This document shows positions 1 to 57,571 of a stretch of DNA of 57,571 nt, in pieces. The stretch is from Coriobacteriia bacterium (GTDB lineage Bacteria > Actinomycetota > Coriobacteriia > Anaerosomatales > PHET01). Location of the stretch: contig WRDS01000001.1 in NCBI GenBank assembly GCA_009779675.1, forward strand, positions 1-57,571, written 5' to 3'. Both the position numbers and the translations under genes were made by a program. The notes under the pieces are model-generated. The model searched no databases. It saw nothing but the letters and a program-made list of their open reading frames with translations, and was not told where the DNA came from. Position 1 is the stretch's first letter. Each line of letters begins with the position of its first letter.

Positions 1-155
1 ATCTATCAAGCGATAGAATAATGGGAGCCCTGAATACGAGCATCGAGCTACAGAAAAAGAGTCTCACATTGCAAGGAATCAGCACTGCATTACAAGGAAT
101 CAACGTCTTGCAACATAAAGAAATGCTTAGATTAGCAAAGATTAGAAACAGGATA

Positions 156-868
156 TTACAGAGTTAAAGTAAAAAGTGAGCGCATAGTGGAATGAAATCG
201 AGCGGGAGGGAATCTGGTCAATAGGCATAGCCGGGCTTTCCGGATTCCCGTCCTCTCACACCACCGTGCATACCGTTCGGTACCCGGCGGTTCGGCAGCT
301 TGAGTGCACCTCCTCGTACTTCTTGGATGCATCTGCATGTCCGCAACGTTTGAGAGGTTCGCTCGCAATGGTAGTGCCAAGGATCCAGCTGCTCGCAGTG
401 CGCCAATAGCCCTTCCGGATGTTCGCCTTACTGCCATGCCTGGCTCCTTGTCGCTTTAAGCCTCATCAGGCTGCGAACCCGCGCTGAGACCTTCTTCCGC
501 GGCTTCCAGATATACATCCCCGCAGCCTGCAGCGTATCCACTGGCTGAGCATCGGATGAGAGCCTTCATGTCGGCAATGCCGAAGTATTGGAGCCACCCG
601 TCGGCGTAGCGCCTCAGCTCGGAGACGACCACATCATAGCTCCGCCCTGGTTCCGCTTGGTGATCCATCTTACCCGCGCCCTGAACCTTTTGACGGACTT
701 CGGATGGATCCTCGCCCCTTTGGTCTTGTCGCTTCTCGTATAGAGGGCAAACCCCAAGGACTTGAGTTTTGTTGGCGAACCGACTCTGCTCTGGTCAATC
801 TCTTCGTCTCCCGAACTTGACCTCTCTAAATCCAGTCGTCCCGTCCGTGGTAGCAATATGCAGAACAA
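156..868 (-). pseudogene. Decayed group II intron-encoded reverse transcriptase/maturase (C-terminal half, frameshifted)
   Basis: Minus-strand ORF fragments 614..868, 456..668 and 156..437/218..406 read in series like the C-terminal half of bacterial intron-encoded proteins ('LGFALY..IHPKSVKRFRARVRWITKRN', 'ELRRYADGWLQYFGIAD', 'NRRVPNGMHGGVRGR' / 'EPPGTERYARWCERTG'). They are split over three frames. No intact RT block is present and I could not recognise domain V/VI downstream. Weak remnants may extend to about 1000. Confidence 0.6.
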
Positions 869-1066
869 ATGCTATTTCTATGAATAAGAACCGAGCCCAA
901 AATGAGACCAGTGGACAGGTGCTACTATGAGCGCAGAACGCAGGAATCGCTTTGGGCGGGAAGTCCTGGCGCAATAGCACAATTCTCGGATCTGATGACG
1001 TGCATCTATTCTGTTCGATCCGGTGGTTTGGCATACCCGCATTCATGAAATAGGGAGGCGCGAGAA

Positions 1067-2080
1067 GTGAAACCGCAAAAAGAGCTGAACTTTGCAAAAA
1101 CCCTCGTATCTTCCTATATAACGAACACGGCCTTCTTTGTACGGATTATCCCGACTGACAGATGTAATTTGAGCTGCAGCTACTGTTTTCAAAAGAACAA
1201 CGATTCTTCGGATATGTCGTGGGATTTATTCTGTCAAGTTCTTGAAAAGGCCGTCAGCCTAGAGGTTGGGCTTATGAGTTTCCTCGGCGGGGAACCTATG
1301 CTTTGGGATCATCTTTATGATGCGCTCGAGCTGTGTTCAAAGCAGAATATCATGACCGATTTGACGACAAACGGAACGTTGCTCGACGACACAACGATCC
1401 AGAAGCTCGGCAGTTCAGGGCTCGACTATTTGAATATCTCGGTCGATACACGCGACAGGAACTCCGTGTCGCGGAAGAACAGGCTCTTTGATGGCAATAT
1501 CGTTGCGGCGTTAAGCTCGGCAGAAAAAGCTTACCGCATGAAAACCAGAATGAACTCGGTAATTTACAACAACAACTTTGAAGATATTAAAGCACTGCTA
1601 GAGCTTTCAAAGCATCGCGACATTCCGATCTCACTTGGCTTCATCGTGCCCGATATGAAAAATCCCGGCGAAAAAGACATACACTTCTCAGAGCAGGATA
1701 GTGACCTATTGCACGAGATTGTTGACTACATCCTCGCGAAAAAAGATGAGCACTACCCCGTCATAGACCACAAATCATACTTCACGAATGTATTCAGGTT
1801 TCTCAGGCACGAGCAGTTTTGGAAGTGTAATTATCCAACAAGGTTTGGGTGGATCAACGTCGCCCCTAACGGAGCAATCCGAAGCTGTACCAAAAAAATG
1901 GATGCATTAGACATCGACTTCCTCTCATTGACACCGGAGAAAATCGCACGTCTCAAAGAGACCTTGGAGGAATCTGTAAAAGAGTGCAATCCTTATTGCT
2001 ACTCCAATTGCGCCTATGATTCTGCATATTATAAAGCGAATAAGGCATCTTTCGTTATTGATAAGTTTGTAAGGTTTTAA
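1067..2080 (+). CDS. Radical SAM enzyme with C-terminal Cys-rich (SPASM/twitch-like) region
   Basis: CxxxCxxC cluster 'DRCNLSCSYC', 'FLGGEPML' and 'TTNGTLL' motifs. C-terminal cysteines 'WKCNYP','RSCTKK','ECNPYCYSNC'. GTG start lies 8 nt after GGGAGG. The block is AT-richer than the rest of the window. Confidence 0.8.
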   Translation: MKPQKELNFAKTLVSSYITNTAFFVRIIPTDRCNLSCSYCFQKNNDSSDMSWDLFCQVLEKAVSLEVGLMSFLGGEPMLWDHLYDALELCSKQNIMTDLTTNGTLLDDTTIQKLGSSGLDYLNISVDTRDRNSVSRKNRLFDGNIVAALSSAEKAYRMKTRMNSVIYNNNFEDIKALLELSKHRDIPISLGFIVPDMKNPGEKDIHFSEQDSDLLHEIVDYILAKKDEHYPVIDHKSYFTNVFRFLRHEQFWKCNYPTRFGWINVAPNGAIRSCTKKMDALDIDFLSLTPEKIARLKETLEESVKECNPYCYSNCAYDSAYYKANKASFVIDKFVRF

Positions 2081-2092
2081 CCCCGGGCAGAT

Positions 2093-3502
2093 GTGAGCAG
2101 GCGCAAACAAATGAGGTACGTATTACAAAATAGGTGGAAGCTCGAGGATGGCCAGCTTATCTATTACGGTATTCGCAAAAAGCCGTATTTGAACAAGAAC
2201 ACCATCAGGCTCACAAAAAAGGAGATCGCGTTTTTCCGAGATCTCATAAACGGTACCTGTGATACTCAAAGTGAGCTTTTCGAGGCATATGTTGGTCAGG
2301 GCATTATTGTTCCGGAAGATAAGTACGTCAAAACACCGGGCACTCTCGATGACGCTACGTTTTGCAAATCCTGTATAGCAAACAATTACATTATCCCGGG
2401 AATTGAGTTTGATGAAGAGGGTCTGTGCCCTATATGTGCCGACACAGAGAAGCACCTGGTCTCGATACTGCCAATCCAGAACGTGTTCCAGCAGTCCAAG
2501 AACAGGGCAGGACGTTTTGATGTAGCGCTGTTTTACACTGGGGGCAAGGATTCAACCTACCTTCTATACTATTTGTCGAAGAAATTAAACCTCCGGGTGG
2601 TAGCCCTCACCTGGGAGCTTCCGTATATGTCCGACAATGCTCGGCAAAGCATTGAGAACGCACACAGGCTATTTCCCAATGTTGAGTTCGTTTCACGGCG
2701 GATTGCCGACGCTGATCTGAAACCAATGTTTAGAAAGTTGCTTGAGCTCCAAAACAACACCTGTGCATGCACTTCGATAGCCCATGCCATATTCTATTCA
2801 TTGCTTTGCGAGGAGCGGGTACCCTATGTGGTACTGGCTAACGAACCAGCTCAGATGAAGGCGCTTTATTACAACAGAATAGTGCCAAAAATGGCGTACA
2901 CCGCACGCGACAACAAGGCACTGGACTTCCTGATGAATGTGGGAAGACTCCTGTTATTGAAGAAGCCGCTCAAAAGCGGACAGCGGGAAATGCTTATGCT
3001 GGTCAGACAACTGGCATATGGCGACGGGTTGATCAAGCGGTTATCAGGTAGCAAGAATCAGCTGGTATCCAACGTGTGCCTGTCAATGGACTACATCCCT
3101 AATCTCAAACAGAATCTCAAAAGAGCAATACGGCAAAGCGATAGGCGAGCGCTGATGCCGGCATTCGTCCATGTTGATCTGAACGACATCTCAGAAAGTG
3201 ATACCTATGATTATGAGAGCGTGAAGGAGTTCCTCACAGCAGAGTGCGGCTTTGTTATGCCTCAAAGCAAACACAAGATATTGCACACGAGTTGCGCCGT
3301 GGAAGCCGCAAAAGATTACTCTCAATTCAAAAGATTCTATGACATGGAATCGCAGATCATGCCGTATTCTGCACTCGAATTGATCATCGCCTCAACGAAC
3401 AACAATATCGAGCGAGACGCTGCTATGGAGGAGATAAGACACGGTTTGGTCTTAGAGCAACCCCATGAGCACAAGGTAATGCAAGACTATTCGAACAGCT
3501 GA
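2093..3502 (+). CDS. PP-loop ATP pyrophosphatase, N-acetyl sugar amidotransferase-like (WbuX/PseA-type layout)
   Basis: Zn-ribbon-like 'CKSC-x17-CPIC' is followed by PP-loop 'FYTGGKDSTY' and 'RVVALTWELPYMSDNARQSIENA', the layout I associate with the TIGR03573 family. It lies 12 nt after the rSAM stop. Start is uncertain (GTG 2093 versus ATG 2111). Confidence 0.65.
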   Translation: MSRRKQMRYVLQNRWKLEDGQLIYYGIRKKPYLNKNTIRLTKKEIAFFRDLINGTCDTQSELFEAYVGQGIIVPEDKYVKTPGTLDDATFCKSCIANNYIIPGIEFDEEGLCPICADTEKHLVSILPIQNVFQQSKNRAGRFDVALFYTGGKDSTYLLYYLSKKLNLRVVALTWELPYMSDNARQSIENAHRLFPNVEFVSRRIADADLKPMFRKLLELQNNTCACTSIAHAIFYSLLCEERVPYVVLANEPAQMKALYYNRIVPKMAYTARDNKALDFLMNVGRLLLLKKPLKSGQREMLMLVRQLAYGDGLIKRLSGSKNQLVSNVCLSMDYIPNLKQNLKRAIRQSDRRALMPAFVHVDLNDISESDTYDYESVKEFLTAECGFVMPQSKHKILHTSCAVEAAKDYSQFKRFYDMESQIMPYSALELIIASTNNNIERDAAMEEIRHGLVLEQPHEHKVMQDYSNS

Positions 3503-3511
3503 TCAAAATGG

Positions 3512-4177
3512 ATGGGCACTGGCTCCAGCACTACTTGCGCGACCGTCGGTAATCCAACCATCAAAATGGATGTGGAGCCATTGGCCCCAGAAAAAAGACC
3601 GTTTCTTGGGTATGAGAATCTTGCAAACAGTATCACTATGCTGGGCTTATTCTTTGCTCTTGCAAGCTGTTACTTCGCAGGGTATAGGAATCTCAGACTG
3701 AGCATCATATGCCTTATCGTTTCCGGGATCTGCGACATGAGTGATGGTGCGGTTGCACGCATGATCAATCGGACAACTGAGGAAAAGAAATTTGGCATCC
3801 AATTGGACACGATCGCGGATGTCATCAGTTTTGGCGTAACCCCGGTAATCATTATGTTCTCGCTTGGCGCGAGGGCGTGGTACGTGCTTATTGTTTATGC
3901 CTTCTATGTAACCTGTGCGGTAATTCGGCTTGCACATTTCAACACCAGCGCTGTTCCGGACGTGCACAAGCCATATTACCGAGGATTGCCTGTAACGAAT
4001 GTCGCGTGGATCTTGCCTGCCATCACTCTTTTTGGTTCAGTACCTGCTGGTGTCGTGACTCTCGCAGTTCTCGGATTCTTTTTTGTCCTGAATATCAAAG
4101 TGCCGAAACTGCGCATAACGGTTATTCTCGGCCCGGTTCTGATGATTTCCTTGTTGCTGCTGTGGTGGCTACGCTAG
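3512..4177 (+). CDS. CDP-alcohol phosphatidyltransferase, small PssA-like
   Basis: 'CDMSDGAVARMINRTTEEKKFGIQLDTIADVISFGVTP' matches the D-x2-DG-x2-AR..G-x3-D-x3-D signature, with an R-to-G spacer about 3 residues longer than I recall for PssA/PgsA. Multiple hydrophobic helices. It lies 9 nt after the upstream stop. An alternative ATG exists at 3566. Confidence 0.8.
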   Translation: MGTGSSTTCATVGNPTIKMDVEPLAPEKRPFLGYENLANSITMLGLFFALASCYFAGYRNLRLSIICLIVSGICDMSDGAVARMINRTTEEKKFGIQLDTIADVISFGVTPVIIMFSLGARAWYVLIVYAFYVTCAVIRLAHFNTSAVPDVHKPYYRGLPVTNVAWILPAITLFGSVPAGVVTLAVLGFFFVLNIKVPKLRITVILGPVLMISLLLLWWLR

Positions 4178-4512
4178 TCTCTTGGGTCACCGCCTAATAC
4201 ATCTCCCGTATGCCTATCGAGATAAAGTGTTATCGACCCAAGTAGTGGATCTTGCGTAGTGGTAAAGGTGACTTTCCATACTCCTTGTTTTTGCGGACCA
4301 TACCCATCCATGCGTGCAACACTTGGCGAGTTAAAATTAGTGATTGTGTCTAAAGTTTGTTGCGATCCGCCAGATTTAAGATGTGCTCGGGCTATTTTTG
4401 CAGCTCCCTTGGCAGTTAATTCGGCTGGTTCGGTGCTGCTCGCTCCCCCCTTGCACCCTGATAGCATCACGAGAAGCGCGACGAAAACTAAGATCGCAGT
4501 AGCTTTTTGCAT
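4174..4512 (-). CDS. Small lipoprotein, PepSY-like
   Basis: Start trimmed to ATG 4512, 5 nt after AGGAG. Signal/lipobox 'MQKATAILVFVALLVMLSGC'. C-terminal 'WKVTFTT..ITLYLDRHTGDVLG' resembles a PepSY fold. Its 3' end converges on and overlaps the 3512..4177 stop by 4 nt. Confidence 0.55.
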   Translation of the reverse strand: MQKATAILVFVALLVMLSGCKGGASSTEPAELTAKGAAKIARAHLKSGGSQQTLDTITNFNSPSVARMDGYGPQKQGVWKVTFTTTQDPLLGSITLYLDRHTGDVLGGDPRD

Positions 4513-4939
4513 GAATGCTCCTGTCCCTTTATCAAGGTAGTTTTCATCAATGCGACCTCGCCTTTTGCATCTTGCTAATCGTTGAATAGTGACAACCACG
4601 CTTCCGGCTAATCGCACAGACGCCCATCCCGCTTCCGGTGTGGCCAATGGTGATCTGACCAATTTCTTCGTCACTGGACCTGCGCCGACTATATTGTCGC
4701 ACGTTCTTGATCACCTTGGCTCCATCAGCACTGCCAATCCGCACTGTAACTCTTTTTATCCGCACCACACTGGATGTTTTTGCAAGATTTTGGCATCCGG
4801 CAAGAACATTTGGCATCTTTCCGTCGTCTTAGTAATCACGGACAGGCTTTGGGCATGAGCGCCGCTCCCCAATAGACATGTCAGAACTCCGGTAACGCGA
4901 TAAACATGGAGGTGCATCATTGCAACCAAAATAAAGATC

Positions 4940-5848
4940 GTGCCGGTCAAAAAACAGGTAACCCCTAAATATCCGGATCAGTATTCCGTCGAGCTCAACC
5001 GTTTGCTGCTTGAAAACAGGCCGCTGCGCTGGTACGCAACGCCTGTGGCAGGCACTGTGTTGTCCGCTGTAGTCATACTTGGGCTTGCGGGGTGCAATAG
5101 CGGAGCCGCCTTGACGGGAGATTCTGCGCCTCAGCCCGCTCTTGGAACAGAAACCACAACCATGGGGGGTGTTGCGCCTCCGTCCGCTCCTGGGACGGGT
5201 GCCATAACAATGGGGGACTTTGCGCCTCCACCCATTTTCGGAACGCCGTTTTTCGAGCATGGCAATGGCGTCGGCACCTATGGCTGTCAGGCAGTTGCTG
5301 CACCGGTCTTCTTATCAGAAGACGACGCTTTTGCCATCATCAAAGACGAGTTCAAGAAGTCGGGTCTGGTCGTACGGCAAAATGGTGGCACGATCGAAAA
5401 TATCCAGATCCCGAAACCTAACCCGTACTATTCGCCACGCGATAATGATAGTCGCATGCAAACTGTAAAAGGCAGGCTTGATTTCGACTTTACCGTGCAG
5501 GGCAGAAACATCGTTATGGAATATGTTTCCACCGATGATATGCGTATGTGGGAATCTGCTGGGCCGGATGAAAATGGAATCATGCGGGTCTCAACTGTAT
5601 CGCGCTATGACTACAAAGAAGCTGCACGAACACTAAATGATGGCCTGAACAGATCCGATCACGGAAATGTGCATGGCGTGTTCTACGACCCGGTTGAACG
5701 GGTAGATATGATGAGCGTCTCAAAAGCCGATGACTGGAAAAAAGCCCGCGCTCGGCTCGAGAAGGAAGCGCGTCAACGAGCCTCCGCCGAGTTGCGAGAG
5801 CAAGTCAAGGATTTCATCGAGTGGCTCTCGGCGCAGGGGATCATTTAA
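4940..5848 (+). CDS. Hypothetical membrane-anchored/lipoprotein-like protein
   Basis: 302-aa ORF with a hydrophobic helix ending in lipobox-like 'LGLAGC', followed by a Gly/Pro/Thr-rich linker and a globular domain. The stop TAA is immediately followed by the ATG of the rSAM gene. The GTG start has no clear SD, so the start is uncertain. Confidence 0.5.
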   Translation: MPVKKQVTPKYPDQYSVELNRLLLENRPLRWYATPVAGTVLSAVVILGLAGCNSGAALTGDSAPQPALGTETTTMGGVAPPSAPGTGAITMGDFAPPPIFGTPFFEHGNGVGTYGCQAVAAPVFLSEDDAFAIIKDEFKKSGLVVRQNGGTIENIQIPKPNPYYSPRDNDSRMQTVKGRLDFDFTVQGRNIVMEYVSTDDMRMWESAGPDENGIMRVSTVSRYDYKEAARTLNDGLNRSDHGNVHGVFYDPVERVDMMSVSKADDWKKARARLEKEARQRASAELREQVKDFIEWLSAQGII

Positions 5849-6991
5849 ATGCACTATACGCTCCATCTGACCGCAGAATGCAACATGCGCTGCCAATACT
5901 GCTATGTCTCGCAGTCAGCGGATCGCATGTCTGCCGATACCGCGCATAAAGCCGTCGACCTTGCGTTGCGATCCGGCGGCCATCGCCTCGGCTTGATATT
6001 TTTTGGCGGTGAGCCGTTGTTGTGCCGTGACTTGATCGAAGACACCGTGGCGTATTCGACAGAGCAGGCGCACGCATCCGGGCATGGAAGGTTTTTCTAC
6101 AAAATAACTACCAACGGACTTCTTCTGGATGACGCGTTTTTGCAGTATGCCCGCACACACGACATATTTATCGCCCTGTCCATAGACGGGACAGAAAGGG
6201 CGCATGACGCCCACAGGCGGCAAAAGGGCGGTGCTCCCACGCATGATCGGGTCGTTGCCGCGGCGGAACGCCTGTTGCGATCCTTCCCGTATGCGCCAGC
6301 TCTGATGACCGTGAGCCCCGACACCGTGCAGTGGTATGCCGAGTCTGTTGAGTTCTTGTATTCGCTCGGCTTTCGATATCTGATCTGCTCGCTGCATTAC
6401 GCCGCCGAATGGGACAGGGCGGCACTCGGCGAGTTGAAACGGCAGTATGACAGGTTGGCATCGTTCTATTATGAACACACGGTCAAGGAGGATAAATTCT
6501 ATCTCAGCCCCTTTGATGTGAAGATAAGCAGCCATGTGCATAACAAGACATATCGTCACGAGCGCTGCGAGCTCGGGCAACACCAGCTCTCGATCGCGCC
6601 GGATGGCGGGATATATCCCTGCGTGCAGTTTGTAGGCGACGTTGGGTATAGGATCGGCGATGTGCAGAGCGGCATAGACGAAGAGGCTCGCAAGGCGCTA
6701 TACGTCCGGAACGAGACGGAAAAGCCGGGTTGCGACGACTGCGCGATCCAAAAGCGTTGCAACCACTACTGCGCGTGCTTGAACAAGCAGGCCACCGGCA
6801 GCATTGGTACCGTATCCGAAGTGCTCTGCGCCCACGAGCGCATTGTCCTGCCGATCGCCGACCGCGTTGCTGCGCGGCTGTACAAAAAGCGCAGCCCCAT
6901 GTTTATCCAAAAGCACTACAACGATCTATATCCATTGATATCACTCGCCGAGGATAAAGCCATAAAAGACGCCACGTGCGGCTCAGCATAG
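5849..6991 (+). CDS. Radical SAM/SPASM-domain maturase (anaerobic sulfatase-maturase-like)
   Basis: 'AECNMRCQYCY' CxxxCxxC cluster, 'FFGGEPLL', 'TTNGLLL'. C-terminal SPASM-type cysteines 'RCELG..YPCVQF..GCDDCAIQKRCNHYCACLN..LCAHE'. Length about 380 aa, as in AnSME-type enzymes. Confidence 0.8.
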   Translation: MHYTLHLTAECNMRCQYCYVSQSADRMSADTAHKAVDLALRSGGHRLGLIFFGGEPLLCRDLIEDTVAYSTEQAHASGHGRFFYKITTNGLLLDDAFLQYARTHDIFIALSIDGTERAHDAHRRQKGGAPTHDRVVAAAERLLRSFPYAPALMTVSPDTVQWYAESVEFLYSLGFRYLICSLHYAAEWDRAALGELKRQYDRLASFYYEHTVKEDKFYLSPFDVKISSHVHNKTYRHERCELGQHQLSIAPDGGIYPCVQFVGDVGYRIGDVQSGIDEEARKALYVRNETEKPGCDDCAIQKRCNHYCACLNKQATGSIGTVSEVLCAHERIVLPIADRVAARLYKKRSPMFIQKHYNDLYPLISLAEDKAIKDATCGSA

Positions 6992-6998
6992 AGCACAC

Positions 6999-7033
6999 GC
7001 GGGCTGCAGCCCCATGCTTGGAGTGCAGCCCGC
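6999..7033 (+). terminator. Stem-loop after the rSAM/SPASM gene
   Basis: GCGGGCTGCA-15 nt-TGCAGCCCGC (10-bp GC-rich stem), 8 nt after the stop at 6991. No clear U-tract. Confidence 0.35.
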
Positions 7034-7174
7034 GCTCTGGTCACGCTGTATGTCAGGTCTTACCCGGATCAGTTCTTGCTAGTGGTGTCAGATCCTGTCA
7101 ATGCCAAACTTTGTTAGCATCGGATCTTGCTGTACGTCAGATCTTGTTGCGCGTCGTGCCTACTTTTGCAGGCC

Positions 7175-10100
7175 TCAGTCGATCAGCATCGCCCGCAGCT
7201 TGTTCATGACACTCTCGGAGACCACATTGTCCCCGCCATAGATCTGGATGTCTGGCTTGATGCCCCCGTACGCGCCTGACAGGTAGCCCTCCCAGTTCTG
7301 GGAGAGCGCGTCTGGCGTGGTGAGCACGAGTATGCCGCCACGCTCGCCTGTCGCAGCCCCTCCGGCAAGCGCGTCAGGGAAGTTCAACCCTGTGGCCACA
7401 CCGATGAAGTTCTTGGTGGCAAGCGAGTTGTCAAACGCGTGCCTTGCTATCGCCTCTGCGGTGGCGTAGCGGTCTGTGCCGGCGACACGTCTGACGGTCA
7501 GGTCCGTACCGAGGGCACCGACCTCTGCCTCGACGCTTGCAGATACCGCAGCGACAGAGCCGAGTATGGTGACATCCATGATGCCGAGAGCCTGGATGGC
7601 ACTCCCTGCAGGGGCGGGGAGCTCTGCCGGACGGGTGAGAACGACCGGCATCTTGTTTCGATACGCAAGCGGGGATGCGGCAAGCCCGTCTGCGAAGTTG
7701 TCGCCGCGGGCAAGGAACGCCTTCTTGGCAAACGAGGTGCCCTCAAGCTCTGCAACCTTGTCTGCAATAGCAGTGCTCGTGGCGTAGCGGTCGGCACCGG
7801 CGATGCGCTCGACGTTTATGCCTGCCTCGCCAAGCAGGCCTTCTACTGCGTTAGAGACCGCTGCAGAAGAGCCCATGATGTAGGCTTGTTTTGCACCGAG
7901 GCGATTGATCTCGCCAAGCACACCGGTGCTCAAGGACTCGGTCCTCGTAAGCAGAAGTGGGGCGGAAAGCGAGCCTGCGAGCGCGCTTGCAGAAAGCGCG
8001 TCTGCGTAGTTCGCACCAGTGGCTATGATGACCGCGTTAGCGGACGTGAAGTTTCTCTTGCTGACCTCGATGGCGGTCGCATAGCGGTCTGCGCCTGATA
8101 TACGGGTGATCGTGCCGCCTGAGCCGTCGCCCTTGATCCTGTGGCAGCCGTCGCAGCCGTAGGTCTCCGGCCTGATGTAGCCGTGGCTTTCAGGGGCATC
8201 ATCGTCCGTGTGCCCTGGCTCGAGGTCAGGAGCCTCCGCGATGCGGTGGCACCCGGCATCCGTGCAGCCGGTGATGACGGGGTCGGTATGGCACATGTCC
8301 TCGCACCCAGTGCTTGTGGAGTCAAAACCCGCGCCATGCACCGTCTCGGCATGTTTGTCTTTCACAGTAGCCGTGATCGGCATGTCCTCTGGCTCAGGAT
8401 CGTCAGGATCCTCGAGGGTGATGGCAAAAGTGACGGTGTTGTGCGGCTCTTCCTCGTTCTCCTCGTTGTCAACCGCCCAGAACTCGAGCGTGTAGGTGCC
8501 TTCCCTTGAGGCAGCAACAACCGCCTCGTCCCCCAGGGTCACAACCGGTTCTTCGTCGTTCAAAATGTAGGTGACCTCACGCACACCGCTTGACTCCTCG
8601 TTCCCAGGACCCTCATCGGTGGCAGTGATGGTGATCGTGGCCGTGCCGACATAGCTCGCTTCAGCATCGCAGGCCGAGGACGGAGGGGTCTTGTCAGGGA
8701 GAAGGCCCACGCGGAACACCGCTATGTTGTGCGGCTCTTCCTCGTTCTCCTCGTTGTCAACCGCCCAGAACTCGAGCGTGTGGGTGCCTTCCTCTGAGAC
8801 GGTTATCGTCGTTGTGACATCGTAGGCAGGCGCGGCACCTGTAGGTGTCACGGTCTCTACATCGCCGTCATCAACTTTGTAATAGAGCGCTGCCACGCCC
8901 GAGCCGCCCGTCTCGTCGGTCGCGGTGAGGGTGATCACCGCAGGCGCGGATGCATAGCCAAGGGCCGCATCGGAGCCAGACACCGGGGGAGTCGTGTCGG
9001 GGAGGGCCGTGACGGTAAATTTGACCTCCGTGTGCGGGAACTCCTCGTTCTCCGCGTTATCAACTGCCCAGAACTCGAGCGTGTGGATACCATCGCCTAC
9101 GACAGTGACGGTAGCCGTGACCACATACGCTGGCAAAGCGCCTGTGGGCATCACGGTCTCTATGCCGCCGTCGTCGACTTTGTAGTAGAGCGCCGCCACG
9201 CCCGAGCCGCCCGTCTCGTCGGTCGCGGTGAGGGTGATCGTGGCCATGCCGACATAGCTCGCCTCGATGTCACAGATCGTAGCAGGCGGGGTCTCATCGG
9301 GTGGCGGGCCGCTGATAAGGATCGGGGTGCTCGTGCTCACCGTTGTCTCGTTGCCGAGCTTCCCATACTCGTTGCTTCCCCACGCCCAGAGCGAACCGTC
9401 ACTTTTCGTGGCAAGAGTGTGGCTGCTTCCTGCGCTGATCGCTCTCCAGCCAATATCAGTCTCAACCTGTGTGGGGACATCCTTACCGGCACCCGAACCG
9501 CTGGTACCAATGCCGAGCTGCCCATACTCGTTGTTCCCCCAAGCCCAAAGGGAGCCGTCACGTTTTGTGCCAAAGGAGTGATACCTCCTTGCGGTGATCG
9601 CTTCCCAATCGGCACCACTCCCAATCTGGGTGGGAGCATTCTTGTTGTAAACCGAGCCGGTCGAACCGCCGCCGAGCTGTCCAGAATTGTTGTAACCCCA
9701 CGCCCAGAGCGAGCCATCGCCCTTGATGCCGAGGGAGTGGTCCTCGCCTGCAACAACCGCTTTCCAATCGGCAGCTGTTCCGGCTTTGGTCGGGATATTC
9801 CTGTTCGCAGTCGCACCGTTCGCACTGTTGCCGAGCTGCCCATAGAAGTTATATCCCCATGCCCAAAGCGTGCCGTCGTCTTTGATGGCAAGGGAGTGGC
9901 GACCTCCTGCGCTAACGTCCTGCCATGCATCGGTAGCGACCCCGATGAGGACAGGGGTGCTCGTGTTCACCGTCGTGCCGTTGCCGAGCCGACCAAACTC
10001 GTTATACCCCCATGCCCAGAGCGAGCCGTCGTCTTTTATGGCACAGGAATGATTGTCTCCTGCACTGACCGCCGTCCAGTCGTAGTCGGCCCCGATGCGA

Positions 10101-10564
10101 ACAGGGACGTTCTTGTCGTTGGCATTCGTCCCGCTCCCGCCAGTCCCATCGCCAAGCTGGCCCCAGGGGTTAAACCCCCATGCCCAGAGCGAGCCATCCT
10201 CCTTGAGCGCAAGGGAATGGCTGTGGCCTGCGCTGATCGCCTCCCAATCGGTATCGTCTCCGATCTGGGTGGGGACGTTCTTGCTTGTATTCGTACCGTC
10301 GCCGAGCTGTCCTGTCCTGTTAACCCCCCATGCCCAAAGCGTGCCGTCGTCCCTTAGGCCAAGGGAGTACCCATCCCCTGCGCTTACAGCCGTCCATTTT
10401 GCAAACGGCTGGCTTTCGGCCAGTATGGCAGCGCCCCTATCGGAACCTCCAGCCAGTGCCTCGGCATTCGACTGTCCCTGTGCAGAAGCGCTCAGGGGCG
10501 AGAGCACAAGGATCGTGGCAAGGATAAGACCGACAAGAGAACCGGATTGCCCGAACCGACGCAT
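7175..10564 (-). CDS. Secreted, cell-wall-anchored RCC1 beta-propeller protein with Ig-like modules, a Cys/His (haem-motif) linker and three CWB2 repeats
   Basis: Signal peptide 'LILATILVLSPLSASAQG'. Seven blades of 'DG(S/T)LWAWGxNxxGQLGxG'. Three Ig-like modules of about 95 aa ('TLTATDETGGSGVAALYYKVDDG..HTLEFWAVDNxENEE'). 'CEDMCH','CTDAGCH','CDGCH' motifs. Three C-terminal 'GADRYATA'-type cell wall binding repeat 2 units. Confidence 0.85.
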   Translation of the reverse strand: MRRFGQSGSLVGLILATILVLSPLSASAQGQSNAEALAGGSDRGAAILAESQPFAKWTAVSAGDGYSLGLRDDGTLWAWGVNRTGQLGDGTNTSKNVPTQIGDDTDWEAISAGHSHSLALKEDGSLWAWGFNPWGQLGDGTGGSGTNANDKNVPVRIGADYDWTAVSAGDNHSCAIKDDGSLWAWGYNEFGRLGNGTTVNTSTPVLIGVATDAWQDVSAGGRHSLAIKDDGTLWAWGYNFYGQLGNSANGATANRNIPTKAGTAADWKAVVAGEDHSLGIKGDGSLWAWGYNNSGQLGGGSTGSVYNKNAPTQIGSGADWEAITARRYHSFGTKRDGSLWAWGNNEYGQLGIGTSGSGAGKDVPTQVETDIGWRAISAGSSHTLATKSDGSLWAWGSNEYGKLGNETTVSTSTPILISGPPPDETPPATICDIEASYVGMATITLTATDETGGSGVAALYYKVDDGGIETVMPTGALPAYVVTATVTVVGDGIHTLEFWAVDNAENEEFPHTEVKFTVTALPDTTPPVSGSDAALGYASAPAVITLTATDETGGSGVAALYYKVDDGDVETVTPTGAAPAYDVTTTITVSEEGTHTLEFWAVDNEENEEEPHNIAVFRVGLLPDKTPPSSACDAEASYVGTATITITATDEGPGNEESSGVREVTYILNDEEPVVTLGDEAVVAASREGTYTLEFWAVDNEENEEEPHNTVTFAITLEDPDDPEPEDMPITATVKDKHAETVHGAGFDSTSTGCEDMCHTDPVITGCTDAGCHRIAEAPDLEPGHTDDDAPESHGYIRPETYGCDGCHRIKGDGSGGTITRISGADRYATAIEVSKRNFTSANAVIIATGANYADALSASALAGSLSAPLLLTRTESLSTGVLGEINRLGAKQAYIMGSSAAVSNAVEGLLGEAGINVERIAGADRYATSTAIADKVAELEGTSFAKKAFLARGDNFADGLAASPLAYRNKMPVVLTRPAELPAPAGSAIQALGIMDVTILGSVAAVSASVEAEVGALGTDLTVRRVAGTDRYATAEAIARHAFDNSLATKNFIGVATGLNFPDALAGGAATGERGGILVLTTPDALSQNWEGYLSGAYGGIKPDIQIYGGDNVVSESVMNKLRAMLID
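8420..9292 (-). repeat. Intragenic tandem triplication (about 280-bp units) encoding the Ig-like modules
   Basis: Near-identical DNA blocks such as 'gttgtgcggctcttcctcgttctcctcgttgtcaaccgcccagaactcgagcgtgt' recur at about 8440 and 8720, with a diverged copy near 9030. 'gccacgcccgagccgcccgtctcgtcggtcgcggtgagggtgatc' recurs at about 8893 and 9194. Confidence 0.8.
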
Positions 10565-10625
10565 TATGGACCACTCCTTTTGATCTTGGCCTACTTTTCA
10601 AGCGATCAGTTGTTTTTTCGTGGGC

Positions 10626-10676
10626 AGAACCTGTGCTGGCGCGGAACCTGTACTAACGCAAAGAACCTGCACTGGC
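10626..10676. promoter_or_regulatory. Three direct repeats RGAACCTGYRCTRRC upstream of the RCC1 wall protein gene
   Basis: AGAACCTGTGCTGGC (10626-10640), GGAACCTGTACTAAC (10643-10657) and AGAACCTGCACTGGC (10662-10676), lying 60-110 nt upstream of the start at 10564. Confidence 0.35.
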
Positions 10677-10684
10677 TCACCGAC

Positions 10685-13219
10685 TCAGAGTTGTACCAAC
10701 TCGGAGTTCTTCACCCGTTTATACAGTATTTCGGCAATATTCGGGTGACACGTGAAAAACAATACCTGTCGCTCGGAGGCGAGCGCGGCGATTGCGGCTG
10801 CCGCTTCTGCCCGACGAGCCGGATCAAAGTTCACAACCACATCGTCCATGAGGATAGGAAGCGAGCGCCCAAGCCCGCCTAAAGAGCCGATGAGCCCCAC
10901 GCGCAACGCCAGATACAGCTGCTCGGCAGTCCCGCGAGAGAGCTCACGGGTGGATCGCACGGCACCATCATGGGCAACAGCCGAGATCTCCTTGCCGTCG
11001 ATCCGCACACGGAGATCGGAGTAGCGGCCCTCGGTCATCGCCGAGAACACCTGCGCCGCACGCATCACGACCTCGGGTTGCCGCTCCCGCTCAAAGCGCT
11101 CACACGCACGGTCCATAAGCCTCACGGCAAGCCCGGCCACAAGGAAGCGGCTGGCCGCCTCGTCTGCCTCGACCCGCAAGCCCTCGAGTTCCTGTCGTGC
11201 ACTGGCCAGTGCGTCGTCACGTCCCTGCTCGTCGATGCGCGCGCTTAGGCTGGCCTCGTCGCGGCATGCCTGCTCATGGCGCTCCCGCACGTGATCGAAG
11301 TCTGCGGCCAGGCTCGCCGCACGGGCTGCCAGCTCGTCCGCCACCTCATGCGGCGAGAGCCCCGCTGCCCCTGCCAAGCCGTACTCGCTCGCAATGGCCT
11401 CGGCCTCTGAGGCAAGCGCATCGTGCTGATGCGCAAGATCCCGGTGCCTTGCTTCTGCCGCCTCCAGCTGCCCCGCGAGCTGCTTGCGCTCGTCTGCCAC
11501 TTCCGCCGCACGCTTCACCGCAACCCGCACGCGCTCTGCAAGCCCTAATGCCGCTGTCAACTCCGGCACCTGGGCGAATGCAGGATCGACCAGCCCGGCT
11601 GCCTCGACCAGCCGCAGGACCCACGCCTCGGCAATTTTGCGGCCATTCGCCGCCGCCGCTTCTATGCGCTCATGCTCGGACGCAAAGCCATCGCGCTCCC
11701 GGATCTGCTCAAGCAGGCCGATCACCGCCAGCGGGTCGTCCCCAAAAGCATCGAGCGAGTGCTCCTCAAGCCATGACCTCCACCTTAAGGCGGCCTGATC
11801 CTGCGCGTCTTTTGCCCGCTGGACAGCTTGGGCCGCCGACGTGACATCGGCTCGCAGGCGCAAGACCTTCCCAGACGTCTCCTCTGACGACGACTGGTTG
11901 GACGAATGCGGCCTCGCGCCGATAAGGGCGCATACCGAGGCAAACACCAATATCACGCCGCCAAAAACGGCTGCCATCGTCTGGTGCATCAGCGCGCCGA
12001 CAAGAGCAGCCCCTGCGCCGAGCGCCGCCAAGGCCACCCCGATCCAAAGGATCGTACGGTCTGGGCGCTCCTTTTGCGCCGGCGCATCAGCAACAACCGC
12101 CTCTTCGCGGGCCAAGTCGTCCTCGGCGGCTCTCATCGCCTGCTGTCGATGCTCGAGATCGCGGCGCGCATCATTCAGGCGGTCCTTCCACCTATCGACC
12201 GCTACCCGCAGCTCGGGCGAATCAGCCGCATCCGCAGGCAGTCGGCCAAAAGCTCGCTTGCGCCGAGCGGTTTCTGCAGCCTGCTCGTCCAAGCTGGCTA
12301 TCTGTGCAAGCCGCTCGCGGAATGCAGATGCGTCCTCAAGGACCGCCTGGACTGCAGGTGCCGCTGCCAGGGCGTTCTCATCGACCACCAGCAACTCGGA
12401 CTTGCGACGCACTCTCTCGGCCTCGGCCTCGGCTCCCTTAAGCTCATCGGCCAGCCGCGTAAGCTGCTCAGCCCTGTCTGCGGCCCGCTCCTGCAAGCGC
12501 CCAAGCAGACCCAGCCGCCCGCCGAGCGCGTCACGCTCCTCTTTGAGCCGTGCAGCCTGTGCCCTGAGCCTCTCCAGGCGATCCTGCTCGCCAGATGCCA
12601 CCGCAGCATCCCGCTCAAGCTCTCGGATCCGCTTGCGCACTTCGCTAAGGCGAGAGGCAAGCCGGTTGATCTCCTGGTTCTTGCCACGCTGCTTGTAGAG
12701 GGACTCGGCTTCGACCGCAAGCTTGCTGCGGATGTCCACCGGGTTGACCGCAAGCCCCGTTGTCGCCGCATACAACCGGCCTACAACGTCCTCGCTCCCG
12801 CCGCTTTCTATCTCGGCAAGCTCGTCCAAGCCAAAACCGAACACCACGCGGTACTCTTCTTTTGACACCCCGCCCGTTATCTCGCCGAGAAGCCCAGGAC
12901 GCTCCGACCCTCTGCGCGCAACAACCTTCACAAGCCCTCGGTCCTTGCCCTCGAACCGCTCGATAGCCCACTCCCCGCCCGCAGACTCGAACACCAGCCG
13001 CCCATGACGGGATCCCGCCGACGGCGAATAGGAACGCTCCTTTTCCCGGCGGTCGGGAAAACCATAGAGCACATGCCTGACAAGGGCGGCAAGCGTCGAT
13101 TTGCCTGACTCGTTCGGGCCGAGCACGACAGTAAGCCCATCGCCAGGTACTTCTAGGCGGGCCCCCTCAAGGGCACCGTAGCGCACTGCCTCGGCTGACC
13201 GCAGCCTCACCGGATCCAT
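10685..13219 (-). CDS. AAA/SMC-like ATPase, YhaN/SbcC-like
   Basis: Walker A 'GPNESGKST'. Long Ala/Glu/Arg coiled-coil interrupted by two hydrophobic helices ('ILWIGVALAALGAGAALVGAL','AAVFGGVILVFASVCALIGA'). C-terminal 'SRGTAEQLYLALR' signature and 'LPILMDDVVVNFD' Walker B. Confidence 0.75.
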   Translation of the reverse strand: MDPVRLRSAEAVRYGALEGARLEVPGDGLTVVLGPNESGKSTLAALVRHVLYGFPDRREKERSYSPSAGSRHGRLVFESAGGEWAIERFEGKDRGLVKVVARRGSERPGLLGEITGGVSKEEYRVVFGFGLDELAEIESGGSEDVVGRLYAATTGLAVNPVDIRSKLAVEAESLYKQRGKNQEINRLASRLSEVRKRIRELERDAAVASGEQDRLERLRAQAARLKEERDALGGRLGLLGRLQERAADRAEQLTRLADELKGAEAEAERVRRKSELLVVDENALAAAPAVQAVLEDASAFRERLAQIASLDEQAAETARRKRAFGRLPADAADSPELRVAVDRWKDRLNDARRDLEHRQQAMRAAEDDLAREEAVVADAPAQKERPDRTILWIGVALAALGAGAALVGALMHQTMAAVFGGVILVFASVCALIGARPHSSNQSSSEETSGKVLRLRADVTSAAQAVQRAKDAQDQAALRWRSWLEEHSLDAFGDDPLAVIGLLEQIRERDGFASEHERIEAAAANGRKIAEAWVLRLVEAAGLVDPAFAQVPELTAALGLAERVRVAVKRAAEVADERKQLAGQLEAAEARHRDLAHQHDALASEAEAIASEYGLAGAAGLSPHEVADELAARAASLAADFDHVRERHEQACRDEASLSARIDEQGRDDALASARQELEGLRVEADEAASRFLVAGLAVRLMDRACERFERERQPEVVMRAAQVFSAMTEGRYSDLRVRIDGKEISAVAHDGAVRSTRELSRGTAEQLYLALRVGLIGSLGGLGRSLPILMDDVVVNFDPARRAEAAAAIAALASERQVLFFTCHPNIAEILYKRVKNSELVQL

Positions 13220-14682
13220 CAGCTTTCACCGTCCCCGGGGAGCAGCCGGCTTAAAACGAGGTCGCGTGCGTGCGCGAGCGCAAGAGAGTGCGCGTGGTCG
13301 GGAGGGTGCGCGTGTGCAACAGCGTGCGTGTGCACGGAGGGGTGCGTGTCAGGGGTGTGCGTGTCGGGGGTGTGCGTGTGCTCGGGAAGATGCGCGTACC
13401 CAGAAACTGCCGTAACAGGCAAGCCGAGCGCCTTCTCAACCGGCCCTGTCACCTCGGCAACGAGCTGCGCAAGCGCGCAGGGATCCTTTGAAAGCTCGTC
13501 GGCAATGCGCACAAGCTCGGTCGCAAAGCCTCCACCGGAACGGATGCTGCCAAGGTCGAGCGGCGAGGATGTCTCCACACGGAGCCTGTCGATCCAGACC
13601 CATGGCTGGATGTATGACTGCTCGACCCGTAAGTCATCGAGCAGCTCGCCGACCACTCCCGGTCGCAGCAACACCTCATGGAGAGGCGTGGCTCCCGTGA
13701 GCAAGAAGCGTGCTATCACCGGGCGACCGTACTGGTCGCGCAGTCGGCTACATTCCTGCCCGAGCATGGAGCGCAGGCCGTCTATGGTCGCCGCCTGAGC
13801 GGTCGCGGGCTGCATGGCCGCAGGCTGCGCGGCCACCGCTTCAGTTGGTTGCACGATTGCAGGCTGAGCAGTCGTCGCCTGCGAGGTCACAGGCTGCAGC
13901 TGCACGGTCACCTGTTCCCAGATCACGCGTGCGGCCTCGACCCGCTCTACCCCGGTCACCTGCCCGTTCTCGGCGTGCACAACCACACACCCCCGTTGCC
14001 CGATCCCCCTTGGGCTCAGCCCTTGCGGGTTCCCCGGGTAGACGATCCACGGATCCTCACACAGCACCCCGTACGTGTGGACGTGGCCGAGCGCCCAGTA
14101 GTCCATCCCAGCCGCCCGGAGATCGTCCAGCGATGCAGGCGCGTACGGGTCATAATCCGTGTTGCCGCCTGCATTCGCGTGCAGCACGCCCACCGCGAGC
14201 GGCTCGTCGCCGCTGCGGCGAAAGCCGAGCGCGAGGTTCGCCGTCTCGGCCGAGCGCCCGAAGCTTTGCCCGTACACAGCAGCAATCACCTCGCCGTCCC
14301 GCAATACCGCGTAGCGCTCGACCGCCTTTGCACCAAACACGTGAACGCCCTCGGGCAGTTCCTGCTCGGCCACCTGGTCGGTAAGCGGATCGTGGTTGCC
14401 GTGCGCAATAAACACCTGGATGCCCGCGTCCGCAAGGCGACACAGTTGCTCTCGGAAGCGCCACTGCGCCCGAAGACCCCTTTCCGCACCATCGTATACG
14501 TCACCGGCGATGACGAGAAAGTCCGCCTCGCGCCCGATGCAGGTGTCTACAACCGCCGAGAAGGCCGCGTACGTCGCCTCGGCAAGCTCCGCGCCTATCT
14601 GCGGGTCGTCGGCGCAAAGCCCTTTGAACGGCGCAGCCAGATGCAGGTCCGCCGTATGTACAAACGTAACGCTTCTGCTCAC
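13219..14682 (-). CDS. Metallophosphoesterase DNA-repair exonuclease, SbcD/YhaO-like
   Basis: 'FVHTADLHL','VIAGDVYD','AHGNHD','LGHVH' calcineurin-like motifs. TGATG 1-nt overlap with the downstream ATPase. His/Thr/Pro-rich C-terminal tail 'HTHTPDTHTPDTHPSVHTHAVAHAHPPDHAH'. Confidence 0.75.
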   Translation of the reverse strand: MSRSVTFVHTADLHLAAPFKGLCADDPQIGAELAEATYAAFSAVVDTCIGREADFLVIAGDVYDGAERGLRAQWRFREQLCRLADAGIQVFIAHGNHDPLTDQVAEQELPEGVHVFGAKAVERYAVLRDGEVIAAVYGQSFGRSAETANLALGFRRSGDEPLAVGVLHANAGGNTDYDPYAPASLDDLRAAGMDYWALGHVHTYGVLCEDPWIVYPGNPQGLSPRGIGQRGCVVVHAENGQVTGVERVEAARVIWEQVTVQLQPVTSQATTAQPAIVQPTEAVAAQPAAMQPATAQAATIDGLRSMLGQECSRLRDQYGRPVIARFLLTGATPLHEVLLRPGVVGELLDDLRVEQSYIQPWVWIDRLRVETSSPLDLGSIRSGGGFATELVRIADELSKDPCALAQLVAEVTGPVEKALGLPVTAVSGYAHLPEHTHTPDTHTPDTHPSVHTHAVAHAHPPDHAHSLALAHARDLVLSRLLPGDGES

Positions 14683-14691
14683 GTGCCTCCT

Positions 14692-15438
14692 TTACACCCG
14701 ACGCCACCTTGTGAGCCACGCCTCAAGCGCATCAAGCCCCTCGTAGATCACCACGCCCATGAGCGCCATCGAGATGATCCCGGCAAACATCGATGGGTAA
14801 TCGATGCGCCCCCAAGCGTCCACGATAAACCAGCCGAGCCCCTCTGTGCCGGCAATCGACTCGGCGAAAAAAAGTACCGCGACAGCCGTTCCGCTGCTGA
14901 TCCGCAGGGCGGTGAACAGCTCCGGCAGCGCCGCTGGGAACACCACGTGCCGCATCACATCGAAGCGCCCCGCACCAAGGGAGCGCACAGAGAGCACCGT
15001 GCCTTCCGGCACCGCACGCGCCCCATCCCGCGCCGTCACAAGGACCTGGAAGAACACGATGAGCGCGATGAGCGCGACCTTGGGCGCATTGCCTAGACCG
15101 AGCAAGACGAGCAGTATCGGCAAAAAGACGACCTTCGGGATCGGGTAGGTGATGAATATGATCGGCGCAAGCACCGCATCAATCCTTGCCGAGCGACCCA
15201 CAACCAACCCGAGCGGCACCGCCAGCACGGTCCCGATAAGCATCGCCACGAGCACCCGGGCAAACGACCGCAGCCCATGCGGCCAAAGTCCGGGCAGCAG
15301 CCGGACAAAAGCCGGCACCGCAGCGGAAGGGCGGGGAAGGGCGGGGGAGCCCAGCGCGATCGCCGCAAGCTCCCAGATCGCCGCAAGCGCAAGCGCCCCG
15401 GCAATATACCCCATCACCTTCCGCATCGTGCTTCCCAT
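14692..15438 (-). CDS. ABC transporter permease (NitT/TauT nitrate/sulfonate/bicarbonate-type)
   Basis: Start trimmed to ATG 15438, directly after the ATPase stop. Six hydrophobic helices. Family-like 'FFAESIAGTEGLGWFIVDAW'. Confidence 0.7.
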   Translation of the reverse strand: MGSTMRKVMGYIAGALALAAIWELAAIALGSPALPRPSAAVPAFVRLLPGLWPHGLRSFARVLVAMLIGTVLAVPLGLVVGRSARIDAVLAPIIFITYPIPKVVFLPILLVLLGLGNAPKVALIALIVFFQVLVTARDGARAVPEGTVLSVRSLGAGRFDVMRHVVFPAALPELFTALRISSGTAVAVLFFAESIAGTEGLGWFIVDAWGRIDYPSMFAGIISMALMGVVIYEGLDALEAWLTRWRRV

Positions 15439-15440
15439 CG

Positions 15441-16364
15441 CTAAGACACTGCTCCCTGCTCGGCGGGCTGCTGGCTCCCGGCGGGCTGCTGACCCTCGGC
15501 AAGATGTCGGCGCGCAGCCGCCAGCAGCACGCGCAGCCGCCCGCAAGCCTCAAAAAACGTCGGGCTCTGACGATACCCAGGCTCACCCATATCGGGGTTC
15601 TCGACGACCGCACACACACTACCAGGCCGCGCTGACATCACGATGATCCGCCGGCCCAAAAAGACCGCCTCCTCGATCGAATGCGTAACGAGCACTTGCG
15701 CATGCCCGCGCTGGATCCAGAGCTTGAGAAGTGTGTTCTGGACATCCTCGCGCGTCAGGGCATCGAGCGCCGAGAGGGGCTCGTCCATGAGCAGCAGCCC
15801 CGCGTTGAGCGCAACCGCCCGCGCAAGCCCCACGCGCTGGCGCATGCCCCCCGACAGCTCGCCAGGATACGCACGCACGAAGTCGCCGAGGCCGAGGTGC
15901 ACAAGCGCCTCGCGCACCTGCTCCCTCGCGTGCTTTCTGCTCGCACCGCGGATCAACAGGCCGAGGCCGGCGTTGTCCTCGACGGTCTTCCAGGGCAAAA
16001 GCCCATGCTCCTGCAATATGAGCGCCGTTCCCAGGCTCGGGGCGGACACCTCGGCCCCATGCGCTTGCACGCCCCCGTGCGTGGGGCGAAGCAGCCCGGC
16101 TGCGAGCAGAAGCATCGTTGACTTGCCGCATCCGCTCGGCCCGATCACCGCAACGGACTCCCCGGGCGCGACCGAGAACGTGAGCCCAGAGAGTGCCTCT
16201 ACCTGGCGTCCGACCCCAGCGTAGACGAAGCTGGCGTCGGAAAAGGCGAGCACCGGTGTTGGGACTGCATCTGCAAACGTGGTTGCTGTCGCGCCCACAG
16301 GCGCACCCGCGCCGGTGCCCGCAGGAGCAGATGCCGCGATGTCGTGTTGTCCTCTAACGTCCAA
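15441..16364 (-). CDS. ABC transporter ATP-binding protein (NitT/TauT-type)
   Basis: 'GPSGCGKST' Walker A, 'LSGGMRQRVGLARA' signature, 'LLMDEPLSALD' Walker B. No substrate-binding protein gene is adjacent. Confidence 0.8.
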   Translation of the reverse strand: MDVRGQHDIAASAPAGTGAGAPVGATATTFADAVPTPVLAFSDASFVYAGVGRQVEALSGLTFSVAPGESVAVIGPSGCGKSTMLLLAAGLLRPTHGGVQAHGAEVSAPSLGTALILQEHGLLPWKTVEDNAGLGLLIRGASRKHAREQVREALVHLGLGDFVRAYPGELSGGMRQRVGLARAVALNAGLLLMDEPLSALDALTREDVQNTLLKLWIQRGHAQVLVTHSIEEAVFLGRRIIVMSARPGSVCAVVENPDMGEPGYRQSPTFFEACGRLRVLLAAARRHLAEGQQPAGSQQPAEQGAVS

Positions 16365-16401
16365 CCGAAGTCCTGTTCAATCTGAGCCTACTACTTAACC
16401 C

Positions 16402-16454
16402 GACTTTTGCCGCACTCCCAACTTTTGTCGCGTTCAGTTATACCGTTTTGTCGG
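16402..16454. promoter_or_regulatory. Three direct repeats ACTTTTGYCGC-like in a divergent promoter region
   Basis: GACTTTTGCCGC (16402-16413), AACTTTTGTCGC (16420-16431) and CCGTTTTGTCGG (16443-16454), between the ABC operon start (16364, minus) and the HAD gene (plus). Confidence 0.3.
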
Positions 16455-16518
16455 CCTTATGGTAAGACGGCATGTCTCTGTCGCGCCTTTCATCACGCAG
16501 ACGTTGTATCATCATTGC

Positions 16519-17553
16519 ATGCATACGATCCCTTTCATCGATAACGATCCTCGTTTTTTCGAGGCACTGGCCCGCGTGGAGATCCTCTACACCGACCTCG
16601 ACGGCACACTGCTCGCCCCCGGCGGCTCCGTGCTCGCAGATGGGCTCGGCGCGCCGTCGGTATCGACCGCCGAGACGATCACGTCCCTTGCGCGCACCGG
16701 ACTCAAGGCCGTCCCCGTCTCAGGCAGGAGCAGGATACAGCTCGCCGAACTCACGCGGCTGCTCGGCTGGAGCGACTTCATCGCCGAGGCGGGAGCCGTC
16801 ATCGTGAGGCGTCCTCGGCCAGGTGCCCCCGCCGAAGTGGCCTACAACAACGGGGAGTGGCCGACAACGATGCCCGCGGCGACGGGCAACCCGACAGCCG
16901 CAACACCTGAGAACGCCCACCGGCAAAGCCCCGCCAGCGAGGCCCCGTACCAGGCCATCGCTCGCGCAGGGATCGCCGACGCTTTGATGGAGGCGTTCCC
17001 CGGGCGCATCGAGTACCACACGCCATGGGATACCGGCAACGGGTCCTCCCGCGAGTCGACCCACCTGCTCCGAGGGTTTTTGGACCTCGAGGCTGCCCGC
17101 ACCGTGCTCGATGCCTTTGACCCACCGACCGCCCTGCTCGATAACGGCCCTGTGCGCAACGCAGGCACGCTCGCCTGCGCCGAGGAAAGCGTCCCGACCG
17201 CCTATCATCTGGTGCCCCGAGGGGTGAGCAAGGCGCAGGCGATCGCCCTCGACCTAAAAGCCCGCGGGCTCGACCGCTCACAGGCGGCGGCCATCGGCGA
17301 CTCGGCGACAGACCTGGAGATGGCCGATGCAACCGGGGTGATGGTGCTCGTCGCAAACGCTTTTGCAGACCCCGGGGTCTGCGCAGCGCTCTCGCGCCCC
17401 ACAGGCGGCCTGGACACCCCGAGCGTCTCCTGCAACAACATCTGGCGCACCCACGGCCTACGCGGTGACGGGTGGAGCGAGTTCGTCCGAGCATGGCTCG
17501 CTATAGCCGAGCAAGGAAAGCCACCCGGCCACAGATCAGGCCGCGAGCCATAA
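16519..17553 (+). CDS. HAD-superfamily hydrolase (Cof/HAD-IIB-like)
   Basis: 'ILYTDLDGTLL' motif I and 'IGDSATDLEMA' motif IV. Start trimmed to ATG 16519 (the ORF opens at 16459). Confidence 0.7.
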   Translation: MHTIPFIDNDPRFFEALARVEILYTDLDGTLLAPGGSVLADGLGAPSVSTAETITSLARTGLKAVPVSGRSRIQLAELTRLLGWSDFIAEAGAVIVRRPRPGAPAEVAYNNGEWPTTMPAATGNPTAATPENAHRQSPASEAPYQAIARAGIADALMEAFPGRIEYHTPWDTGNGSSRESTHLLRGFLDLEAARTVLDAFDPPTALLDNGPVRNAGTLACAEESVPTAYHLVPRGVSKAQAIALDLKARGLDRSQAAAIGDSATDLEMADATGVMVLVANAFADPGVCAALSRPTGGLDTPSVSCNNIWRTHGLRGDGWSEFVRAWLAIAEQGKPPGHRSGREP

Positions 17554-17572
17554 GACAGCCACCGGACACATT

Positions 17573-18283
17573 ATGGACACCCCCTCTGACATCGCCGCCG
17601 AGAAAAGCGCCCTGCGCGCCCGTATGCGCCTTGCTCGGCGTGCCATCGACCCGTCCGTGCGCGCTGCGCTCTCCTCCGCTGCCGCCGAACAGCTGCTGGC
17701 TTTGCCTGAGATCGCGTCGGTGGCCGCATCGGCAGAGGCCGCGGCGGCGGCCATGTCGGCGGCCATGTCGACGACCGCATCAACAGGGGTAGTGCTCGCA
17801 TACTCTGCGACCGCCGAGGAGCTCGACCCCGCACCCGCGCTGGAGGTTTTGCGCGCACGCGGCGTGCAGGTCGCTTTACCCCGCGTTGTTGCCGCGCCGG
17901 TAGCGCCCACAGGTGGCAAGCGCCACGGCCACGGACACGGCCTGCTCACTTTACACCTTGTCGCTGACCCTGCGACCCTTCTTGCAGGGCACATAGGGAT
18001 ATTGGAGCCCCCAAAGGATGCCCCTCGCGTAGAGCCTGTGGGCATAGACGCGATCATCGTCCCGGGAGTGGCCTTTGACGCACAAGGACACCGCCTCGGC
18101 CAGGGGGGCGGTTATTACGACAGGCTGCTGCCAGCGGTCAGAAGCGACTGCCTGCTCATCGGCTATGCCTTTGACGAGCAGCTTGTACCGGAGATCCCCT
18201 GTGAGACCCACGATATGCGCGTCGATGTGGTTATTACGCCATCGCAAGCGATCCGAACCGCAGGGCGGATCGAGCGCGTTTAA
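17573..18283 (+). CDS. 5-formyltetrahydrofolate cyclo-ligase
   Basis: 'KSALRARMRLARRAI' N-terminus, 'IIVPGVAFD..G.RLGQGGGYYDRLL' and 'IGYAFDEQ' family motifs. Confidence 0.8.
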   Translation: MDTPSDIAAEKSALRARMRLARRAIDPSVRAALSSAAAEQLLALPEIASVAASAEAAAAAMSAAMSTTASTGVVLAYSATAEELDPAPALEVLRARGVQVALPRVVAAPVAPTGGKRHGHGHGLLTLHLVADPATLLAGHIGILEPPKDAPRVEPVGIDAIIVPGVAFDAQGHRLGQGGGYYDRLLPAVRSDCLLIGYAFDEQLVPEIPCETHDMRVDVVITPSQAIRTAGRIERV

Positions 18284-18311
18284 CGGTACCGCCAAGATAC
18301 TGCTAAAACAA

Positions 18312-18357
18312 CTGAATCTAATAGATTTCATAGACCTATGAAATCTATTAGATTCAG
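18312..18357. terminator. AT-rich perfect 22-bp inverted repeat between convergent genes, probable terminator for the minus-strand operon
   Basis: CTGAATCTAATAGATTTCATAG-AC-CTATGAAATCTATTAGATTCAG, verified as an exact reverse complement. On the minus strand it is followed by TTGTTTTAG. It lies 29 nt after the plus-strand stop and 63 nt after the minus-strand stop. Confidence 0.5.
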
Positions 18358-18419
18358 AAGCCCAGCGATGCCGTGCGAGAGCCCTGGCCCCTGCCCTTGC
18401 CCTGACCCTGACCCTGCCG

Positions 18420-18986
18420 CTACTGCGAGATCGCCGCCAGTCTCCCCCGTGAGATCTCAACAAGCATGGGCACCCCTATGCGCACCATCGACGACGGCGT
18501 CCCCGCAGCCGGATAGACCACGTCGAAGCACTCGAAGGAGTCGTCCACGAGCACAGGGATCCCTTCGGGCAGGTCGAACGGCGAGACCCCGCCGATCGCA
18601 TATCCCGTGACCTCTCGGACTGTGTCTGCGTCGGCCATTTTCGCCGAGGAGCCGCCAACCGCCGCCGCAATCGCGCTAAAATCGCCTCTTCGGTCGCCCG
18701 CCACAAGCGCAAGCACGGCCTTGTCGTCGTCCACAGTCACGACCAGGGACTTCACGATCTGGCCAAGCTCACAGCCCACTGCCTCGGCAGCCATCACCGC
18801 CGTCTTGGTGGACTGCTCGAACTCAAAGAACCCCTCGGCAAGCCCGTGGCGCTCAAGGAATGACCGGACCCGCTCACGCGAACCTGCCTTCTTCGGGATC
18901 TTGCGCTCGCCCGGGTCTGCTCCCTTCGGGATCTTGCATCCGCACGGATCTGCCTTTCCCAAAGCCTCATTCATGCGCCTTCTCAT
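18420..18986 (-). CDS. ybaK: YbaK/EbsC-family aminoacyl-tRNA deacylase
   Basis: 'VRSFLERHGL..FEFEQSTKTAVMAAEAVGCELGQIVKSLVV..GYAIGGVSPF' is typical of the YbaK/ProX editing domain. ATGA overlap with the upstream GNAT gene. The N-terminal 35 aa is an internally repeated extension ('KIPKGADPGERKIPKKAGS'). Confidence 0.75.
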   Translation of the reverse strand: MRRRMNEALGKADPCGCKIPKGADPGERKIPKKAGSRERVRSFLERHGLAEGFFEFEQSTKTAVMAAEAVGCELGQIVKSLVVTVDDDKAVLALVAGDRRGDFSAIAAAVGGSSAKMADADTVREVTGYAIGGVSPFDLPEGIPVLVDDSFECFDVVYPAAGTPSSMVRIGVPMLVEISRGRLAAISQ

Positions 18987-19624
18987 CCATCCTTAAGTCC
19001 TGGCACCGGGACACGCCCCGGCATGCGAAGGGGGAGCTTGAGCGATTCAAGCACTGCCTCAAGGTTCTCGGTTAAAAGCACGAGCGAACGCAGCTCCAGC
19101 TGCAGGAGCGGGTAGACCGGGTCAGGACGCGAGACCGTGAACCCGTTGCGCAGCAAGAACTCGATACCCGGCATCGGGGCATCCTCCCAGCTTGGCGGGC
19201 GCTTGGCAAGCGCAAAGCACTCGACTGTGCGCTCGCCGCGGATTGCCAGGTCACGCAGCGCGGCTCGGAGGAGCACCGTCGCAAGCCCCGTCTGCCGCGC
19301 ATACGGCTCTATATGCAAGCAGGTGATGAGCGGCGTCGACGGCTTTTTTGGTGCCGAGCCAAACGTCTGCGACTGGGGAAAGAAGCTGGACGGCGCGTAT
19401 TTGATGCAACCGATGGCAACGTCGTCCTCGTCGAACGCGACCTTACCGCAATCGCCCCACTCCTGCGCAACGCCATGGTGCCATGCGCGCTGCCCCTCGG
19501 TGTCAAGCACCGCCGCACAGAGGCGCTCCTGCCGCTTGGGACTCTCCCAGAACATGCAACCGCAGCAGCTGCCAGGCAGGCGCTCATGGTCTTGCGCGGT
19601 GAGGGCGCGCAGCCTACGAGACAC
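18983..19624 (-). CDS. GNAT-family N-acetyltransferase
   Basis: The core 'ITCLHIEPYARQTGLATVLLRAALRDL' resembles the acetyl-CoA binding motif A (Q/RxxGxG/A). Cys-rich N-terminus 'GSCCGCMFWE'. Confidence 0.6.
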   Translation of the reverse strand: MSRRLRALTAQDHERLPGSCCGCMFWESPKRQERLCAAVLDTEGQRAWHHGVAQEWGDCGKVAFDEDDVAIGCIKYAPSSFFPQSQTFGSAPKKPSTPLITCLHIEPYARQTGLATVLLRAALRDLAIRGERTVECFALAKRPPSWEDAPMPGIEFLLRNGFTVSRPDPVYPLLQLELRSLVLLTENLEAVLESLKLPLRMPGRVPVPGLKDG

Positions 19625-19696
19625 TCTGGGCCTTCGTCACTTGGCTCCGCGCCATTTGGACTCGCGTCGCCTGGCCTCCCCGTGTCGCCTGGACCC

Positions 19697-20512
19697 TCAT
19701 CGCTTATCCGGATCGCTCATCGCATTCGCTGCAGCGTTTTTAACCAACTTGAACCAGCCGGCAGCGTTCTTCCCTGCTCGGCTTTCCTTGACGACTTTTG
19801 CCGCCGCCTTGCCATACAGGCTTACATTCCGTGCGTTCTCATCCTGGGTCTGCCGCAAGACCTTGCCTGCCGCCTTGCCGTACACGCTTGCGCTCTGCGC
19901 GGCTTGTTGCGCCTTGTGCTTGGCGATCGCAGTGTTGCGGCCGGCCGCCTCCGCCGCACCGCCACTCAACCGGGCTTGCACGATCGAGTCATCCATCACA
20001 ACAAACCCGCCGCTGTAACCATGGGCAAGCGCGCCGCGGACGGTCTTTTTCCCAAGGGCGATATTGTCAGCCGTGCTCCCGCCGAGCTGAAGCGAGAGCA
20101 GCTGCCCGGTAGCCGGGTCAAACTCGGCATCGTACACCCGGCCGACTTTCTTCCCGCTCTGGGTACGCGCCGGCATCTCTGCCCAGATCACACTGAGATC
20201 CCAATCGATCCCTAAGCGCTCGGCTGCAACGCGCTCATGGGCCTCTTTGGCCTTGGTGCAGGTTATGTGCACCTTGCTGTCACGCATCTCGGTACGATCC
20301 AGCGCAAGATGCCGGTCTGCGCGGTCGATCAAGAACAGGAACCGCCGCCGACCGACCAGGTAGCCCACGACGACCGGCCGCTCGGGATGGAACAACGCCT
20401 CCCGGATGCGCCCGTAATACCTGCCTTTTGCGGTGTACACCGGCGTGCGGTACACGCCCCGCAAAGAAGCTGCCAAGCTGACACCTCCCATACGAGAGCC
20501 GGCCCCGCGCAC
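19697..20512 (-). CDS. PRC-barrel domain protein (two PRC-like halves) with Lys/Ala-rich tail
   Basis: 'VYTAKGRYYGRIREALFHPERPVVVGYLV' and 'QSGKKVGRVYDAEFDPATGQLLSL' are PRC-barrel-like. Confidence 0.55.
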   Translation of the reverse strand: MRGAGSRMGGVSLAASLRGVYRTPVYTAKGRYYGRIREALFHPERPVVVGYLVGRRRFLFLIDRADRHLALDRTEMRDSKVHITCTKAKEAHERVAAERLGIDWDLSVIWAEMPARTQSGKKVGRVYDAEFDPATGQLLSLQLGGSTADNIALGKKTVRGALAHGYSGGFVVMDDSIVQARLSGGAAEAAGRNTAIAKHKAQQAAQSASVYGKAAGKVLRQTQDENARNVSLYGKAAAKVVKESRAGKNAAGWFKLVKNAAANAMSDPDKR

Positions 20513-20562
20513 GGAAACCGGCCCTGTTGTCGGCTCGCTGATACCTGATACGACTACCAGCG

Positions 20563-20637
20563 CTACGCCAGCGCGGTCTACGCCAGCACAACCTGCCCCA
20601 GCACAGACTACCCCAGCGCAACCTATGCCAGCGCGGC
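20563..20637. repeat. Five tandem 15-bp repeats (CTRYSCCAGCRCRRN) in an intergenic region
   Basis: ctacgccagcgcggt / ctacgccagcacaac / ctgccccagcacaga / ctaccccagcgcaac / ctatgccagcgcggc, between the YtxH stop (20642) and the PRC-barrel start (20512). Confidence 0.8.
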
Positions 20638-20641
20638 CTGT

Positions 20642-21112
20642 CTATATCTCCGGGATCGCGTCCTGCTCAAGATCGCCTGAACCGGCTGCCGAGACATCGA
20701 CCGGACGAACCCGCTGTGAGACGACATCGAGCGTCTCCTGCGCCTTGTGGCCGGCGGTCTCAATGCCGCCCTTGGTCATCTCGGCAGCACGCTCGACCGC
20801 TGACTGCGCAACCGGGACAACATCGGCAACCCGACTCTTGGCGGTCTCGCTCGTCTTTATCACCTGCTCCTGGAGCCTCTCGCGGGCCTGATCGATCTTG
20901 ACGCGGATCTGACTGCTCTGACCCACTATGCGCTCGGCACCGGTGTTGTAGAACTCGACCCCCTCGCCCCAATACTCTTCGGCCTTCTGCGCAATCACCT
21001 CACGCGTCTCCCGACCGGATCGGGGAGCAAAGAGCAGGCCGAGCACTGCGCCGACCAGCCCACCCAGAAGAAACGCTCCAAAGATTGAGCCTCCGCGACG
21101 ATATTCGTACAT
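20642..21112 (-). CDS. YtxH-domain general stress protein
   Basis: 'FGAFLLGGLVGAVLGLLFAPRSGRETRE' YtxH signature. Start trimmed to ATG 21112, 9 nt after GGAGG. Confidence 0.75.
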   Translation of the reverse strand: MYEYRRGGSIFGAFLLGGLVGAVLGLLFAPRSGRETREVIAQKAEEYWGEGVEFYNTGAERIVGQSSQIRVKIDQARERLQEQVIKTSETAKSRVADVVPVAQSAVERAAEMTKGGIETAGHKAQETLDVVSQRVRPVDVSAAGSGDLEQDAIPEI

Positions 21113-21366
21113 GGGCAACACCTCCATTGGCCTTATTGCGTGAGCTGATCAGTCAGGTCGCTTCTTGCGCTGCTTCTCACGCTGCTGGTTTCGCTCACTC
21201 GGTTTCTCGCACGCATAATGTACCCTATCAACCCCGATGGGTGCATTTCGCGCCATTGCCACGCCATTGTCGAATACTACACCTTCACGTCCGCCGCCTC
21301 ACGTCCATCGCTTGCCCCACGCCTGGCACATCCACGCCCGTGCGCCTACAGCCCGTGCGCCGAGCC

Positions 21367-21915
21367 TCACGCCCGTCGCCTCATCTTTGCCAGCCTGTCG
21401 GTTATCGCCCCTACATCCGGCTCCCCATCACGCATGCCGAGAAGCCAGTCCAGCACCGTATTCGCCTCTTTAAGCGCCCGCAGTGCAACCACATCGTCAT
21501 CACACGCCACCCACACACGAAAGACCCTCCGCCCATCGTGCGCGAAATCCCAGGCGGTGTGCGCCGGAAGCGAACGCGGCGAGCCCGCAAGTGCCAGCAG
21601 CTCGATCGTGAGATGCTCCAGCAGATGCGGGATCTCTGTGTCACGCAGCTCCTCGGCAAAACAGCAACTGGCACCAGCATCACGACGATGCCGACTCAGA
21701 CAACGATGCCGGCCTAGGCCAGGAAGCAGCTGCAACGCCCTCTCGGCAAGCCCGCTTATAGCCGAGGTACGTACGGGCACGCCCTCGGCAATCCGCACCT
21801 TTGCCTCAATGCAGGCCTCAGACACATCGATCGACTCGATGCCTAAACCGCTCATCAAGCACCTGTTGCCCGTCAGCATCGACCGCTCGCAGGCAGAACC
21901 TGACCGCTCACGCAC
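21367..21915 (-). CDS. Hypothetical protein resembling the N-terminal domain of cyanophycin synthetase
   Basis: 'LLPGLGRHRC..CCFAEELRDTEIPHLLEHLTIELLALAG' resembles the 'LPGLxxHxCS..GGF..RLxEGT..HxxEHVALELQxLAG' block I recall from the CphA N-domain. Start is uncertain (21915, 21879 or 21855). Confidence 0.35.
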   Translation of the reverse strand: MRERSGSACERSMLTGNRCLMSGLGIESIDVSEACIEAKVRIAEGVPVRTSAISGLAERALQLLPGLGRHRCLSRHRRDAGASCCFAEELRDTEIPHLLEHLTIELLALAGSPRSLPAHTAWDFAHDGRRVFRVWVACDDDVVALRALKEANTVLDWLLGMRDGEPDVGAITDRLAKMRRRA

Positions 21916-21996
21916 CAGCCACCGACTGCCCGCGCAGAAGCGCCGCGAGCCGCGTATCCGCTGTGCACCTGCGGCATACCAGCGGCGTGCCCGGCT

Positions 21997-22293
21997 TTAT
22001 AGGATCCGGGCCGCCCGTGCCGCCGCCAACCGGCTGCCCAGGAAGAACGCGAACGATGCCGCAAGAACCACGATGCCCACAACGATCGCGAGCGTCTGCC
22101 CCTCTTTCGATTGCACGACAGTATCAGTGGCATCCCTGACCTCTCGGATAGCTTGGGATTTGACCGCCTCGGCCTTGTGGCGGATCTCATCGAGCGATAC
22201 ACGTCTGTCCGGCGTGTTGTCGGCAGGCGTATTGCCAGACGTGTTACCGACAGACGCACTACCGACAGACGCACTACCAGCGGGCGATGTCAT
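21997..22293 (-). CDS. Small C-terminally membrane-anchored protein (DUF3618-like?)
   Basis: Start trimmed to ATG 22293 (ATGA overlap with the upstream gene). Ser/Gly/Thr-rich N-terminus, amphipathic 'SLDEIRHKAEAVKSQAIREVRD', and one TM 'LAIVVGIVVLAASFAFFLG'. Confidence 0.5.
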   Translation of the reverse strand: MTSPAGSASVGSASVGNTSGNTPADNTPDRRVSLDEIRHKAEAVKSQAIREVRDATDTVVQSKEGQTLAIVVGIVVLAASFAFFLGSRLAAARAARIL

Positions 22294-22673
22294 TTCTGCA
22301 CGCTCCTCAAACGAATGACGGCAATGATCACGGATACGAGGATGAGCACACCCCCGACGGCAAACAGGGCATAGGGCCAGCCGATCCATTGGGCAAGCAG
22401 GATCAGCGCCCCCGCAGACAGGAACACGATGCCCAAAACAACCGTGGTCGCGATTGCCAGGGCGAGGGCGACTGTGGCACCGGCCGTCTGCAGCGGGATG
22501 ACCGCCTTGTCGTGCACCAGGTCGCCGACTTCCTGCCGAGCATAGGTGACCGCCGTCTCAACAAGATCGACCGCTGCGTCAATAACGTTGGGCGACGAGC
22601 CCGCTGTTTCCTGCGGATCTGTCGCCTTTTCGTCGTCGCATGTGCCCGAAGGCATCGGGCGGGCTTTTGGCAT
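22290..22673 (-). CDS. Actinobacterial holin-X / 'phage holin family' membrane protein (DUF1469-like)
   Basis: Start at ATG 22673, preceded by AAGGAGGAG. Two TM helices 'ATVALALAIATTVVLGIVFLSAGALILL' and 'WPYALFAVGGVLILVSVIIAVI'. Confidence 0.6.
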   Translation of the reverse strand: MPKARPMPSGTCDDEKATDPQETAGSSPNVIDAAVDLVETAVTYARQEVGDLVHDKAVIPLQTAGATVALALAIATTVVLGIVFLSAGALILLAQWIGWPYALFAVGGVLILVSVIIAVIRLRSVQK

Positions 22674-22905
22674 CTGGCTCCTCCTTTGGGTGAAGCCCGA
22701 ACACTCACTCGTATAAAGGTACCGCAAGCAGGTGCCCTATGGCGAGAATCTGCCCATCTTTAGTGAATTTGCCCCAAAAATAGGGTGCCGCGCCTGCTTT
22801 CATTTTCAGCTGTGCCGCAAAAGAATAGGGGTACCGTGCGTGCTTTCGTTCTCGGCTGCCTCAGGCAGCCATGGGATGTTCAGCGGGCGATGCAACGCCC
22901 CGCTT

Positions 22906-23664
22906 TTAACGGACTATACGGTATTCCACTGTATCGACACCGGAAAACCCGAGTGCCTGGGCTGTTCCCGGCCCGAGATCAAAGACCCGGTTGCGCACAT
23001 ACGGGCCGCGATCCTGGACAACGGCGATCACGGTGTGCCCGTTATACGAGAACTCGATTTTCGTGCCAAACGGAAGTGAACGATGCGCGACTACCATAGA
23101 ATCGGGGGCCAGTCTGCCTCCGCCAGCCATGGTGTTCCCATAAAGGCCAGGCCCATACCATGAGACCCGTGCTGTCTTCCATTCGCCCGAGGGATCGGCA
23201 ACCTTTGGCTTACCCTTCTGCGCAGCAGGGGCATCCGCCTTTTTCGTGATGCCCATCACACTCGGTTGCGATGCTTGTGCCGAGCCGGTCGGTGCCTCCG
23301 ACGGTGCGAAAGCCTCGGCTCCCTCCTCGGCTTTCCGCTTTGCCTTGTGTGTGAAAACTCCTTCGTCTGCAACAACAGCGTCTAAGAGCATCCGTTCGAA
23401 CTTGTCGCTCCCATCACGCGGGGCGGGAAGCTCGATGGTGCTCTCCTCGCTTACCCCCAGCTCCTTGGCACCGGCGCGTGCCGATGAGGCAAAAGCGGTC
23501 CCGGAAAGAGAGGCCGCGAGGGCGAGGGCGACCGCAAGGGCGACCGCGAGCGCCCCTGCCATCGCAGCCATTCGGTTCCTCGCACTTCGCGGGTGGGCAT
23601 CGGCATCAGCAGCCTTGGCGGCCTGATGCACGGTACTGCCTGTACTCAAAACAAACCTCCACAC
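22906..23664 (-). CDS. Secreted RlpA-like double-psi beta-barrel (DPBB) cell-wall protein
   Basis: 'ARVSWYGPGLYGNTMAGGG..VAHRSLPFGTKIEFSYNGHTVIAVVQDRGPYVRNRVFDLGPGTAQALG' matches the RlpA/DPBB core. Signal-like 'MAGALAVALAVALALAASLSGTAFA'. Start is uncertain (GTG 23664, or TTG 23649 lying 5 nt after GGAGG). Confidence 0.8.
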   Translation of the reverse strand: MWRFVLSTGSTVHQAAKAADADAHPRSARNRMAAMAGALAVALAVALALAASLSGTAFASSARAGAKELGVSEESTIELPAPRDGSDKFERMLLDAVVADEGVFTHKAKRKAEEGAEAFAPSEAPTGSAQASQPSVMGITKKADAPAAQKGKPKVADPSGEWKTARVSWYGPGLYGNTMAGGGRLAPDSMVVAHRSLPFGTKIEFSYNGHTVIAVVQDRGPYVRNRVFDLGPGTAQALGFSGVDTVEYRIVR

Positions 23665-23859
23665 TCGGGGACATTACAGACGACAGCCCAAGCGGACAGC
23701 CCGAATGCGCAGGAAAAGATGGGTAAAGCAGACAGCAGGATAGGATGGAGGAGGACGAGCCGTCTCGCATTCGGCACAAACGGCCTACAAGCCGTCGTCT
23801 CTTGCCGAGAAGCGCTATGCTCTTGGCGATGAACCTGATGGTGCTCGGTCGAACTCCAT

Positions 23860-23960
23860 CCGCTATTGGCGGTAGCCGTCTGGCCGATCCGATCGGTCTG
23901 GTTGTTCCCGGTATCTGTCGCGCAGGTTCCTCGACCGTCCCAATCGTATTCCGGCCGAAC
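23860..23960 (-). ncRNA. Candidate c-di-AMP (ydaO-class) riboswitch-like element in the RlpA-like gene leader
   Basis: The minus-strand leader contains 'GCCGGAAUACGAUUGGGACGGUCGAGGAACC' and 'CCGAUCGGAUCGGCCAGACGGCUACCGCCAAUAGCGG'. These resemble the remembered ydaO blocks 'GCCGAAUCC..ACGGAGGAACC' and 'CCCGACAGCUAACUCCG..GCAAU'. The middle blocks are not convincing and no covariance model was run. Confidence 0.3.
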
Positions 23961-24097
23961 GCACAGATCCGCTTACCATGTTCCGGTCAATAGTAGCACG
24001 ATTGTTTACATCCCGTCACTGTGGGGGGGCTGACTGTCGGGTCAAGCCACTCAGGCCAAGATGTAGGCACAAGCGCCAAACAAAACACGGGCAGGGA

Positions 24098-25624
24098 TCA
24101 CATCAGGTAGTCATCAATGTCTACCGAGACGAGCTCGGGATCGACACATCGGTTCACGACGATGCCGGTCATCTCCTCGAGATCGATATCGATGGGATTT
24201 ACCAGCTTGCCCGCAGGGGTGGCAATGACGCGGATCTTCGGTCGCATAGGGTTGGCCCCTGGCTCAAGGACAACTGCAAGCCGCCCATCCTCAAGAAGCA
24301 CAAGTGAGCGCGGAGGATAGATGCCCATGGTATATATGAAGAGCCGCACGAGCACCGGATCCAATGCGGAGCCGCATCCTTTGAGGAGTTCGGCGACGGC
24401 TTGATCCTGTAGGCGTTCACCCGAGTAACTGCGCTTGGATGTCATGGCATCAAACGTGTCGGCGACGGCGATGATCCTGCTGGCCAGGTTCTGTTTGCAG
24501 AAAGGCGTCCGCGTTGGGTAGCCCTGCCCGTCAAAGCGCATATGGTGCTCAAGGATTGCAACGATGACCGTTCTGTCCATGCCTGGCATACCCACGGCCA
24601 TAGATGCCCCGGCCTGTGGGTGCTTCTGCATTATCTCCCACTCCTCATCCGAAAGCGTGCTCGCCTTGTTCAGGATGTCGAAGTCGACAGTAAGCTTCCC
24701 TATGTCGTGCAGCAGCGCACCGATGCCAAGCGACGTCAAAAAGCGGTAGTCCTCGGTGATCATCGACCCCAGCGCAACCGACAGGATCGCGACGTTCGCA
24801 GAGTGGTAGAACGTGTACTCGTCGTAGTCTTTGAGGCCCGTAAGCCGAAGCATGGCGGCCCGGTTCGTCAACACGTTGTCGACAAGGGAGCGGACCGGCT
24901 TCTTGACCTTGCCCGCTGCTGCAGCAAGCGCGCCCGACCGGACAAGCCGGTTGACCTCTCGGACAAGCTGGAGCGCTCCCGAGTAGGACTCCCAGGCTAC
25001 CGCCTCAGACTCCTCGTCGGAGATCGAGACACGCTTGGCAGCAATGAGCGTGGTGATGCGGACCCCTTCCACTCCCAGCGCCAGCAGCATTGCGCTTGAG
25101 CCGCCCGCAGCATCGACCTCCTCCGTCTCAGAGGCCAACACCGAGAGAAGTGACCCGATCTCTTCTTCGGTCGCATCCTGGTAGATGGTGATCGTCCCTA
25201 CGGCAATATCTTCCAGGTCGTATATAAGTTGCGCAAACGAGCGGGTCTCGGCGGGAAGAAGCTGATCGCCCAGATAGACCTCGCCCTCGTGGAAGGTGAG
25301 TGTTATGTCAACCTTCTCGGCATGGTACGCCCGCACGACATCGGCGAGCCGCTTGAGCGATTCTTTGACAGTAGGATGTGTGCTGGGATAGAGCCGGTGC
25401 GACCGCCGCGTGCTGTAAAGCCTGGTGAGCAGCTCACGCGCCCGTCGCACTTGCTCGGCCGTGTACTTTGCGAACTCAGTTTTCCCTAGGGGATCGCTGG
25501 GATCCTCGGCAGGGCCCTCCGGCTGCGTGTGCTCGAGGCCCTCGGCGGGGGGGGCCTCCGACCGCGTGTGCTCGAGGCCCTCGGCGGGCCCCGGGGTCTG
25601 CTGGGAGCCGTGATCGGCCATCAC
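24098..25624 (-). CDS. HD-GYP domain phosphodiesterase (c-di-GMP-type) with long N-terminal sensor region
   Basis: 'GALLHDIGK' and 'ILEHHMRFDGQGYP' HD-GYP signatures. The GTGATG start overlaps the upstream HEAT gene stop. Duplicated 'PAEGLEHT' at the N-terminus. Confidence 0.85.
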   Translation of the reverse strand: MMADHGSQQTPGPAEGLEHTRSEAPPAEGLEHTQPEGPAEDPSDPLGKTEFAKYTAEQVRRARELLTRLYSTRRSHRLYPSTHPTVKESLKRLADVVRAYHAEKVDITLTFHEGEVYLGDQLLPAETRSFAQLIYDLEDIAVGTITIYQDATEEEIGSLLSVLASETEEVDAAGGSSAMLLALGVEGVRITTLIAAKRVSISDEESEAVAWESYSGALQLVREVNRLVRSGALAAAAGKVKKPVRSLVDNVLTNRAAMLRLTGLKDYDEYTFYHSANVAILSVALGSMITEDYRFLTSLGIGALLHDIGKLTVDFDILNKASTLSDEEWEIMQKHPQAGASMAVGMPGMDRTVIVAILEHHMRFDGQGYPTRTPFCKQNLASRIIAVADTFDAMTSKRSYSGERLQDQAVAELLKGCGSALDPVLVRLFIYTMGIYPPRSLVLLEDGRLAVVLEPGANPMRPKIRVIATPAGKLVNPIDIDLEEMTGIVVNRCVDPELVSVDIDDYLM

Positions 25625-27669
25625 GTCGTCCCCCCCGGCGCTATGCGGTCCATGGCTGCTCTCGCGGCCTCGCTAAGTTGGCGGGTCTTTTTCACACCCA
25701 GGAACGACCATTTGGAGGCGATGGGCGCCAGGATGCGTGCAGCAGCCGGGTCACCGATCTTGCCGAGCGCATCAATAGCCTCCATCCGCACAGCAAGGTC
25801 CCTGTTCCCCATGCCCTCGCCTTCGACAACGACACCAAGGGCAGGAACCGCTTCCCGCGAGCGGGACACCCCCAACAGCCGGATAGCAAGCTGGACATTC
25901 TCTAGGTTGTTGTCCGAAAGCGCCCGAATCAACCCGTCGTTGGCTCCGGGGATCGGTATGCTGGACAGCGCCCTGATCGCCTCACGCCGAACCCGCGGCT
26001 CAGGATGCTGAAGGGCGCGGGCAAGATAGGGAAGCGCGGATGCCGAGCGGGTCGCGCCCATGATGTTGACCACGTTACGCACAAAGTACCATCGGGAATC
26101 CTGGATGTACGCACCCAACACATCGATCTGCTCCGTAGAAATGCGCGAAAGCAGCTCGACAAGCGCCTTTCTAATGGACATCTCAGACTCTTCCGCAAGG
26201 TGCTCAAGCACAGGCTTTATGAGACTGGACCCAAGCGCATCATTGAGCTGCTCGCGCTGTTCGGGCGAGCCTGTGAGGTCATCGGCATGCGCCCGAAGGC
26301 CGGTAGCAGCCTCGGCAACGACTTCGATCTCGCCTAAATCGAGCAGGACGCTGAGTGAGTCCTCCAGGGCTTTCATGATCGCCTCAAGCGCATCCGAGGA
26401 GCGCTCCAGGCCAGCCAGCATGACAAGCGCTGTGACGACATCGCTGTCGGTCACACCGCGCTTTGATTCCTCAACGATCGCCGCAACCTCTGGATCCTCG
26501 CTCTCCTTGAAGGCGGCAAAGGGCATCGGCGCAAGATCCAGCAGGGCGACTATTGAGGCTGTAGGGGCCCCGCCTTCTATACCAAGGGCCTCCTGGTCAA
26601 AAATGCTTCTATCTGGCGAAAGTAGCTCCATCAGGTCGGAGGCGTACTCTTCGCTTACGCCCGCGGCCTTCATCTCACGCTCAAGCATCTCCCGAATGCT
26701 GCTGCCATCAATACCGGTCACCGACTCGATGGCCCGCGCAGCACGGGTGAACCCTTCTTTGGAGATATCGCCGTGCTCCATGCCTTCGGCAAGTATGCGT
26801 CCAAGCATGGAACTCTCCGCGTAACGCACCACAGCGCTTAAAGCGGTGTCAGACTTTGCCGTAGCAAGTACTTCTTTGACGAGCAGCTCGGCACGCACAT
26901 CCGTGTCCAGCTCGGCGGTAGCGTCCCAAAGTGAGCCGATGAGCAGGTCTGCGTCTTCGGCATCAATGGATTGTGCAACCTGTGCGATCTGCGCGAAACG
27001 GCTACCCAGCTCCTGCGTGACGTTCTCTCCGCAGTCCTCTGCCACATCAAGGAAATACTGCGCTAGCACCTGGGGCTTGACGAGGCTTAAAACGATTGCC
27101 TGCCGAGATCCGGGGTCGCCTGCCACGGCAGATATGAGTATGTCGTCAATGACCTCGCGGGGCACAGGGCCGCCTTCTTCTTGGCTAAACATCTCGCCAA
27201 AAACAGCAAGGGTCGGCTCTCTGACGGTAATCGCAGTGACTCCCAGGTCGACCAGATATGCCTCGGCACCACCCATGCCTTCGAGGTCTTCCGGCGTTTC
27301 CTTGAGGATCGAGAGTACCCCGATGATATCGTCAACCTTGGTGTTCTCGTCAAATCTGATGACCGCGAGCTTGCGGCGATACAGCTCATAGACAAAATCA
27401 CGGTTTGCACGCGTATCCGATAGTAAAGGAACTCCTTTACACCACAGATTAGTCTTGCCGACCTGCAGCAACAGATCGTCTGCGTTATAAAACACCTCAT
27501 TTAAGATTGCGCTCGTGCCGACGACCGCCGTCTGAAGAATGCTGCTTGCACGCGGATAGAGAACCACGGTCTTCGCCGCAGTTACAAGGGAGAGCGCAAA
27601 GCGCTGAATATTAGGATCGACCTTTGGCGGGCCGACTATCGTTGCCACAAGTCCCCTTCTCAGACTCAA
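25621..27669 (-). CDS. Large HEAT-repeat protein (PBS-lyase HEAT-like C-terminus)
   Basis: C-terminal 'LQHPEPRVRREAIRALSSIP..LIRALSDNNLENVQLAIRLLG..MEAIDALGKIGDPAAA' HEAT-like repeats. Translationally coupled to the HD-GYP gene. Confidence 0.65.
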   Translation of the reverse strand: MSLRRGLVATIVGPPKVDPNIQRFALSLVTAAKTVVLYPRASSILQTAVVGTSAILNEVFYNADDLLLQVGKTNLWCKGVPLLSDTRANRDFVYELYRRKLAVIRFDENTKVDDIIGVLSILKETPEDLEGMGGAEAYLVDLGVTAITVREPTLAVFGEMFSQEEGGPVPREVIDDILISAVAGDPGSRQAIVLSLVKPQVLAQYFLDVAEDCGENVTQELGSRFAQIAQVAQSIDAEDADLLIGSLWDATAELDTDVRAELLVKEVLATAKSDTALSAVVRYAESSMLGRILAEGMEHGDISKEGFTRAARAIESVTGIDGSSIREMLEREMKAAGVSEEYASDLMELLSPDRSIFDQEALGIEGGAPTASIVALLDLAPMPFAAFKESEDPEVAAIVEESKRGVTDSDVVTALVMLAGLERSSDALEAIMKALEDSLSVLLDLGEIEVVAEAATGLRAHADDLTGSPEQREQLNDALGSSLIKPVLEHLAEESEMSIRKALVELLSRISTEQIDVLGAYIQDSRWYFVRNVVNIMGATRSASALPYLARALQHPEPRVRREAIRALSSIPIPGANDGLIRALSDNNLENVQLAIRLLGVSRSREAVPALGVVVEGEGMGNRDLAVRMEAIDALGKIGDPAAARILAPIASKWSFLGVKKTRQLSEAARAAMDRIAPGGTT

Positions 27670-27712
27670 AATCGTTCATTTGCAAGTCAACGGTGCCATA
27701 TGCCAACGGTAC

Positions 27713-27805
27713 ACTCAAATGCCCTGTATATCACCTCTGCACCACTCAAACACCCTGTATATCATTCGCATGCTACATAGATACTCTATATATTATTCGC
27801 ACGCT
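27713..27805. repeat. Three tandem 31-bp AT-rich repeats in the divergent HEAT-operon / maf promoter region
   Basis: A ACTCAAATGCCCTGTATATCACCTCTGCACC, B ACTCAAACACCCTGTATATCATTCGCATGCT, C ACATAGATACTCTATATATTATTCGCACGCT. They lie 44-136 nt upstream of the start at 27669. Confidence 0.75.
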
Positions 27806-28047
27806 CACATATAAGTATAGCCATCAACCAATACTTAGGGTAAAACATCGGCAAACATAAAATGCCGCAAAAATACCAACCGGCGCATTTAATGAGCCAT
27901 GTCGATTACCATATCAAGTTTTTTGGCTAGTTGCACAGTTACCGTATCAGGTTTTTGCACCAATATTGTATTCTTTATCAGAATTTTTCCCTGCAGCAAT
28001 CGTATGGACAGTAACAATCGTGTTAAGGGAGCTTTGGCTACCTTTTA

Positions 28048-28743
28048 TTGAAGTATCATGCGGACATGGCAAGCTATGGACCCCGCATCGTGTTGGCCTC
28101 TTTCTCGCCGAGAAGACGGCGGCTGCTTGCCTGCCTTGGGATCCCCTTCGAGGCATGCGCAGTGGACACCCCCGAGGATATCTCCGGGCCACTGGCAAAC
28201 AACCCGTCGGCGCTTGCCGCGCACCTTGCAGTTGAAAAGGCATTGGCCGCCCGAACCGAGGGCATCGGACCAGGTGCGCTCATCCTTGCTTTTGATACCA
28301 TCGTGGTGGCTGACGGCGTTCTTCTCGGCAAGCCGACCGACGAGTCAGACGCACGGCGCATGTTGCGGATGCTCTCGGGCGAAAGCCATCAGGTAGTCAC
28401 CGGTGCGGCGCTGCTTGCCCCTGGGGATAGCGCCCCGGCATCCTTTGCGGTAACAAGCAATGTCTCGATGCGAAAGCTGCCGAATGAGCAGATCGATGCT
28501 TGGCTGGCCTCGGACGAATACGTTGGCTGTGCCGGTGCCTACAACATTGAGAAGAACCTGGCCCGAGTGGACAGCCTTGAGTGCCACCAGAACGTCTGTG
28601 GCCTGCCGCTCTGCCACCTGTACTGTGAGCTTTCGACCCGATATCCTCGATATGCACCGGGGATCGTCTCGCCGGTGGCCGCATGTGACCAGATGCTTGG
28701 CCGGTCGTGCGGACTCGGCGCTCAGATGGGCTGCGGCTCCTGA
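28048..28743 (+). CDS. maf: Maf-like nucleoside triphosphate pyrophosphatase with Cys-rich C-terminal extension
   Basis: 'IVLASFSPRRRRLLACLGIPFEACAVDTPE','DTIVVADGVLLGKP','HQVVTGAAL','AGAYNIE' Maf motifs, plus an extra roughly 55-aa tail 'CHQNVCGLPLCHLYC..AACD..SCG..GCGS'. Confidence 0.8.
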   Translation: MKYHADMASYGPRIVLASFSPRRRRLLACLGIPFEACAVDTPEDISGPLANNPSALAAHLAVEKALAARTEGIGPGALILAFDTIVVADGVLLGKPTDESDARRMLRMLSGESHQVVTGAALLAPGDSAPASFAVTSNVSMRKLPNEQIDAWLASDEYVGCAGAYNIEKNLARVDSLECHQNVCGLPLCHLYCELSTRYPRYAPGIVSPVAACDQMLGRSCGLGAQMGCGS

Positions 28744-28776
28744 GTGGGGCAGCGGTACCCCACTTGCCAGCCAGAC

Positions 28777-29646
28777 TTAACTTGATCGCCTTGCGACCAA
28801 GATGACGCTCTCGTCCGTCACGCCCAGAGCACTCCCATCATGCCCGCCGAGCAGCTCGATGCCCGAAAAGCCTACAGCCTCAAGCTCCTCGGCAAGTATG
28901 TTCGCGGGAAGCGCTGTGTGAAGCGAGCGTCGGTCAGAGACCGTCCATGACCCGGCATGGTCGCGCACGAGCGTCACGAAGTCGAAGTCGATGGACTTGC
29001 CGCCATCAGGGTAGTCCATGATCCGCAAAAACACTTTTGTCCCCTCGCTGGTCTCCCGCACAACGGGAGGGATCACCCGCACCTGCTCGGCAAGCAGACG
29101 CTCGTGGTTGAGCAGGTGCAAGATGACTGCGCCACCTGGCCGCACGACGCACGCAAAGTCGGCGAGCGCTGTGCGCAGCCCTTCTCGCCCGCCAACGTGC
29201 GGCAAGGCGTTGCCGGTGCAGATGAGGGCATCGGCGGGCTCTAGCCCAAGCGCCGCAAGCCCGCCAAACGCCGCCCGATGCAGCCTGAGCCTCCCGCCTG
29301 CAGCAGCAATCCTGTCTGCCGCTTCAGCCGCGTTGACCTCGGCTTGAGCGAGCATGGACTCATCGGGATCGACCGCATCGACGGCAATGCCCCACTCGGC
29401 AAACATGATGGCATGCCGAGCACTCCCAGCACCTACATCAATGAGGCGGCTTACGCCTGCTTCCGCGAACACGCGCCTGAACAGCGGGGCTTCGCGCTCC
29501 AGGCGCTTTGCCCACTCCACAAGCTGGTCGTAATCAGCCGCAGGCACGGGGACGGAGGATGCCGCAAACGTGGCATCAAGGCCAGGCGCGGGGACGGGGA
29601 CAGCGGACACCGCGGGCATCGGGGCAGAGGCGTCCCGGGCACTCAT
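28777..29646 (-). CDS. Class I SAM-dependent methyltransferase
   Basis: 'RLIDVGAGSARHAIMFAEWG' motif I, and 'DALICTGNALPHV'. Confidence 0.75.
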   Translation of the reverse strand: MSARDASAPMPAVSAVPVPAPGLDATFAASSVPVPAADYDQLVEWAKRLEREAPLFRRVFAEAGVSRLIDVGAGSARHAIMFAEWGIAVDAVDPDESMLAQAEVNAAEAADRIAAAGGRLRLHRAAFGGLAALGLEPADALICTGNALPHVGGREGLRTALADFACVVRPGGAVILHLLNHERLLAEQVRVIPPVVRETSEGTKVFLRIMDYPDGGKSIDFDFVTLVRDHAGSWTVSDRRSLHTALPANILAEELEAVGFSGIELLGGHDGSALGVTDESVILVARRSS

Positions 29647-30668
29647 CGGCGTGTGCCTCTCGGCTCGTCAAGCCCGAAAATGCGCACGGCGTTCCCCCGA
29701 AGGATCAGGTCGCGGTCGGCTGCCGACAGCCCCAGCTCCTCCAACGTGCGGACCTGCTGGTACTTGATCCACTCGCGGTAGGGGGCCATGGTCCCGCTGT
29801 CGGTGCCAAAAAGGATCCTCTCTGTGCCGAGCGCCTGTATCGACTTTGCGAACACATCCTCCAGCGAGAGCTCGTAGAGCATGAGGTCACGCCAGTTGTT
29901 AGTGCCCGACGAGTCAACGCACACGTTGCGGCGGGCATACGCGAGCTTGAGCACCTCCTCGAACCATCCCGCGCCAAAATGCGCGATCACGAACGTGAGG
30001 CCGGGAAAGTCGCGTGCGACGGGGGAGAGGTCCAACGGGTCTGCGTAGCGAAGGTCTGCCGAGGGATCCACCGAGACCCCGTAGTGGATGATGACGTTTG
30101 CCCCAAGCTCCTCGGCCTTCTCGAAAAACGGGTAGCACGCCCGATCAGAAAGCCGGTGACAGCGATTGACCGGGAACAGCTTGACCCCGCAAAACCCGGC
30201 GGCCATCTCACGTTCAAGCAGGGCCGGCCCTTCGGGGTCACGCGGATCGATGTAACAGAGTGCCTGGATCCGGCCTTTTGATGCGGCAATGAACCCACGG
30301 AGCCACGCACTGTCCTGCATCGTCGAGACCACCAGGGCCATTGTGACTCCCACCCGGGCAAGCCGCGCTGCATACCACTCGGCTGTCTCGGCCGGTGTCA
30401 TATCGGGCAACGGCTCGCCCTTGCTCCCGAATCGGCGGGTCTTCAGTGCCTTGCGGTACACCTCTGCGGACTCGGGGTTGTTTCGCACATACTCCTCGAT
30501 CATCCCGACCGTGAAAAGGTGGACGTGCGCATCGATGATGTCGCCGGGGGCGGTCGGCAAGGCCCAGCCCGGCGGCAAGGCTCCGCCTGGTGCCTCCTGC
30601 GCCTTCTTGGCAGGCAGGCCGCCGACATGTCCCACCTGCTGGCTTCCTGCGGTGTTTGCCGCACTCAT
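29643..30668 (-). CDS. Amidohydrolase-2 family metal-dependent hydrolase (TIM barrel)
   Basis: 'IIDAHVHLF','VIIHYG','FVIAHFGAGWFEE','ILFGTD' motifs. 4-nt overlap with the downstream methyltransferase. Confidence 0.7.
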   Translation of the reverse strand: MSAANTAGSQQVGHVGGLPAKKAQEAPGGALPPGWALPTAPGDIIDAHVHLFTVGMIEEYVRNNPESAEVYRKALKTRRFGSKGEPLPDMTPAETAEWYAARLARVGVTMALVVSTMQDSAWLRGFIAASKGRIQALCYIDPRDPEGPALLEREMAAGFCGVKLFPVNRCHRLSDRACYPFFEKAEELGANVIIHYGVSVDPSADLRYADPLDLSPVARDFPGLTFVIAHFGAGWFEEVLKLAYARRNVCVDSSGTNNWRDLMLYELSLEDVFAKSIQALGTERILFGTDSGTMAPYREWIKYQQVRTLEELGLSAADRDLILRGNAVRIFGLDEPRGTRR

Positions 30669-30671
30669 CCG

Positions 30672-31988
30672 TCAGCCCTCCTGATCCTGCGTCTCGGCTC
30701 GCCGTGGAGCCTTTACCTGCAACTTGGCTATCCTGCGATGCCGCATCACAAGCACCTTGAAACGGTATCCGCTGACTTCAAAATGCTCTCCGGTCTGCGG
30801 GATGTGCCCGATCTCGGCAAGCACCCAGCCAGCCATGGTCTCATACTCGTCGGACTCTTTGGCCGGCAGTCCTAAGCCGAGCGCATCCTCAATGGGAAGG
30901 CGACCGTCAAGCACCCACTCGCCATCCGATGCCTCGATGACGTAACGCTGATCGCGGTCGAATTCGTCGGCGATCTCTCCCACGACCTCTTCGATGATGT
31001 CCTCGGCACTCACCAGGCCGGCGGTCCCGCCGTACTCATCCACGACTATGACCAGCTGATTGTGCTGGTCCTGCATCTCGGACAGGAGCGGAAGGATCCC
31101 CTTTGTCTCGGGGACGTAAACCGGTTTGCGCATCACGGAGGAAACGGGCCCGCCCATGTTCCCCTGCAAGACGTGCTCCACAAGGTTGCGCAGCATGGCA
31201 ACGCCCGTGATGCGGTCATGATCCTCGTGGAAGACCGGCAGGCGCGAATGCCCGCTCTCCCGCATGATGCCGACAGCGTCCCTGATCGTCGCCGAGTCCC
31301 TCACGAGCACCATGTCTACCCTGGGCACCATGATCTCGCGGGCCACGGTGTCCCCAAGTCCGAATATCTCGTGGATCATCCGTTTTTCCTCGTCGAGCAG
31401 CGAGCCTTGCTCGGCTACCAGGAGCTTGATCTCCTCTTCCGAGACCCCGGGGGAACCGCCGTCCTCGCGCACGCCAAAAAGATGTGACACGACCGCCGTT
31501 GATCTTGTGAGAAGCCATACCACGGGGGAGGATGCCCGGGCAAGAAGAGCGATCGGGCCGGCAACGGCTGTCGCGACCTTCTCGGCACGCTGGAGCCCGA
31601 GGCGTTTGGGGACAAGCTCGCCGAGCACGAGGCTCACGTAAGCTACCGCACCCGTAACCAGGAGCACTGAGAGCCCGGGCGCTATCCTGGCAAGCCACCC
31701 GATCCCCAGGCCGGAGATCCATGTGGCTATCGGGTGGACGAGCGATATCGCCGCCGTTGCCGATGCCAAGTAGCCAACGAGCGTGATCCCGATCTGGATG
31801 GTCGCAAGCAGCCGAGTGGGATCCTCTGTGAGTGCAAGGGCGGTGCGTGCACCCTTGCCGCCTTCCTCGGCGCGCTGCTTTAGCGCGGTCCGGCGCACGC
31901 TGATCAGCGAGATCTCGGCGGCGGCGAAGTACCCGTTAAGTATCACCAGCACGAGTATAAGGACTGCCTCAAGCGCTACATTCTGCAT
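30672..31988 (-). CDS. CNNM/haemolysin-family membrane protein (DUF21 + CBS pair + CorC_HlyC)
   Basis: 'LILVLVILNGYFAAAEISLISV' DUF21 start, 'REIMVPRVDMV' and 'HSRLPV' CBS motifs, and a C-terminal 'GHIP..GE.F....YRF.V..MRHRRI' CorC domain. Confidence 0.85.
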   Translation of the reverse strand: MQNVALEAVLILVLVILNGYFAAAEISLISVRRTALKQRAEEGGKGARTALALTEDPTRLLATIQIGITLVGYLASATAAISLVHPIATWISGLGIGWLARIAPGLSVLLVTGAVAYVSLVLGELVPKRLGLQRAEKVATAVAGPIALLARASSPVVWLLTRSTAVVSHLFGVREDGGSPGVSEEEIKLLVAEQGSLLDEEKRMIHEIFGLGDTVAREIMVPRVDMVLVRDSATIRDAVGIMRESGHSRLPVFHEDHDRITGVAMLRNLVEHVLQGNMGGPVSSVMRKPVYVPETKGILPLLSEMQDQHNQLVIVVDEYGGTAGLVSAEDIIEEVVGEIADEFDRDQRYVIEASDGEWVLDGRLPIEDALGLGLPAKESDEYETMAGWVLAEIGHIPQTGEHFEVSGYRFKVLVMRHRRIAKLQVKAPRRAETQDQEG

Positions 31989-32167
31989 GTGCTACAGCAT
32001 AGCAGGACAGGACAGCGGGGGGCAGCGCATGGGTCCTTGGCGACGCAGGGCAACACATGGGCTCTCTCGACTGGCCCATGGGTCTTCGGTCGATCGGCGG
32101 GCACGAATACCGATCTCGCGGGATCCGGGACCCTTCTCGTGCGGGATCCAGCCACGGACTTAGGGGC

Positions 32168-32842
32168 CTACAAAACGACGAAGAGCAGCACTGCGAGAAA
32201 ATGAAGGATGCTGCCAGCAAGCACAAAGATATGCCAGACCGCATGCATGTAGGAGATTTTTTTCAGCACGTAAAACACCGTGCCGAGCGTATAGGAAAGA
32301 CCGCCCGCGACAAGCAGCCAGAGCCCCGGCGACGGCATCGCCTTTGTGAGCGGGCCTATCGCAAGCACCACGAGCCAGCCTAGCCCAAGGTAGATGACCG
32401 CCGAGAGCCAGCGCGGCCGATAAACCCAAAACGCCTCGAGCGCGATCCCGGCCAGGGCAAGCGCCCACACGAGCGCAAACAGCCTGACTCCACCGTTGCC
32501 ACGAAGGGTCACTAAGCAAAACGGTGTGTAGGTGCCCGCGATAAGCAGGTAGATGCCGCAATGGTCAAGGATTTTGAACACGTGTTTGACTTTTGGCTGC
32601 GGGAACGCATGGTATAAAGTCGATGCCGCGTACTCGAGCGTGAGCGCAACCGAGTACGTTATCGATGCAGCCAGCTTGACCGCGTCCCGAGAAAGCGCTG
32701 AAAACACTACGAGTATTGTCAGCGCAGACACGGCAAGGACAGCACCGACACCGTGGGTGACGCTATTGGCGATCTCTTCCCCAACAGTGTAGGGCCGCTT
32801 GGGTTTTTCCTCGATGTTCGTCTCACTCGTTTCAGTAGTCAT
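32168..32842 (-). CDS. Haemolysin III / PAQR family membrane protein
   Basis: 'EEIANSVTHGVG','STLYH','LDHCGIYLLIAGTYTPF','HAVWHIFVLAGSILHF' motifs. Confidence 0.85.
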   Translation of the reverse strand: MTTETSETNIEEKPKRPYTVGEEIANSVTHGVGAVLAVSALTILVVFSALSRDAVKLAASITYSVALTLEYAASTLYHAFPQPKVKHVFKILDHCGIYLLIAGTYTPFCLVTLRGNGGVRLFALVWALALAGIALEAFWVYRPRWLSAVIYLGLGWLVVLAIGPLTKAMPSPGLWLLVAGGLSYTLGTVFYVLKKISYMHAVWHIFVLAGSILHFLAVLLFVVL

Positions 32843-32865
32843 GCCACATCACCATAGACCCTGCC

Positions 32866-34104
32866 TCATTCCCACCTGAGCAATACGGATGCTAAACAGA
32901 GTGCAACAATAGCAAAAACCACCAACACCAACGACGGCAGCCATACCGCCTCCAGGCCATGATTGCGGGCGAGCACGTCGGTAAGCCCACTCATCGCCCA
33001 GCCAGTAGGGGTGGCCTTTGCGACCGTCCTCATCGCAGGTGGGACGATATCGAGCGGCCACATGCAGCCGCCGAGCATCGCAAGACCCGTTGTGAGCACC
33101 GGACTCGCCCCCGTGAACTGCCCCCGCGAGCGCACCAATGTGGAGAGAAGCACCGCAACCCCTGTGACAGAGAGGATATATGCGAGCAAAAGGATCCCGC
33201 TTGCCAGCCACTGTCCGCCCCAGGGCACGCCGAACAGAACCGCTCCCGCCACAGTAAGAACAAGCGTCTGCACGACAGCGGCGAGCACAATCCCTGCTAC
33301 CTTACCCGCAAGCAGCACCCTCTTGCTTGTGGGAGCAACGAGCAGCCGACTGAGCGTCTTGTGCTCACGCTCCTCAAGAATGGCTCCTGCACCACCAAAA
33401 ACCGTGAACAAGATGAAGTACAGGGTGAATCCGGCAGAGTACTGTGTGGTGCCCTCCGCCTGCACGCTGCTGCCCCGGACATTGGAGGCGATCACCGTCT
33501 CCCCCCGTATTGAGACCGGAGGATCCGGCTCCCAGAGCGCGTCGGCAGCCTCATAGATTGCGTCGCTGCCCCCGCTGTCCGCGTTGCCCCTGCTGCCCCT
33601 ACCGCCCACGTCACTGTCCTTGCTGCCCCCGCTGTCCGCCGGCAACGCCTCAGAGACGATCTTGGTAGCAGCAACGCCCGCCGACATCCTGACAGCGATC
33701 CCCTCCAAAACGGCTGTGACCCCTAATGCGCTGCTCGACTCCGGGTGCATGAGCGCCTCGATCACACCATTGCCGACATCCGCCGCGTCGGCAAAGCCAG
33801 CTGGGACGATCACCGCCACAGGAGCCTTGTCGGCGACAACAAGCTTCTCGGCGGCTTGGCGTTTGGAATCCTCGACGGCAAACGATCCCTCCTCGGCAAG
33901 CAGGGTGCGCACCTGCTGCGCTTTTGGGCTGCCGTCCTCGTCAACAAACAGCACGCGGATCGGACTGTCGCCCGAGGCGGAGAAGGCCGCGCCGAACACA
34001 AACGTGAGCGCAAGCGGAATTGCAAGCACCACCACCAGCTCCGCAGGCGTGCGGAACAGCTGGAGCAGGTTTAGCCACGCAAGGGCTATGACGCGGCGTA
34101 CCAT
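32866..34104 (-). CDS. ABC-2 type transporter permease
   Basis: Start trimmed to ATG 34104 (TAATG overlap with the upstream permease stop). 'LFRTPAELVVVLAIPLALTF', a large extracytoplasmic loop, then 5 TM helices. Confidence 0.7.
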   Translation of the reverse strand: MVRRVIALAWLNLLQLFRTPAELVVVLAIPLALTFVFGAAFSASGDSPIRVLFVDEDGSPKAQQVRTLLAEEGSFAVEDSKRQAAEKLVVADKAPVAVIVPAGFADAADVGNGVIEALMHPESSSALGVTAVLEGIAVRMSAGVAATKIVSEALPADSGGSKDSDVGGRGSRGNADSGGSDAIYEAADALWEPDPPVSIRGETVIASNVRGSSVQAEGTTQYSAGFTLYFILFTVFGGAGAILEEREHKTLSRLLVAPTSKRVLLAGKVAGIVLAAVVQTLVLTVAGAVLFGVPWGGQWLASGILLLAYILSVTGVAVLLSTLVRSRGQFTGASPVLTTGLAMLGGCMWPLDIVPPAMRTVAKATPTGWAMSGLTDVLARNHGLEAVWLPSLVLVVFAIVALCLASVLLRWE

Positions 34105-35234
34105 TAGTACCTCAGCCTCCAAACGCCAAAGATGTACAGGGCAAGGCCGATGCAAAAGACCACACCGGCGTACCCTGCCACATCGGCAAAACCGGCTCCC
34201 TGGAGCACTTTCAAAAAGCCCGACAGCGTCCAGTAGACGGGGGAGACCACCTGGGCCGGCTTGAGCCAGAGCGGCATTATGTCGATGGGGATCATCGAGC
34301 CGCCGGTTGCCGAGAACAGCAGGATGAGAGCGGGGCCCACCGCCCCGATGGCACGCTCGGTCTTGCCGATGGCCGCCAGTGCCATTGCCATGCCGGTCGC
34401 AGCGAATACCTCGGCCATCCCAAGCACTAGGATAGCGGCGACATTCCCCCATTCGATGCCAAAAACAAGGCTTGTCCCGACAAGAAGCAATGCGAACTGC
34501 GCAATCCCTACGAAAATGATCCCAAGCCCCTTGCCCACAACGATCACAGTCCGGTTCGTTGGGGCGACAAACATGCGGTCGAGTGTACGCTCGCGACGTT
34601 CCTTCGCAAACTCGAAAGCGCCAAACATACTGCCAAAAAGCAGGAACATCGCGGTCATCCCCGCCGAATAATACGACATCATCGAAAGCTCTTTGTCGAT
34701 CTGCGCATCGACCCTGCTGACCGTGACCGCATCAAGGGTGCCGTTGGGCGGCAACTCGCCGACCACCCGCCCTACGATGATCTCCGCAGAGGCATAGCTG
34801 ACCGCAGCGCGTGCAACCCCCACCCATACTCCCGCCGCAACCTCCGAGCCAGGATCTTGCAGCATTTCGATGGCAACCGGCTCACCGGCCTCAATACGTT
34901 TGCTCGCATCGTGGGGAATGATCATCGCCGCACACAGATCTCCCTTTTCAACCCGTGTGCGAACCTCGGCGGCATCATCAGAAACGGTGATTGCAAACAA
35001 CCCATCGATGCCTTCGGCATCTTTGAGCCCCTTAACGAACTCGTCGCCCACCGCGCCGTCGTCTTCGTTGACGATCGCCACCGGAATGTCCAGGTCGCCC
35101 GACTCGATACCGCTGAACGCCGACCCAAGGATAAAAATGAGCGCAAATGGCATGACGATCAGCACAAGCACGGCAGCCTTGTCGCGGGCAAGCAGCGTTG
35201 CATCTTTGCGCGCAATGTTGAAGAGTGCACGCAC
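34104..35234 (-). CDS. ABC-2 type transporter permease
   Basis: Same architecture as its neighbour. GTG 35234 lies 1 nt after the ATPase stop. The alternative ATG 35282 would overlap the ATPase gene by 47 nt. Confidence 0.65.
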   Translation of the reverse strand: MRALFNIARKDATLLARDKAAVLVLIVMPFALIFILGSAFSGIESGDLDIPVAIVNEDDGAVGDEFVKGLKDAEGIDGLFAITVSDDAAEVRTRVEKGDLCAAMIIPHDASKRIEAGEPVAIEMLQDPGSEVAAGVWVGVARAAVSYASAEIIVGRVVGELPPNGTLDAVTVSRVDAQIDKELSMMSYYSAGMTAMFLLFGSMFGAFEFAKERRERTLDRMFVAPTNRTVIVVGKGLGIIFVGIAQFALLLVGTSLVFGIEWGNVAAILVLGMAEVFAATGMAMALAAIGKTERAIGAVGPALILLFSATGGSMIPIDIMPLWLKPAQVVSPVYWTLSGFLKVLQGAGFADVAGYAGVVFCIGLALYIFGVWRLRY

Positions 35235-35235
35235 G

Positions 35236-36174
35236 TCAGTCCCTAAGGCTTTTGCCCGTAAGATGCAGGAACACGCTTTCAAGATCGGGCTTGGCCACAG
35301 CCACTGAGCTCACGTGCGCACCGTGCGCCTCAAGCGTCTGCACGAGAGGCGCAAGGACACCCCCTCCATCAGCCGCAAACACCTTGAGGGAGCCCTCAGC
35401 GATCTCTGCGCGATCCACGCCTTCGAGCGCACGGATTCCCGCAAGGGCCTTGGGCGGGATCTCCGCTACTTCGGCGGTCACGATATCCATGCCGCCTACG
35501 ACCCGACGCAGCTCGCCCAAGGTGCCGAGCGCGATCACACGACCGTGATCCATGATCGCAATCCGGTCACAGAGCGCCTCGACCTCCTCCATGTAGTGGC
35601 TCGTGTACAGGATCGTCATCCCACCTTTGTTCAGCTCGCGCACAAGGCCGAGGATGTGGTTCCTGCTCTGGGGGTCGATGCCGACCGTCGGCTCGTCCAT
35701 AAGCAATACGCGGGGCCGATGCAGCACACCAACGGCAATGTTGATCCGACGCTTCATCCCGCCTGAGAACGTCTCAACCCTTTTTTTCGCCTTGTCCTCT
35801 AGGCCGGCGAGCGCAAGCCCGTACTCGACCGCCTCGGCAAGCCGCTTGCCTTTAAGGCCGTACATCCTGCCCCAGAACGCCAGGTTCTCGGCGGCGGTCA
35901 GCAACGGATAAAGCGCTATCTCCTGCGGGACAACGCCGAGGATTTTGCGCGCACCAAGTGAGTCGGTGCGCGTCGAGTGGCCATCGATCGATATCTCGCC
36001 GGCATCCGGCGCGATCAGGCACGAGATCATCGAGATAGTGGTGGTCTTGCCGGCTCCGTTGGGCCCGAGCAGCCCGAAGATCTCGCCCTCGGCTACAGAA
36101 AAGCCCACGCCATCGACCGCGGCCACATCACCGTACGTTTTTCTTAGATCGGTGACGCTAAGGATATCGGCCAT
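35236..36174 (-). CDS. ABC transporter ATP-binding protein (ABC-2/DrrA-like)
   Basis: 'GLLGPNGAGKTT','FSGGMKRRINIAVG','LLMDEPTVGIDP' motifs. Confidence 0.85.
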   Translation of the reverse strand: MADILSVTDLRKTYGDVAAVDGVGFSVAEGEIFGLLGPNGAGKTTTISMISCLIAPDAGEISIDGHSTRTDSLGARKILGVVPQEIALYPLLTAAENLAFWGRMYGLKGKRLAEAVEYGLALAGLEDKAKKRVETFSGGMKRRINIAVGVLHRPRVLLMDEPTVGIDPQSRNHILGLVRELNKGGMTILYTSHYMEEVEALCDRIAIMDHGRVIALGTLGELRRVVGGMDIVTAEVAEIPPKALAGIRALEGVDRAEIAEGSLKVFAADGGGVLAPLVQTLEAHGAHVSSVAVAKPDLESVFLHLTGKSLRD

Positions 36175-36207
36175 TGTGCTCCCTCCTGCAACACTGTCAT
36201 GATATCA

Positions 36208-36246
36208 GACAGCACTTTGCGACAGCACTTTGCGACAGCGCTTTGG
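36208..36246. repeat. Three head-to-tail 13-bp repeats in the divergent ABC-2 / trkA promoter region
   Basis: GACAGCACTTTGC GACAGCACTTTGC GACAGCGCTTTGG, 34 nt from the ABC ATPase start (36174) and 22 nt before the trkA-like ATG (36268). Confidence 0.8.
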
Positions 36247-36267
36247 CACGAGAGGTTTGGAGACAGC

Positions 36268-36930
36268 ATGCACGTTGTTATCGGCGGGTTTGGCAGGGTC
36301 GGGCAGCACTTGGTTCGCGCCCTTGAGGCAAAAGAACACACCGTCGCCGTGATTGACCGGAATCCGGGGGCTTTCGCCAATTACGGCAGACAGATCCTTG
36401 GCAGGGAGCTCACCGGGGAGGTCATCGACCGCGAGACACTGATAAAAGCAGGCATCAAACGAGCCGACGTTTACGCCGCGGTCAGCTCTGGCGACAACAG
36501 CAACATCGTCAGCGCCAGAATCGCGCGCGAGCGATTTGGTGTCGAAAGGGTCGTCGCGCGCATCTACGACCCACGCCGAGCCGATATCTACCGGCACTTC
36601 GGAATCGCAGCCATCTCAAGCGTACAGTGGACGACTGCCGAGATGATCAAGCTGCTTCTCAACCTGCAGGACCCGGAAATGATCCCCATCGGCGATGGGA
36701 TCGTGCTGGCCACCCAGATCGAAGTGCCGCAAGGCCTCGGCGGCTCCCACATCTCTGACATCGAGTCCGAGGGGCGCCTGCTTGTCTCGGCGCTTGTGCG
36801 AGGGGGGAAGTCTATGATCCCTTCTGCACACATCCGGCTTGAGCAAGGGGACCGGCTTTGCGTGTCAGGCACACGCGAGGCATTAAGCGAGCTGGACAAG
36901 CTCTTTGGCATTGAGCGGGGGCAGCGATGA
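36268..36930 (+). CDS. trkA: TrkA-family K+ transport regulatory protein (TrkA-N + TrkA-C)
   Basis: 'MHVVIGGFGRVGQHL' Rossmann GxGxxG motif and a C-terminal TrkA-C-like 'GDRLCVSG'. Start trimmed to ATG 36268. Confidence 0.8.
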   Translation: MHVVIGGFGRVGQHLVRALEAKEHTVAVIDRNPGAFANYGRQILGRELTGEVIDRETLIKAGIKRADVYAAVSSGDNSNIVSARIARERFGVERVVARIYDPRRADIYRHFGIAAISSVQWTTAEMIKLLLNLQDPEMIPIGDGIVLATQIEVPQGLGGSHISDIESEGRLLVSALVRGGKSMIPSAHIRLEQGDRLCVSGTREALSELDKLFGIERGQR

Positions 36931-37694
36931 ACATCCTTATCGTTGGGGCGGGAAAGACCGGCTCTTACCTTGCCGAGCAGTTCTCCAAAGACCACACCAT
37001 CGCCATCATCGAGCAGCGGGCAGACCGGGCGGCCATGGTGCGCCGCATGGTGCCTGATGCCACGGTCATCGCGGGGGATGCCTGCGAGCCTGATGTGCTT
37101 GAGCGTATAAATGTCTCTGAGATCGACCTGGTGGCCGCCGTCACCGGCGACGACGAGGACAATCTGGTGGTCGCGATGCTTGCCAAACTCTACGATGCAA
37201 AGACCGTTTATGCCCGAGTCAACCACCCGGCCAACTACTGGCTTTTTGACAAAGAGTGGGGCGTTGACGTCCCCGTCTCATCCCCTCAGCTCATGTACGG
37301 CCTCATCGACAAGGATCTAGGGCTCGGCGATCTCATCACCCTTCTTAAACTCAAAGCCGAGGGCGTGTTCCTCAAAGAGATCACCCTGCCGTCGAGGGCA
37401 ACTGCTGTTGGCAAAACACTCCGAGAGATCGGACTGCCACCCAACGTCACCGTTGTTGCAATCCTGTCCGCAACCGGAAACATCAAAGCGCCTCGCGGCG
37501 ACACCACACTCATTGCGAGCGATCAGCTGTTGTTCCTGGTGGAAGGCCCGCTTGAGGATTCCGTCATCCGAGATGCCTTTGGCGTGGCAGATGCCGACCT
37601 AATTGCAGGTGTCGACCCAGCGGTGGTCGCCGGCTCAGCAGCAGATGCAGCAGATGCGGGCCCAACAGCAGGTGCTGACTCGATAATCCGGTAG
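36927..37694 (+). CDS. trkA: Second TrkA-family K+ transport regulatory protein
   Basis: 'MNILIVGAGKTGSYLA' GxGxxG motif and a TrkA-C-like C-half. ATGA overlap with the first trkA-like gene. The Ala-rich 35-aa tail overlaps the convergent kimA-like gene. Confidence 0.8.
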   Translation: MNILIVGAGKTGSYLAEQFSKDHTIAIIEQRADRAAMVRRMVPDATVIAGDACEPDVLERINVSEIDLVAAVTGDDEDNLVVAMLAKLYDAKTVYARVNHPANYWLFDKEWGVDVPVSSPQLMYGLIDKDLGLGDLITLLKLKAEGVFLKEITLPSRATAVGKTLREIGLPPNVTVVAILSATGNIKAPRGDTTLIASDQLLFLVEGPLEDSVIRDAFGVADADLIAGVDPAVVAGSAADAADAGPTAGADSIIR

Positions 37695-39517
37695 GGAACC
37701 GCGACGATAATCACGCCGGGCTCATTCACCATCGCCTGCTTCAAAAAGAGCGATTGCTGTCCATGAAGCATCTCATCGGCAAGGCTCTCAGGCGCGTATT
37801 CGGGCAGGATTACCGTTATCACATGATCATAGGTTGGACGCGGGATCGACCTCAGATGCGTCATGACCAAGGGGACGATCTCGCGATAAGGCGAGTCGAT
37901 GACTGTGAGTTTCACGCCAAAATCAGCAGCCTGCCATTTCTTTTTGAACCCAGGTGCCTTGCCGGAAACATCCACGTACACCGCTTCTAAGCAATCCGCC
38001 TCAAGCGACTTCGCGTACTGAACCGCACGGATAAGCCTTCTGTCTATCTCTTTGACGAGCACGATCACATGGTTATGCATGCGGTTGAACGACTGCCAGT
38101 TGAGATCGGTCAGCTCATCAGGCTTAATGGCCAGATCCGCGCCCACTCGGACATACTGCCTACGGATCCAGAGGAAAAGCGATACGATAGCTGGGATCAA
38201 GACGACCACGATCCATGCGCCGCCCGTGAACTTAGCAACGCCGACCACTATGGTCACGACACAGGTGGTCATGGAGCCTATCGCGTTTATCGCAAGCGAC
38301 CAGCGCCACCCCGGCTCCTTATGCCTGCGATGGTGCATGACCATACCAGCCTGGGAGAGAGTCAGCGAGGTAAACACGCCGACCGCATACAGCGGGATCA
38401 GCCGCGTAGTGCTTCCCCCGAAAACAACCAGGAGCATAATGGCAACCGCTGTGAGCAAGATAATCCCCTTGCTGAACACGAGGCGCTGCCCCCGATCACC
38501 CAGCTGATGGGGAAGGTAGTCATCGGCAGCGATAAACGACGACAGCTGCGGAAAGTCCGCGTAGGCGGTGTTTGCGGCAAGCACAAGGATCACAGCGACG
38601 CTCACCGAGATGAGGTAGTAAAACGGCCCCGTTCCATAAATCTCCCGCGAGAGCTGGCTGATGATCGTCTCGGTCTCGCTCGGCTGCAATCCTGTGAGCG
38701 TGGTAAGCAGCGTCACCCCCAGGAACAAGAAAAGCAGGATGCCCGCCATTGAGGTAAGCGTTATTGAGGCGTTTTTAGATGACGGCTCGCGGAACGCCTG
38801 CGTGCTGTCTGCTATCGCCTCTACCCCTGTCATCACCGTGCACCCCGAGGCGAACGCCCGCAGCACCAGAAAGACACCCAGCCCCTGGACCGCCTCAACA
38901 GGATCGTGCGGAACAGGAACAGAGAAGCCGCTGCCAAACACGAACTTCGACAGCCCTATCAAGATGGTAATGCCGAGCAAGATGACATACAAAAACGTTG
39001 GCCCAGCAAACAGTGCGCCCGCTTCTTTGATGCCACGTAGGTTAACGATGGCAAGCAGCGAGACAAACGTGATGGCAAGAAGGATCGCGAACGGGCGTGT
39101 CTGGGGGAAAGCGGATGTGATTGCCGCAACCGCCGCGGAGACGGAGACCGCAACGGTCAGGATGTAGCCCACCAGTATCGATGCCCCGGCAACCACCCCT
39201 GGGACATCGCCCAGGTTCTCCTTTGCAACCCGGTATGACCCGCCGCCGGCCGGATACGCTTTGATGGTCTGTCGATAGGACAGTACGACCGTTATCAGCA
39301 GGAGGCTGACCCCGGCAACAACAGGCAATGCCATCTTGAGCGCACCCGCACCGGCAAGCGCAAGCATTAGCAGGATCTCCTGCGGCGCATACGCCACCGA
39401 TGACAGGGCATCACTCGAAAAAGTGGCCAGTGCAACCGGGTTGCTCAGCCGTTGGTGAGCAGCTTCCTGGTTATGAAGGGGCTTGCCGAGCAACACACGT
39501 TTGAAAGAACCGGCCAT
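37523..39517 (-). CDS. kimA: KimA (YdaO)-like APC-superfamily K+ transporter
   Basis: 'FKRVLLGKPLHNQEAAHQRLSNPVALATFSSDALSSVAYAPQEIL','YPAGGGSY','LRAFASGCTVMTGVEAI','LAANTAYADFPQL' match my memory of B. subtilis KimA. About 12 TM helices plus a cytoplasmic C-domain of about 200 aa. Synteny is like Mycobacterium Rv2690c-ceoB-ceoC. Confidence 0.7.
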   Translation of the reverse strand: MAGSFKRVLLGKPLHNQEAAHQRLSNPVALATFSSDALSSVAYAPQEILLMLALAGAGALKMALPVVAGVSLLLITVVLSYRQTIKAYPAGGGSYRVAKENLGDVPGVVAGASILVGYILTVAVSVSAAVAAITSAFPQTRPFAILLAITFVSLLAIVNLRGIKEAGALFAGPTFLYVILLGITILIGLSKFVFGSGFSVPVPHDPVEAVQGLGVFLVLRAFASGCTVMTGVEAIADSTQAFREPSSKNASITLTSMAGILLFLFLGVTLLTTLTGLQPSETETIISQLSREIYGTGPFYYLISVSVAVILVLAANTAYADFPQLSSFIAADDYLPHQLGDRGQRLVFSKGIILLTAVAIMLLVVFGGSTTRLIPLYAVGVFTSLTLSQAGMVMHHRRHKEPGWRWSLAINAIGSMTTCVVTIVVGVAKFTGGAWIVVVLIPAIVSLFLWIRRQYVRVGADLAIKPDELTDLNWQSFNRMHNHVIVLVKEIDRRLIRAVQYAKSLEADCLEAVYVDVSGKAPGFKKKWQAADFGVKLTVIDSPYREIVPLVMTHLRSIPRPTYDHVITVILPEYAPESLADEMLHGQQSLFLKQAMVNEPGVIIVAVPYRIIESAPAVGPASAASAAEPATTAGSTPAIRSASATPKASRMTESSSGPSTRNNS

Positions 39518-39630
39518 CGCGCTTCCTGACGATTACGCTCCCCAACAATTGAACAACAGAATTCACGCCCTGGCGATTACACGACTAGAGCTGGCCAGGC
39601 ACCCCGCTCGGGCAACCCACGTAATCGGGG
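39518..39630 (-). ncRNA. Candidate c-di-AMP (ydaO/kimA-class) riboswitch-like leader
   Basis: The minus-strand leader reads 'CCCGAUUACG-UGGGUUGCCCG-AGCGGGGUGCC-UGGC..GCCA-GGGCGUGAAUUC..GGGGAGCG-UAAUCGUCAGGAAGCG-AUG'. These blocks resemble, in the same order, 'UAAUC-hairpin-GAGCGGGGGACCC-hairpin-GGGGUGAAUCC..AAUCCGUCAG..AAGCG' of the ydaO motif as I remember it. The 'CUAACCUCG' block is missing or misplaced. Not tested with a covariance model. Confidence 0.35.
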
Positions 39631-39652
39631 CAGATGCTTTCGCATCTGCCCC
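39627..39652 (-). terminator. GC-rich hairpin after the multihaem cytochrome gene
   Basis: GGGGCAGATGC-TTTC-GCATCTGCCCC (11-bp perfect stem), 57 nt downstream of the stop at 39710. No U-tract. Confidence 0.45.
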
Positions 39653-39709
39653 AGATCTTTAGCTTACCTACTGCCTTCGTGTCTTCGCCTATTGCCTCGG
39701 TGCCAGCCC

Positions 39710-41476
39710 TTATGGGTGGCAAACCCCACAACCATTCTTGAAGTACGTCGTATAGTTCCTACCTGGGTGACAAGTGAGACACGATGCCCATGACCCCGGA
39801 TTAATCCATTCGTTGTGGAAGGTCAGCGTCTTATGAGTGAAGCTGATGTCGTTATTCCACGTCGTTGGCTGGTGGCAGCTCCGACAACCCGTCGGGCCAA
39901 CGTGCGGCACATTCGCAAGGTGGCACGTCTGGCACGGGATCGTCGGCTCTGCAAATTTCAGGGCGTTCCCGTGGCAGAGCGCACAGCCCAGGTTCGTATG
40001 CTTTGCGCCCAGCCGGATGCTGCCCGGATGCGTGATGCTCTTAATCGGCTTCCACGCCACAGGCGTATGGCACTGCGTGCAGTTTGTCACAACCGAACCC
40101 GAGCCATGCGGGTTCTTCGCCGAGTGGCACCCAAAACAGGTCTTACCGGGGTCGCCTATAGGATCTTTGTAGTTGCCGCCAGAATGGCACGCCGAGCACG
40201 CCAGCAATGCATGCGCCCCTTCAAGCGGCCAGGCGTTTTCGTGCTCGAAGGTCGTCGGTTTCCACCCGGAGGTCGTATGGCAATCGGTGCAGGCAGTCAA
40301 GCCACCATGTGCAGCGCCATGGCAAGCGCTATCACCGCAAACCCTGGGCGTTCCCTTGTATTTCCCGTTCTTGTGGCACTTCGTGCACGCAAGCGACCGA
40401 TGCTTGCCTGTCAGGTTGAAGTACTTCGAGTGGCCGAAGCTCGCCGGAGCGAACCGCACGGTGTTGTGGCAGCTCTCGCAGTTCTTCAAGCCGACATGCG
40501 CAACCTTGTGGCAGCCGACACACTGCCTGGGCGTGCCCACATACCGCCTCTTGGGATGGCAGCTGTCGCACTTGATCTTCTTGTGCTGGCCGGTAAGCGC
40601 GAACCCAAAGGCCCCGTGATTGAACCCAGGGAGCGCCTTCCAACCGGTTGTCGGCCTGTGGCACGAAGCGCACCTGGTAAGCCTGTGCTTCACCCCATGG
40701 CAATCGACACAGTCCGTGGAGGTGCCTGCAAACTTCCCATTGCGGTGGCAACCGGCGCACGGAACCGTCTTGTGTGCGCCCTGCAACGCATAGAACGCGC
40801 TGTGGTCGAAGTCAGGGGAGGGCTTCCATCCCCTGCTGGGATGGTGGCAGCTCTCGCAGTTCTTCAGGCCGCCATGCTTGGGTCCATGGCAATCGCCGCA
40901 CGTCTGTTCCGGCAGCGCAGGGTCACGGACCTCATAATGGCAATTGAAACAGGGGAGCCCTTCGTGGCCACCCTCAAGGGACACATGCTCGGTCGGGACG
41001 GGCTTGGGAAGGATCCATGGCTGTTCCGGGGTATGACACACCGCGCAAGAAAGGCTTTTTGCCTCTTTGTGGCTCTCGGGGATGTCCCCGTCTTTTTGCG
41101 CATGGCACCCCTCGCAGGTCGTGGGGGGAAGCTCGCCATCTTTGTTGTGACAGGACATGCAGTCGATCATCGAGTGCATGCCGATGTTCATGTCCTTGTT
41201 TGCCTCGTGCTCGTAGGGCTTAACCGTCCAACTGCCCGCATTGTGACATACGGCGCAGTCCTTACTGGCGAAGGGCTCCGCGGGCTTGTAGTCATAGTTG
41301 GGCATATCCTTACACGAGGTGCATTGCTGACCAGCAGCAACTACAGGATGCCCCTTTTCTTCCTTCTGGATCTCCTCCGTCTTGGAGACAGCGCAGCCCG
41401 CCAGGATTAAGACGGCAACTAACAACAAGGCACTTGCAAGGGTCTTTACGCGTATTTTAGATTCCATGTCCCTCAT
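39710..41476 (-). CDS. Lipoprotein multihaem c-type cytochrome (23 CXXCH + 1 CX4CH + 1 CXXCK)
   Basis: Signal/lipobox 'LLLVAVLILAGC'. I counted 23 CXXCH motifs (CAVCH, CMSCH, CEGCH ... CGVCH), plus 'CGDSACH' and an N-terminal 'CTSCK'. Repeated 'C..CH....GWKP' paired-CXXCH architecture. Confidence 0.9.
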   Translation of the reverse strand: MRDMESKIRVKTLASALLLVAVLILAGCAVSKTEEIQKEEKGHPVVAAGQQCTSCKDMPNYDYKPAEPFASKDCAVCHNAGSWTVKPYEHEANKDMNIGMHSMIDCMSCHNKDGELPPTTCEGCHAQKDGDIPESHKEAKSLSCAVCHTPEQPWILPKPVPTEHVSLEGGHEGLPCFNCHYEVRDPALPEQTCGDCHGPKHGGLKNCESCHHPSRGWKPSPDFDHSAFYALQGAHKTVPCAGCHRNGKFAGTSTDCVDCHGVKHRLTRCASCHRPTTGWKALPGFNHGAFGFALTGQHKKIKCDSCHPKRRYVGTPRQCVGCHKVAHVGLKNCESCHNTVRFAPASFGHSKYFNLTGKHRSLACTKCHKNGKYKGTPRVCGDSACHGAAHGGLTACTDCHTTSGWKPTTFEHENAWPLEGAHALLACSACHSGGNYKDPIGDPGKTCFGCHSAKNPHGSGSVVTNCTQCHTPVAWKPIKSITHPGSIRLGAKHTNLGCALCHGNALKFAEPTIPCQTCHLANVPHVGPTGCRSCHQPTTWNNDISFTHKTLTFHNEWINPGSWASCLTCHPGRNYTTYFKNGCGVCHP

Positions 41477-41769
41477 TCACTCCGGCTTCACGCATACAGA
41501 CAAGCACGCCGACAGCGACCAAACAAACTCCATCAAATCTCTATTCTATGCTAGCTTCGTACGTTGTACAACAATAAACCGCCGCACACGTGTTATCGGC
41601 ACACGCACGGTCGTTGCCCCGCAGCCAGCTCTGTCTTTTGTACCACGCATTCTACGCCTAAATCAGCCGAGAATGCGAAAACAACTGACCAAAGCCGCTT
41701 TTCTTTCGTTTTTCTTTCCGGTTAAGCGTAAACCTCGGCGATTTTACCAAGGCTACGCGGCAATCTTTA

Positions 41770-41845
41770 TGGTGGAGACGAAGGGACTCGAACCCTCGAC
41801 ATCAGGCTTGCAAAGCCTGCGCTCTCCCAACTGAGCTACGTCCCC
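41770..41845 (-). tRNA. tRNA-Ala (anticodon UGC)
   Basis: The reverse complement GGGGACGTAGCTCAGTTGGGAGAGCGCAGGCTTTGCAAGCCTGATGTCGAGGGTTCGAGTCCCTTCGTCTCCACCA folds as a cloverleaf. It has the G3:U70 Ala identity pair, anticodon loop UUUGCAA and an encoded CCA. Confidence 0.95.
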
Positions 41846-41995
41846 GAGCGTGCGTCAGTATAGCCGCGCCTGCGTCCATACTGCAAATTTAGGAATTGCC
41901 GCGCCGCATTCGCCAGGTAGCGGCCTTCTTACGTGACCTCGCCTAGCGCCTGATGACATTTGGCAACGCTGACGTAAGCAATTGTTACAGCGTCA

Positions 41996-42072
41996 TGGTG
42001 GGCCCGACTGGATTCGAACCAGTGACCTCACGGTTATCAGCCGTGCGCTCTAGCCAACTGAGCTACGGGCCC
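41996..42072 (-). tRNA. tRNA-Ile (anticodon GAU)
   Basis: The reverse complement GGGCCCGTAGCTCAGTTGGCTAGAGCGCACGGCTGATAACCGTGAGGTCACTGGTTCGAATCCAGTCGGGCCCACCA folds as a cloverleaf, with anticodon loop CUGAUAA and an encoded CCA. Confidence 0.95.
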
Positions 42073-42092
42073 CAGGGCGCATAAACGCTTCG

Positions 42093-45000
42093 CTACGATA
42101 GCGTGCACCCTTGGCCACCGTCAAGCACCGGATCCGCCGAACGCGCCGGATTCCCCAGGAATCCGCGGAGCCCACGCCTTCGAGTAAGGATCGCGCATAG
42201 GACTGCACTGCCAATAAGCATGATGCCGGCAACCGTTAAAGCAAGCACGCCTGCACCGCCCGAGTGGGGCATGGTCATTTGGCGGTAATTCGGCAATGTA
42301 AGGCCATTCGCGCCTGACTTGAACGCCGGTGGCTGCGAGACGGAATCGAAGCCACGTGCGGTGATATCGATGTCTGAGGTGGCGCTATCGCTATCTATGG
42401 TGATGAGCCACTGGCCACGCGGGAGCTGGTAGCCAGGAAGCGTCTTGGCCTCTACAAGCATATATTCGCCAGGCTCCAGACCCCAAAAACCTACAATGCC
42501 GTCCGCGTCGCTTGTCGCGGTAAGGGGATCGCTCCAGCAACAAAGCTCGGTGCCGGTCATCCCATCGTATGCCAGCCAGTCGTGGGAGTGGTAAGGATTC
42601 TCCTTCTCGGAGCACGAATACAGCTCGAACACGACACCTTTCATAGGGGCATCGGCCTCGTCAGCCTTACGGAACGTAAGGTCTACGGGATCCGGGGGGG
42701 GGGACGTTGGCGTATAGGTGATCGGGTAGCTGTCCCAACCTGTCTCATTCTCTATGACCACTAACATGTTGTACGCCTGATCCGGGATAAGACCCGTTAG
42801 CGCGTAGTTCTCAAAACCCGCATAATCAAACTCGGAGGCGAGCAGGATTGCTGAGCTGTGTGCTGCCCAGGATGGCTTGCCGCCAGGATCTATAGGATCC
42901 GTATCCCAATAGACCGTTACCTCAAGGGGCTCTATGCCGCCCTCAAAGGCCGCGCTTACCAATGCCTCCCCCGCCGCAGCGCCTTTATTCGCCTCGCCGC
43001 CCGTGATGCTTGGCGATGTCACGAATTCGGCTACCTCATCGCTCTCAAAGGTGTAATTGCTGGATCCCGACGTGAGCCCAAGGTCTACGTATACCGTGAT
43101 ATATGTGGTCAGGTAGTACCGTGTGTTGGGAAGCAGCGCCGCATCGCCCGTGTATTCACTAATCGTGGTCGTGGCAAAAGGGCTGATCCAGGGCAGATCC
43201 ACAGGGCTGTCCGGCCTGCCGCTTCCGTCAAGTCTATCCGAGTACTTAAAGCCGCCCGCGACATAGCTGCCGCTTCCTAAGGCGTGACCCGTGCTGACAA
43301 GGTCGGCGAAGTGTTTGCCGACGCTGTCTGCCGAGGGTGTGCCTGCCACAGGCAGGTAAACCGAGGGCAGCCGCCGCAGTTTGACAGGAAGCATGCCGTT
43401 GCCCGCGTTGTTGTTATGCTCATTGTACCCGGCTCGCGTCGCAACCGAGTAGATCTGCTCCTTGTCGTCTGCAGCGCGCACGACTGTCCCTATGATCGCA
43501 GAGCCGTTCTGCGCAAGTATATTGTCCGTTCGGGACTCGTCTATATCCGAACTGTAAGCAAAATTCTTGTACATGGCAGGCAAGGTCAGTGTTTTGAGCA
43601 GCGCGCTCAAATCCCCGTCGGCATACACGTTCAGCGTCGTGTCCTCTGTGGGCGAGACCGCCGAATCGACAAAGCCTGCATTAACGTAGTAGCCATTGCC
43701 CCTGTTGTTTTGAGTGCTGATGGCCGGGTAGTTCTCTTGGGAATACGCCCTGACATTCGCCGCAGCATCAAGATGGAAGTCTGCTAGATTACTTGTGCTG
43801 CTCCCAATGCCCGTGCTCTTCTCGCTTTGTGCAACCACCGTTCCGCCTGTGATGGCAATAGTGCTTCCGCCCTGATTGCCCCAGTAGCCGATGCCTGGGC
43901 CATTAACGCTCTTCGAGTACACCGTTCCGCCTGTGATGGTGATGTTGCATGCGCTGGGAGGGTTGCTGTTGTGAACCACGCCGATCCCCGTAAACTGAGA
44001 GGCCACGCTTACCGCACCACCGTTGATCACGATGTTGCCGCCTCCCGTGCGGTTGGAGCCCGCAGCAGAGCCGATGCCCGCGCCGTCTCCAGATTGCCCG
44101 GGGTAGTTGGCTACGGTCACATCGACAACCCCACCGTCGATGGTGATGTCTCCGGCTGGGCCATATGTGCCGCCGCCAATGCCCGCGCCGCGTGTGTGCT
44201 GGCGCACGGTCACCTTACCGCCGGTGATCTTGACCACACCGGCATCGCCACCATTAATGGAGGTGCCGCCGCCGCCGCCAATGCCCGCGCCGCCGACTGG
44301 CAGGCTCCCGCTGTTGACGCTGCCGTACTGCGTGACGGACACTGTTCCGCCGTTTATTGTGGTCATGCCGCCGTTGCCGCCACTGGTGCTACCGGTGCCC
44401 TCGAGACCATAGGCGCCGCCGCCGCCGATACATGCGCCTGACGAGTAGGCGGTTATGTCTATTGCGCCACCGTTTATTGTGACTGTGCCACCCGCACTGC
44501 CATTGCCGCCAGAACCGGAGCCACCAGAGCCGCCGATACCCGCATGGGTGCTGACGGAGCCCGCCTTTGGCGACATGGTAAGCCGATCGTCGGTATCGCT
44601 TCCGTTCAAGCTGTTGATGATGATCTCGGAGGTCGAGGGCACCTGGATGTAGCGCCTGATATAATTTTGACCGCTCAGCAGCAAAGCCAACCTACCTGAG
44701 CCAGACAGGTAGATCCTGCCCCCTGCTGAGAACGAGCCTCCCCCGAGGTCCTTGTCCCCCCCCATGTCTATCCTATCTATCACCAGCGTGACATCCACTC
44801 CGTCTGGAACCTCGATGCTGCCAAACATGGATGTGCCGTTCTTGCCGCCCGCATTAAGTGCACCACTTTGATAAATGCGATATACTTTTTCGTTGGCATT
44901 CGTGTTAAAAGTAAGGATGTAATCAGGCTTTGCGATTGGAAAGCGGGGATCGTAGGCCGCCGTGCCGGCAGAGACCGTATACCCATCGGCAGCGTTGCCC

Positions 45001-45206
45001 GTGATGGCAGTGGAGAGATCCAGCTCGGCCGCATACGTAAGTGCCCGCGCCCTCTGATCAGGTGGTACCGTTTCTTCCGTTGTAGCCTCGCCAGGATCAT
45101 CTGCGCCAAATGCAAAAAGACCCCTGATGGGCATCAGCCCCGCCAATATGATGAAAACCAGTAGGAGACGTGACAGTCTGCTTGCCGCGCTGCATCGCTT
45201 TTCCAT
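42093..45206 (-). CDS. Large surface adhesin: signal peptide, Gly-rich beta-helix-like repeats, SpaA/CnaB-type domain, sortase-like C-terminal anchor
   Basis: Start trimmed to ATG 45206 ('MEKRCSAASRLSRLLLVFIILAGLMP'). Repeated 'ITGGTV / INGGA..' and 'GAGIGGG' units. 'LTFRKADEADAPMKGVVFELY..GEYMLVEAKTLPGYQLP' is a CnaB/SpaA fold. C-terminus is 'MPHSGGAG' plus a hydrophobic helix plus 'RRRG'. Confidence 0.8.
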   Translation of the reverse strand: MEKRCSAASRLSRLLLVFIILAGLMPIRGLFAFGADDPGEATTEETVPPDQRARALTYAAELDLSTAITGNAADGYTVSAGTAAYDPRFPIAKPDYILTFNTNANEKVYRIYQSGALNAGGKNGTSMFGSIEVPDGVDVTLVIDRIDMGGDKDLGGGSFSAGGRIYLSGSGRLALLLSGQNYIRRYIQVPSTSEIIINSLNGSDTDDRLTMSPKAGSVSTHAGIGGSGGSGSGGNGSAGGTVTINGGAIDITAYSSGACIGGGGAYGLEGTGSTSGGNGGMTTINGGTVSVTQYGSVNSGSLPVGGAGIGGGGGTSINGGDAGVVKITGGKVTVRQHTRGAGIGGGTYGPAGDITIDGGVVDVTVANYPGQSGDGAGIGSAAGSNRTGGGNIVINGGAVSVASQFTGIGVVHNSNPPSACNITITGGTVYSKSVNGPGIGYWGNQGGSTIAITGGTVVAQSEKSTGIGSSTSNLADFHLDAAANVRAYSQENYPAISTQNNRGNGYYVNAGFVDSAVSPTEDTTLNVYADGDLSALLKTLTLPAMYKNFAYSSDIDESRTDNILAQNGSAIIGTVVRAADDKEQIYSVATRAGYNEHNNNAGNGMLPVKLRRLPSVYLPVAGTPSADSVGKHFADLVSTGHALGSGSYVAGGFKYSDRLDGSGRPDSPVDLPWISPFATTTISEYTGDAALLPNTRYYLTTYITVYVDLGLTSGSSNYTFESDEVAEFVTSPSITGGEANKGAAAGEALVSAAFEGGIEPLEVTVYWDTDPIDPGGKPSWAAHSSAILLASEFDYAGFENYALTGLIPDQAYNMLVVIENETGWDSYPITYTPTSPPPDPVDLTFRKADEADAPMKGVVFELYSCSEKENPYHSHDWLAYDGMTGTELCCWSDPLTATSDADGIVGFWGLEPGEYMLVEAKTLPGYQLPRGQWLITIDSDSATSDIDITARGFDSVSQPPAFKSGANGLTLPNYRQMTMPHSGGAGVLALTVAGIMLIGSAVLCAILTRRRGLRGFLGNPARSADPVLDGGQGCTLS
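42694..42703. repeat. G10 (C10 on the coding strand) homopolymer inside the adhesin ORF
   Basis: 'tccggggggggggacg' encodes 'TSPPPDP', just upstream of the CnaB domain and the anchor. Confidence 0.9.
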
Positions 45207-45542
45207 TGGACAACCCCTTTTGTTCAGCCTGTCCCTAGCGCCATTTGCCGAGAGGTGGCTTCGCCTTCCTTCTTCTATCTGCGTGGCATGTGCCCAGCTG
45301 CGAGCCAAGTTGGCGCCAGGTGCCCGGTCAGCCTGTGCGGGTGCTAGTCCTATGCGCTCGATGACCGGGCTTTATTACGCAAACAATTACGCGACTATGC
45401 CGTTCAAAGGCGGTTAGAAGCAATGCGCATGCCAAGACATCATTTCGTCTGCAAAACCTGGTCGACTCATTCGGAGTATGATGGCTGCTCAGAGAAAGAC
45501 TGCCCGCCATGCGGGCATGATCTGCTTTCCGGAGGATGCGTA

Positions 45543-46052
45543 ATGGTACAGGTCAGGATCGCAAGCATCGCCATCGACCCGTCCACGGGCCAGCCCGTGA
45601 TCATCCTGCAGCCTCTCGGCGAGCCAGAAGATAACCGATTGCTGCCCATCTGGATAGGGCACCCCGAGGCGGCGGCGATCCTTTTGGCGGTCCAAGGCGT
45701 GTCCACCCCGCGCCCCATGACCCACGACCTGTTGATGAGCGCTCTGGAAAGCGTTGGTTTCGCCGCCGAGCAGGTCGAGATCACCCGCGTGGACGATGGG
45801 ACCTTCTTCTCCAACGTCTTGCTTCGCGACCAGAAGACCGACGAGGTCAGGCTCGTTGATTCGCGGCCATCGGATGCGATCGCGATTGCCGTACGGGCCT
45901 GTGCGCCCATCTTCGTTGCCCGTAGCGTGTTGGAAGAGGCGGCCATCCCTGGCGGTTCGGTGAGCATCGGCGTGAACGTGGACGATGATGCCGCCATCGA
46001 GGAGTTCCGAGCGTTTCTGGAGCGCGTCGACCCGGCGGACTTCCAGGGCTGA
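45543..46052 (+). CDS. Bifunctional nuclease (BFN/DUF151) family protein
   Basis: 'VRIASIAIDPSTGQPVIILQP..LPIWIGHPEAAAILLAVQGVSTPRPMTHDLL' matches the DUF151 core. ATG 45543 lies 8 nt after GGAGGA. The ORF is also open from 45423. Confidence 0.75.
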   Translation: MVQVRIASIAIDPSTGQPVIILQPLGEPEDNRLLPIWIGHPEAAAILLAVQGVSTPRPMTHDLLMSALESVGFAAEQVEITRVDDGTFFSNVLLRDQKTDEVRLVDSRPSDAIAIAVRACAPIFVARSVLEEAAIPGGSVSIGVNVDDDAAIEEFRAFLERVDPADFQG

Positions 46053-46097
46053 GCGGTAACCGAGTGGCTGCTGCTCGCCGCCGCGCCGCCGTGGCCG

Positions 46098-47294
46098 CTA
46101 CTCGTACCTAAGCGCCACGATGGGATCGAGCCGGGAGGCACGCCACGCTGGGTACACACCAAAGAAGATCCCGACCGCCGCGCTGAACCCAAAGGCAAGC
46201 GTAACCGCCCACCAGGTGATCTCGGTGGGGATCCAGGTCTTGAGCGCCAACGCCCCCGCCCAGCCGATCAGGATGCCGATCGCCCCGCCCACAACGGACA
46301 GCACGATAGCCTCGATCACGAACTGGCTCATGATGTCATAGGTCTTAGCGCCAACGGCCTTACGGATGCCGATCTCCCGCGTGCGCTCGCTCACGCTCAC
46401 CAGCATGATGTTCATGATCCCGATACCGCCCACCAAAAGCGATATCCCAGCAATCCCGGCAAGCATCACCGTAAGCGTGCCGAGCAGTGTGGAGAGTATG
46501 CCAAGCGTCTGCTCCTGCGTGAACACGGTGATGTCATCGCCAAACGATGGGCGGAGGGCCTGCCTGATCTTATGCTTGACAAGCTCGATCCTGCCCGGAT
46601 CCTCCGCTTTGGCCACAATCACCGAGATGTCGCTTACCGAGAGCAAACGCTGCGCGGTTGTCAGCGGCATATATACGCGGTTGTCCTGATCGCCCGAGAG
46701 CGTGCCGCCCTGTTTGGCGTACTGCCCGATGACCTCAAAGCGCTCGCCGTTGATCTGCACTTCTCGGCCAACGGGGTTCTGCCCGGGGAACAGCTCCTCT
46801 GCCGGTGTCGCTCCGAGCACCGCCACACGCGTTGCGGTTATGTACTCGCTGCGGGAATACCCGCGCCCGTACACAAGATCACTCGTGAAGACCTCGGAGC
46901 CATACTGGTTCGCCGCGGCGATCATAGCGCGCATCGAATGGCTGCCCGCCTTGAGCCTCGCGGCACCCTGCAGTATGGGGACGACAAGCGCGTCGCCGCC
47001 AAGCTGCCGCTCCAACAGGTCGGCATCGTCAAGTGTAAACGACTTTCCCGCACCCATAGCCCCGCCACCGGCCCCGCCGCTTTCCGCCGAGATATCCGCA
47101 GGGACCACAAAGAGCAGGTTCGAACCCATCCCCTCGATCTGCCCGGTGATCTCTTGCTGCACCCCTGACCCGATCGCGACAAGCAGGATGACTGCGGCAA
47201 CGCCGATGATGACACCGAGCATGGTAAGCGCCGCTCGGCCCTTGTTCGCGCCAAGGGCACGGAGTGCGATGCGGAAGCTCTCCACGAGGTTCAC
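46098..47294 (-). CDS. MacB-type ABC transporter permease (MacB_PCD + FtsX domain)
   Basis: '[26 protein letters not shown]' N-terminal TM, a periplasmic domain, then a C-terminal FtsX-like region '[20 protein letters not shown]'. Confidence 0.85.
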
Positions 47295-48181
47295 TGCAAA
47301 CCACCCATATGGTCGTCGGTGTAGTCGCCCGCATGATCACCCGCGTTATCGCCCGCGTGCTCGTGCAGATACTCGGCAAGACGCGCCTGCGCGTCGGTGC
47401 GATCAACAACGATGCGGTTGGCCACGACCCCGCCGTCCCTGATCTCTATAACACGCTGGGCGTGCTGGGCAATACTTGTGTCATGGGTGACAAGCACCAC
47501 GGTTATCCCCTGCTCGTTGAGCCCTTGCAGGATCGCCATGACCTCGATGCCGCTGCGGGAGTCGAGGTTGCCGGTGGGCTCGTCGGCAAGCACCATGCTC
47601 GGATTGGTCACGAGCGCACGGGCGATCGCCACACGCTGTTGCTGGCCTCCCGAAAGCTGGTTGGGCATGTGACGCAACCGTTCGCCAAGGCCAACGCGGG
47701 CAAGTGCCTCCTGCGCACGTTTGGCACGCTCCGCCGCCGACACGCCGGCATAGATCAGGGGAAGCTCCACGTTTGCCTGTGCGGTCGTGCGCGCCAAAAG
47801 GTTGAACGCCTGGAACACAAAGCCGATCCGCTTGTTGCGCACCGCCGCAAGCTCGTTCGGGAGCATTGCCGAGACATCCTCGCCCTCGACCGCCACGATT
47901 CCGGTGCTTGGACGGTCCAGTAAGCCGATGATGTGCATGAGCGTAGACTTCCCTGACCCGGAGGGGCCGATGATCGCAAGCATCTCCCCCTCATGCACGG
48001 CAACGTCCACACCGCGCAGGGCATGCACCTCGATCTCGTCGAGATGGTAGGTCTTCGAGACCCCCCGTGCCTCGATCACCGGACGCCCGATGGGCTGGGG
48101 AGCCGCATCGGCGGGCTGCTCGGCATGGGCAGCCTGCCCGACGAGAGCAGACGGCTCGGCATGTGCGGGGTTGCTCGGCAT
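47291..48181 (-). CDS. MacB/LolD-type ABC transporter ATP-binding protein
   Basis: '[10 protein letters not shown]','[15 protein letters not shown]','[11 protein letters not shown]' motifs. His/Asp-rich tail '[19 protein letters not shown]'. Confidence 0.85.
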
Positions 48182-48199
48182 GGGGCTAGACGGCCGTGC

Positions 48200-49663
48200 T
48201 CACTTTGCGGCAGCCGTACGTACGGCCATGCCATCCCGATACTGCGTCGCCCCCAGCAAGGCGACCACCTTCCCCTCTTCCAGGCCGCTTAACACTTCGA
48301 TCCTGGTGTCCGTCTCCGCTCCGATCGTGACCGCGGTCTTTTTAAGCTTGTTGTCCGAGACGACATAGACGAAGTCCTTGCCCCCCTCGCTGAACCATGC
48401 CTCGATGGGAACGGTCAACGCTTGGGCCCGGGTGCTTACCTCGATCGTGGTCCTTCCCTTCATCCCCAGCAGGATATCCGCCGAGGAACCGGTGAGCAGC
48501 AGCTCGACCTCGAACACCGTCCCACCAGTCGCCGTGCGCTGGGCCACAGGGTTTATATGCGCCACCTTGGTATTTATCGTCGTCCCTGAGAACGCGTCGA
48601 GCGTGACCGAGCCGTCCATCCCTACCTGTATCCGCCCGATATCGCCCTCATCGACCTCGGCGGTAAAGCTGAGGGCATCAAAGTCCATGATCGTGAAGGG
48701 GGCGGTCCCGGGCGATACCGCCGAGCCTTCGCTAAGCGGCGGCATCACCACACCTGGGATCATCGAAGAACCCGCGTTGAAGATGACGACCCCGTCGATC
48801 GGGGCGACAAGCTTGGCATCGTCAAGCGTCTTTTGTGCGAGCTCCAGCGCGGCCCGCGCCTGCGCGGCACCGTCTTTTGCCGCCGCCCTCTGCGCCGAGA
48901 TGCTGGTGTTGCCCTTGAGCTTCGCGAGTTGCGCCTCAGCTCCCTTGAGCGCCGCATATGCCTGGCTTTCGGCTGCCTTCGCACTCACGCTTGCCGTGGC
49001 CGGATCCGCCTGCCTGAGCTGCTCTTCTGCCGCCCTCGCCGAGAGGTAGGCGATGCTTGCCTCGGCCCTTGCCGCAGCCAGCGCGGCTTTGGTGCTGTCC
49101 TCGGACGGGTATGCGTCATACGCCGCCGAGGCATCCTTAAGCGCATTCCTTGCGGCCTCGGTCGCGGCATGGGCGGCTTCGAGCTGCACCGCGTATGTGC
49201 TCGTATCCGCGGCCATCGCCGACTGCTTCTTGGCGGCCTCATACGCGTTGCGGGCAGCTGTCACGTTTGCCTGGGCGGCGGCCCGATCAGCAGGACTCAC
49301 CGCAGAGTCATTGATAGCAGCCAGCTGCGCATTCGCTTGGGAAAGCGCGGCTTTGGCCTGTGCGACCTGCAGCTCAATGGGCCTGGTGTCCATGACGGCA
49401 AGTGCCATCCCGGCAGTAACAGTCTCGCCATCACTCACGTATACCCTGTCCAACACGCCCTGGGTCGGAGGATACACGTCATAGCGGACCCCGGCCTTGG
49501 TCTCGCCAGATGCCTTCACAGTGACCGCAAGCTTCTCGGTCGCGGCCTTGGCGGTCTCGATCTCGGGCATGCTTGCGCGAGCGCTCCACACAAAGTATCC
49601 GACTATGCCCGCTACTGTCAGGATCCCTACGATCGCAAGAATCACGCGGCTCTTTTTTGACAC
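48200..49663 (-). CDS. HlyD/MacA-type periplasmic adaptor (membrane fusion protein)
   Basis: N-terminal TM, a long Ala-rich coiled-coil hairpin, and lipoyl/beta-barrel segments ('APIDGVV','VDEGDI..V..G'). It is first in the operon with the MacB-like genes. Confidence 0.8.
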   Translation of the reverse strand: MSKKSRVILAIVGILTVAGIVGYFVWSARASMPEIETAKAATEKLAVTVKASGETKAGVRYDVYPPTQGVLDRVYVSDGETVTAGMALAVMDTRPIELQVAQAKAALSQANAQLAAINDSAVSPADRAAAQANVTAARNAYEAAKKQSAMAADTSTYAVQLEAAHAATEAARNALKDASAAYDAYPSEDSTKAALAAARAEASIAYLSARAAEEQLRQADPATASVSAKAAESQAYAALKGAEAQLAKLKGNTSISAQRAAAKDGAAQARAALELAQKTLDDAKLVAPIDGVVIFNAGSSMIPGVVMPPLSEGSAVSPGTAPFTIMDFDALSFTAEVDEGDIGRIQVGMDGSVTLDAFSGTTINTKVAHINPVAQRTATGGTVFEVELLLTGSSADILLGMKGRTTIEVSTRAQALTVPIEAWFSEGGKDFVYVVSDNKLKKTAVTIGAETDTRIEVLSGLEEGKVVALLGATQYRDGMAVRTAAAK

Positions 49664-49768
49664 CAGATCCTCCCCATATGCAGCGATATACCAGGCTCAT
49701 CGACAGATTCGCTCAGCAGCCCCACCAGGGCATCCGCGCTCACGACGACTCCGCCGAGATGCCCGCGC

Positions 49769-50206
49769 TCACGGCAGCCCCGCCGTGGTGCCAGCTGTTA
49801 TCTCCGCCAATTTACCTGTAATCCGGACATATTCCCTTGCGTCATGCTCCTCGAGCACACTAAGCATTTTTGCGGCAAGCCCTACAACTTCTCGGCGATG
49901 TTTTTCTGCAATGGCCCTTCCCTTCGGGGTCAGCTCGATCAAAACCCTCCTGCGATCCCTTTGATCGATCTGCCGAGTGATCCAGCCCTTGCTCTCCGCG
50001 TTGTTCAGGACCTGCGCGGTCCTTGCGGAGCTGACGCCCAGCTTGCGCCTGATCCCACTGGGCAGCGCCTCGCCGCTACAGAACGCGATGTGGTGCAAAG
50101 CGGCCGCCTCGCCGTGCAGGAACTCGGCAATGCCTTTCTCGAAGCCTGTCCTGCGAAGCGAGTACATGCTGTTCAAAAGCTCGGAGGCTAACTCCTGGTA
50201 ATCCAC
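49769..50206 (-). CDS. MarR-family transcriptional regulator
   Basis: Winged HTH 'LPSGIRRKLGVSSARTAQVLNNAESKGWITRQIDQRDRRRVLIELTPKG'. Confidence 0.85.
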   Translation of the reverse strand: MDYQELASELLNSMYSLRRTGFEKGIAEFLHGEAAALHHIAFCSGEALPSGIRRKLGVSSARTAQVLNNAESKGWITRQIDQRDRRRVLIELTPKGRAIAEKHRREVVGLAAKMLSVLEEHDAREYVRITGKLAEITAGTTAGLP

Positions 50207-50321
50207 TCGACGGCTCTCCCTACCGCTCTTTCGCTTGCTGCCCGCTTGTAGCCCTCCCGCTCGCTCTCTGTTGCGCTCCTTACTGCTTTCCCGCTCGCTT
50301 CCGCCTGCGCTCTCTGCTTAT

Positions 50322-50356
50322 TTGCTAATGCTATTACAATATAATCCAATTAGCAA
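50322..50356. promoter_or_regulatory. Inverted repeat TTGCTAAT-N19-ATTAGCAA upstream of marR
   Basis: 8-bp perfect arms in an AT-rich patch, 116-150 nt upstream of the MarR start (50206). Candidate operator. Confidence 0.3.
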
Positions 50357-51145
50357 ACCCTACGGCTCTTCAGTGGCGGCCCTTCACGACAAAACCACAG
50401 ATGCACCACATTTGATGCGCCACGCCTGTGCGCCAGTTCTGTCATGGCCGACTATGCTTTTATCATGACCGGCTATGTCTCCTGCGCCTGCGCAGGCAAA
50501 GCGTCGTGATCACGGAGCACCTGGGCTACTTCGGACACCGACCGGATCGCATACTGCGGCGAGAGCGCAAGCAGCCGTTCCGGCGTGGCGACGCCCCAGA
50601 GCGCAGCAATAGAGACGCAACCGGCGGCGGTCGCTGCGCGCATGTCATGCGGGCTGTCCCCTATGTAGGCGCAGCGCGTCACATCGACCTCAAGGCGTTC
50701 GGCGGCGTATCGGAGGGGATACGGATCCGGCTTGTGAGCCGACACGTCGTCAAGTGCGACAAGCACCTCGACAAAACGAGTCAGGCCGCATTGCAAAAGC
50801 CCCCGCTCGGCAAGGGCCCTGCCCTTGGACGTGACCACACCAAGGCGGTAGCCAAGGCCTTTGAGCTGCTCCAGGGCGGCAGCCGTTCCGGGATACTCTT
50901 TGATCAGGGAGTCGTGCACGCGAAGATGGTGCTCCCGATAGGCGGACATGAGCCCATCTGCCCGCTCGGCATCAAACACCTTCATCTGCGCAGCAAGCGG
51001 TGTCCCTACATGCCTCATAAGCACCTCGTCGGGCAGCGTCTTGCCGAGCACCGTCTTTGTCGCGTGCCTCATCGAGGCCCGGATCGCCTCCAGCGTGTCT
51101 ATGAGCGTTCCGTCCAAGTCGAACAACGCCGCCTGTATGGAAGCC

Positions 51146-53809
<2,664 letters not shown>

Positions 53810-54421
53810 TTAGAGCACTCCTCGCCTTTTGAGGCTTTTATAAAGCAGCCATGCCCCGATCCCCCCAAAGAGCATGCCGAACAGGCCAAGCCCCATGCTG
53901 GATGTGGGCCCGATCCACCCGGCATTCCTGGTCCCTCCCAAAGCAGCGACGCTCCAGATCATAAGCAGGGCACCGGCGGCCAAAAGAACCCCACCGGCGG
54001 CCAGGCCGACCCAGGACAGGTCCTTCGAGCCCCTGGACTCCTCGGCAGCAAGGTTCGCGAACAGCTCGGCCATCCTCGCCTCGTCCAGCTTGCCTGCCTC
54101 CTCACCTGCCGAGGCACCCGTGCGTTCCGTGCCAAGCTCCGCATCGGGCACAGCTGGTGCTGCAGCCATCGCAGTTGCGTCTGGCGCGCCGACCGGTACC
54201 GCGCCAGACTCGGTGCCTGGCACGACCCCTGCCGCCGCGCCAGCTGTGGGCGCAACGCCTGCCACAACAGCGTCCGTTGCGCTTGCCGCTTGGGCGCTTT
54301 CAGCCTGCTCCGTACGCAGGCGCGCCATCTCATCAAAAGCATCCTGCTCCCAAGGAGGCGGCTCAAAGGGCTTGCACTCCCTTTTCTCGGCGGGTGGGAA
54401 CTTGATCTCATCATCGCTCAT
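53810..54421 (-). CDS. Hypothetical membrane protein between gyrB and gyrA
   Basis: ATG 54421 lies after AAGGAA. Acidic N-terminus 'MSDDEIKFPPAEKRECKPFEPPPWEQD', an Ala-rich linker and two C-terminal TM helices. Confidence 0.5.
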   Translation of the reverse strand: MSDDEIKFPPAEKRECKPFEPPPWEQDAFDEMARLRTEQAESAQAASATDAVVAGVAPTAGAAAGVVPGTESGAVPVGAPDATAMAAAPAVPDAELGTERTGASAGEEAGKLDEARMAELFANLAAEESRGSKDLSWVGLAAGGVLLAAGALLMIWSVAALGGTRNAGWIGPTSSMGLGLFGMLFGGIGAWLLYKSLKRRGVL

Positions 54422-54467
54422 GGCAGGGTTCCTTAAACACGCTCGATCCGTTACGTGTCCGAATCCA

Positions 54468-56417
<1,950 letters not shown>

Positions 56418-56499
56418 TTACGAAGCGCTTTCCGCTAGATATTGTGGAGATGTTTTTTATTCTACCACAAGCAGTAGTGTGATAACGCCCAAACGCCCT

Positions 56500-57039
56500 T
56501 CAGCGGCATTCTCCGGCATTCTCCGGTCTATGCGTTTTATCCGACCCTTTTTTCCACTCAAGATCAGCCACCGTCGCTCTGATTACCGCTTCCCGCAACT
56601 CACTGTCCTCAATAGAGGCCGCCGATGCCTCCACTATCAAAAGTTCTTCGGGCGAAAGCCTGGCTGGCTGGTCGCGGGTTTGCATTCCTTCTTCTTTCCC
56701 GTGAGCGTCTTGCGCTGCCAAGCGCACCGCGCTTGTCCTCTTGGACACATTGAAGCGCATAGCTCTAACCAGTTCCTCACCAAGAACAGTGTTGATGGCC
56801 GTCCGGTACGATTCGCTAAGAGCCGAGAGCTCTGCCGCCCACACGTGCGAGTCAACATATACCATCATTGCGCCCTGCCGAAGGTGCACCTCGGTCGTGT
56901 GCGCCGAGACCGTTGGGCCAGCCGTCTCATCCCATGCGTTAGATATCCTTGCCTGGACAAGGCCACCGCCACTGCGTTTGTTCAGGCGGGAGGAAAGCCT
57001 CCTGAGCCCATCGGCAAGATCTGTTCCTTTGCGCCTCAT
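56500..57039 (-). CDS. dciA: DUF721 (DciA-family) protein
   Basis: 'AWDETAGPTVSAHTTEVHLRQGAMMVYVDSHVWAAELS' matches the DUF721 pattern. Its position between recF and gyrB is the same as Rv0004 in mycobacteria. Confidence 0.65.
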   Translation of the reverse strand: MRRKGTDLADGLRRLSSRLNKRSGGGLVQARISNAWDETAGPTVSAHTTEVHLRQGAMMVYVDSHVWAAELSALSESYRTAINTVLGEELVRAMRFNVSKRTSAVRLAAQDAHGKEEGMQTRDQPARLSPEELLIVEASAASIEDSELREAVIRATVADLEWKKGSDKTHRPENAGECR

Positions 57040-57080
57040 TGCCCTCTAACCCTCTGCCGCCCGGATCCGCCGAGCCTTAT

Positions 57081-57571
57081 TTATGGCCCAAGCTTTATTA
57101 AGCGGGCCCTATCAAGCAGATCCTTTTCGAAATACCCGGTATTTGTGGTAGTGACAAAGGTCTGCGTGGTCTCCCCTGTCAGCCTGGCCATCGCGCTACG
57201 TCTCTGCTCGTCCAGCTCAGACATGACATCGTCCAACAGGAGAATGGGGGCTTTCCCTGAAACATCTTTGATGACTGCAACCTCTGCGAGCTTCCAAGCA
57301 AGGGCAACGGTCCGTTGCTGCCCCTGCGACGAATATGCCCGCACATCCCTACCCTCATCAAGGAAGAATCGGATGTCGTCCCGATGCGGCCCGACAAGCG
57401 TCATTCTGCGGAACCTCTCCTCGCCCTGCTTGAGCTTGAGCGCCCTCTTTAGCGCTTCCTCTGGATCCAAGCCGATGCCCTCGCCCCCCAGTAAGCCGTC
57501 GCGATTCCAAGAAGCCTGGTACACAGATCTAATGGAACCGCCACCCGCAATCATCGAGTGAGCATCCTTGA
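57081..57571 (-). CDS. recF: DNA replication/repair protein RecF (C-terminal part; 5' end outside the window)
   Basis: 'GPHRDDIRFFLD','SSQGQQRT','PILLLDDVMSELD','FVTTT' motifs. The frame stays open to the window edge. Confidence 0.9.
   Translation of the reverse strand, partial: KDAHSMIAGGGSIRSVYQASWNRDGLLGGEGIGLDPEEALKRALKLKQGEERFRRMTLVGPHRDDIRFFLDEGRDVRAYSSQGQQRTVALAWKLAEVAVIKDVSGKAPILLLDDVMSELDEQRRSAMARLTGETTQTFVTTTNTGYFEKDLLDRARLIKLGP

Follow-up and report, generated by a model that had tools for sequence, protein, structure and literature searches.

A compositionally foreign three-gene cassette from a gut Coriobacteriia bacterium as a candidate pathway for an accessory phospholipid head group

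In the genome of a gut Coriobacteriia bacterium, a cassette of three intact, co-directional genes is located on the plus strand at positions 1067-4177 of the analysed stretch of 57,571 nucleotides, which is named the window in the following. According to the list of open reading frames (ORFs), the genes encode in this order a radical SAM (rSAM) enzyme, a PP-loop enzyme, and a PssA-like transferase. We tentatively propose, with somewhat less than even confidence, that the three genes make up a single horizontally mobile operon, which would serve to build an accessory glycerophospholipid head group, a modified version of the serine type. The proposal starts from the integrity of the genes, the family-level folds and motifs of their products, the foreign base composition, and the recurrence of the gene order. 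A pathway leading to an uncommon phospholipid head group is plausible but unproven; its substrate, the order of the steps, and the product are what we infer from these observations.

Results

Gene 1 (1067-2080, 337 amino acids) codes for the rSAM enzyme, gene 2 (2093-3502, 469 amino acids) for a Zn-ribbon PP-loop ATP pyrophosphatase, and gene 3 (3512-4177, 221 amino acids) for a PssA-like CDP-alcohol phosphatidyltransferase. The ORF coordinates reproduce exactly the gaps of 12 and 9 nt that an initial annotation of the window had listed between these same-strand genes. Gene 1 begins with a GTG codon, 9 nt upstream of which a GGGAGG ribosome-binding site is found. Alignments of homologues point to later true starts of gene 2 (2111, which fits the length of 463 amino acids called by NCBI) and possibly of gene 3 (3563; its homologues are 199-207 amino acids long). 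If these starts hold, the intergenic gaps may be 30 and 60 nt and the packing is still tight. The close spacing suggests co-transcription of all three genes.

The G+C content of the genes is 0.444 (rSAM), 0.471 (PP-loop), and 0.491 (transferase), compared to 0.612 for position 7001 to the end. In 250-nt windows, a low-G+C stretch (about 1001-5000, values of 0.41-0.51) stands out from the rest of the contig (about 0.61); it comprises the cassette and a convergent small lipoprotein gene (4174-4674, minus strand). The spot counts of 25/60 and 39/60 G+C, on which the initial annotation had based its statement that the cassette is AT-richer than the genome, were reproduced exactly. Its proposal of a horizontally acquired module agrees with the G+C profile, by which the cassette is compositionally foreign, and the cassette was probably acquired horizontally. 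Note that low G+C could partly result from protein composition; the related cassette of the lineage L013/L069 also lies below its flanks in G+C. The decayed group II intron maturase reported next to the cassette would correspond to a frameshifted remnant with broken ORFs (456-868, minus strand), which provides a context for mobility outside the pathway. Its fragment 456-668 (minus strand) scored 20.7 bits with the GIIM profile PF08388 (cut-off 23) and no Rfam intron RNA was matched in 1-8000, which leaves this assignment weak.

None of the residues that are invariant in the respective families is lost from the three window proteins. None of the three genes reaches the cut-off of a curated family, though the Pfam thresholds of PF04055 and PF01066 are passed, and no profile places any of the proteins in a characterised pathway; the initial annotation had likewise assigned none. 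The motifs listed there occur in all three genes, except that the PP-loop reads TGGKDS instead of SGGxDS. Weak family-level matches to PssA, WbuX, MoaA, and prokaryotic viperin (pVip) might indicate ordinary genes: the transferase would then be the housekeeping PssA, the PP-loop gene a leftover piece of an LPS or O-antigen amidotransferase cluster, and the rSAM enzyme a relative of MoaA or of the anti-phage viperins. We consider this explanation very improbable, as all curated cut-offs are missed by a wide margin and the PADLOC matches to pVip cover the generic rSAM core only; the same matches were obtained for a second, unrelated rSAM at 5849-6991. Moreover, glycosyltransferase and glutaminase genes are absent within 7 kb of the cassette, as had been stated, no molybdopterin genes were found near it in the ORF list or by Pfam, and searches of phage or viral contigs and of plasmids gave no cassette homologues. 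The neighbourhoods of rSAM and PP-loop orthologues are of a housekeeping and not of a defence type.

The rSAM enzyme possesses the cluster motif C33-x3-C37-x2-C40 and scored 77.5 bits with PF04055 (cut-off 29.5), which places it in the radical SAM superfamily. Among 29 homologues with 46-69% identity, these three cysteines are invariant, as are C254, C274, C307, C311, and C315, which form the C-terminal pattern CX14GX4C (C254...C274) plus CX3CX3C (C307, C311, C315). PF13186 (SPASM) gave no match; sequence and model suggest a C-terminal domain of the twitch or partial-SPASM type. The AF2 model (pLDDT 86.7) is most similar to BlsE (7vob, TM 0.68/0.70), followed by SuiB, viperin, anSME, and MoaA. 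With the twitch/SPASM enzymes (the cytosylglucuronate decarboxylase BlsE, MoaA, BtrN-like dehydrogenases, anSME, SuiB) it shares CxxxCxxC and a Cys-rich C-terminal domain, putatively for an auxiliary cluster, containing CX14GX4C, and with BlsE the full-length fold (TM about 0.7). In contrast to them, it carries its own motif CNYPT...CTKKMD...CNxxCYSNC, and its identity to all solved structures is 15-21%. Two specific identities were rejected: the MoaA (GTP 3',8-cyclase) equivalog profiles gave 85.9 (cut-off 325.25) and 85.5 bits (cut-off 231), and the pVip profile NF038283 gave 69.2 (cut-off 180), aligning residues 30-174 only, in a family whose orthologue contexts are housekeeping. The PTO1314 profile scored 82 bits (cut-off 306). 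Neither an RRE domain nor a substrate gene common across rSAM loci was found.

This rSAM family is uncharacterised and spread over many phyla. Most orthologues stand alone, for example in Treponema, Desulfonema, a Propionibacteriaceae MAG, and the locus L015 (54-69% identity). The stand-alone L015 enzyme is 68.7% identical to both rSAMs linked to a CDP-alcohol phosphatidyltransferase (CDP-OH) gene, and the CDP-OH-linked rSAMs are not each other's nearest relatives. Some further orthologues adjoin glycerophospholipid-related membrane genes; in the Propionibacteriaceae MAG, the rSAM gene lies 25 nt downstream of a gene for a GPDPase_memb protein.

The PP-loop protein contains the Zn-ribbon tetracysteine C91xxC94-x17-C112xxC115, which also satisfies the zinc motif CXXCXn[GN]XCXXC of NASAT (C91KSC94-x15-G110-L-C112PIC115), and the PP-loop T149GGKDS, in which threonine replaces the canonical first serine across the family and its sister clades. 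No Pfam profile matched. TIGR03573 (WbuX) gave 65.6 bits (cut-off 203.2), aligning residues 89-248 with profile positions 2-167 of 344. In a Foldseek search with the AF2 model (pLDDT 89), NASAT (8wex) was the best hit (E 1e-7, TM 0.42-0.51, 14-15% identity), followed by TtuA (5b4e). As in the NASAT enzymes (WbuX, WbpG, PseA, LpNASAT), the tetracysteine ribbon directly precedes a PP-loop Rossmann-like domain, and ATP-dependent activation of a carbonyl oxygen may by analogy be common to both. Unlike NASAT, the protein has a third of the required score with its N-terminal half alone aligning, the TGGKDS loop, an invariant CxC and HTSC, and, in the model, an extra N-terminal beta-strand/helix domain of about 85 residues. 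The name "WbuX/PseA-type amidotransferase" was consequently an overstatement, since only the Zn ribbon and the PP-loop align and the best fold match has a TM of 0.42-0.51. Judged by its sequence, the protein is a distant relative of WbuX/NASAT in a separate, unannotated TGGKDS/CxC/HTSC clade.

Homologues of the PP-loop protein form 1,242 clusters at 90% identity, mostly from gut Clostridia, and every named one is a "hypothetical protein"; 69 representatives (50% clustering) matched with E<=1e-30. Invariant in the family are C91, C94, C112, C115, F147-S154, C224, C226, H398, S400, and C401. The cysteine triad C224, C226 (CxC), and C401 (HTSC) is invariant across three clade tiers; the canonical NASAT-like relative P0476 lacks it. 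TtuA/TtcA/Ncs6, CtaC, and [4Fe-4S] LarE likewise combine a PP-loop with an N-terminal zinc ribbon and have three conserved cysteines, the first pair being located 71 residues past the PP-loop here and 77 in CtaC. An electron-transfer or Fe-S partner is also co-encoded in most genomes with the PP-loop family. Differences are the CxC in place of CxxC, the third cysteine 175 versus about 130 residues downstream, and the lack of both a sequence-level match to these families and a TtuB/ThiS-like sulfur-carrier gene; the Fe-S site is putative here. Because the invariant cysteines are placed as in TtuA/CtaC, thiolation by this enzyme may be at least as likely as amidation, and the amidated or amidine chemistry suggested by the initial annotation is not favoured. 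By analogy, the protein is probably an ATP-dependent, carbonyl-modifying iron-sulfur enzyme.

The regular partner of the PP-loop family is normally not a cassette gene but an EFR1 flavodoxin/ferredoxin, whose gene lies 3' of the PP-loop gene in 6 distinct loci, including that of the 59%-identical P0004; the window contains no EFR1 homologue. Two of the PP-loop + EFR1 loci follow directly downstream of a TRAM/tRNA U5-methyltransferase gene. In 8 loci of PP-loop homologues, no glycosyltransferase or ammonia-source context of the O-antigen or nonulosonic-acid kind was found.

The transferase scored 58.8 bits with PF01066 (cut-off 22) and carries the CAPT motif D75xxDGxxAR-x11-GxxxDxxxD103. It stays below every curated cut-off: PssA TIGR00473 gave 77.4 bits (cut-off 107), a further profile in the CAPT-type PssA comparison (TIGR00473/NF038087) 79.1 (cut-off 200), and the archaetidylserine synthase profile 88.2 (cut-off 240). 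Nevertheless, CAPT-type PssA enzymes (B. subtilis type, archaetidylserine synthase, and the M. jannaschii enzyme MjPSS, 7pow/7b1k, which is the nearest solved structure) provide the best NCBIfam and PDB matches and share its size, membrane topology class, and complete D-x2-DG-x2-AR...G-x3-D-x3-D motif. Equivalents of D62, D66, R101, and F105 of MjPSS are conserved. Of the serine-coordinating residues D62, S63, D66, and F105, which correspond to D99, T100, D103, and F143, only Ser63 is exchanged, so that the set is not fully conserved. This residue, which contacts the acceptor serine in MjPSS, is threonine in 15 of 16 subclade members and serine in 12 of 12 outgroup PssA-like proteins; the signature is QLDT in the subclade and (L/I)DS in the outgroups and MjPSS. 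Further differences are an R104 to histidine exchange, shortening of the loop that precedes the final helices, a C-terminal LWW, and the location of the gene next to an rSAM gene rather than psd. The subclade comprises about 20 clusters; in the search, about 21 clusters scored 184-226 bits, the next matches reaching at most 148 bits. Judged by its sequence, the protein is a divergent PssA-like CDP-alcohol phosphatidyltransferase in a small separate subclade.

The initial annotation had made its proposal dependent on co-occurrence of the trio in other genomes, which was found in part, in a few further metagenomic lineages: the full order recurs in the locus L006 and the rSAM-CDP-OH pair in L013/L069, but most rSAM and PP-loop homologues are unlinked. 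In L006, an rSAM orthologue of which just the final 10 codons are present is followed by the PP-loop gene (61% identity) and then by the CDP-OH gene (about 50%). Its first 33 nt encode VFLQDNFKTF*, which resembles rSAM C-termini such as AFIMDNFKKIF. L013 and L069 represent one lineage, in which the rSAM-CDP-OH pair lacks the PP-loop gene. Within the subclade (at least 48% identity), the transferase gene lies directly 3' of an rSAM or PP-loop orthologue in all three readable lineages (window, L006, L013=L069), whereas none of 52 loci of PssA-like genes at no more than 43% identity has such a partner within 8 kb (Fisher p = 3.8e-5, computed over lineages that are not independent). The linkage is based on three contexts, one of which (L006) shows just 10 rSAM codons. 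The flanks differ among all three lineages and protein identities are 49-64%; thus, the adjacency survived long divergence and relocation.

This finding bears on two alternatives. Firstly, a genomic island could have carried the genes as functionally unrelated cargo; they would then be neighbours by descent from one mobile ancestor, with no common pathway. The foreign G+C beside the maturase remnant fits this, as does the occurrence of most rSAM and PP-loop homologues at 50-63% identity without the other two genes; in addition, the supporting lineages are few and mostly from the same ENA study (ERZ272573xx). The order conserved across three flanking contexts, a transferase subclade never seen partnerless, and completely intact catalytic residues make us regard island cargo as unlikely. 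Secondly, only the rSAM enzyme and the transferase might be coupled in a two-gene lipid module, with the PP-loop gene as an independent passenger that was inserted between their genes, retains its Clostridia role (possibly on RNA or a small molecule), and is served by a ferredoxin encoded elsewhere. Since L013/L069 lacks it, the PP-loop gene is dispensable for the function of the rSAM-transferase pair, and its orthologues pair with EFR1 in housekeeping neighbourhoods, twice beside the methyltransferase gene. A passenger would hardly be expected at the identical insertion position in L006 with other flanks, nor in so tightly spaced a group, and we judge this alternative unlikely to a similar degree.

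Discussion

In the proposed three-gene pathway, the transferase would use CDP-diacylglycerol and serine, or a hydroxy amino acid closely resembling it, as substrates of a condensation; its sequence is PssA-like with an intact CAPT motif, and the acceptor pocket shows the serine to threonine exchange. The PP-loop enzyme would adenylate and then replace a carbonyl oxygen (carboxylate or amide) of the head group or a precursor. The incoming group would most likely be sulfur from a [4Fe-4S] cluster, since the CxC...C triad is invariant and the orthologues have a ferredoxin partner; alternatively, it could be ammonia as in NASAT. The twitch-type rSAM enzyme would contribute radical chemistry on this head group or its precursor; if BlsE, BtrN, and MoaA are taken as guides, the reaction could be a decarboxylation, a dehydrogenation, or C-C/C-H chemistry. 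We know of no lipid of the proposed kind, and none was found in the literature searched.

Alternatively, the cassette could make or modify a non-lipid small molecule or peptide, such as a thioamidated or amidine product or a nucleotide derivative, which the transferase attaches to or releases from a phospho-alcohol carrier. CtaC performs PP-loop Fe-S thioamidation in natural-product pathways, the rSAM relatives include the nucleoside- or nucleotide-using BlsE, viperin, and MoaA as well as RiPP maturases, and the extra N-terminal domain of the PP-loop protein would also be compatible. PP-loop domains with a distant similarity to NASAT also occur inside NRPS adenylation domains, one such protein additionally having rSAM and B12 domains. 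We nonetheless hold a non-lipid product to be improbable: genes for a carrier protein, an NRPS, a precursor peptide, or a transporter are missing from the cassette, no biosynthetic clusters were found around Clostridia PP-loop genes, and the transferase is nearest to phosphatidylserine synthases.

Conclusions

The diversity of bacterial phospholipid head groups is thought to be largely catalogued. To our knowledge, neither radical SAM nor PP-loop chemistry on phospholipid head groups has been described. The cassette is a candidate for a new accessory head-group pathway, a function that we infer from its genes. In the most far-reaching version, which we deem rather unlikely, gut and sediment anaerobes would make an undescribed phospholipid class, whose serine-type head group is altered by an rSAM enzyme and converted by the Fe-S PP-loop enzyme to a thio- (thiocarboxylate or thioamide) or amidine derivative; the PP-loop family would then consist of carbonyl-thiolating enzymes of a new type, acting on a broader range of substrates. 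With its invariant cysteine triad and conserved ferredoxin partner, this family alone merits enzymological study. Should the cassette prove to be a pathway, its three genes would form a compact starting point for lipidomics in a heterologous host and would provide a first function for two sizeable "dark" families, namely the multi-phylum rSAM enzymes and the Pfam-less PP-loop proteins, which are abundant in human and animal gut Clostridia.

Layout and surroundings of the cassette

The cassette comprises three genes on the forward strand of the window, a contig of a Coriobacteriia MAG; they encode a radical SAM (rSAM) enzyme (1067-2080), a PP-loop enzyme (2093-3502; NCBI locus tag FWE94_00015) and a PssA-like transferase (3512-4177). 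The ORF coordinates, with intergenic gaps of 12 and 9 nt, confirm the adjacency on one strand described in the initial annotation. Homologue alignments point to later starts for the PP-loop gene (2111) and perhaps for the transferase gene (3563); the genes are closely spaced and co-directional whichever starts are true. The description as AT-rich holds as well: the G+C content of the cassette genes is 0.44-0.49 versus 0.61 elsewhere on the contig, both spot counts reported earlier are exact, and the composition profile places the low-GC stretch at roughly 1000-5000. The motifs originally named are all present, namely CxxxCxxC in the rSAM (residues 33-40), CxxC-x17-CxxC in the PP-loop protein (residues 91-115) and the full CDP-alcohol phosphotransferase motif in the transferase (residues 75-103), except that the PP-loop itself reads TGGKDS and not SGGxDS.

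Directly upstream of the cassette, at the contig end, lies a putative group II intron maturase remnant with frameshifts (456-868, minus strand). The minus-strand ORFs there are broken; because the GIIM domain remains below its cut-off (20.7 versus 23 bits) and no structured or intron RNA was detected beside the cassette (window 1-8000; Rfam, E<=0.1), the identity as a decayed maturase is plausible but weak. In agreement with the earlier description, no glycosyltransferase or glutaminase genes were found near the cassette. Between 700 and 5000, promoter-like sites are no more frequent than shuffled sequence predicts; there are 9 terminator-like sites, compared with 4.0±2.2 expected, and none of them marks an operon boundary. 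The gene of a small putative lipoprotein having no family match (4174-4674, minus strand; internal start MQKATAILVFVALLVMLSGC) is convergent with the transferase gene, and the stop codons of the two overlap.

Further downstream, a plus-strand gene pair (4940-6991) has a G+C content of 0.54-0.56, which lies between the cassette and genome values. Its first gene, ending at 5848, encodes a 302-aa protein with the lipobox LGLAGC and without a Pfam or NCBIfam match; directly after it, at 5849, starts the gene of a second radical SAM/SPASM enzyme (380 aa). The latter matches the PapB ranthipeptide maturase family best (229 bits versus a cut-off of 340); an N-terminal RRE domain is absent, and there is no sign of an obvious Cys-rich precursor peptide. 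On the minus strand, 7175-10564 encodes a secreted protein of 1,129 aa that combines RCC1-like repeats with repeated Ig-like modules and, at the C-terminus, cell-wall-binding repeats of the ADRYATA type; it is probably located at the cell surface or associated with an S-layer. A dip in G+C to 0.50 at 27001-28000 spans the 5' (N-terminal) half of an ORF of 682 aa (25621-27669, minus strand) and extends beyond it.

The transferase and the radical SAM enzyme

The transferase is of the CAPT type; nearest to it are phosphatidyl- and archaetidylserine synthases, under all of whose cut-offs it scores, and the nearest solved structure is that of the M. jannaschii PSS (MjPSS). Its homologue list begins with about 21 clusters at 184-226 bits and then drops to <=148 bits; judged by these scores, the 21 or so clusters form a discrete subclade to which the transferase belongs. 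The transferase has D, T, D and F where MjPSS coordinates the reacting serine by D62, S63, D66 and F105 (PMC8633023). The threonine replaces S63 in 15 of 16 subclade members, and the serine is kept in all 12 outgroup sequences. The exchange hints at an altered acceptor.

The rSAM passes PF04055 (Pfam) and stays far below the cut-off of every NCBIfam equivalog (MoaA, 86 versus 325 bits; PTO1314, 82 versus 306; viperin, 69 versus 180). Homologues with 46-69% identity occur in Treponema, Propionibacteriaceae, Desulfonema, Geobacteraceae, Ignavibacteria, Phycisphaerales, Hydrogenedentes and other groups. In their alignment, five cysteines beyond the SAM cluster are invariant (C254, C274, C307, C311, C315; CX14GX4C...CX3CX3C), which indicates that the C-terminus is a putative twitch/partial-SPASM auxiliary cluster domain. 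In TM-score, the AF2 model (pLDDT 86.7) comes closest to the decarboxylase BlsE (0.68/0.70) and then to SuiB, viperin, anSME and MoaA. Note that the predicted BlsE-like fold gives the rSAM a fold class, not a function.

The PP-loop enzyme and the EFR1 partner of its relatives

The PP-loop protein had been assigned to the WbuX/PseA-type amidotransferases. The N-acetyl sugar amidotransferase (NASAT) family is defined by SGGXDS and the zinc-binding tetracysteine CXXCXn[GN]XCXXC (PMC10607449), and the tetracysteine is indeed present. Otherwise the assignment goes too far: the protein reaches 65.6 bits versus the 203.2 of TIGR03573 (WbuX), matching in the Zn ribbon and PP-loop region only, and the fold nearest to its confident AF2 model (pLDDT 89), the L. 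pneumophila NASAT 8wex, has a TM-score of only 0.42-0.51, with TtuA ranking second. No Pfam domain was found at E<=10, N- and C-terminal parts included; a PDB-sequence profile search, too, matched only Zn ribbon and PP-loop and gave no identity for the terminal domains. The 1,242 homologous clusters stem mostly from gut Clostridia MAGs, all named ones being "hypothetical", and an exhaustive profile search returned 69 representatives at E<=1e-30.

Not only this family but also a sister family and a third tier of relatives share TGGKDS and two invariant motifs, CxC (C224/C226) and HTSC (H398-C401); P0476, a canonical NASAT-like relative, has neither CxC nor HTSC. The sulfur-inserting TtcA/TtuA/CtaC subfamily is characterised by a [4Fe-4S] cluster that is bound by three conserved cysteines, and the first cysteine pair of CtaC follows the PP-loop by 77 residues (PMC6772006), compared with 71 in our protein. 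The PP-loop gene is translationally coupled to a gene of the EFR1 family of flavodoxin/2x[4Fe-4S] ferredoxins in six distinct Clostridia loci. In the homologous loci L001-L005 and L007-L009, the EFR1 gene always follows directly (for example L002, 9386-10069) with overlapping stop and start codons; the encoded proteins of 226-257 aa combine a flavodoxin-like domain with two 4Fe-4S motifs (NF038196, 75-96 bits). PP-loop and EFR1 genes form a conserved two-gene unit in gut Clostridia, which in two loci closely follows a TRAM/tRNA U5-methyltransferase gene; a tblastn search found no EFR1 homologue in the window. In view of the invariant cysteine triad and the ferredoxin coupling, we rate a putative Fe-S-dependent exchange of oxygen for sulfur no less likely than the amidotransfer proposed before.

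Gene fusions, as Rosetta-stone evidence, were absent from the best 120 matches per protein; fusions were seen only in distant NASAT-like domains, with NRPS and ThiF as partners. Such PP-loop domains (P0478, P0483, P0493, P0496, P0508) score 75-79 bits against the family profile. Some are embedded in NRPS adenylation domains, in the order AMP-binding, PP-loop, AMP-binding_C, PCP; in one of these proteins, rSAM and B12 domains are found as well. A further distant domain forms a fusion with a ThiF E1-like domain. Such architectures suggest that carbonyls are modified on-line while non-ribosomal peptides are assembled.

Linkage of the three genes

In locus L006, a PP-loop gene (61% identity) precedes a transferase gene (about 50%), and the first 33 nt encode VFLQDNFKTF*. 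As this peptide matches the C-terminus of the rSAM family, the deduced gene order is the same as in the window. In L013 and L069, counted as one lineage, an rSAM gene (64%) is directly followed by a transferase gene (50-51%) without a PP-loop gene. All three lineages have different flanking genes, and the convergent genes after the transferase in the window and in L013/L069 are not homologous; a fourth conserved gene was thus rejected. In none of 52 genome loci of more distant PssA-like genes (<=43% identity) does an rSAM or PP-loop homologue lie less than 8 kb away. For 3/3 versus 0/52, Fisher's test gives p = 3.8e-5 with lineages that share ancestry; the subclade contexts were read in these three lineages, with about 17 other members outside the count. 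In addition, the longest contig listed for P0125 (rSAM) and for P0259 (transferase) has 3,444 bp in each case, and the two suggest a candidate fourth pair.

The trio order recurs in L006 and the rSAM-transferase pair in L013/L069. The rSAM is mostly solitary: its orthologues stand alone in Treponema, Desulfonema, Propionibacteriaceae and L015. A metagenome scan with the rSAM returned a single locus. The nearest relatives of the transferase-linked rSAMs are not one another, and the PP-loop family is elsewhere linked to EFR1, which is missing from the window. The evidence for a linkage, though genuine, is slim. Two rival readings are to our mind rather unlikely, and equally so: that the genes are unrelated island cargo, and that they are a two-gene rSAM-transferase module with the PP-loop gene as passenger, for which the pair in L013/L069 speaks.

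In favour of the linkage, one stand-alone rSAM gene lies 25 nt downstream of a gene for a GPDPase_memb protein. In L010 (10646-10903) and L015 (2826-3092), a Zn_ribbon_2 (PF12674) protein of 85-88 aa, 37% identical between the two, is encoded less than 2 kb from the stand-alone rSAM; the window, L006, L011, L012 and L013 lack it. Since the two rSAMs are 72% identical, this proximity may be inherited synteny.

Proposed pathway

The best-supported reading, in which we place somewhat less than even confidence, is that the cassette is an operon, mobile and accessory, whose product is a modified phospholipid head group of the serine type. The analysis itself demonstrates folds, motifs, composition and synteny; inferred are a substrate, an order of steps and a product: the transferase would use CDP-DAG to install the head group, the PP-loop enzyme would adenylate a head-group carbonyl and exchange its oxygen for S or N, and the rSAM would contribute a radical tailoring step. 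A non-lipid small molecule or peptide as product seems improbable. That these are ordinary known genes or a defence system is very hard to credit: no cassette protein passes the membership tests for WbuX, PssA, MoaA or viperin, and the PADLOC pVip matches concern the generic rSAM core only, so that anti-phage defence was rejected. Cassette relatives were not found on viral contigs (IMG/VR), and plasmid cargo was dismissed, as tblastn with the rSAM and PP-loop proteins gave no PLSDB match.

As a phospholipid head-group operon, the cassette would be similar to pssA-psd in biosynthesis and tailoring; unlike there, the tailoring enzymes belong to the rSAM and PP-loop superfamilies. Literature searches for an rSAM with a CDP-alcohol transferase or PssA, and for the EFR1 ferredoxin, gave nothing relevant, and no published description of the three-gene combination was found. 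The PP-loop/EFR1 family is attractive by itself as an uncharacterised enzyme family.

Follow-up and report, generated by a model that had tools for sequence, protein, structure and literature searches.

The 588-residue protein encoded on the minus strand at 39710..41476 of the window, as we call the whole 57,571-nucleotide stretch of DNA from an uncultured Gram-positive Coriobacteriia bacterium analysed here, belongs to two known kinds of protein, the c7-type polymers and the cytochromes of Gram-positive electron export. We consider it probable (roughly 0.6) that it is a lipid-anchored haem wire between a menaquinol-oxidising NapC/NirT cytochrome and the cell wall or cell surface, with electrons flowing either way. 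A three-haem module expanded tenfold on wall proteins of the same genome is a more novel lead than this cytochrome. To our knowledge, electron transfer across the thick Gram-positive wall is understood in a few cases only, for example in Thermincola and in flavin-based systems. The features of the locus, all on the minus strand except where no strand is given, are as follows.

39710..41476, minus strand: multihaem lipoprotein gene, 588 aa, stop codon included (from the ORF list, motif count, Pfam and orthologues)
41393..41476, minus strand: signal peptide (aa 1-28) ending in the lipobox L-A-G-C, with Cys28 predicted to carry the lipid
41309..41323, minus strand: CTSCK, aa 52-56, the first, membrane-proximal haem site, with Lys in the usual place of His
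41048..41350, minus strand: N-terminal four-haem unit, aa 43-143, with motif Cys C52 (of the CXXCK), C74, C106 and C121
39713..41047, minus strand: seven tandem c7-like three-haem modules, aa 144-588 (from spacing and module alignment)
40319..40339, minus strand: CX4CH variant CGDSACH, aa 380-386, third haem of module 4
41543..41570, minus strand: promoter-like TGTACA-16-TAGAAT, 9/12 matches in a consensus scan; weak evidence
41582..41610, minus strand: terminator-like hairpin separating tRNA-Ala from the promoter-like site; weak evidence
41770-42072: tRNA-Ile and tRNA-Ala, upstream of the 588-aa gene

Coding is assigned to the minus-strand frame because its GC3 is 0.72, compared with 0.54 in an overlapping antisense ORF (39815-41410); the latter was ruled out as a gene and is a shadow of the 588-aa ORF. 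In the N-terminus, MRDMESKIRVKTLASALLLVAVLILAGC, a charged n-region and a hydrophobic core precede L-A-G-C28, which fits the pattern [LVI][ASTVI][GAS]C at the end of the signal peptide. The 'LAGC' lipobox signal claimed in the earlier note is thereby found again in the sequence. Initiation at either M1 or M4, both encoded by ATG, would give an identical mature protein. The promoter consensus scan returned 2 sites, with 1.1 expected in shuffles. The promoter-like site and the hairpin after tRNA-Ala suggest that the gene is a monocistronic unit. Its neighbours are unrelated, comprising tRNA-Ile, tRNA-Ala, a SpaA-domain surface protein, an amino-acid permease, TrkA, ABC transporters and gyrA/gyrB, and this solitary position counts against the wire reading.

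A regular-expression recount agrees with the earlier count of 23 CXXCH, one CX4CH and one CXXCK in 588 residues. The protein contains 51 Cys, 49 His and only 7 Met by direct count, and shuffling its own residues (n=2000) gave on average 0.36 CXXCH with a maximum of 4, against the 23 of the real protein. The motif spacing repeats at about 32/16/14 residues along the chain. The N-terminal four-haem unit hosts the best stretch (aa 48-125) of a match to Pfam Cytochrom_c3_2 (E 1e-16), and column conservation places distal His of this unit at 43, 90, 101 and 136. The seven c7-like modules that follow have their first-haem Cys at 144, 207, 269, 333, 396, 466 and 531. Each module has three conserved distal His except the last, which has two, and the protein terminates exactly after its last haem motif. 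Pfam Cytochrome_C7 (PF14522) matches nine stretches with an E value of 5e-31. The CGDSACH site of module 4 is occupied by CXXCH in the other orthologues, which have a 2-residue gap there, and its two Cys and its His are invariant columns.

We then inspected the axial ligands in an alignment of 41 sequences. The 49 His divide into 24 motif His and 25 others. Wherever the respective module occurs, conservation reaches at least 90% for all 24 proximal His and for 24 of the 25 non-motif His, the exception being H212. The mark of a c-type multihaem protein, several motifs whose haems each have a second axial ligand that is conserved, is found over 25 motifs. The conservation fits bis-His ligation throughout, except in the four-haem head, whose ligands are Lys56, the His of three motifs and, beyond these, just three conserved His (43, 90 and 101). 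One N-terminal haem therefore appears to have no obvious sixth His ligand. The sixth ligand of this haem may be unusual or missing because N60 and K64 replace two His that are usual at these positions, and this too argues against the wire reading.

The profile of the seven modules found GSU1996 of Geobacter sulfurreducens (3OV0) as its best match in the PDB, with an E value of 4e-7, and also 3OUE. Tandem three-haem modules of c7 type are hence indicated by PF14522, by the seven aligned modules and by 3OV0. Searched as a whole against the PDB with phmmer, the 588-aa protein gave nothing meaningful. AlphaFold2 produced weak models (pLDDT 49.8 with 19 sequences; pLDDT 67.6 and pTM 0.32 with 41 sequences), and Foldseek against the PDB gave nothing significant, its only match being MtrA (6R2Q_A) at E 5.2; both outcomes weigh against a wire. 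In NCBIfam the nanowire three-haem domain TIGR04257 scored 17 bits, below its cut-off of 40. Membership of the HmcA family (NF045713, 26 bits; cut-off 400) and of the MtrA/DmsE decahaem family (TIGR03508, 13.5 bits; cut-off 192) was rejected.

GSU1996, with fragments 3OUE and 3OUQ, is a dodecahaem protein that likewise arranges tandem c7-type modules into a long haem chain. It has 12 haems in four domains, whereas the present protein has 25 haems in shorter modules of about 63 aa. GSU1996 reportedly contains His-Met haems, spans 12 nm with its 12 haems and has been discussed as an electron capacitor. In contrast, the 588-aa protein is apparently bis-His throughout and has no conserved Met. It also carries a CXXCK four-haem head and is lipid-anchored to the membrane of a monoderm cell, while GSU1996 is soluble and periplasmic. 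Carriage of respiratory electrons across a Gram-positive wall has likewise been proposed for the multihaem cytochromes of Anaerosomatales (PMC9686372) and for OcwA and the other envelope cytochromes of Thermincola potens (6I5B). OcwA has a nine-haem NrfA-like fold and is not homologous to the 588-aa protein, which would be the link from membrane to wall where OcwA is the terminal reductase.

The CTSCK site is a real haem site because both of its Cys are nearly invariant: of the 41 aligned sequences, 40 have Cys52 and 38 have Cys55. Position 56 is Lys in 19 of these sequences, His in 17 and another residue in five. Most orthologues read CxSCKxPxHDYxH, and unlike most of those from metagenome-assembled genomes (MAGs) the 588-aa protein has lost the two His after the CXXCK, N60 and K64 standing in their places. 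No dedicated CXXCK lyase of NrfEFG or CcsA1 type was found, the Cytochrom_C_asm matches being one CcmF, CcmC and a HemX-like protein. E. coli requires an NrfEFG-like lyase for haem attachment to CXXCK. Since there is a single CcmF and no NrfEFG-like lyase, haem attachment at this site is uncertain.

The presence of the CXXCK had led the earlier note to allow for a catalytic function of NrfA type. In such an enzyme a Lys-ligated haem would reduce nitrite, sulfite or a similar small molecule while the other 24 haems feed it. The conserved Cys pair of the motif is in line with such an enzyme, and with N60 and K64 in place of the following His one N-terminal haem could be five-coordinate. However, alternation of Lys and His at position 56 is unexpected of a catalytic ligand, and a site 24 residues from the lipid anchor is a place for electron entry rather than for a substrate pocket. 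NrfA membership was rejected, as there is no Cytochrom_C552 (PF02335) match in Pfam and no NrfA model in NCBIfam; with the pentahaem nitrite reductase NrfA the protein has only the CXXCK motif in common, and the architecture differs. The genome also lacks an NrfEFG-like lyase. We regard a catalytic enzyme as highly improbable, and we read the CXXCK as a membrane-proximal entry haem with a tunable ligand and no catalytic centre.

The orthologues are 44-57% identical over 92-100% of the 588-aa query. Their hosts are uncultured Coriobacteriia/Actinomycetota MAGs with a patchy distribution, including 10 of 61 relatives, one of them a genus-mate. The MAG orthologues, annotated as 'hypothetical proteins', contain 20-27 haems and have the same module order, conserved ligands and N-terminal tether. 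The tether is present in all of them, as a lipobox in the closest ones, P0002, P0003, P0041 and P0043, and as an uncleaved transmembrane helix in the others. The genus-mate (G001, locus L004) is the only relative with the gene in synteny, at 55% identity. At about 10 of 23 related loci, a protein with 8-9 haems and three CWB2 repeats is encoded directly upstream on the same strand. This neighbour matches OcwA of Thermincola (6I5B) with an E value of 1.6e-14, and it also matches CWB2 proteins of C. difficile. Six of nine relatives with the long cytochrome have the OcwA-like family, compared with 14 of 51 without it. The wire reading draws its best support from this neighbour, because an OcwA-like, wall-anchored cytochrome adjoins the gene at those loci. 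No OcwA-like gene lies directly upstream in the present genome or in the genus-mate; here the place is taken by tRNA-Ile, tRNA-Ala and the SpaA-domain protein. Nothing in the 94%-complete genome matches the haem part of the OcwA-like partner, and its absence from this assembly speaks against the wire reading.

Cultured Anaerosomatales carry 17-18 multihaem cytochromes and reduce Fe(III), one isolate being an obligate Fe(III) reducer (PMC9686372). One orthologue (locus L009) comes from Coriobacteriaceae bacterium EMTCatB1 (genome G037), a member of the same order. On a methane-producing biocathode EMTCatB1 is the dominant organism and, under current, expresses multihaem cytochromes (PMC7943316). 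In the published transcriptome, the genes flanking the EMTCatB1 orthologue, dnaG, rpoD and amiC, match tags 1d0387-1d0389. The transcriptome also lists tag 1c0069 ('multiheme') with a TPM of 646 in closed circuit and of 155 and 156 in the controls, and next to it tag 1c0070, annotated 'cwlB precursor'. Tags 1c0069 and 1c0070 fit the EMTCatB1 orthologue pair, a lead only, as no neighbouring tag turned up to confirm the numbering. Tag 1c0642 was ruled out as the orthologue, its neighbours being a kinase and FHA-domain proteins.

The earlier statement that neither a cytochrome maturation gene nor a quinol dehydrogenase gene is present holds within the window, but not for the genome (1.89 Mb in 105 contigs, 59.8% GC, 94% complete), where both CcmEFABC and a NapC/NirT cytochrome were found. 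CcmE, F, A, B and C are encoded on contig C29 adjoining hemA and hemC, and CcmE carries the Cys-type motif 'KCPSKY'. A genome-wide search found no ResB, and motif scans of the genome for CcmH gave only noise. The protein thus has a secretion signal and the genome a cytochrome c maturation system. For lipoprotein processing, LspA is encoded at C31:5055-6104 (Pfam Peptidase_A8, E 1e-33), and a crude motif scan of the genome gave nothing credible for Lgt. Besides the 588-aa gene, more than three CXXCH occur in only one other ORF of the 1.89-Mb genome. Contig C20 encodes a membrane-anchored NapC/NirT-type cytochrome with eight sites, seven CXXCH and one CX3CH. MenA is present and MqnA was not found in the genome, which also has a NiFe hydrogenase whose gene contains an in-frame TGA. 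Of 61 relatives, 59 have the NapC/NirT cytochrome but only 10 the long cytochrome; their pairing is therefore not specific and was rejected as specific evidence, a point against the wire reading.

Ten CWB2 wall proteins of the genome each contain a conserved three-haem module of about 90 aa directly before the anchor. The module begins with 'DMPIT' and has a CxxCH or CX3CH, then C-T-[DY]-[AE]-G-C-H, then a CxxCH, together with three conserved extra His. The N-terminal parts of the ten proteins are RCC1 propellers, a CAP domain or of no recognised type, and one of the proteins is a giant of 3964 aa. The minimal version (C7:23356-24831) consists of a signal peptide, the three-haem module and CWB2 only. 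One of the ten lies in the window, with its three-haem module at 8060-8386.

7175..10564, minus strand: candidate outer partner, a wall protein with an RCC1 propeller, Ig-like modules, the three-haem module and 3xCWB2 (Pfam RCC1, CW_binding_2)

No Pfam family recognises the sequence of the wall module, a search of 5.8 billion proteins returned only the query itself, and the genus-mate lacks it. At least two diverged single copies occur elsewhere, in G030 and G106, in a search of 60 relatives and 400 genomes of the class. With 11 candidates scored per genome, the module is absent from about 398 of the 400 class genomes among the candidates scored. All three genomes with the wall module also carry the long cytochrome, compared with a base rate of 10/61, and OcwA-like proteins are absent from G000 and G030, the two wall-module genomes tested. 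An hhalign comparison of the wall module with the modules of the 588-aa protein gave a probability of 82% over 29 columns. Common origin is not demonstrated because only the CXXCH pairs were aligned. Our literature search found no paper joining multiheme proteins with CWB2.

The earlier interpretation is supported in its haem-wire part, for which the polymer of c7-like modules, the tether in all orthologues and the OcwA-like neighbour at about 10 of 23 loci speak, and not supported in its catalytic part. The motifs, the modular build, the conserved ligands, the tether, the genes for maturation and quinone use and the gene neighbours in relatives are observed; beyond them we infer the following route, including its haem loading, its chain geometry, each partner and the direction of flow. 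The protein would be secreted and lipid-anchored through Cys28 at the outer face of the cytoplasmic membrane, and CcmEFABC would load about 25 haems onto it. The four-haem head and the seven c7-like modules may then form one continuous chain of roughly 20-25 nm, a length scaled from the 12 haems and 12 nm of GSU1996. Continuity of the chain is expected because nearly all haems appear to be bis-His. An H2-uptake NiFe hydrogenase would reduce menaquinone, and the membrane-anchored eight-site NapC/NirT-type cytochrome would oxidise menaquinol. Electrons would enter at the membrane-proximal CXXCK haem and cross the cell wall from one haem of the chain to the next. Their acceptor at the distal end would, in related genomes, be the OcwA-like nine-haem cytochrome, anchored on the wall by CWB2 repeats. 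As the OcwA-like protein is absent here, the likeliest acceptors would be either the three-haem modules of the ten CWB2 wall proteins or, with no intermediate, acceptors outside the cell. Flow in the inward direction, for electron uptake, is equally conceivable.

The co-occurrence of wall module and long cytochrome and the absence of OcwA-like proteins are the reasons for proposing the wall modules as outer acceptors of the 25-haem wire. A tentative extension, to which we give less than even odds, is a 'wired wall' in which ten haem-tagged CWB2 proteins have replaced the OcwA-like reductase and form, together with the 25-haem lipoprotein, a distributed layer for electron export or uptake.

Two other accounts have to be weighed against the wire. 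The 25 haems may buffer electrons between membrane and wall, or pass them to membrane reductases of the outer face, and never reach the cell surface. Such an electron store or hub would accord with the closest solved relative, GSU1996, discussed as a capacitor, and with the buffering proposed for Geobacter c7 polymers; the NapC/NirT partner, present in 59/61 relatives, is itself a general hub, and the genome has no terminal OcwA-like reductase. Yet besides the NapC/NirT cytochrome and the wall modules the genome contains no c-type cytochrome to receive the electrons, and in relatives the gene adjoins a wall-anchored surface cytochrome. Storage and conduction can also coexist. We consider a store or hub unlikely, though deserving of some weight.

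The absent OcwA-like partner could alternatively mean that an electron-export system has been lost and that the gene, stranded among unrelated ones, is what is left of it, decaying or silent. The patchiness of the long-cytochrome family (10/61 relatives) is consistent with such a loss, and so is the small set of only two multihaem cytochrome genes here, compared with the 17-18 of the cultured relatives (PMC9686372). Decay is contradicted by a frame that is intact and of full length, with all haem Cys/His and the conserved distal His retained, and by a GC3 typical of coding sequence. The genus-mate G001 retains the gene in synteny at 55% identity, and the Ccm system and the haem synthesis genes are kept in the present genome. 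A remnant is thus very unlikely, and the haem wire remains the reading that we prefer.

As a haem wire, the protein would be part of a very small and testable set in a 1.9-Mb genome: one quinol-oxidising cytochrome, one 25-haem lipoprotein and the three-haem wall modules. The switch between Lys and His at the first haem is a natural experiment on how the entry to a haem wire can be tuned. Should the outer acceptors be the wall modules, these would amount to a 'haem tag', compact and portable, that wall proteins can carry. Such tags would, if this is true, be a new route to a conductive cell wall, with a bearing on iron cycling, syntrophy and bioelectrochemistry.

A three-haem module of about 90 aa is conserved in ten wall proteins of the source genome (G000), all of which are anchored by cell-wall-binding (CWB2) repeats. 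The module is positioned immediately N-terminal to the 3xCWB2 anchor, and one of the copies is in the window.

Wall proteins with the three-haem module
window 7175-10564, (-) strand, module at 8060-8386
contig C7:23356-24831
contig C19:14304-16172
contig C19:20996-25501
contig C21:13353-25259
contig C33:17156-19924
contig C36:3-1154
contig C36:11200-13968
contig C42:2-2059
contig C86:4249-7071

Pfam does not recognize the module, and the genus-mate lacks it. Among 400 class genomes, with 11 candidates per genome scored, only two diverged single copies were found, in the related genomes G030 and G106.

Genes for haem attachment and candidate redox partners are located on other contigs of G000.

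C29:9712-16159, (-), cytochrome c maturation operon, CcmE-F-A-B-C plus a CcmD-like ORF
C20:20437-21450, (-), membrane-anchored NapC/NirT-type cytochrome, seven CXXCH and CIEACH
C20:19424-20125, (-), adjoining DUF2085 membrane protein
C44:1675-3159, (-), NiFe hydrogenase large subunit, one in-frame TGA

The maturation operon is adjoined by hemA, hemC, and a siroheme synthase-like gene, and its CcmD-like ORF encodes 67 aa. CcmE carries the motif KCPSKY, in which a cysteine replaces the usual haem-binding histidine, and neither CcmH nor CcmG was seen alongside CcmE-F-A-B-C. These features correspond to the variant form of System I found in archaea and sulfate reducers. Of 61 relatives, 59 have a homologue of the NapC/NirT-type cytochrome, mostly encoded in a frame of ~740 aa; in G000 and the genus-mate the frame spans only 348-391 aa. 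The in-frame TGA of the hydrogenase gene may encode selenocysteine, as in a NiFeSe enzyme, or reflect a sequencing error.

Upstream of the gene for the 588-aa lipoprotein cytochrome, the window has two features.

41770-42072, (-), tRNA-Ile(GAT) and tRNA-Ala(TGC) pair
42093-45308, (-), 1071-aa surface protein with Gly-rich repeats, a prealbumin-like SpaA domain, and a C-terminal hydrophobic anchor

Such a tRNA pairing is typical of rRNA spacers; here the pair sits isolated between the cytochrome gene and the surface-protein gene, the latter being the pair's upstream neighbour, with no rRNA alongside. The surface protein appears unrelated to the cytochrome.

In EMTCatB1, a relative with an orthologue of this cytochrome, a secreted protein of ~1700 aa is encoded immediately 5' of lepA (L048:29-5125, (+), at about 466-471 kb of the contig). 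Both its termini are rich in CXXCH, flanking a large non-haem central part. It is a further giant multihaem protein in this lineage.
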